Source of the DNA: Lobosporangium transversale
Taxonomy: Eukaryota
Direction: 5' to 3'
Length of the DNA: 41,899 nucleotides
Assembly (NCBI RefSeq): GCF_002105155.1
Contig: NW_019029005.1
Location: 496,001 to 537,899 of the forward strand
This document shows, piece after piece, positions 1 through 41,899 of this stretch. The notes under the pieces are model-generated. The model saw nothing but the letters and a program-made list of their open reading frames with translations, had not been told where the DNA came from and did no database searches. Each line of letters starts with the position of its first letter. The first letter of the stretch is position 1. The translations under genes and the position numbers were made by a program.

Positions 1-1486
1 TTACTAATTTGAGCGTCTCCCATAGAGCTCCTCTGGGCTGGCGATCCCCACCAACCTGCGTCATTTGCATCTATCGTACTTGGATCATGTCCGCAAGCGG
101 ATTCTGCTCGAGAGAAAGCAGCAAATTCGATGAAGACTCCTTCAGACCGATCGGCGAGTCGGCTTAGGCTTGTAGAAGAGACAATAACAGAGCTCCACTC
201 ACGGAGCAACTCCTTGACAACGACGACGTGGAAGAGGAGCTGGTGATAGTACTATGGCAATAGCTATCAGTATCAGGTATTTCCTCCTTCTTGGCCTTGT
301 TTAAACGTGGCAGAAATTGCAATTGGCCTTTTTTGTTCTCAAGTTGACAAGTGATAGGAAAAAAATGACCTTTGCCTTTCTCATCATTTGAACCTTCATT
401 TGTGCTACTCTCATCACCGTCTTCATAAGAAGATCCACTGCTCCCAGTGCTATTGCAGCCTGGCCTCTCCTCTTGCCTTCCTCGCCCTCTTTCCATGGCA
501 AGAAATTACGCCAGTCGTCTGCAACTCTGCGAATTGCCGAAAGTATGCAGAGCCTGGAGAACACTCGCGTAAATTTCTACGAACAATTCTTAACTGTTCT
601 TTCGCAACTTGCTTTTCTTCTTCCGTATAAAGATTGTCTACAACAGCTGCAATAGTAGTGGTAGTGTTGGCAGGCCGTATAGACGTCCCTGTAGCTTTTT
701 TGCGTCCAGGAATACTTCGCTTTTTTTTTGTCTTTTTCGGCTTGCAGTTGCTGCTATAGAATAATGGTCACAGCTTTGGTTTATTGCCGGCCACGGAGCC
801 GATAACCTCGGGGTCCTTGTTGCTGTAGTTTTCTCCTGACTATATTGGCGTTCTGTTGGGATTTTGCATAGGTCTTTCCCTTCTTACTGTTACTACAAAC
901 GCCGTCGACACTACTCGTACTGGCGGTGCTTCCAGAGCGGCGACGTTGATACTGGTGCACTGCCTGTCGAATGCTATAGAGTGGTGAGCGTGTAGGACTA
1001 TTCAATGGACGGGTCGGAAGGTAATGTTTGTAGTGGCCAACATGGTTTCCGTCAAAACCTGATATCATGCATGGAGGCCCTTCTTGAAGAGGTAGAGATA
1101 GTAGTCGTAGAAGTAGAGACCGCACCTAGCGGTGGTGGAGGGCAGTAAGGTGCGTACGAGGATTACATGAGCCTTGTCTATAACGGTGGTAATATATGTG
1201 TGTCTTACGGCCTGTTGGGTTTAAGAAAGCGAGGACTATAAACGTAAAAAAAAAAGAAAAAAAAAAAGAAATAGGGAAAAAATCAGCATGCAAATTACAT
1301 TCTACGTGTCTTTACTTTTCGTATTTTTTTTACCAGTAGATTTTCGTGCCTTTAGATGTTGCTTTTAGTAAGCTTATTGAGCTTCCAACAAATTTGCTGT
1401 CCTAGTGTTGTTCTTGGATGAGATAGACTGTTGCTGGTGTCTCTCGTTGCTTTTGTGGAAGCTGGGATGCTCTGGTACTTGAGCAT
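1..1486 (-). CDS. Hypothetical protein, 5' portion; runs off the window start
   Basis: Candidate ATG at 1486 (MLKYQSIPAST...), a GT-AG poly-T intron near 1236-1333, and protein-like S/T-rich fragments in ORFs 781-1125 and 164-496. No domain recognised. Confidence 0.4.
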
Positions 1487-1943
1487 TGAAGAAGAATAGA
1501 TGTTACGGTATGTTTGCGTGTAAATTAAGTGATAGAAACAAAGGGCAGTAAAAGAACAAGAAGTGTAAGCTAGCGCTAGTGTATGGATAGACTATGGAAG
1601 ATATTCAGCTGCCTGATGTTTGAAGCAAACAGGGAGTATGGTGAAAGCGCTTGTGTACAGTAGAATGAAAAGGGTTTATAGGCAAGTGAGTGAATGAAAA
1701 CGAGAAAGCAGCAAAGCAGAAAAATAAGTAATTCATAAAAGAGAAACGATTGGGAACTGTTTTTCTTCTTTACTAGAATCAAATGACAAACGAAGGGATA
1801 ATATGAAAATAAAGTGAGATAGGCACACCAATGGTAATGAATGCGTTTTGAGCCTTTTCTTTTCGCTGTTGAGATGGCATCGATGCCAGCTGAACCTGGA
1901 AGGGGACCGGTGGAAACAGAATCGACCAGCGAGAGCAGGGCTG

Positions 1944-1978
<35 letters not shown>

Positions 1979-2794
1979 GTGGAGCCGCTACAAATAAGAA
2001 AACTGGTATTATGTCACATCGATTATCAGCATGTCTGCATGATGGAACAATATCAGCATTGCATACCATAGGAGACCCTTGCATTCTTATATTCTTCTTA
2101 GCAAAACCTCTTAACTTCCTCGCTCTTCATATTAATGCCAACACAATAACTTTTTATGCAATTCTACAACTTTCAGCTAATGGTAAGCAGCGTCAAGGGA
2201 TGGCAGCAATAGTCACAACAGTAGTATGCTCATACTCTCATAGGCTCGCATAGAAAAAGAACAAAGTTAAAGAGGATTCTGATTCGATCTATGAAGCATT
2301 TTCATTACCTTTGGTGTGCATCAGACTTTTTCTATCTTTTTTGGTAAAGGTTCTATGTAATAGCATCCGGATGCGTTGGCCGCTCTCTCTGTTCTTTTTT
2401 AGTTGCTTTGGTCAATCACTTTGGGGAGTTTATGTCATTTGGGTTTTTTTGGCCGAGAAAGAGTCGGAGAAGCAAGACCAACACACAACATTGCGGAAGT
2501 TGAATTTTTTAAAAAAAAAACTTGCCCTGTGCGTAACAACGCGTGTCAGGTCACACACGACAATCTGATCAGAAACAGAAGGCTCATTCCATTACAGCCA
2601 CTGAAGAAACAGGACCCATCCTTCCCTTCATCCCGCTCCAGTTGTACATGCTTCGTAAAGTTAGCCGCAACACAGTGACAGCAAGAAGACATATATCTCA
2701 TCTTCCCTGAAGCAGCACCAACTTTGGATATACTCCACCATTAGTTTACGCCTTAAGCGATCAAGTAAGCGAAACTATCTACTACCTCATTTTC

Positions 2795-4262
2795 ATGCTC
2801 GGAATGGCGACTGATAAAACCAGTTCCATTGACCCAAGGAAGAGCAGAATGAAACAGAGTTCATCGCATTCATTTGACTCGGAAGATGATTCTGAATCTG
2901 ATCTTGAGATTGATTTGTCTCCAAATCCCAACGATCGAAAAAAAAGATCACAAAAGGAATCAATCAAAGTTCCGAAACATTTTGGCAAGAGTAACACACA
3001 GGTTTACGACAATATCTCTGTCTACGCTCCACCGGACTCCAACCTCATTTTCAAATGCTCTCAGAAGCGTGCTAACTGGTACCTCTCTCGAAATCTTGCC
3101 CGGCCACTGTCTCCAAATTCGATCCACCTCAACTTTTCACCCGCGGGACAGGGTCCATGTAAATGATCCCCTACCTGGAAGAGCGCGAAAATAAGTGCGT
3201 TATCTGTGGCTTGACTACTGCAGAACTGGTGCGACCATGTTGCACGTAGTTCCAGAACAATACAGAAAATGGTTCCCGATTCGGCTGAAAAGCCATTCCA
3301 GTCATGATATTGTCGTTGCCTGCCCAGAATGCAATGCCAAATGGGATAAAGAAGCAGCAGTTGTGCGCAAAAAGATTGTCGGGCTCTATAGCATACCTTT
3401 AGAAGGTATTGGATGGATTAAAGACCATGAGGCAAGTGTAGCAAAGAGATCTGCCGCTGCAGTGATCACAGAATGAATCGGCGATGGTTGGAGTATCATA
3501 CACAGTATAACCAACAGCAACAACAGCAACAACAGCAACAACAGCAACAAGAAAGCGATAAAGCCAAAAGGAAATCGATTACAAACAACATTGACTGCAA
3601 GCCCGTTACAGGAGAACCCTGGCTCGACTTCAAGAACAAGAAAGACAACAAAAATAAAATGCAGAATGTGATACCCCTTAGAAGAATGCAGGTTCTCGAG
3701 AAGAATGCTTGACTGGGGAATAGTCATCAAAAGGGTGATAAAGAACAATTGATAGAAACATCAACAATACAGAAGCGAGACTCTATGAACGATGCTGATG
3801 ACAGGAAGAGCCACGAAAAAGATGAAGGTTGATGATATTGATACTTCAATCCACTTCGCTTGTACCTTCAACAGGATTTCCAATACGAAGGAAACGATCA
3901 AAAGGCGAAAGGGGGAGAGAGGCACAGATAGAGGTCCGATTTCACCACCAGGAATACTCCACACATTAAATAGGACTATTCTAGACGGCAGCAATGGCAG
4001 CACAGGCAATATATAAAGGGCCGGACTACAAGGAACATGGCCAGTTAGTGATTGCGCGGGTGATGGCATCTTCGCCTGAGTTTTTTAGGATGCGGATGAA
4101 ACTCCTGGGACGATACGTCATGGAAGGATGCTGAACCATTGGATCCTGCTCCGGTAGGATGGCAAGATATTTCGGCTTTTGTCGGTCGTGAGACAGGCAT
4201 TCCTAGAACGAGCTATGCCACAACATCTCAGTTCACAATGGAGAGTTGAGAATCCTGTGTAA
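2795..4262 (+). CDS. EXD2-like C-terminal HNH/zinc-domain protein without a recognisable 3'-5' exonuclease domain
   Basis: Fragments read across frameshifts: VYDNISVYAPP..FKCSQKRANWYL, ENKCVICG, HVVPEQYRKWFPIRLKSHSSHDIVVACPEC, HGQLVI, and RQAFLERAMPQHLSSQWRVENPV*. These match the EXD2 C-terminal region from my recall of the family. Confidence 0.8.
3510..3550 (+). repeat. CAA/CAG polyglutamine tract within the EXD2-like gene
   Basis: Directly visible CAA/CAG run. Confidence 0.85.
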
Positions 4263-4513
4263 GCATTTTAAAGAAGCCTCTGCATGTAGACTATCTATTA
4301 CATGTGTTGGTTAAAGTGTTCTTTTTCGCTATGAATGAATGAAGAGTGTCATTTTTATAGTCCTGCACAAACCCAGTGATGCCTGTTGGCTTACTAACAG
4401 TGTCTCGTTTTTGCTATGCTTGAATTAAAAGAAAAGGACGCTATTTTTGGCTCTCTTTCACCTCTTCTCAACGTCAACCTCATTCGCTCTTGTCTCTTCA
4501 TCATTCTCATTCA

Positions 4514-4577
4514 TTCTCTCTCTCTCTTCCTCTCTCTCTCTCTCCTCTCTTCTCTCTCTCTCTCTCTCTCTTCTCTC

Positions 4578-4613
<36 letters not shown>

Positions 4614-4630
4614 GCTCTCGCTCTCTCTTC
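4514..4630. repeat. Imperfect (CT)n microsatellite upstream of the AMFR-like gene
   Basis: About 115 bp of CT repeats. Confidence 0.95.
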
Positions 4631-4723
4631 TTATTTTTTATTAATCCCCTTACCCTTTGTCACAATACCTTCAACTCTTTTGATTTAACCTCGCATCGTT
4701 CATCGCTTATTTGCGCATCCGGG

Positions 4724-5528
4724 ATGCGTTCTCGATTTAACCGCTACTCATTGCTTTCAGTGGCAGCCACGTTGTTGTATCGCTTATCCTCTTCATAAAT
4801 CGCTCTTTCATACTCCATCCTCATCTCAACCTTGGTCTGCTAAAGTCTCTTGAGCCCTTTCTTAAAGACGTTGTTCTTTTGGCGCAGACTCGCCGTTTCA
4901 CACTCTTCCTTCGACAATGTTCTCAATGAGATTCTGCGTCATGGTCATCTTCATCGTAATTAAAGCAACAGCAGAAGGATGGTTTGAGTAGAATGTCAAG
5001 GACAAGGATACGTATCTGTAGTTTATTCACGATCGATACACTTCGGATCCAAAACGAACTTGTGGGAATAACAAGATTATGAGACAAGCCGATTTCTTGG
5101 AGGAGCAGCAGGTATAGGCAATGGATTCCGACCCTCAGTCTTTCAAGCAGTGGCAGAACGATACCTCAAATTCAGGACGCCATCTCCAGCTGTGCTGCTG
5201 CAGCTACAGGTCATTCTGTCCTACTTGCAGAATGAAAAGCTGTGTGTTCTGGTGAGTGAGCAAACCGCTCTTCAAACATCTGGCGACAGCTAAAAAAGAA
5301 GCTTTATTCACACGCTATTTTGTTTAGGTCTTTACAAACATGGCATTTTGTCTAGCCTTCCTCACTGGGCGACTGATCCTGAGGACTTTCTTTGGCGATC
5401 TACGAATGATTGAACGGCAGGTAGGTGCTCTTTCCTATTTACTTGATCATTGGTAGAAGAAAGAGAATGACCAAAAGTCAAAATGAAAGGACCAACTACA
5501 GCAGAGACAAATCAATACCCAACACCTT

Positions 5529-5559
<31 letters not shown>

Positions 5560-7758
5560 GTGAAAAAGTGAAAAAGTGAAAAAGTAGAAAGCTTATATCG
5601 AGGATCAATCCTCTTCCCGTCATGACCAGGGATACAACCACCACTTGTTCATCATGGGATTTGGTACTTTCCATTCAGAATTATCAACATCAACATGGAG
5701 AAGGGCGAGGGGAGGTTCAAATTGTGTTCCTGTCCAATTGGGTTTGATTTTATTGCTTTTTTGAAAGCACTAAAGTATCATCGTGTGACAATCCCATCCT
5801 ATCCCAGTATAATTTACACTTCCCCACCTTCTCTCTCTCCCCAAAAAAAAAAAAAAAAAAAAAAAAATCATAGCACATGTATGATAGGGCACTAAACTTC
5901 CTGCTTTTTAAAGTCGTCTTTGGGGTGCCATTCTGGAGCCTCGCTGGGAAAACTTTTAATCTGGACTGCCTGGTTCACTATCCTCGGATTTCACGAGTCT
6001 TTAGCATGCTGTGCCGTGATCGGTTTGAATTTGTATGAATATGCAACAATGTTTACTGTACCAATTTCATTGTAGTCATCTGTGTAACTCTTCGCCTCTT
6101 TCAGATGCACTTTGCCAACAAACTCCTTCTTCCCTTCTTATTATAGTAACTGTATCGCCTAAATCCCCGTCATAGTCCATATCAAGATTTTGAGCATGCT
6201 CACAATGATCTTGGTCTCGAACATTGCGTGGTTTTACTCTGTATCTCGGTCTTCCGATCCATGTTACTTCCTGTCCTTTGAGGTATGTATCTAAATCTTG
6301 ATTTTTTTTTTTCTTCTTCGTGAAAACACAAAAAACCAAGATTTCATAATTAACAAGCCCCGGCTAAACTTGTAACCCCTGTGTTTTGAATTCTCTTAGT
6401 GCTTCACATTGTTCCTGGACACGGTTCAGACACTTGTGAAATACATTATCCATCTTGGTGATTTATCACGTCAAGACCAGTGAATCACGAAGAATGATTC
6501 AATACTATACCGAATTTGTTACTGACACGATGATTTTGGTGACAACTTGGGACACTACTCCATTTATGGTGAGTCAACAAGAAGATCTGGTTAAAAAAAA
6601 AAAAAAAAAAAAAGTTATATCTAACATATATCTATACATCTATACATTATTTTTATTTTAATTATTTGATCAGTATTTGCATGGGATCTCATTTACACTC
6701 ATTGATGCAGTGCTGTTCTTAACATGAGAAGCGTGTTCAACATTTAAGGAAAAAACTTGCCGGTCATCATGCCTACCGCCAGGCTCTCAATAACATGCAG
6801 CATTATACCCATCAGCAACAGAGAAGGAACTGGAAGATTATAGCGATGACTGTGCTATCTGCAGGGACAGTATGGCCTCAGCAAAAGTCCTTCATGTGGT
6901 CATATCTTTCACTTGTTTTGTTTCTCGGTCCTGGCTTAACATCACAGCTCGTGTCCCACATGCAGGCGGCATTGTCCGTCAAAACAGAATCAAATAGGGT
7001 AGTGAATAGTGGTTCGAATGGTATTTCTAGTCATAACGTGAACCGCGCCAATGTTGAGACAGCTGCAGCGCCTACCTTGAGCGACATCCAATATTCTAGC
7101 CGCATTGGGCCACCAACCGCTACCCCTTCGTTACAAGCTCTATCAGTGCCATCCTCTAGTTCAACCAATACTCCACATATTCTTCAGTGGGTAATCATTC
7201 ATCGTCAAGTGCTCCTACCCATAATAGCGCTTCAGGCAACAATAGCAATCGTTCTAGTACAGGGCATCAATTGTTTACATTCAACTCTGAGCAGCAGCCA
7301 TGGCTGAGTCGTCTGGGCTTCCAAGAATCACAGTGGAGGTCGTAGATCCAGCACAGAGAAGAAGACCAAAGTAGCTCTGACTTATACTCTTCAATCTCAT
7401 TCGCACACCAGTACCCATTCAATCCACCAACGTCCCCTTCATAGTCTATTCCCTATTCTTCACATCAGCAACTATCGCCGAGGATGACAGTACGGATGAA
7501 GATGAGGATGAAGATTTGAGAAGAGCCATTGCTGAGAGCTTGGCTTTGAGTCAACTGACGCAATCACAAATCAACATCAAATTTGCCGTTAACAGCCTCA
7601 ACAACGACAGCAGCGGCGACAGCAACAGCGACGACTATAACAGCAACGAGCGAACATTTGAGTCGGGACATCGGTCATAAATCGTCTACAACATTAGCCG
7701 GAGCAGCGATTCTGAGTGTGGCCCTAGTCAGAGCCAAGTCGAAGAGCTAGCCTTGTGA
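4724..7758 (+). CDS. AMFR/gp78/HRD1-family multi-pass membrane RING-H2 E3 ligase, multi-exon, with a C-terminal UIM-like motif
   Basis: Exons read VFTNMAFCLAF..FFGDLRMIERQ | HMYDRALNFLLFKVVF. RING near 6845-6965 (DDCAICR..CGHIFH..SCPTCR across indels). DEDEDLRRAIAESLALSQ near 7495-7553. Confidence 0.85.
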
Positions 7759-8096
7759 GCGAAATTGAGTTGATCATAGGAACAGCATTGGTGGGGTAGA
7801 CGAGAGACTATGCCCACCTGTGATCTCAAAGTTGATTGAATTGAGCGAGTTACACGTAGTGTACCAAGTCAGAGAGTCTACTTTGAGTTGTGAATAACTC
7901 AAACTTGTATTTTTATTCCTTTATCTAACTAACCCTTAACTAAAGTTCAAGTGACTGTCCCTCCAAAAAAAAAAAAAAAAATAATAAACAGTCAGTGCTT
8001 GTTGCTTGCCATGTATTTTTTTTTTTTTTACCACACGCCATTATAAATCTCCCCATCCATCGTCGCATACTTCTTGTCAGTCTTCTACATTTACAT

Positions 8097-9373
8097 AATA
8101 ATACCGACGAGGGTACGTCTTTCTGACCAATGTGTTGCTCTAATATACACATCCTAGCCTTTCGCTTTATCTCTTGAGCCCAAAAGGAGGAATAATAATA
8201 AAAAAGAAGAGACACAATAACCAAGCTAATCATGGACTTTATCTATGTTGCAACTCATAAAAAACTGTAGTTATTGGCAGGTTATCAACCAACAATTTTG
8301 CTCATACAAAGTCAAGTAAGTCTAGGGTCCAACATAATATAGATTCATACAATATCAAAGATATAAATGTTTGGTTGATTTCATGAATAAAACCTATAAT
8401 TTTGGCCTGGTTCGGAGCACTTGTTTTGCTTCACTATATTAACTCACTTTTTTTTTCCTATTATACTTATGCCTCATCTTATCAACGATTGGATCATTGG
8501 AAAACCAAATAAACCAAATAAAACCAATAAAAACCAATAAAAAAAAAATAAAAAAAAATCAGGACACCAACAGGGAATTTTTGCAGGAACGAATACAATG
8601 CGACGGGTCTCTGCAACCGTCAATCCTGCCCTCTCGCCAACTCTCGATACGCTACAGTTCGTGAGCAGAATGGAGTGATCTACTTGTTTGTGAAGACACC
8701 TGAACGAGCACACTCACTGCCAAGTGGGAGAAGATCAAGTTGTCCAAAAACTATGCACAGGCACTGGAGCAAATTGATAAGGAATTGATCTACTGGCCTA
8801 ACTTTTCGATCCACAAGTGTAAGCAGCGTCTGACAGAGATTACACAATACTTGATCAAGATGCGTAAACTAAAATTGAAAGCGGATGAGAGACCCAAGCT
8901 GGTAGGGATCAAGAAAAAAGTTGAGCGGCGGGAGGCCAGGAGAGAAGCCAAGGCAGAAGCTGCAGCGAGATTAGATAAGGCGATCGAGAAGGAGCTACTG
9001 GATCGACTGAAGTCACATGCATACGGCGATGCACCCTTGAATGTACATGAAGATGTTTGGAAAGAAATTTTGGAAGGCGAGAAGGAGAACTAGAGATTGA
9101 TAGTGATCAGACCGATGAAGATGACTCACAGTCAAAGCAGAGGAGGAAGAGGAAGAGGATGAAGAACGCGAGTTTGTTTCGGATCAAAGCGAGGATGAGG
9201 AAGATATGGAAGACATGTTTGAGAAGGAATATGAGGTAGGCAATCATTTAGTAACGCTTTTTTTTTTTCTTTTTTTTTATTCGATGCACCATCGTTTATA
9301 TGGTATGGCTATATTAATCATAACATTTATCTTTTCAACGTAATTCTCTTAGCACGAGACTGTGGCTCTATAA
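8097..9373 (+). CDS. MAK16: MAK16, 60S ribosome biogenesis factor (multi-exon; start approximate)
   Basis: [14 protein letters not shown] | [77 protein letters not shown], followed by an acidic tail. Confidence 0.95.
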
Positions 9374-9547
9374 ACAATTTTTTTTTATCGTTTATCATCA
9401 TTTCGACAGCCATACATACATATCCATCATAGCCACCGTGAAACATATATATACATATACTGCATTGAACGACAAATAATAACATTATAGCAAACAATGG
9501 CTTAAATGGAAACAGCTTGAAATAAAAAATAAATAAAAAATAAATAA

Positions 9548-9582
<35 letters not shown>

Positions 9583-9585
<3 letters not shown>

Positions 9586-9781
9586 CATGGGAGCGTTCTG
9601 GTTGGAAATCTTGGATGTGATTTGTCTATCATTAATTTTTAACAATGAACCTTATTATCTGTTGATCTGTACGGTTTTTAAAGTTAGTCCGGAAATTCAG
9701 GGGCAAAAGATTAGAGAGGATGGAGACGAAAATAAACAGAACTTACAAATTTTTTGTGGGTGTGCCGGCCCAATATTGTGT
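9583..9781 (-). ncRNA. Putative omega/guide-RNA or 3' UTR region of the Fanzor-like gene
   Basis: Positional inference only: TnpB/Fanzor guide scaffolds lie at the gene 3' end. The region ends in a GCTC-CCAT-GAGC hairpin followed by a T-tract on the minus strand. Confidence 0.25.
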
Positions 9782-12700
9782 CTAGCGTCGTGCGCGCTTT
9801 GCAGCCGGAGCAGGCGACTCTTCCGTGGGCTTGTACTTTGCAGGCCTCTCTTGTCTCTCAATTTGAGCAAGACCGATTCTTGCGATGTTTTCCGCCCCTA
9901 CTGCGTCACGGTCGAAGAATACTTACATGCCCGGCAATATTTAGAGCGAGGGTACACCGTCTCTAAAAAGCTATCCAGAGGGGTCGGGGACAGCGGGCGC
10001 TGGTGTAAAATTCGTGCGCTCCTACAGTAAGTGTCCTGCCTTTGACCTAAGTGTTTCAAATGGCAGTCGTTTATTAGCAAGGGTTCTATGGCTTTCCAGC
10101 TTTTCTTACTTTTTTAAAAAAAAGCCATACCTGTGTGACAAGATGTCTCGTTATAGCAGTGTGCTTGCTGGGAACTCCTTTACTACTTTCAAAGGACCCT
10201 AGGCCGACGACAAGCACTCCTTTATCCCCAAGCATCTTCAACACTCGCTGTACGCGTAGTCGAACGTAGCTCGTTGAGCCTTTCGTAGGTCCCATTTTTT
10301 TTTCAGGATGCCATCTGGATTCGTAGAACTCTTGAAGCACATCCAAATTCGTTGATCCTGTCTGTGTCTGAGACTCCTCGTTCATCCATTGAAAGTACTC
10401 ATTATACGTATCCCTTCCAAACACAGGGATGGCGCTCTCAACCTCAATCATTCCTTTTTCACGCTTCCTTTTGTTCAACAGGTGATTGAAGCGGAGGACG
10501 GGAGGTACAAGAACCTGCTTCTCACCTTTACCGTTTGCCGCAAGTTAGGGTTGTGAGGGTCCAGCGAGGAAAACGTAAGGGCGTTAACAATACCAGGATC
10601 ACATCCGACGATAGTTGTGGTGTTTGCGGATGGGCATCGCCCTGGTTTGTTGAATGTGAGCTCAACGTTTTCAAGCAGCTTGGAGCTCCTCTTCCAGTTT
10701 ATGTTCTGTAGTCTTCATCTGTTAGGTCTTCACCGGCCGCCTTTGAACACGTCGTGTTGAGAAATCCCTGAGAAAGCTCCAGTTCTTGGCTGGGGTCTTC
10801 TTCATCTACGTCAGACTGCTGCTGTCTCTTCGTCTGGGTTGTGTCATAGGCAAGTAGATTCAGAACTAGACCGTTGGTAGAAATCGTTCCTTTGAGTTTG
10901 AACCGAGTTAGATCTTTGTCCTGTGACTGCAGGGATACTTTGTCTTGATATCCACGAACCATGCGATCACCTCCAATGTCACAAAAGAGAGCCTGTATCA
11001 AAACCCCTTTTGTTCCCTGTACACACTCATACATTGCAGTCTTGGAAGGATTATTGAGAGGCAGAATACGCTCCAGCAGCTGCTTGGTATCTTCGTTCGC
11101 CCAGAGGATGTCAACTAGGGCGTGTTCAGACAGATACACATACCCGGGTGACCAGGGGACGTAGGAAAGTCTGAGTATTTTTTCACTTTTTTGTTCTCCC
11201 GCAAAAAAAACTCAATGTCGCTCATATCTTCGTTTGTTTTCTCGACATCAAACTAGAAAAAAAAAAAAAAAAAAAAAAAAGTCTGAATAAAAAAAAAAAA
11301 AAAAAAAAAAACAAAAACCATAAAAGCTATACCATTGCGTTCCTGTAGTGCTGCCTTAATGATGTCTGTACTTGGCCCATTAGTAGCTCTGACGCTCTTG
11401 GAAATGTGATCTTTTTGGGATCAAAGCCTTGACGTCCCCCAATGTGATGTCTATTTCCTTTATTGGGGAAAGTTCAGTGGTGGCCTTGAAATGTTCATAA
11501 GCGAGGGATGTGGGGCGTTTCTACCGCCTTTCCTTGTTTTTTTGCCCTCGCGTAAGCTGAATTGGGGCCACCTTGACCACTCAAAAGAAGGGTGGCGAGA
11601 CGGAAGGAATAATCATTGCTATCCAAGACCTCGTCCAGTGCCTTTTTCCTCGACTTTGCTGCCCCTGGTAACCGCATGATCCTCTCAATGTCCAAGGCAA
11701 TCGCCCAGTATGCATAGCGGCGTAGTCGGTTGAGGACAACAACTGCCCCTCGGATCTGGCTTGCAATACTATCCCTTTCATCTGCGTCCAGTCCGCCTTT
11801 CCTTGCCATGGAGGCCTTAAGGGACCCAATTGTTAAGGCCTTGATAGGGTCTTACTGCTGTAGCTGTGATCAACCTTCGTAGCATCCTTCAAGTTCCTAA
11901 TTGGTGCACCTTCTTTTTTGCCCTGTGGGGCTTCTTGCCTTTGTGCTTCCGCTTTTGTTTTTTCTGTTGCTTCTTTTTTGCCTTTCTCCGACGTGGTGGA
12001 TGCTTAAGGCCCGGCCTATCGTGCTGACGGCAGTTACTGATATCAACTGTGCGCCCATTCAATATGCTCGCCTTGTCAGAAAAGATGGGCCGGAACTGGT
12101 TCCTATGTGACCCTTCCGCTATATAGAATGATGGTCGCCTCTACATTATTCAAGAAAGGGACTAACGATTAGTATTGGGGACGTCTGGTTTCAAGGCCAA
12201 AAACTATAGCTTGAGCTTTCTTACGTTCTGCGGCGCTGCGCTCGCCTTTGCTGAGCCATTCTATGGCGAAGATCCTTTCCATTGAGTAGACGCTGCTTGA
12301 AGTTATCGAACTCATTGTTCGATGGTAACGCTTGGGCCGACGTTTGATGGCCGGAAGTAAAAATGCGGAGAGCTACACTGAAACGGCCTTCCTCAGAGGC
12401 TACGTTCCTTCCCAACACCTTACTAGCTTCCCTTAGGTAGCCGAAGCATTTTATTGTAGTTCTGTTCCACGCAACCTTTCGAATTAATCGAAGATTATTA
12501 ACGGGCCTAACGTCTCGAGGTTCCTTGAGTAGTCATTGCCTGCGATGGCACAGAATAACACCAGATGCGCGTGTGTTGGCAGTCTTAGTGCTTGGATAAC
12601 GTTGTCTACGTCGTAAACCCCAAACTTCCGTCTACGGTGCGGAAGGGGTCGCACTAGGAAGCAGACTCGTTCGTACGCAAAAAAATCAGAGTCTTGGGAT

Positions 12701-13255
12701 ATCACGATCCTATCATTCTCCTCATCATGGCACCCTATGCATGGGTCCGCTTCATATGCACACAGACAGACATCGAAGACAGAACTAAGGCCTGTTGCCA
12801 GCTGATCCTTGTCCTGGACGCTCAGGGTGTGGACTTCTCGAAGACCCTTCTGGATGCGCCTCATGACTTGAGGACGAGTCCATACCCCACTCCGAGAATT
12901 TCTCTCGAAGGTGCTCATATTGTTCTCCAAAGCGTCCATATTTTTTTGTCTTATGGCTTGCCGTTCTGTCCTTGCTTTTTCTTTCTCAGTACAAGGTTCC
13001 CCATCAATATGTATAGTCAGTTGTCCGTTGTGAAAAGATCCTTTATCTCGAGTGCCAGGGACCTTCCTACATCAATGATGGTTTCGTTTTTCATCTTTGC
13101 ATGGACGACTCTGCGGAGGATGTCGTAATAGAACGTACCGAGGAGATCTAAATGAACAGAATGGTCAGGATTTGCCGCCAAGAAATGCCCACGTCAGTTT
13201 CCGAAGGTAAAACCCCGCGATCCGCAACCAGTTTGAAGAAGGACTTCAGCCCCAT
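9782..13255 (-). CDS. FEN1/XPG-like PIN nuclease fused to a TnpB/Fanzor-like RuvC nuclease, about 1,075 aa, with 3 coding introns (12224-12141, 11332-11253, 10130-10047)
   Basis: N-terminal: MGLKSFFKLV, HLDLLG, IHIDG, YEAD, ISQDSDFF, AIAGNDYSRNL. C-terminal: GTISTNGLVLNLLAYD, IVGCDPG (D at 10598-10600), AHEFYTSARCP (E at 10011-10013), YCRAC, FFDRDAVGAENIA (D at 9905-9907), PAAKRARR*. Assembled across several 1-bp indels. Confidence 0.85.
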
Positions 13256-13315
13256 GGTCAATATCTAAGCGAAAAGAGAAAGAAAAAAGGAAAAATGGTG
13301 GTATGAAAAGAAATG

Positions 13316-13350
<35 letters not shown>

Positions 13351-14479
13351 GACAAAGGTATAAAAGGATGAGCTTTTTTATGGTGTAAAGATTCAAAGCG
13401 AATAGATAAAGAATATTGAGGGAAAGATACAGGAACAAGTGGCAGTGGTAAAAGGGATGGGACTTTGAAGGAGGAAGACAATGATCCCTTTTTATATCCT
13501 GGATTGATGATGAGTTTTATCATTGTCTCATATAGTTTTGATATCGATCCTTTGCTTCACAGGCCACATCAATCTTTATTCAGTTCCTTTGTTTGGATTG
13601 GGGTTTTGTCCCAGTCAATAGCAGAGATTGAAAATAAATACAAGCTCTCGCATGAACGAGATTGGAAACAATAGCATTGAGATACCAAAGTAAGCATTCG
13701 AAAAATATATATAGCATATTATACTCGGTAGTTTCTAGGTGAGGCGGACCCACCTATGACTACAAAGGGCTTTGCGCAAAGATTCTGGTTCGACAGATTA
13801 GTGGATACAAAATAAACTGAAATTAATTTTAATGACCAGTCACGTCACACCACTTGCAATAACAAGCGAGTCAATTAGCTGCCAATACATTTAAGAGTAT
13901 TCAAAAAATATAAGGGATCCCGACCAAATGGAACGGGCTATACTTTAATTTACTAGGTCACGTCTATGATGCACTAGAGATTTAAATTGTGAACTTGATC
14001 TCTGTTCACTTCCAATTTCTTCTAGGCCTTTGCTTTCGTTTCTTTCATTTATTATATCGATATTATTTTTTGCATTGCCATGGTCGCTACACGGTCCACA
14101 CGTTCGTCGTTGTCTGCTGCGCTTTCACCTCCCACAGGGTCGACAGCCATTTCTCAGTCGAGCGGCCCATATCTGGTGTGCGACGTACCATCCGAGCATG
14201 GCGACCCCGGCAGGTCGTCTCACATACCGCCCAAGCACAACCTGTGGGGTTTGAAGAGGAATTACCAGGCCAGTGTGTGGAGGATGCGGAGGATGAAGAG
14301 AAGCTGTATGACAGAATCTACAGCTCCATAACGAATTCGCCCTACTTGATTTCCTTGAACAAGAAAGTGAAGAGAGGGAAAAGAAAAAAATTGGAGGAAA
14401 GAAGACGTCAAGAAGAGGCAACAAGAGTTGAGATTGGAGCAGACTAAACCAATTGGCCACCAATATGCTCTGTAGTGCA

Positions 14480-15046
14480 CAGCAGTCAGTCAGTTATATT
14501 GGCCAAGATAGCCTTCAAGACCCTGAAGCAGCAGTCAAAGCCCATTATCCTGTGAAATATCTGAACAAACTTAGTCCGCCAGGCTTGCCTCTATTCAACT
14601 GGAGCTGAGAGTCGGTCAACCTGTCATTTATTTCGCAACTTGAGCCCAAAGTGCGGATTATGTAATGGCGCCCGCATGGTTGTATGTGCGTTAGACACAG
14701 GAATGATCCAGACTGAGAATACTAATGGGCAATATCAAGGAGAGCGTGCCTTCATTCTTCCGCATACCGCTTACAACGGTCGATGACCACTCTTCCCCAA
14801 TCATGTTCTGCAGATTCCAGTTTCCAGTCAAGTCAGCCTTTGCCAAGACAATTAACAAGTCAAGGATAGACACTTAAACATGTCGGTGTTTATCTTCCTT
14901 AAGACGTTTCCTGTCATGCCCATCTCTACGTTGCCCTATCACGATGTACAGACCCAAACAATCTTGAGGTACTGATCGGAAACGGCAAGATAGAAGGCAA
15001 GGCTGGGATATACACGCGGAACATTATCTTCAAGGATGCTTTGTAG
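14480..15046 (+). pseudogene. Helitron-type Pif1 helicase, C-terminal remnant
   Basis: HYPVKYLNKLSPPGLP..LELRVGQPV..RNLSPKCGLCNGARM, FQFPVKSAFAKTINKS, VGVYLP, HAHLYVALSRC, YTRNIIFKDAL*. The N-terminal helicase motifs and the Rep domain are absent. Confidence 0.88.
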
Positions 15047-15279
15047 ACGTTGCATATTTCACAGTACACGTGTTACATAAAAATTAAAATGTAATTCCCA
15101 TGTAAAAATATAATATATTACTAACGGCTGTATATCATAAAACACGCCCCATGGATACCCTATCTATAGTGCCCGTAGACAAACTTGTAGTTATACTTTG
15201 ACATGGATTTGAATAAATACCCCACATCTGATTCTCACTTACTTCTACTCCCTAGCTACTAGCTTGTCTAAAATTTTTC

Positions 15280-16770
15280 AGTAGAGACATTGTCTTTTGA
15301 TCTTCGGTTGCTCTGCACTTCTTCATCTCGAAGTCTTTTTCAATTCACCACTCTGCTGCTACTCCGTTCAATGTTGTTTTTGCCAGATGCTCTCCCTCTT
15401 GGCTTTTATACACTTTGTATTTTGTACTTTATTATTAAATTTTCTGACGAGGCAAGACTGCACTGCTGTTTTCATCATTGTCGCTGCTAAAACGAATATC
15501 ATTTAGTTACTGTGTCTCAATAAAGATACTTTGCTCATTTGCTTAAACTCATCATCCATTCCCGGGAGCTCGATGTACTCATTTAAACGTCTCTTAGCCT
15601 CGTTTTATACTATAATTGAAAGTAACTCTCGCCTACGTCTGTTTATTTCTCAGTATACAGTATATATTTTCCTATGCTTTTGTATTATTTAAATACACTT
15701 CATGATGGCAAAGAAACATCCAATAACTCGGTGGAGCCCGCAAATGCCTTCCATGGAAAGTATACAACCAAGGGCGATGAACAATATAGGGCGTGCGATC
15801 TAGTTGTTTTATTAAACGTATTGTCATGTTTCTGCTCCAAGTGTCAAAACTTAGTTTATTTTCCTTTCATCATCAACTACAAACGACTGCCTTACCAGGT
15901 TTGAGTGGTGGTGAGAAGATAAGGGAAAAGAATCTTAAATGGTGGCACTTGATCAATACAAAGGGTTCTATTTACTGACCTAACAATATTCAAAGTGATT
16001 GCCACTGATATAACAAAGTCCACAACATCAAAAACAACAACGAGACTTCGTAACATTCACGATCTCCTATCTTGAAATTGCTTAAGAGCCAATCCCAAGC
16101 CTAAGTTGTTATCTTCAAGCAAAATTTCCTGTGCTATTTTAGCTGCCTTAAGCTTCAAATACTCTTTACTTACTTCTCTATGTTGAGGTGGAGGCTTATG
16201 GTGCAGAGATCGTGGTAGTAATAGAAGAATTTGTTGTGGGATTTTAAAGATACTTCGCTAATACTTCTCTCTGCTACGTCTGATGCATCTGGTATTTTTC
16301 GTTTGCTTCGTTGCTTTGGGATTGTGGTCTGCGAAGAAGCCGCAGCGGTATCAGGCCTTGGAAATGCTCTTTCCCAGCCTTTTCCTATTGCACCCAGAAT
16401 AAGGTGTATGTACAAAGGATCAATTAGCTATGACCAGTACAATATGATATATACAATATCAATTAGAAATCATCCAATACAACCCTCTAACTTCGTTCTG
16501 CGTCTTCATTGCCCATTCCGAAGCCATCATTTTAGTTAAAGGCTCTGGATGGGCCACCTTTAATCTTCATTAGGGTTAATCACAGACCTTGAGCTTTCTG
16601 ATGAAAGTATTCTATCCTTGCACCACTCTGTATGGTCATAAAATGCCACCAATTCTTTCTTGAAATCATATACTGCTTTCAATTGGGAACTTGGTTTTGG
16701 TGTTCTCGAAAGTAGCCTGCGCCTTTGGTTGATGCTTTTAGGACCTCAGACATAGGAATGTATGTACTTA
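15280..16770 (-). pseudogene. Degraded ORF remnant of unknown family
   Basis: Protein-like fragments (KAVYDFKKELVAFYDHTEWCKDRIL; DRTPYIVHRPWLYTFHGRHLRAPPSYWMFLCHHEVYLNN) interrupted by stops and frameshifts. Confidence 0.3.
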
Positions 16771-18195
16771 GTCATGATAATCTATGAAATGTTGTTATCT
16801 ATGATTGCGTAATGGTTAGCAAACGCACTCAAGGACAACGCGAAGTTAATATGCGGAAACCGTACGCTGGGTATAAGTCATTGTATAAATGCTGGATACC
16901 TGTACCCACACGCAACATGCACCAAGATACAGTATGTTTTGACGCGAAGGCTCCTTACAGTCTTGCTCATTTCAGAGAAGAGAGAACCCTGCTAGCTAGG
17001 ACAATACAAAGTCAGTGTGCATATCGAGCCAGAAGATAAAGCATGGCATCCCTCAAATTCCTTATACAGCCTTACTTACCTTTTGAGGAAAGTACCTTTC
17101 ATTAATTTAACTATCACTACCTAAATATTCGTACTTGACAAAGTGATTTTGGACAAATGGTATGCAAGTAGGGGATCATTTTGAGCGTGAGTGCCATAAA
17201 CAGTTCACAAAAAATGTATTGATTTAAAGGTGAAGGGAGGCAGAGACGCGTACAACCTTGGTCCTGTAAAGCACGTAACGAAGAAGGTCCGAAAGGCCAT
17301 TCTAATATGTCGTGGAACCCTATCATAAAGCAAATCCAGGAATATCAGCTTGTTATTGAGCAGTTGGCCCTCAGAGATCAGGAACGCGCAAGACAAGTGA
17401 TTAGCAACCTAGAAAAGTTGGAATGAAATATTGCGCAATTTTTAGCGTCCAGTAGCTTTAACATATCGCTTTCGACTTATGTATTAAAGAAATATACATG
17501 TTTTCGAATAAGGGCCTCTGAGGAGCGTATTTCTACCGAAATCGAATCATTAATAGCTTACGAGGTGCAGAAGGTGCTTCACATCGGTCAACACACACAT
17601 ATCATATGTAACGAAGAGGTAAAGGGCTATGAGGTGAGAAAGCGGATGGTGAGTATAATTAGGGAAAGCAGAGGGCAAAATAAGATTTTATTGCTTGTCC
17701 ATAGTTTACGCGTTCTTCGTTGTGGTTGGCTGCAGTATGCACAGTTTGATTGTTAATCGATGTGGTGATTATATCCGCACTGTGCGCCACTGCCCCAAAC
17801 GGTAATTGTAGCGCCATTCGGCACACGCATGTCGTGGATACTTATCTGCTCCTGGCCGTAAACCTACTACAAAAAAAAAATCTTGGCAGTGTGACGTCAT
17901 TAGGCAACATTGTGCTCTAATTTGATGACCCGTGGCAGGAAAATCAGATCTGATCTTTCATCTGCTGCATCTTTTTGCCATTGTCCTGTTAGTATTTACT
18001 GCATTTCCATATTACTCCCAGTATATCGATATTCACAGACGGAGGGCCCCCAGGAGGACACAGGAGTATAATCAAGCGACATTAGCATAAAGGACGAGGA
18101 ATCGCAAGACACTCTCAGCTCAATTCTTGGATAGTTTTGTTTTATCGATCTTTGACTCGCTTTAAAGCAAAGGTATAGAAGAATATCAGGCAAGA

Positions 18196-19720
18196 ATGAA
18201 TCGTCGTCAAGGAAACCAGGATCCTGAAGGCCGTGTGGGCACAGCAGCTTTACCACCATATCTATTACGTCTCTTTGCACCTCGCCCACCACTGCCCTAT
18301 GCAAAGCCACTTGATCGTGAACCGGGCAAGAAAAATGAGTCACGGTTGATGGGCATAGCACAATACCTAGAGCATTGCAAAGACCATGATACAAATTATG
18401 TTCCAACACTGAGTATTGCAGAGCAGAAGAAGAAGAAGGTACTTGTGCTATATCATAACTAGAAAGACCGGCACAATCGAGATATCCTATATTCTTTGCA
18501 TGTCAAGTGACATTTATCCTGTCAGGGACATCTTAAAAAATGCAGCTAATAACAAGACCTTTGGCCCTGCTTAAATAGATAGAAGAGCGCGAAAGAAAGG
18601 CACAAGAGGCACTCAAGAAAGGATTAGAATCATGTGAGGATAAACCTCGTTGTCGAGAATATGCATCTTTTTTACGCTTTTTTCATTTTTACCCTCAGAA
18701 ATTTTAACATTTCAATCTATAATTTGTTATAGGGGATCCAAATAAGGACGAACTGGTTGTTGGTGATCCCTACAAGATTACATATCTCCCGGCTTGTATG
18801 ACCACTGACGAGCTCTGCTTTCAATAATTGGTCGTGTTTGGTGTTTAGTACTAACTGTGAATTTCTTTTTCTTTGGAACACATTAATGAACGGGTAGAGC
18901 TATGACTGCACAGAAAGGATCTTAGAAGAGAGTTTTCGATGTATGGGAATATTGAAAATGTAAGTCGTATTACGTTTGAGTAATCAATGTTTATACAGGT
19001 GAATGTGTACATTTGAAAAGTATTTATGATACATGTTATTTAGCATGTAACAGCTTTATATTTATACGAATTGCTCTTTCACCCACAGATTAGAGTTGTG
19101 AGAGACAAGGAAGGGAAGTCGAGGGATATGCATTTATTGAAATTTGAGCGTGAAAAGGACATGAAGGCAGCAACAAGGATGCAGATGGTATCAAAATCCT
19201 CGGACGCCGTATTGTCGTTGATGTAGAGCGCGGTAGGACAGTAAAAGGATGGAGACCCAAACGCCTTGGTAAGTAATTTTAATCGTTTATCCGGACACAT
19301 TCTGCCCTTATACCTTATCGCTAACAGACCACTGTCTATTGTTTTTTAACTTTATTCATATTTAGGAGGAGGCTTGGGTGGTAGCGTATTGGAGCACCTA
19401 TCAGAATCAGACTTCTTCAGGAAGAGACAATCGTCATGAGAGGGAACGGGAACGTTCTCGTGGAGGTGATTATCGGGATGGGCGTGGTTATGGAGGACAT
19501 GGTGATAGAGACCGGATTGATAAGCGCCGACATGATGATCGCAGTCGAGGCGGCTATAGCGATCGATCGTACGAGCGCGACTCCAAGAGACGCAAGAGTA
19601 GGAGTCGCTCTAGAAGTCCAGGCATTTCGTCAGTAGGGGGATTGGCGGAGATTATTCAAGGAGCCGCCGTGGCAGCAGGGATTGATCTCTCGGCTTGATC
19701 GCATTAAGGAAAGATAAGAC
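18196..19720 (+). CDS. SNRNP70: U1 snRNP 70 kDa protein (multi-exon; ends approximate)
   Basis: [31 protein letters not shown], an RRM ([40 protein letters not shown]) and an RS/RD-rich tail. Confidence 0.95.
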
Positions 19721-20512
19721 AACGACACATAAGCTCGCTCTCTTAGCTTCTATGAAACAACCAGGCAAGCCTTAACGTCGACAGCCTTGCGACATCCTAC
19801 AAATTTTGCTCTACTCACCAAAAATATCGTCCAAATGAAACACACTCAAGTCATTGAAAAAAAAAAAAAAAAAAAAATAGGCCTATCCCCCTTCCCTTGG
19901 GCTGCTGACCTCTGCCTCTTTCTTTCTATATTGTTCATATAATGCCATCGACTGGTTTTCGGTCTCTATGCGAACCCGAGCAAAGAATGGTAATAGAAAA
20001 AAAAAAAAATGAAGAAAAGAGGCAGGTGAACTGCCAGGGGTATATTTATTTATCAATCCTGCATTCTTTTATGCAATCAAAGTATTGTCGTTGCTGTTAC
20101 TCTGTTATTGTCATTGCTGTTGCATTTCCTTATAATGTCTATACTACTGTTTCCTTGGGTAAAGTATTTCGGGTATGGTATCATTTGGATCCAACCGAGA
20201 GGTGAACTTGCCTGTCTGCTACCCAAGGTATGATCCCCGACATCGTGAAATGAATATTAAGTCGCGTAACATGGATTCATGTTTACTACTGGTGGGTTGA
20301 GTATATTTGTTTAAGGACACCACTGGCAACCTGTAGATATAGTGTCATAGTTGTTCCCATCAATATACTCCCCATGCATTGTTGTCGTTAAAACCAGCAT
20401 CGGACATGACTGCTGAAATTGAGGTAAATAATCCCTCCGATAAAAAAAAAAAAAAAAAAAAAAAAAACGCCCAGGTCCTTCACACATTCTCTTTTTACAA
20501 TTTCATTTAGCC

Positions 20513-23223
20513 ATGTTTACATTGCAATGGAGGAGTCTAAAGCTTGGGAATGTTCCCTCTGTGCTCAAGACTAGATCAGCAATTGGAAAAGGGCAGCTCC
20601 GACTCTGTAAGACTCACTATATTAGTAGGCTTGATAAAAAGTAAAAAAAAAAAATAAGGCATTGAAAAGAACACTAACTCTCATTAGTCTGACTTTTGCT
20701 TTATTATTACTTCTGGCATGCAGCTTCAACAGTGTTCGAAAAGCGTGCTCAGGCATTTACTCAGGAGAAAGTTAGGCAGGAAGAGCTGAGAAGGAAGGCT
20801 ATCAGGGATGGATCTCAACCTACCGCAATTGAAATTCTGCTTCCTGACAATATCAGAAAGATCGGCACAGCAGGATTACCACACCACTGGAGATCGCTCA
20901 AGGTTAGGATCTAGGAACTACTTAGTGAACAAGTGAAGGCAAGGTTATATGGGCAAGTCATTGACACAAATACTTTTTTAGGCATCTCTGGGAAATTGGC
21001 CAAGAACACTGGTTGCACAGCTAAATGGCACCACATACTGGGATATGACCGACCATTGGAAGAAACATGTCAATTAGAATTAATTCCCTTCCAAGAGAAT
21101 AACGACCGCCTAACTTCGCTATTCTGGCATTCATCTGCACATGTTCTTGGCATGTCTCTTGAGGCTAAATATGGACCACGCCTTCTTTTATGTGATGGCC
21201 CTTCTATCAAGCAGGGGGGTTCTTTTATGAATTTCTGTTGACAAAGCCTGGCAGGACCTTTCAAATATTCCATATCTGAATTGTTGAAACAAATTATCCT
21301 TCCCATCAATTCTCAAAAGAAGAAATTTGCCGATATCCAGAAAACTGATGCTTCAATTTGTTGCTCAGCGATTGCCATTTGAACGCTTGTCTGTCTCACA
21401 AGAATTTGCTTACAATTTATTCCCAGAGAACAAATTCAAGCAACATTTTATTGAGAATATCCCTGCAGATAACGAAATCACGCTCTACAAATGCGGACCT
21501 TTTGTTGACCTTTGCAGAGGTCCCCATGTTCAACATACAGGACAATTACAGGCGATAGAGATCTTGAGGACTTCGAATGCTTATTTTATGCCAGAATTGG
21601 ATCGGGATCCAAAATCGCCAAACACTGACTCGGATGTATGGGATTGCATTTCCTGTGCCAAAGAATTGAAACAATGGCATTATCAGAAAACTGAAGCTGA
21701 AAAGAGGGATCACCGTATTATTTGGCAAGAATCAGGGGCTATTTGCAACACATCCAACAAGTCCAGGATCTGCGTTCATGTTGCCACATGGAACTAGGAT
21801 TGTAGAGAAGCTGATGCGGTTTATGAGACAGCAATATCGCAAATATGGCTTCGAAGAAGTGATGACCCCATTGATGTACAAGAAGGAGCTGTGGGAGACT
21901 TCGGGACATTGGCAGAACTACAAGGACGATATGTTTCAGGTCCAGCGTGGATGTAGTCATGGACATCACCATACTGGAAATTCAGAATTAGCAGAAGAGC
22001 ATATGAAGTATTTGGACTCAAGCCAATGAATTGTCCTGGTCATTGTTTGATTTTTGATATGTCGAACCGATCATATAAGGATTTACCTATTCGCTATGCT
22101 GACTTTAGTGCTCTTCACAGGTATGCTGCTATCATTAGCTTTAAAGTCCTCCTCATATTTTTGGTCTTATGTTTTATTATGTTCTAACACTGCTCTTCCT
22201 TCGTCTGTATCCATTGCCACGATCTAGAAATGAGGCCATAGGCTCTTTGACGGATTGACCCGTGTTCGACGTTTTCATCAAGATGACGCCCATATCTTTT
22301 GTACTCGCGATCAAATCTTCCAAGAGATCCGTTCAACGCTATCCTTTGTTGATACTGTATACAGAACTTCCGTTTCCCATCCTATGAACTTGCACTGTCG
22401 AACACGCCGCTCACCAACTATATGGGCACGACTGAAGACTGGAATGCCGCAGAAGACTCACTCCGTCAGGCATTGGACCAATCGGGGCTCTCCTGGTCTG
22501 TTAATGAAGGCGATGGTGCGTTTTATGGACCCAAGATTGATATTCTGGTCAAAGATGCGCTCGGTCGACGGCATCAGACTGCTACGATTCAATTGGACTT
22601 CCAGTTGCCACAGAGATTTGGATTGGTATTTCAGGATCAAAAGGGTGAGAAGCAGACTCCTGTGATTGTACATCGTGCAGTGTTAGGAAGCGTGGAGAGA
22701 ATGATGGCGATTTTGATTGAGCATACAGGTGGCAGGTGGCCATTCTGGATCTCACCAAGGCAGGCCATGGTTGTGCCAGTGTTTGGAGGCAAAGCTGCAG
22801 AACAGGGAACAGTAACAGTAGTGATGAAGGTTACAATGGTGAAAAAAGTGAAAGCACAACAAACCATGGCGAATCATTAATAGGATATGCCGCCTATGTC
22901 AAAGAGACCCTGGCGAAAGCAGGACGAACGCCAAGTAATACATCAAAGTATGCTATAGGCAAGCAGTTAGAAACTGGAAAAGATCCCGTTGTTGCGATGG
23001 ATGACAAGCACTACTTTGTGGATATTGATCAATCAGGAGGAACACTCAACAAAATGGTCCGAGATGCACAAGTAGCTCAATATAACTTTATTTTAGTGAT
23101 TGGTGAGAAAGAGAAGGAGCGGTGCACAGTGAATGTACGGACGAGAGAAGGAGAACGATAGGTGAGATGACAATACCAGAAACTCTCAAGTTATTCAAGG
23201 AGCGTGAAGACTTGTTTATGTAG
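20513..23223 (+). CDS. Threonyl-tRNA synthetase, probably mitochondrial, with editing domain
   Basis: [83 protein letters not shown]. The N-terminus ([11 protein letters not shown]..) is R/K-rich and lacks acidic residues, suggesting a presequence. Confidence 0.93.
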
Positions 23224-24174
23224 ATAAAAGAAGTAATAAAATAACGTTACAATGATTACATTAAATATATACACTTTCACTCCTTTCACCTCCACTAAAG
23301 GACCCCTCAAAACCTCGGGTGTGTCCACCGTTGTGACAATCGTTTGAAGACAATGTGGATCCAATGAAGGTTGCTCTTGCATATTTCAGCAGATATTTTA
23401 AATTTCTTTTGGCTAAAAGTATGTGTTTGTCAGCAATTTTACTCCCCAAATTGGCCAAAGATTAAAATTTCCGGTGTATTTATCTAAATGATCTGGACCA
23501 CCAAACATCCCACCCAGCAAAAATGCCAATCGGGTGGTATCACCCAAGCTACTTTTGTGTAAAGCCATGTCTCTCTAATTTTGATGAAATATCAAAATTA
23601 TAAAAGCAAAGTATTCTATCCAATCAAAAAGAACTTTAATTTGAATGTAAAAACATGTATTCCTTCATACTATAATAATCTTTGCCTTCATCGTATCATT
23701 GAGGTTTCCTAGAAAGTAGACTCTTTAAGAGATTCCAGTTGAGCTTCGTGATGACATAATCGCGAGAACGATCCCCTAAAAAGCCGTTTCATTGCCGATA
23801 ATAGCTCCAGATCATGAAAGCGAAGAGAACTGTGAAGGTGATATAAGTCAGCTAAAAGGGGACGATACACAACAGTATCAAAGGAGCCGCAATCCATCTA
23901 ATTATTTACAAGAGCCTTCCTGCGTACTACTGTCGTGTAGGTCGTCCCTGCGAACTCAAAACTGGCGCGTCCTGGATACTTGTTCTTTGCGAAATTTTTG
24001 GTATCAACTAAAAGTTACCTGGCTCAAACCTCTGTGTGCATAGCTCTTTTTGAATTAAAAGTAAAAAACAAGTATTTATTTACAAAAACAAAGAACACTG
24101 TATACTACACTACACAAAAAAAACGTAATAAAAAGAAAAAGAAAAAAAAAAGAAATTGAAAAGGCAGCTTGTTC

Positions 24175-25662
24175 TCAAATTTCCTCATAAACATTCAAGT
24201 CATTGTCTATAAATAAGGGCTCATCTCCGCAGCTTTCATCTTCGCCAAGGACAACACCGTTTATAGTAGTGCCAGCTCGTGCTTTTTGTGATTGGTAATA
24301 CCGGGCAGTCTTGGATGTCGGAATCAAACCTCCTGCACTGATTCCGGCCATGGCAGCGATGCTACCTATGCTTCCGATATTGGAGAGACTTCCGGCCACC
24401 CGTCGTTGCTGCTGTGCTATATATTGTGGCGAGCATCAGCGTAAGGGTACGCGTTCCATGTATTCTGATAGTTAAGCCACCGTCGCTTCTCGGCCCATTA
24501 GTGGTCTCACCCACTGGATTTTGGTCAATGACAAAGTCATCGTCGTCACCCATACCTGGGGTTGAGGCAGTTGTTGCTCCAGATATAGTAGGCCGCAATG
24601 ACCGCAACCCTACCTCATTGTCTTTAACATTCTTCCACGCCTCTTGCAGGACTTTAACACCATGTTCATGCTGCACACCAAAACCCTTTCGCAGCCACTC
24701 ATCCTTGACTCGTACAACAACATGAACTGATGGCGAGGAACTATCCTTACTGCCAGATTTAGAAAGTGGTACAGCAATACAGCAGACAAAAGCGCCCAGT
24801 GGCGCTTCGATGAGGGTCACTAGCCCACCAAATATCGGTCAACGCTGTCTTGCTCCAGTTCTTGTACTTGAACCATCCTCCCATACCCCCACTCGAGCTT
24901 CCTCCGCCTACTTCGGATGGAAGAGTCTCAACGTCTGTGATTGATAACAATGGGATTGTTACAGGTGTATTGAGGGGGAAATAAAATGCATGAATAGTGA
25001 GATGCAGAGAACTAACTGTGATTTGATCGTCGCTGTAGAGAATTGATGGCGGTGGAGGTGGATAGCTGGATATTGATATGGATGGAGACGCGATGCTTGC
25101 TGACGCAGATGGTGAGGCGAGCAATACATCTTGACCAAGTTTTTCTTGTCGATCTTCCTTGGGTGATAATGACAAAGACGGTTGTTTTCCCGCCTTCATT
25201 TCACTCGGTCGCTGTGTCGGCTCTGTCAGGTCAGGTTGAGCCTTTGATTGTGATGGAAGTTGCGCTCTAGGCTGTAATTGTGGCTTCGCCTGTGATTGTG
25301 GAGGTTGCGGATTTTGTGGTGATTTAGGTGGGATAGCATCTTTAGTTGTACCTGGTACTGGCTTCTGAGATGCAAAAGAAGTGGCAGCAACAGCCAGTTT
25401 TGACGGTTGTCGATAAAAACACTCATCACTATCTTGCCACATCGACAGTATGGGCTGGTTCGGTTGCATTAAAGATGACAGAGTGTCACTGTGTGTCCGA
25501 GGCTCCAAAGCTTCAGTGTCTAGTACAGATGTCAGCGGCTCCGGCATATAATGAAGTTCTTGTTGCCGAGAAATACAGGTGGAAGGGGAAGAAGAACTTG
25601 AATGAGCTTTAGGCTGATTATTTTGTTGTTGCTGTCGTTGCTGTTGTAATTGCTCTTGTTTT

Positions 25663-25726
<64 letters not shown>

Positions 25727-25735
25727 CTTGATGAC

Positions 25736-25772
<37 letters not shown>

Positions 25773-27500
25773 TTGCTGTTGTTGCTGTTGTGATGTTGTT
25801 GATGTTGTTGATGTTGTTGCTGTTGTTGATGTTGTTGCTGTTGTCGTAAAGACTGTCTTTGGGGTGGTGTCGGCGCTGGGGCTGGCATTGAGGCTGGTGT
25901 TGTAGACTCAATCTTTTCGGACTGCCCCCGTTTTACTAGCGGTGCAGGACATTGAGCATTCAGAGCCCTGACAGGAGTCTTCACCTTCAATTCCTCTGGT
26001 CCTAGAGTCGGAGCAAATTCGATTTTAGGAAACATGTTCATTGAGGATGAAGGAGACATAGAAACTCGATTAGCAGGCGATCCTGACGATGAATGTGGCA
26101 ACGATGACTGCAAATCCTCAGGCAAAGTTCTTTGCAAAGAAGGAGACGTTGGCGACGCCACTGAAGCAGGCGACGATGATGGGGATGATGACGATGTGGG
26201 GATATTCCACCCCCTACTGTCCCATGCAACCCTAAAGGAGTGATCATGGATGTTGCAGGGGATGCTACCGATTCAGGTGATGGGTCTGAACTTGGCACGG
26301 CACTCTTTGCACCGCCCTGAGACGTGCTGCGGGGCGGTGTGATTCTAGCGAATGAACCTGTGCGCGCAAATACAGAGTAATCGGTTGAGACGGTTGGAAA
26401 TGCTGGTAGCTGCGCTAACGTTGAGGATGCTGATGATGAAGAGGACAAAGAGGCAGGAGAGCGCGATGATGAACGATGAGATGGCGAACTTGGTAGTGTA
26501 CTCTCTAAAGACTTGAAAAAGTCTGTAGAACTATCGTGATATTGCTGTGCCTGTCTCGTCGCTTGCTTCATCGTCTGTTGTACTTGCATTTGCTGTTTTT
26601 GTTGTAATTGCTGCTGCTGCTGCTGTTGCTGCGGCAGTGACGATAGCTGTGATGGTAGCGGTGGCTGCTGTGAAGCTGATATCGACTGTTGTTGTTGTGA
26701 TGATTGCTTGTCACGAGACGATGAGATTGATCTTTCTATCGGTCGCGTCGGTGGCATAGAAAGGGAATCAAGCGAGGGCTTGAAAAGGTCATCGAGCATG
26801 CTCAGCGAAGGGTCCTGAGGCATATTCTGCGAAGAAAGTGTCCTTGGGGTACTGGTGTCTTGAAATCACCTAGAAGTTGTGGTGTCGTAAATGGCGTGGC
26901 CTTCTTGGAGAAGCCTCGTTTACTGGGGCTACTGTCGCTACTGAGGCTATTACTGCCACTGTTATTATCCCGGTGGTGCTGCTGGCACTACTTGCACTAC
27001 CAGTACTGCAAGTCATAGCGGTTATAGATCCGTCTCCAAAGTCTACTAAATATGGCTGAACGGGCTCCGAGTTCGTGTCGACCATGTGGTCATCCTTGAG
27101 AGCCTTAGTGAGCGTTGACTTGATGGTGCCGATGCTATTGCTGCTGTCGCTGCTGCTATTCCCAGTGCTATTGCTAAAGATATCTGAGCTATAGCCTGTA
27201 CTATTACCAGCAATGCGTTGTTGCTGTTATTGTTGCGGCTACTGACATGAGTACTACTGATAGCAAGTGTATTCTCGTGTCTTGGGTCAACGACCTTGTG
27301 ATCATTCCTGTCAGGCTTGGCAATGACTGCGGATGAAGAACGGGCCACAGCTGTTTTTACGCCTGTGTTACCAGGGTGACTACGTATCCCCGAATTGAGA
27401 GTGCTTGCGCCCAAGGAGCCCATAATGCAAAATCCGAGTTGAGGGTGAAGGCTGGTGTTGATACTGAAACTGCTGAGGAAGCTGTGGTAGTTGAGAATGC
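24175..27500 (-). CDS. Large low-complexity (S/P/Q-rich) protein with a C-terminal globular, possibly PH-like domain; start uncertain
   Basis: Chain of overlapping minus-strand ORFs. Globular segment LYSDDQITVSSLHLTIHAFYFPLNTPVTIPLLSI..KNWSKTALTDIWWASD..VVVRVKDEWLRKGFGV near 24640-25040. Confidence 0.65.
25620..25845. repeat. (TGTTGC)n/(TGT)n coding microsatellite, probably polyQ on the minus strand
   Basis: Directly visible hexamer and trimer runs. Confidence 0.9.
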
Positions 27501-30005
27501 AATGATTTAAAGGGCTGTTGTTGATGCTGGTGCTGGTGCTGTTGGTGCTGATGAGAGATATGGGAAAATGAAGGACTGGATGTAATGGGTTGGGCGCAGT
27601 ACGTGGTGGACGTCTAGTGGCGGTGGAAGACTGTAAACCTGCCTCATGTCGATACTCGTGCGACTGTTTGAGCAGCCTGGCTGGATTGTTTGCACTGAAG
27701 AAAAAGGAAAAATAGATGACTAATGGGCCCAATGAGCTGTTAAAGGCCTTCTGGAAGCAAAGTATGGGATAAAACAGAGAGAATATGTCAGTGAATAGGG
27801 TACGTATGAGTGGGCTATGGCGAACAGTAAGAGAAAAAGAGTGCGAAAGAGAAATGGAATGAGCTTTTATATTGTGTGAAGACTACCCTTTTTGGCACAC
27901 ATACGAAGAACTAAAGAACAGCTCCCTCTCACTCTCTGACCCCACCTTGAGGCTGAGTAGATAGCAGAACAACTGATATCGAAACAGCCGATGATGATGG
28001 GACAAAAAGGGGAGGAAGAAAAAAGAAAAAAATGCACACTTTGAACAGGATGTGAGATGTGTAATGTGTAATGTCAATTGAATTGCTTGTGTCTATGATG
28101 CTCAATGTAAATGAAACAAAAAAAAAAAAAAAAAAAAAAAAAAAAGACTTAGTTGATATCGAACAAATTCAATGTGACCCAGGCAGGGTCAAGAGACAAG
28201 AGAGAGGAGAGGAAGAGAAGGGGCGGGAAAGGAAAGGAGAGAGAGAGGAGAGGAAAGCATGACTCTTGGATTATTACAACGGTATAATAAAAGGAACGCT
28301 ATGCGAAGCATGCATAAACATGTTATTAGAAAATGCAATACAAATAATCAAAGAATATGTGCAGACACGTAGTCATGCGCTATCCTTGACGGTAATGATG
28401 CTCTTCCATGTCTAAAAAAACTTCCTTATTTACATACTTTAAACGCACAGATCACGTCCTGGGAAAAAGCATTACGCCCAATCATAAAATCATTACTCCC
28501 AGACTACTGGATGTCACGCTCCTGCTTCTCTGGGCCCCCATATCTCCATCCTCTATCTCCTTCTTATCCTATTTTTTCCTATTTTCGTAAAATGTATCAG
28601 CTCGTCTCTGGGATTACAATGATCTTCGTCTACATTACTGTTGTCGCTGTTATATCTCAACTTCAGACCCTCATTCACTCCTCCTTACTCTAACCATCAT
28701 TATCGGTGTCGCGAAAATCTTTTGCTGTCTGAATGTTTATTCGATTGCTTTTTGAAATAAAAACGCGTTTATTCAGTCTATTCATTAGTAACAGTCATCG
28801 ATAGCTACGGAAAAGGTCAAGTCTGATCACTATCATAATATCATGTGTTGTAGAATTTGCACAAGGCCCAGATCAATATCAACAACAAACAATTAGCGAC
28901 AATCAGAAGTAGGAAGAAGAACGACCATGGGGATGTGTTTAGTTCGGCGAAACAGCCTATCAAAGTCAGCTGTTGGAATGGATTAGCATAACACTACATC
29001 GATATTGTTCCGATCTCGAGTCAATCAAAAGTGTGAGCACCATGTGCTTCCAGGCTTTGATGCAATTCCATTACTGATTGAATACAACTCGTGCAAGTAG
29101 TAAGTAATTGTCAAGAAACATCATAGAACTAGAATTTATGGCTGGGATGACAAGGCATTGGTTAAATGACATCTCGGCAGGGATCAGACTATAGAGTTAA
29201 CACAAAGCGAAACAAGAAGACTACAATAGTTACTACAACACGGCAACTGCAATTATAAACCATCGTGATAGTATGCTTTTCGAACGGTGGCAACGGCCCT
29301 ACCTTGAATTTTTAAAGCTAGGATATCAAGAGCAGTGTTATGGAATCATCTTCAAATCGACATCAACCTCTGATTGTCAATAAAATTTCCTTGCCTTGTT
29401 TTCCTCCTTCACATTTCAAGACAAAAACGCCATCGTCTTTGCCTTAAAACTGATAAAAGCCCCGTGATTGTCGTCAGCGGTACGATCTATTGTCAGTGGA
29501 TCCAGTTAGATTCAAATAACTGTCCTTCCATTTTCTTCTCAAGATGTGCAGGCATGTCCGCCACCAGCCATCACTATCATAAGAGCCATGGGATTGATGC
29601 TATCCCACATCTTATACCTCTGATAAAATTCCTGGCCAAGATAATGACATGACAGCAATGAAAAGGCCTGAAGAGAGGTGGCACTGTAATATTCACCGAC
29701 TTTCCAACTCATTCACGATATACCAAAGTTATTGGAGATGAAGTGTATAATTAAGAGGTGATGCTGATGGTGAGAGAAATGGGGTATGAATTATACCAGA
29801 GACAGGATATTGTCAAGGTATTCTATATGATTCTGATCATCTCGACTCGATTAGACTACAAGAAAAAGGAATGTATACCTCATGACATTCGTCGTTGGAT
29901 TGATTGATATGAAACAATGACAACAACACCAACAACAGACATGAAATTATGTAAAAAAAAAAAAAAAAAAAAATTTACTCAAAGTCTAGTCGCTGTCTAT
30001 TTAAT

Positions 30006-30642
30006 TTATTTACCCTTGTAGATGGGCTTCCTCTTCTCACGGAAAGCAGCAAGACCTATTTGAAACTTCATCCAAAGATTTGTAAATTCCACTTCACAGT
30101 ACAACACACACTACTGAATCTATTTTGTTTCCTCACCTCCAAACGATCCTCTGAAGGCATGATTGTGCATAACAAGCCTGCTCATACTCCAATCCAGAAT
30201 CGCTAAAGAACACAGGACAATGTTAGATAGTTGATCAATTTGCATCTAATAACTTTAAAAATGATAAATATATATATCACAGCTTAATTTACATTTCGAA
30301 CTGGGTGCCTTTATCAATAGCAGACTTGCCATACGGATAGCAAGAGGTCCATGGGTAGGATCTCACGGCTATTTCCAAGGCTTTGTCATATCCTGAATCT
30401 TCCATAACAGCATGGTTCAAGATGCCTGTGTATAAAATAGAAATAAGGGTGAGAATATATTAGATTTCTAGAAGAAATAAATTAAAAAAAAAAAAAAAAA
30501 AAAAAAAGTAAACATACCATATCCTTGGCTGTGGCCGAGTCCAAGATCTTAGACGCGAAATGAGTTCCTTAGCCTTGGGGATCCCAATTAAACGGGGAGC
30601 GTGCTGCCGCCGGCTAAAAAAAGGAAATAGTCTGTAAGAATC

Positions 30643-30675
<33 letters not shown>

Positions 30676-31750
30676 GTTTTCCTTACCCAGGAATGATCGC
30701 AAGTCTTGTTTCGACTAATCCAATCTTAACTTTCTTGTTGCCACCTCCGACTCTCATGTCACAAGCAGAGTGCCATCTCGAGACCGCCTCCAAAGCAGCA
30801 CCATCAATGACAGCAATCGTGGGATGGGCAACGTCTCAAGATCACGGAAGCTATCCCTTAAATTGGCTAGGAACTGCTTCACCTCTGTCAAGTTCATTGT
30901 GGAACGTTCCTACAGAGTATAAAAAAAGGTAGAGTTAAAGAGGTGGTATGAATGATGAAAGGAATATTACTATCACTTATAAATATTCAGGCCAAACATT
31001 GAAAACATACTCTGAGATCTGCGCCGGCACAGAACGCGCCATCTACCAGACTTCTGATGATGACGGCCCTGGCATCTCTATGATATGCATTTATATAAAG
31101 CCACCATCATGTCAGATAAATTAGTAAACAAAGTAAAATAGACAGATGTTGGCCAAATACTAATTGTTTTTGTTGATCTATTGATTACTACACGCTAAAG
31201 TAAAACAGATCTTTCATATGCTTTTGTGTATTTTTTTTTTCCTTTTTTTGCTTTCTTGTTTCCTTCGTTTTCCTACTTACTGGTCGTAACGAAGCTCCTG
31301 AAGTGCTTCACGGAATTCACGAACAAATTTACGCGAAAGAGCATTATAGGCCTTAGGACGGTTAAAGTTGATAACGGCGATACCTATAAGAAAGCGGCGT
31401 ATAGATATGGTCAATGTGGAGCGCTAATTAGCTATTGGGGCTATTGACAAGAACATATTATATTTTCACGATGTGGTTGATGGTCGTGTGGTCGTGTTGG
31501 CAATTTTTTTTTTTTTTAGCAAGAGATGTTCCACCCGTGGGAAAATTTTGGTCATTGAAATTAAACGGATTGTTGATTACCAGTGTCATCTCCTCCCAGT
31601 CGCTCGAGAAACAATCTTTGTCCTCAGAATAAGTAGCTGATGATGAAGTAGTGTTAAGAAAGCGAATGCTTTGGAATGTAGCAACCTTGGCGACAGGAGC
31701 GCGAGCGATGCATTGGGTTGGACACTGCGTGCGATGAATGTGCGAAGCAT
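30006..31750 (-). CDS. AUH: Methylglutaconyl-CoA hydratase / enoyl-CoA hydratase (AUH-like), mitochondrial, multi-exon
   Basis: INFNRPKAYNALSR, RAVIIRSLVDGAFCAGADL, PTIAVIDGAA, KIGLVETRLAIIPG, PRLIGIPKAKELI, DSGLEYEQACYAQ, LAAFREKRKPIYKGK*. Confidence 0.9.
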
Positions 31751-32080
31751 GATTGCGATGTATGAAAGTGAAAAGTAAGAAAGAAAGAGGGTTTGGTGTG
31801 CAAAAAAGTAAGTAAAACTTTTTTTAGCTTTACTTTACAACCAACCGCAATTGCGTTACTTTGTAGATCCATGGTACGTATAAATCATATCTATCAATTC
31901 ACCCATCCAGAGTACCTATAAAAATGATGTTTACTAAACCGTTTGCTATAAACAATATATTTCTCTTACAAGGACAAGCAACCATTCTCACCTGCCCTTT
32001 CATTTCGAAAAGTTGACTTCTAAATATTTAAGGCCTGCGCACCACCCCTTTTCGCAAGGCTTTCAAAGATGCTCTTCGCA

Positions 32081-33127
32081 TTACGGACACTGTGGACGCT
32101 CTCTTGGCTCACCACCCTTGTGGTCGTCATCATGTGTATTACAAGATCTCACAATCTCTTTGTTCCCATTCTCTGCCAGCTCATGACTCATCTTCCGACG
32201 AGGGGTCGGTCGGAGCGATCTAGAGGCCGTCAACAACGAATATGCGCTACAGGCACCCTGGGCCTCGGCATCATTGTGTCCTCGGACCACATGTGCGATC
32301 GTATCCTGATTCTGCTCTTCTACGTTTTTGAACTTGCGGACCATTTCCTTGACACTGCATTTACGAAATCCTCCTAGACGGTTAGGATTGGCAGCACCCC
32401 CAAAGAGCTTGATCCGCTCGGCAATAGAATCTGTTTTTGGGATCTCGACAGCAAAGCTTTGGTCGCTGCAGCTGCCTCTTCTGCAGCCTGCTTCTTCTTG
32501 AGTGCTAAACTGGCTGCTGAAAGGCTACGAGTCTGAACGTATGTGGGCGCATCAGGCTTGAATACATGGTTAGGGACGTCAGAAGCTATCAGCCCCGGCT
32601 CATTGCTCATCGCCTTGGCAGGAACAACCATCGCCATAGCCTCTTCTTCCTGTGGATCTTCGGTCAACTTGGCTGTTTTTTCAGTCAATTGACCGACGTT
32701 CTCTATGGCCTCTTCCTCCTCAATGCGCTCTTCAAGCTTAATTTCTTTTTCCTCCTCTTCTTCCACATCCTCAAGTTTTTCCTCTGCTTTTTCTTCGATC
32801 TCCTCACTCTCCTGATCCTCTTTCTTTTCCTCCTCTTCCTCCTCTTTCGTCTCTTCCTTCTCTTCCTTTTCTTCCTTCCCTCCCTTTCTCTTTTTCTTCT
32901 TGCTCCTCTGTATGCTTGAAACCGCCCTTGGCTCCCACTTTTCCTTCTTGGTCCTTTTCCTTTGACCCCTCTGGGGCAACGACCGGTTTTTCATCCAAAG
33001 AGACAGAATTATCGATATCAGAGATCAGGAATTGGTTGTCAAAGCCGAGGCTGCCATCCGTGCTAGGACTCAAAGGAAGGGCCTCTAAAGAGCCGTTGAT
33101 GTCGTTGAAGTTGTTGTTGGCTGACAT
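32081..33127 (-). CDS. Hypothetical E/K-rich protein (frameshifted)
   Basis: ATG at 33127 (MSANNNFNDING..), continuing through ORFs 32374-32994 and 32081-32344. Confidence 0.55.
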
Positions 33128-34266
33128 ATTGAAGTATTGAATCTTGTTGTTGGAGTAGCTAGAGTAGCTAGAGTAGCTGGAGTAGCTGGAGTAGATGAAA
33201 AGAAGAATATTTAAGGGAACAAAGGGGAAGTATATGCTAGAAGAGTGCAAAGCAGGTTCGTTCTTGTTTCTTCAAATGACAGTTGCTATCTCAATTTATA
33301 TTGTTTATTGGTTGTAGCTATACCTTTAATGCTGTTTAACTGTCTATTACCAATTCTTATTATGACTGTAGTATTGGGCAGGGAATATCGAACGTTTGAA
33401 GAGCTAGTCTGATTTTCAACCTGATGATTTTCTGAATGCATTGGGTCATGGTACATTCAACTTTTTTTTTAGTGTAAGATCGAACATTCGGCGTGGCTAC
33501 AAGTGACAACTATATCGGCTACTGTCAACCAAGGTAACCCTTATAAAACATCTTTCCAATTGGCCAGAGAAATATGATCATCATCGCTGGAATATAAGAT
33601 AAATAGAGTAAAAGAAAATCATCCTTCTAATCGTTTTTCTTTATCTATACACAGTACAAATGCCTCATCATCCGTCTATCCACCCTCAAAAAACAACTTT
33701 TTTGCGCTGTAAATAAGGATCTGCCAGAAGGGGTATTCGTCACTGGGCTAAAAAGGAGGAGGGAAGAGGACTTTATGGATATGCGTATAGAGTTATTACT
33801 AGGATATGTACTGCTGTGAAGTAACAATTTGTCCTGAGTCCTCAAATAATCCTGAAGGAGAATACCCTTTATTGGTCTTCATGAAAGACTTCAAACATTC
33901 TGTTGTGTTTCCTTTCTTGGATGCGCCACCAAAAAAAAATACTATTTTGTAATAAGTCACAATAAAGGTATCACTCAACCTCTCTTAATGAAGCAAATAA
34001 AACTGAACTGACACAATAAGCTTGTCGAAGTTCCTTTTCTTTCGCCTTCTTCACGATCCTATACTCCTTAAGCCTCATCATAATCATCAACCTCATCACT
34101 CTCCTTGTTTAAAACTCTTCTATATCTTACTGTTTTCCTTTCTTCACAATAAAAAATAAGTCTCTCAGACCCTCTTGATCATAACTGGGACTCTTCACCC
34201 AACCACACCGAATACCTTGAAGCTTCAAAACTTCTTTTACAGCTTAGCAACAATAACATCACTAAG

Positions 34267-36093
34267 ATGAATGCCTCTAGTAGCAGCAGTAGTGGTAGTA
34301 GTAGTAGTAACAACAGCATGAATACGTCTTTCATGTCATCTGTTGGCGAAGTAAGAACTTGCAAGTTTGCATGCAAATTACATGTCGGAAAAAAGAAAAA
34401 GCCTTACTAATGAATTAGTTTCGCCTTTTTTTTTTTTTTTTTTTTTTCTTCTTCTTCTTCCCTTTAGTCCTCTACTAGCAATACAGTTCATCATCAAATA
34501 TGGACAATATAATCGATTTAACAATACCTACGCCTGCTCGGATCATTCATCCCAGGACCTTACCAAGTGAAAGCGTCGAAATCATTGACATTCCAAGCGA
34601 TGACGAAGCACCACCCTTTCACTTAACTTTAACCAACGTTCAGGAACTACGGCGTCCAGATGGAATAATATTATAACCTTTATTGATGAACACGACACCA
34701 CAAATAGCGCAAGCAGCAGTTCTAGTAGCAGTGTCCCAACAACAACAACAACAACAACAACAATAATGGTGCCACCAATGTTAGATACGATGACAATGAT
34801 GATGTTCAAATTGTAGCAGAAATTCCTGGACGTTCTTTAGATCCCTCCAATCCTTCTTATGCAAATGGATCTTCTACAAGTAGGAATGCCACTAGGGCAA
34901 CCACGGCAGAAGACCTTCCCTATTCCACCTCTGTCCCTCAATCCCATCCTTTGTCTTTCCCCAGCCTCTTCGATTTCTTTGAAAACAATAGCAATCCCTT
35001 TTCTCGATCAGAAAGACCGCAACAACAAAGCGATCGACGTCGTCCATCGGAATCAAGGGTAGCTGAAGGTGTTATGGAACATCGTGATAGGATTTCAACA
35101 CCTGAAATGGCAACATCAACTACTGCAGGAAGAAGTGGAGTAAATACTGGAGGACGTGCCTCAAGAAGATCCCCATTGCGGCCACGGACGCAAACACCAA
35201 TCGGCCGGCAAAACTATCCAGAGCATACAACACATCCTCTGTGGCCTGACCATTGGGGCGATACAGATTATTCAGACCCTTTATTCAGATGGTTTCACAT
35301 GGACAGCCTTGTCCATGGCATCAATTATAATCCATTAACATTTTCTAGACGTCCTTCTCCTCCTCGCTATCATCATCGTCATCATCATCGTCATCATCCA
35401 TTTCAAGGTGGAAACCTTCGCTACCGTCACGCTGCTTCAGATGTAAACATAGACGAATACCTTGCTAGGTTAAGCAATATATTCGACAGCTATATCACCC
35501 CCGGTATTGGTGGTCGTGGCGGCAGGGCAACGTCGTCAACCTCATCGGATAACGAATCGTACCTGAACAAACCCGCAGTTGAACCTCGACCAGGCTATAC
35601 GAAATCGCTCAACAAGAATGTGACTATAGCTTGTCCAATATGTCAAAATGAGCTCGGACATGCTGGCAAAGAGAATACAAAACTCTGGGTGCTAGTTGGC
35701 TGTGGACATGTCATTTGCGATGAATGTATCGAAGGAATCTTTATGACCAAGGTGGCGATCAAATCTAAAGTCGCATCCAATGCTGCTACGACATCAATAG
35801 GGATGGCAGCAACATCGTCACGAAGACAATCGATCTCGAAGCGATCAGTCATTAAAGGGAAGGCTAAATGGACGGCACCTATGCCTTCGCTAGCACCAAC
35901 TAATGGAGACGAACAGTACATGGAGTCAGGAGGCAAAATGACAGAGTCAAGCGTGAATGTGAATCGTGGCACTGACACTGGCCCTAGTACAGATGGCAGC
36001 GGAACGTTCAAATTGGTCAAGCGTGCTACAGGTCAATGTCCCAGTTGTAATCGTAAGATCAAGAAGACAAGCGTGCAGCAACTGTATTTGTAA
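34267..36093 (+). CDS. SIM-containing RING protein, SUMO-targeted ubiquitin ligase-like (Slx5/Rfp/RNF4-type)
   Basis: SIM-like VEIIDIPSDDE, NIITFIDE and DDDVQIVAE. C-terminal RING CPICQ..GCGHVICDEC..CPSCNRKI..QQLYL*. Confidence 0.75.
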
Positions 36094-36274
36094 AGCACTG
36101 GAAATGAAGCTAATAGTCATAGGTTTGTCGGGTCCTCCATGAAACAATAACCCGCCATATATCTATTATTCATATACAGTCTGATCCTCACTAAAACACA
36201 GCTTATCACCAAACCAATTTTGTTCATTCATATTGTTTATTGTATTATGTGCTTTGTATTTTTCAGTACAGCGC

Positions 36275-39124
36275 TTACACAGAAGCCTCAGCAGTGGAAG
36301 CTGCATGCTGTGCAGAATATTGTGAATGCGACAATGGCTGCTGCTGTTGTTGATCCTGTCGTTCAGAATGGACAGCGGAAGAAGAAGATGAGCTACTACT
36401 AGCCTCAGCGCTCTGGCAAGGCGGATCTATGTCCATCATCTCAGCCCCAGTTTCAAGTCTATTTCCGCCCAATCCCTCTCCGGTGATTCCATCCATACCA
36501 GCACTACTGTTGTTCGGTCGGAGAGATTGTGTCGAGGATGGAGCCGTTACTAGAGTTTTTCCAAAAACATCTCCAATAGGCTCGCCGCTCCTACCAGGAA
36601 CATGACTTTGCACCGATGGTGCTTGCAATACGCCACCATTATTACCATTCTCGTAATTCGTGTTTAATGTTCTCGATATCCCGGCAGAGCTTGATACTCC
36701 AGGCTATACCACAGAATTGGGATTTAAAGAATTCGAATTAGCACAGCACAAGCGCTATTTCTTGGATTCAAAATGCAGACAAAATTCCGAATCACATGGC
36801 TCACAGCATCAATGGACTTACATTCACAACAATAACTGTTCCTTGATGTTGAGATGACGGCGACTGCAGGACGCCAAATGAAATCGATTCTGAGCCTAAG
36901 AAAAACGCTGAAGGAGATTGCTGCGCAGATGAGGTTAATGATTGGACATCACTAAAAGTCCAGTTCCGTAGGAAGAGCATGAATGTGCACGGGCTATGTT
37001 GTTGTTACCTCTCTTGCCAATCGTGATTGTGGTGTAAAATCAGCATGGGTGATGGCCGTCGACACAGATGGCTCTGCACCATGTTGTTGTGGTTCTGCGT
37101 CTCTTCTAGTATCTGGGGCATTACAATGTCCTTGTGCTTGTCTTTGTCCTTGTCTTTGTCCTTGTCTTTGTCCTTGTCTTTGTTCTTGTTCTTGTCCTGC
37201 TATAGGCTCCGCTGGCAATAACCAGCTCTCGGGAGGTGCCCAAGGTTGAAACGTGTGTGCCAGTTCTGACGGAGGTGTAGATGCATAGGCTTCAAGCCCT
37301 TCGCAATTTCGATCATTAGAAATTTCCTCTTGTCTGCGAGTTGGATTTTCAATCGCAGCGGCCACTTCTGATTATACGGAATATCCAGAAGTAAAATAAA
37401 AAAAATCCTTGCTGTCAATCACTGAAGATTGGTAGAATGACATGTTTCACAAAAAAAGCATAAAAGAATGCGGCTGCTGTATACTGATTTTCTTTGTTTC
37501 TTTTTTTCTTTTCTTTTTTTTCTTTTTTTTTCTGTAGAGACTTGTGTGTTAATGCTAAATGCCATGTCACTTCATGATTTTTGGACAATCACCTTCGGCA
37601 AGTATTTCCTCCTCAACTGGTTCATCGATTTCGACACTGTCATCAAGATCAGCAAATGTCCTGCAGAGTGGACATAAAACCCTGGATGTTGGCCATTAAA
37701 AGAGGTCGGATGCATTTGTAATGATACACAGAGAAAAGGAGCAACAAAAAGTGACTGGAAGGATGCAATGCGGAAAAGACAGATACAACAGTCAGTGGAA
37801 CTTGCTGCATTAGCTGTTGTGAGAGACCGGATGGCCTTGAGGGTATTCATCCTAGCAACAAGGAAAAACACGTATTACATTCAACTAATGTTAAATTTCT
37901 TTCTAGGGAAGTGTATACAATCAAAATCTAATCAGTGGGATGACTATAAATTCCTGCGTACCTGAATGCATTCGGTTGCTGTTGCCATGAGCGATTTAAT
38001 TCCAAACGCATCTTTACGCATCGATAGATTTCTATAACGATGAAGTAAAGAAACAATTAATCAGTGTCGGCGAGCTAATGACTCATACAATGCCTCTAAA
38101 GCTGACTCTCTGTATATGTGGGTTTTGTGTCAAAAGCTTATGTCTTCTTGGTATATCGTTATGTGACAAGTAAATGAAAACCATCGCTTCCGTATATTGA
38201 TGAGCCTCCTTCGGCTTTCTCATTCCTCTCTTATTCAATGAGCATGCTTGGCAAAACAAGAGAATAATACCGTCTGCTTTTTTTTTTTTTTTTGTGGAGG
38301 AGGTAGTCATTGTTGTTGTTGGTTCTGTTTTGGAGTCTGCTCCTCTAGAATTAACCGCTTCAGAGCTGTAATGATAACTGTATCTAACCTTGCGTGCCTC
38401 CTTGATAATCCACACCCAATTGGACAACATCCCCATCCTTGAGCTGTGTAGGCTTTGACTCTACACCCGCAGCTGACAATCGAGTATATTTAGGAATGTT
38501 CCTGAAGATGATTTCGTATCCCGGATGTAAAACTAGACAAAGTATATAAAAGAAAGCATCATAAAATATTAGAATGTGAACTTATGAATACAACTTGTTG
38601 TAAAAAGTGAATTTAAAGAATCCTTTAGCCATTTCATTGGATATTTAAAAAGGAGATGGAAGGAAAGACCGGAAATGATAGGTGAGGGGCGAAACAAAAT
38701 TAGAAACCATTCCCAAAGATAACGCCATTCTATTGGGATATGGAGATCAAATTAATAAACAATCAATATCCTTTGCAGTAAGCAAGTTAAGTGTGTGCCC
38801 AAGACTGGCTGCTCCATCGTTGATTTGATTTCTATTGTCTATAGGATTTCCTAAAAGCTATGCTTTTACCATGTCTTGTTTCACTTTGCTTATGTGATTT
38901 TTGTATTTGCCTCATGCCGAATCAATGTCCCATTATGATAGTAAAGAAAGTTTAGAAAAGTATCCGAAATAAAAAAATAAAATTCAGGGCTGCCACAATC
39001 TAGCCATCTCAAAAAGAACGGTAATTCACTCTGCTCCTTTGATGACGCTATGAATAAATGCTTTTCTTTTCTTTTTGGTTGAAGATGCAAAAAGTATCAT
39101 TGTTCCTGTATCCTGTCAGTCCAT

Positions 39125-39158
<34 letters not shown>

Positions 39159-39827
39159 CTGCATACTGTATGATGGGCAATGGCGAAAGGAGAAATATTT
39201 TGGCTTTTCAGAGATTGCTTTAAAAAGTGAAGTTCCAAAATCTGAAGACTGCGCTACAGTGAAAGGAATCATTAACAAACTTCACACATTGTTACACTCT
39301 GGCATGTCTATCTATCCACTCTACTGCTCGATGAATATAGCAACAATCTTCTGTACATTGTTCTTGCTGGCTCTTGCTTCTTGCTCCTGTTTCATTATCC
39401 TGCTCTTTGGTCGTTATGAGCAAATAAATAAGGGAAAAAAAAAAAAAAAAAATCTGCTGCCAAGTTTCTTCCCATTGCTCACAGAGAGATTGTTTACCTT
39501 TCCATGCTTTGTAAAAGATCTCTGCGTGCCCACGAGAGACGACCTTGGACTTGAATGTAACTCTATTGGGTAAAGATTGCTTGTCCGTGAAGCGACCGAT
39601 CTTGAGTACGAATCCCTCAGGGACGTCTTTGTCTACAACTTGAAATGAAGTGATCGTGGAGCATCTAAATGAGGAACAATGCGAATGTGCGGTACAGGTG
39701 GTGTGGGGGTAGATGAACTAGCAGAGCCAGTAGTTGGTACTGTGTTTCCTACAACGGCGGCTCCATTAGTGCTGCTGTGGCTGTGTAGAGTGCCCTGAGT
39801 ATGGCGAGTATGACTCGGAGCGCTCAT
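36275..39827 (-). CDS. DMA1: FHA + RING E3 ligase of the Dma1/Dma2 family, multi-exon
   Basis: PHIRIVPHLD, LKIGRFTD..VTFKSKVVSRGHAEI, FYIRDTKSSSGTFLN, LKDGDVVQLGVDYQGG, IYRCVKMRLELNRSWQ, DCCICLFRIASFQSLFVAP..CPLCRTFADLDDSV. Confidence 0.92.
37128..37197. repeat. 12-bp coding tandem repeat (QRQG)n in the DMA1 tail
   Basis: TCCTTGTCTTTG-like units, about 4-5 copies. Confidence 0.85.
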
Positions 39828-41217
39828 GCTCTTCTTGGATACTAGATAAGGTGTTGAAAAGGAAAATTTGGCAGGAAGTGACCAATAGTCAAGAGGAAAA
39901 GGAAGAGGAAGAGAGGAGAGAAGCAAAGAGCAAGAGTGAGGTGGAAAAGTAGGATAGAGCAGAGTAAAGTATAGAGAAGGAGGGCGGAAGTGGAGTGGAG
40001 GCAAAGGAAAAATATGCTTCTGTTTCTATTAAGAATGAATAAATGTAAAATGAGACGGAGAGTGTGACAGAGGTGAAAAGGAGAACAAAAAAGATGTCGT
40101 GAGCTTGTTGTACATCTAGTACTGGGCTTGTGCGCTCTGCAATACACACTCAGACCCATTGCCTGAGAAAAAGAAGAGCCTCGAATGTGTGCAGACATGT
40201 AGTGAGGAGCTTTTGTAGTGACATCAATCAACGATCAAAGGATTTCTAACTGTACTAAAGGCATGTGGCATTAATCAAACATGTGGGGTTCTGCGTGGCC
40301 CAGCTGTGATCATAATGACATCCTCCGCTCCATATCTCCTTATTCATTCACTCGGAGAACTATGTTAAAATTTAATTATTTAATAAAGTTTTATCAGACC
40401 AGAGGGCTCAACCTTGCGCGAGTCGGCTACAAACAAGCAAGGTTAAAACATTAACAAATCTATCTGTGTCATAGAACTTACCAAGTAACAGACTCACATT
40501 GTCATATTGGGTGATGAATGATATAGAAACTTGACCAGACCATGAGTCTAAACGTGTGAATGTGTGAGTTACAAGAAATAGACACCAAAGACCGGCTCCC
40601 CTACAACATATGCCAGCCACCGTAAAGTTAAGCTCGCAAGCAATATCTCAGTGTCATTGAGGTACGGCGCGAACACTAACATTCTCAAGCAGCATGACAC
40701 TCTCAAAACTATTAGCGCAACTTTTTTTTATAGAGCGTCTAGATCTAGTTGATATTTCATGTTAGTGAAGTCAGTCATTTCATCGAGTTGGACGTAAGCC
40801 CTTTCGCGCTGTTCGCAAAAACATACAATCATATATACTAGTTGCAAAACACTTGAAGGAAAATCAAAAGAATAGGGAAAAGAAGCATCCATTCAGGGTG
40901 GGAGGGAAAAAAAGTCTCCAGACCTGGTTATTCAAGTCACTTTAAAGATATAAAAAAAGGCTCGGGATATAAAACGTATGAGTAAGGCTCGGGCTTGAAC
41001 TGGTGGTATATATGCATACATAGTAATGTCAAACAACCATAATACTGGGATAGATATAAATGAACGACGTTTCATAAAAAAAAGGCATTTTCAAATCTTT
41101 CGACCTCAAGCATCTTCTGTCAATTCTGATCAAGAATGTCCATGTAAAGCGACATTCCATGATATAGGAATCGTATCTAAGATAGATGCAACCGTTAAAA
41201 AAAATTCAGCAAAATCT

Positions 41218-41298
41218 CGTCACCTGCAGGGTTCGAACCTGCGCGGGAAATCCCATACACTTAGCAGGCATACGCCTTAACCACTCGGCCAAAGTGAC
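41218..41298 (-). tRNA. tRNA-Ser (anticodon GCT)
   Basis: GTCACTT/AGGTGAC acceptor stem, TGGCCGAGTGG A-box, TATGC-CTGCTAA-GTGTA anticodon arm, long variable arm, GGTTCGAACC B-box. Confidence 0.95.
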
Positions 41299-41439
41299 TT
41301 CATATTTAAATTTTGTCGTAAATGACGCCTATTCATTTACCTAAATATGTTATTTCCTTTCAATTTATTTATTTCCTATCATCTATTTCTACCATTTTTA
41401 AATAGTATTTAAGTAGCTTTTCCTTCACTGCAAAACGGC

Positions 41440-41563
41440 ATCTCTCTTCTTATTATCGATGCCCTTTTGCAGGTGAGTTTATCTTCATTATTCTCATTAT
41501 GAATTCTCAGAAAATTAGCAGTTATTAAAGATCTCTCTTCTTATTATCGATGCCCTTTTGCAG
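41440..41563 (+). repeat. Perfect 33-bp direct repeat (41440-41472 and 41531-41563)
   Basis: ATCTCTCTTCTTATTATCGATGCCCTTTTGCAG occurs twice. Confidence 0.92.
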
Positions 41564-41811
41564 CATCCTCAAAATCATTCAAAGCATTACTTAGGATCAC
41601 TATCGTATCCCAAAACCACGAGGCTCTTGCCCAATTCTTCATTTTTCATCATTACTACTAGTTTCCAGAGATCACTAGTAGATGCTCTACGACAATTTCT
41701 GTCCTAATAAGGCAACTTAGCTCACGTCCTATAACAAGTGACGTCATGGTAGGTAGGACCAGAGTATACCTATAGTGGTACCCTCAACCCACCCCGTCCT
41801 GCCTGGACATA

Positions 41812-41890
41812 GCCCAATGGCTGAGTAGTATACTCGTCAGGGCACCCTCCTGTCTAGCCCAGGGGCCGGGTTCGAGTCCTGGTTAAGGCA
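41812..41890 (+). other. tRNA-like sequence (pseudogene or head of a tRNA-derived repeat)
   Basis: A-box-like TGGCTGAGTAG, T-arm CCGGG-TTCGAGT-CCTGG, partial acceptor stem GCC..AA/TTAAGGC-A. D-arm and anticodon arm are irregular. Confidence 0.55.
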
Positions 41891-41899
41891 CATAAAGTG

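Follow-up and report, generated by a model that had tools for sequence, protein, structure and literature searches.

An EXO1/FEN1-like 5' nuclease joined to a Fanzor1 in a multi-copy element of Lobosporangium transversale

Can a single eukaryotic gene encode two nucleases, one of the flap-processing type and one RNA-guided, and what would such a protein do? The question was raised by a sequence-only reading of a 41,899-nt window of Lobosporangium transversale DNA (contig NW_019029005.1, positions 496,001 to 537,899), in which a FEN1/XPG-type domain appeared to run into a TnpB/Fanzor-like RuvC module.

Gene structure and reading frame

The minus-strand gene (13255-9782) was found to contain four exons and three coding introns, with a product of ~1,080 aa:

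12225..13255, minus strand: exon 1, EXO1/FEN1-type PIN 5' nuclease (helical arch, H2TH), ~345 aa
12141..12224, minus strand: intron 1, 84 nt, GTAAG..CTAAT..TAG, between PIN and linker
11333..12140, minus strand: exon 2, with the FYxA..NQFR linker motif, a stretch rich in K/R and NLS-like, the first Fanzor1 WED strand and the REC lobe
11253..11332, minus strand: intron 2, 80 nt, poly-T
10131..11252, minus strand: exon 3, REC/WED (STNG strand), RuvC-I GCDPG, bridge helix and RuvC-II GLGSF
10047..10130, minus strand: intron 3, 84 nt
9782..10046, minus strand: exon 4, E of HEFYTS, C4 zinc finger (TNB), RuvC-III D, basic C-terminal tail and stop; PF07282 was matched in paralogues

All motifs quoted in the sequence-only reading were present, in order and on the minus strand: MGLK (at 13255), DLLG, DG..EK......R, EAD, DSD and GNDY in the PIN half, and STNG, GCDPG, HEFYTS, CPRP, CxxC and RD..GAENI, followed by the stop at 9784-9782, in the Fanzor half. 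The RuvC catalytic codons lie at 10590-10588 (D of GCDPG), 10013-10011 (E of HEFYTS) and 9907-9905 (D of RD). The layout required correction in three respects: a single intron had been placed between the halves, whereas there are three coding introns, and the 3' UTR probably contains one more; the flap-nuclease part, put at ~255 aa, occupies an exon of ~345 aa; and the Fanzor part (WED/REC/RuvC/TNB) makes up the last two thirds of the protein rather than the last third.

One X1 contig (11511-12363) crosses the PIN/Fanzor junction with three gaps and one substitution. Intron 1 was skipped (12135-12225) in an X7 contig, and an intron occurs at the same place in L003, an independent metagenome contig; if retained, it would lead to a stop directly after the PIN domain. 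Record 27 of X7 joins 11246 to 11333 across intron 2, whose position is shared with L001, L003 and L005, and the position of intron 3 is shared with L001 and L003. Among the splice joints listed for X7 contigs, none covered intron 3 or the 3'-UTR intron. No run was recorded as RNA; our treatment of X7 as RNA-type is a guess, made because the GT..AG intron of the neighboring Mak16-like gene is spliced in it. X7 depth was higher over the Fanzor half, a difference that cannot rank the two halves.

By hand count, the window reading frame is interrupted ~17 times. Of 38 indels, 12 were listed; the nine of these in the coding region each involve one base that the main short-read contigs contain. Over ~240 nt, the single-copy flank likewise showed 2-3 gaps and 0 substitutions. 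Because the lost bases are found in the short-read contigs and the flank shows the same indel rate, we conclude that most of the frame breaks are deletions made in the long-read assembly. A true stop near 12484-12220 had been named as evidence against the fusion, and neither stop there is genuine: the one at 12484 comes after a base missing at 12501, and the TAA at 12221 sits in the intron-1 donor, which is spliced out in the RNA-type contig. No contig covers the entire gene, and collapsed copies mask the intactness of the window copy itself.

The two nuclease halves and their family

The predicted structure of P0001, a PIN paralogue sharing 91% identity with the exon in the window (pLDDT 87.7), was compared with known PIN nucleases. 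In this model the N-terminal head most resembles EXO1, an enzyme of resection (Z 22.1, rmsd 3.2, 278 aligned), followed by FEN1 (Z 20.5), XPG (18.9), XRN2 (15.7) and GEN1 (15.2), in agreement with the FEN1/XPG-type fold first proposed. Its PIN core, helical arch and H2TH match those of FEN-like 5' nucleases, and all seven of their acidic residues and the gateway Lys/Arg are present. In a 90-row alignment with gapped rows left out, these residues (P0001 numbering) were conserved as follows: D37 55/56, D85 84/86, K92 86/87, R99 85/87, E169 83/90, D171 90/90, D189 88/90, D191 88/90 and D242 87/87. The EAD pattern is used, which we take to be EXO1/XPG-type and not FEN1-type. Pfam searches of window fragments gave XPG_I as the sole match, below cut-off (E 0.0064). 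Some family members in the published list look degraded in their PIN motifs by eye. Compared with EXO1, FEN1, XPG and GEN1, which share the whole catalytic core, this PIN is only 12-18% identical to solved members, has a Fanzor where those enzymes carry a partner-binding tail, and is multi-copy and element-borne.

The Fanzor fold was measured on P0037, a relative with 42% identity to the paralogue P0006. Its residues 327-1051, as a predicted structure, matched SpuFz1 of Spizellomyces punctatus (Z 17.4, rmsd 3.6, 469 aligned), PpFz1 of Parasitella parasitica (Z 16.8) and GtFz1 (Z 15.6), the best non-Fanzor scoring 13.1; thus, the C-terminal part is modeled as a complete Fanzor1, in line with the Fanzor/TnpB-like fold first suggested. 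The linker is predicted to be disordered (pLDDT <50 at 275-312). RuvC-II reads GLGSF without the canonical E, and the catalytic E is relocated to HEFYTS, where it aligns with SpuFz1 DEYKTS (E541 by offset). The window carries the Fanzor1 triad of D, an E relocated to immediately ahead of the zinc finger, and the D of RD; in a 40-row alignment with gapped rows left out, these were conserved in 26/28, 13/14 and 17/18 rows. Judged by sequence, the catalytic residues of both nuclease halves are intact. The window protein shares with Fanzor1s the WED-REC-RuvC-TNB fold (~470-480 aligned residues), the D/relocated E/RD triad, and residence in a multi-copy element with a short non-coding 3' end and without its own transposase. 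It differs by the ~345-aa EXO1/FEN1-type head and basic linker (~1,080 aa versus 638-849), and its element by the lack of detected terminal inverted repeats (TIRs) and by the probable intron in the candidate guide region.

A profile built from 40 family members matched both FEN1 (1e-14) and SpuFz1 (2.3e-8), so the fusion motifs are not due to chance. Homologues with both halves in one ORF, proposed earlier as a check, were indeed found: a family HMM detected both halves in 19 of the 20 relatives of at least 750 aa (18 of the 19 had helped build it), the sole miss being an unrelated repeat protein, and L003 also has both halves within one gene. An HMM from C-half paralogues only matched 14 of the 20. 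The named fused relatives (16 of the 19) come from six Mortierellaceae genera; family range outside Mortierellaceae is based on tables in published papers. Among 146 PIN matches, 107 were shorter than 450 aa and are probably first exons or fragments, although some may be free-standing PIN genes; 8 matches of 450-749 aa had no Fanzor match. A search with P0096 matched nothing besides itself. Trees of the PIN half and the Fanzor half (the latter a quick tree) showed the same three main groups, and in two mosaics (L003 and P0043) the PIN type was swapped with a PIN still present. The PIN-Fanzor1 fusion is real and widespread in Mortierellaceae.

Proteins of this kind are already entered as Fanzors in published census tables (Saito 2023, Yoon 2023), and the Saito 2023 table classes family members as FZ1, the PIN head passing without comment. 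The earlier claim that the fusion had not been characterized therefore stands for the architecture, as no mention of a PIN head on these Fanzors was found in the searchable literature, and not for the proteins: the family sequences are known, and the combination of PIN and Fanzor1 is unremarked.

The multi-copy element and its 3' end

The gene lies within a repeated unit, and thus fits Fanzor1 also in being a gene with spliceosomal introns in a eukaryotic multi-copy element:

9655..13956, no strand assigned: multi-copy element, ~4.3 kb; low end good to a few bases, high end within 13891-13960
9655..9790, minus strand: candidate omega-RNA region, with a depth edge and loose ends at 9655
9667..9746, minus strand: probable 3'-UTR intron, GTAAGT..ACTAAC..CAG, 80 nt, within the candidate omega-RNA region
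13919..13956, plus strand: weak Helitron-like end, an imperfect hairpin followed by CTAG (13953-13956), the next base being G and not the usual T

Element depth was ~10-20x that of the flank in three DNA runs (X1, main contigs 127-181x versus 9.3x; X5, ~1,100-2,500x versus ~117x), corresponding to an estimated ~10-20 near-identical copies; one species yielded 24 C-half paralogues. The high end rests on a single read-mapping result with ~70 nt of uncertainty, which also applies to the searches for TIRs and for duplications of the target site (TSDs): the best inverted match between the ends scored 18 (shuffle mean 19.5), and the longest direct repeat across the flanks was 7 nt of A/T. By these criteria the element is unlike a TIR (DDE) transposon such as Spu-1. 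Neither a transposase ORF nor the RepHel gene of autonomous Helitrons was found within the 4.3 kb. Hairpin-plus-CTAG sites at -4 kcal/mol or lower numbered 12 in 84 kb of strand (~1 per 7 kb), and the opposite end reads A|TC at 9657/9658. A decayed Pif1-type helicase end (PF21530, 14565-15043) lies beside the element; it was dropped as a candidate transposase, having single-copy flank depth (X5 record 16). A second sequence family shares 13719 onward. The 3' and 5' non-coding regions have a 33-nt direct similarity, AT-rich and reached in 1/200 mononucleotide shuffles.

From stop codon to element end there are ~125 nt. Rfam gave three weak matches to the candidate omega-RNA region, far below gathering score, and its predicted fold in the window did not outperform shuffled sequences (z +0.3 and +1.4), compared with z -0.85 in L003 and -2.9 in L001. 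A short hairpin follows the stop in three loci and is significant in L001 only. In L003, an equivalent GTAAGT..TAG intron begins 27 nt past the stop.

Close parallels in element structure are the TIR-less Fanzor families CRe-1/2/3 (Helitron2) and MCi-2, in which the 3' end is fixed and both the 5' end and the TSD vary (Bao & Jurka 2013). CRe-1/2/3 and MCi-2/MCi-5 share with the window element spliced Fanzor1 genes, fixed 3' ends and 5'-truncated copies, and the MCi-2 and MCi-5 proteins are likewise large (1375 and 1212 aa). They differ in having TSDs, none of which was found here, and the published N-terminal excerpts of MCi-2 and MCi-5 show no PIN motifs by eye.

Possible roles of the tethered 5' nuclease

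We lean toward a young multi-copy element whose single Fanzor1 plus 5' nuclease protein helps it spread by RNA-guided cutting combined with its own resection. By homology, an omega-RNA from the element 3' end and flank would guide RuvC to the empty allele, and the cut would leave staggered ends; SpuFz1 cleavage gives 5' overhangs (PMC10432273). We infer an end-processing role for the PIN in Fanzor cutting: once tethered, it would remove the 5' strand or 5' flaps, exposing 3' ends and biasing repair from end-joining toward homologous copying of the element (homing or post-excision restoration), and might also trim flaps at the joint. Homing alone cannot account for many dispersed loci; to reach new loci the element would require a transposase acting in trans, for which a Helitron is a weak best guess. 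Since the host possesses its own resection enzymes, it is not evident what advantage a tethered one would bring.

Homing in eukaryotes is a role proposed for Fanzors in the discussion of Saito 2023. A large Fanzor1 clade that keeps an EXO1-like nuclease, even where lineages have exchanged it, points to the repair step as the limit on Fanzor homing, and makes this testable with two single active-site mutants. If true, these proteins would be a natural counterpart of engineered nuclease-plus-exonuclease editors. Such editors steer repair to deletions or homology-directed repair.

It is improbable that the two nucleases form the whole mobility machine, with Fanzor opening a new site, the PIN resecting or trimming, and host repair copying from the fixed 3' end. 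The 4.3 kb without transposase, TIR or TSD would suit this, as would several diverged lineages in one genome (P0070 and P0144 of Entomortierella), a copy truncated at its 5' side and continuing into host DNA (L004 versus L001), C-half models outnumbering PIN-half models 24 to 4 (different queries, a hint only), and the precedent of the TIR-less families with fixed 3' ends. However, a flank-derived guide points to the old empty site and not to new ones, transposase-less non-autonomous Fanzor elements such as Spu-1 are common, and the possible Helitron-type ends and the second family from 13719 onward fit mobilization in trans. A transposase-free class of eukaryotic transposon, whose two-nuclease RNA-guided protein inserts at new sites while the guide-region intron times guide production, is equally doubtful.

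Action of the PIN head on RNA, either trimming the omega-RNA 5' end from mRNA or clearing R-loop RNA for enzyme recycling, is also unlikely. EXO1 and FEN1 degrade the RNA strand in RNA:DNA hybrids, XRN2 has the same fold, and a eukaryotic Fanzor must free its guide from the mRNA 3' UTR; but DNA 5' nucleases score far above XRN2 (Z 22 versus 15.7), the duplex-DNA-binding H2TH motif is retained, and PIN-less Fanzor1s produce guides anyway.

A destructive cutter that makes long resections or deletions in rival elements or viruses, or one co-opted by the host, seems still harder to uphold. Viral affinities would favor it: for the PIN half, the nearest atlas clusters comprise XPG families of giant viruses and poxvirus G5 (score 0.95), for the whole protein, those that come after the family's own cluster are viral (0.76), and in Foldseek viral FEN1-like models came slightly ahead of human FEN1 (1e-11 versus 4e-10, from different libraries). 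Poxvirus G5 mutants are impaired in double-strand-break repair (review PMC9415595). These viral nucleases are stand-alone genes not joined to an RNA-guided nuclease. Two scans of viral contigs, however, gave no relative, neither a guide array nor a viral target turned up, and the many near-identical young copies, like the truncated ones, have the look of a selfish element and not of a domesticated gene. Least probable is an annotation artefact, in which the window copy would be a degenerate pseudogene or a pair of neighboring genes rather than a true fusion, as the frame breaks and the splitting of this species' database models into PIN-half and C-half pieces might suggest, since the main short-read contigs restore the frame, the unique flanks have the same indel rate, P0004, P0021 and P0029 bridge both halves, and long fused relatives occur in six genera and in L003.

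Gene structure and domains of the PIN-Fanzor1 protein

We identified a fusion of an N-terminal PIN nuclease head with a Fanzor1 (Fz1) nuclease in the minus-strand gene at 13255-9782. Judged from sequence, this is a real PIN-Fanzor1 fusion with predicted active-site residues intact, and it defines a large fungal clade. All FEN1/XPG and TnpB/Fanzor motifs noticed in the sequence-only reading were found on the minus strand in the order described there; instead of its single intron, three coding introns were present (12224-12141, 11332-11253 and 10130-10047). The spliced gene has 3,226 nt in the window and would encode ~1,080 aa once missing bases are restored. The frame, counted on the window sequence, switches ~17 times across 13255-9782.

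Comparison of four public sequencing runs with window positions 9000-14000 gave 38 indels, 12 of which were displayed. Nine of these 12 lay in the coding region (9975, 10252, 10499, 11154, 11850, 12135, 12501, 13019 and 13185), and each of the nine was a single base that the main short-read contigs contain and the window lacks, at the place of a frame switch. The assembly is deletion-prone, since single-copy flank is affected in the same way, with 2-3 gaps in ~240 nt and 0 substitutions. In the whole window, single-base deletions are frequent and no stop-free frame exceeds 454 aa; broken genes in it therefore need not be pseudogenes. Intactness of this very copy cannot be proved because copies collapse in contigs.

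As had been proposed, the two halves belong to one gene: a contig of run X1 covers the PIN/Fanzor junction (11511-12363; 3 gaps, 1 substitution), and contigs of run X7, treated as RNA by guess because intron 9233-9351 of the neighbouring Mak16-like gene is spliced in it, skip introns 1 and 2, joining exon 2 with exon 1 and, in a separate contig perhaps from a different copy, with exon 3. X7 contigs also skip 142 nt at 10284-10427 (plus strand), a possible antisense intron whose GT..AG lies on the other strand from the gene, and 112 nt at 11530-11643 lacking splice signals, probably a deleted copy. Ordinary neighbours in the window are:

8704-9470, plus strand, Mak16-like gene
~18600-19700, plus strand, presumably a U1-70K-like gene, from its motifs
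21288-22877, plus strand, class II tRNA synthetase (threonyl-like)
34729-36090, plus strand, RING-finger gene

The suspected FEN1/XPG character of the N-terminus was borne out by a 90-sequence profile of the head, which matched FEN1 (7e-17), Rad2, XPG and EXO1, and by the predicted model of P0001, a PIN paralogue (pLDDT 87.7), which best matched human EXO1 (Z 22.1, rmsd 3.2, 278 aligned), followed by FEN1 (Z 20.5), XPG (18.9), XRN2 (15.7) and GEN1 (15.2). Among sequences that have a residue at the position concerned, all seven acidic residues and the gateway pair K92/R99 are kept in 92-100%. The Fanzor/TnpB-like C-terminus was likewise recovered: in the model of a fused relative, P0037 (pLDDT 75.4, pTM 0.63), residues 327-1051 matched SpuFz1 (Z 17.4, rmsd 3.6, 469 aligned), then PpFz1 and GtFz1, all scoring above every Cas12/TnpB chain (13.1 at most). 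RuvC follows the Fanzor pattern, with the canonical E replaced (GLGSF), a relocated E in HEFYTS that aligns to DEYKTS of SpuFz1, a C4 finger and RD. The linker between the halves is basic and predicted to be disordered.

Distribution of the family and published record

The nearest named proteins are split L. transversale gene models (57-100% local identity; 4 PIN-half matches and 24 of the 25 C-half matches), which perhaps stem from this very assembly and lend no independent support. With the PIN half as query, 387 representatives reached an E of 0.001 or better, and the following counts rest on 146 new matches among the best 150 of the 387. Homologues with both halves in one ORF were found: 20 of the 146 were at least 750 aa long, and 19 of these fit the Fanzor HMM of the family, to which 18 had themselves contributed, while 14 of the 20 fit an HMM built from C-half paralogues alone. 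Metagenome contig L003 also carries PIN and Fanzor in a single gene, and all three intron positions are shared with it. The remaining long match was rejected as a fusion, being an unrelated repeat protein. The Fanzor HMM was also fit by 11 of 19 matches of 450-749 aa and 6 of 107 below 450 aa. Many short matches begin with MG and stop within 260-390 aa, like first exons or fragments; some are possibly free PIN genes. Of 20 matches whose source was looked up, 16 came from Mortierella, Linnemannia, Benniella, Entomortierella, Actinomortierella and Dissophora, and four had no organism.

In trees of 16 fused proteins (a quick tree for the Fanzor half), the two halves fell into three matching main groups; one long-branch sequence could not be placed. 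The L003 gene (288-4247) and another family protein, P0043, are mosaics, each joining a PIN of group B to a Fanzor of group A; the L003 PIN scored 225 bits to P0145 versus at most 79 to group A, and its Fanzor 573 bits to P0075. These sequences suggest that heads may be exchanged between lineages while a head is kept, although L003, taken alone, could be a mis-assembly.

Full-text searches combining Fanzor with XPG, FEN1, Rad2, EXO1, GEN1 and PIN, and TnpB with flap endonuclease, showed no paper on such a fusion among the matches listed. A PIN, XPG or flap domain on a Fanzor is not described in the passages covered of Bao & Jurka 2013 (PMC3627910), Saito 2023 (PMC10432273), Yoon 2023 (PMC10711439), Xu 2024 (PMC11423790), Altae-Tran 2023 (PMC10691335), two reviews (PMC13565253, PMC9415595), a PIN classification (PMC5499597) and a preprint (10.64898/2026.06.03.729735), nor in those of Jiang 2023 (PMC10530073), whose picture of extra Fanzor domains (fig. 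S1B) could mention one, as could Repbase and subscription papers. The novelty supposed in the sequence-only reading thus extends to the description in the literature searched but not to the sequences, which are already in published Fanzor lists, where the clade is hidden. In the accessible portion of Saito 2023 (PMC10432273), an L. transversale C-half belonging to the family, ORZ22893.1, is classed FZ1, and 14 of 18 MG-starting rows among the matches listed are, by eye, PIN-headed Mortierellaceae FZ1. Among the matches listed from Yoon 2023 (PMC10711439, Table S2), 17 of 21 rows are PIN-headed by eye, including Lichtheimia (Mucorales), and a chytrid has a partial head.

The multi-copy element and its proposed activity

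Depth over the gene in main contigs was 127-181x versus 9.3x in the flank for X1, and ~1,100-2,500x versus ~117x for run X5, giving an estimate of roughly 10-20 near-identical copies, summed depth being an unsafe measure. The element spans ~4.3 kb, because depth falls at ~9655, where two X7 contigs continue into unlike sequence, and a single-copy-depth contig begins at 13891 and extends beyond 14000. Its sole gene is the PIN-Fanzor1 gene. No TIR or TSD was found at its ends. On the plus strand it begins A|TC (9657/9658) and possibly ends in a hairpin plus CTAG (13953-13956); such Helitron-like ends are only weakly suggested, because the next base is G and similar sites occur ~1 per 7 kb of strand.

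Several features lie nearby. A 6-bp hairpin with CTAG on either side (13989-14025, plus strand), just outside the element, is a second candidate end, unsupported by depth. Beside the element, apparently in single-copy flank, is a decayed, frameshifted C-terminal part of a Pif1/Helitron-type helicase (14565-15043, plus strand; PF21530 above cut-off). In all four runs, contigs match from 13719 upward and are unlike below it; these are a second family or variant sharing the element's far end.

Sequences, models and depth support how the protein is built and folded, the retention of its active sites, the multi-copy state and the conservation of the family; beyond this, a mechanism may be proposed. 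By analogy with Fanzor1 work, a guide RNA would come from the element's 3' end and flank, and the Fanzor1 half would make a TAM-dependent staggered cut in the empty allele. We infer, at slightly better than even chances, that the tethered EXO1-like head would resect 5' ends or trim flaps and that repair would then copy the element in. Transposase-free mobility seems unlikely, and RNA processing by the head slightly less likely still. Destructive or defensive cutting is improbable, and an artefact or dead copy, to which the broken frame might point, a little more so.

The candidate guide region

From stop to element end there are ~125 nt. A probable intron with a GTAAGT start begins 36 nt after the stop in the window and 27 nt after it in L003 (over the window's 84 kb of strand, GTAAGT occurs 14 times), and both have AGA|TA a few bases past the intron acceptor. 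This 3' intron may not be special to the PIN-Fanzor1 family, because two Mucor elements in the accessible supplement of Bao & Jurka 2013 (PMC3627910) show GTAAGT, by eye, soon after the gene end. The window's candidate region folds no better than shuffles. In a related locus, L001, the GTAAGT intron is missing; the stop of L001 coincides with a 7-bp hairpin (z -2.9), as long as stem-loop 1 of solved Fz1 guides. A 5'-truncated copy of the L001 element (L004, 7965-8819) is joined to host sequence right after a T-rich stretch.
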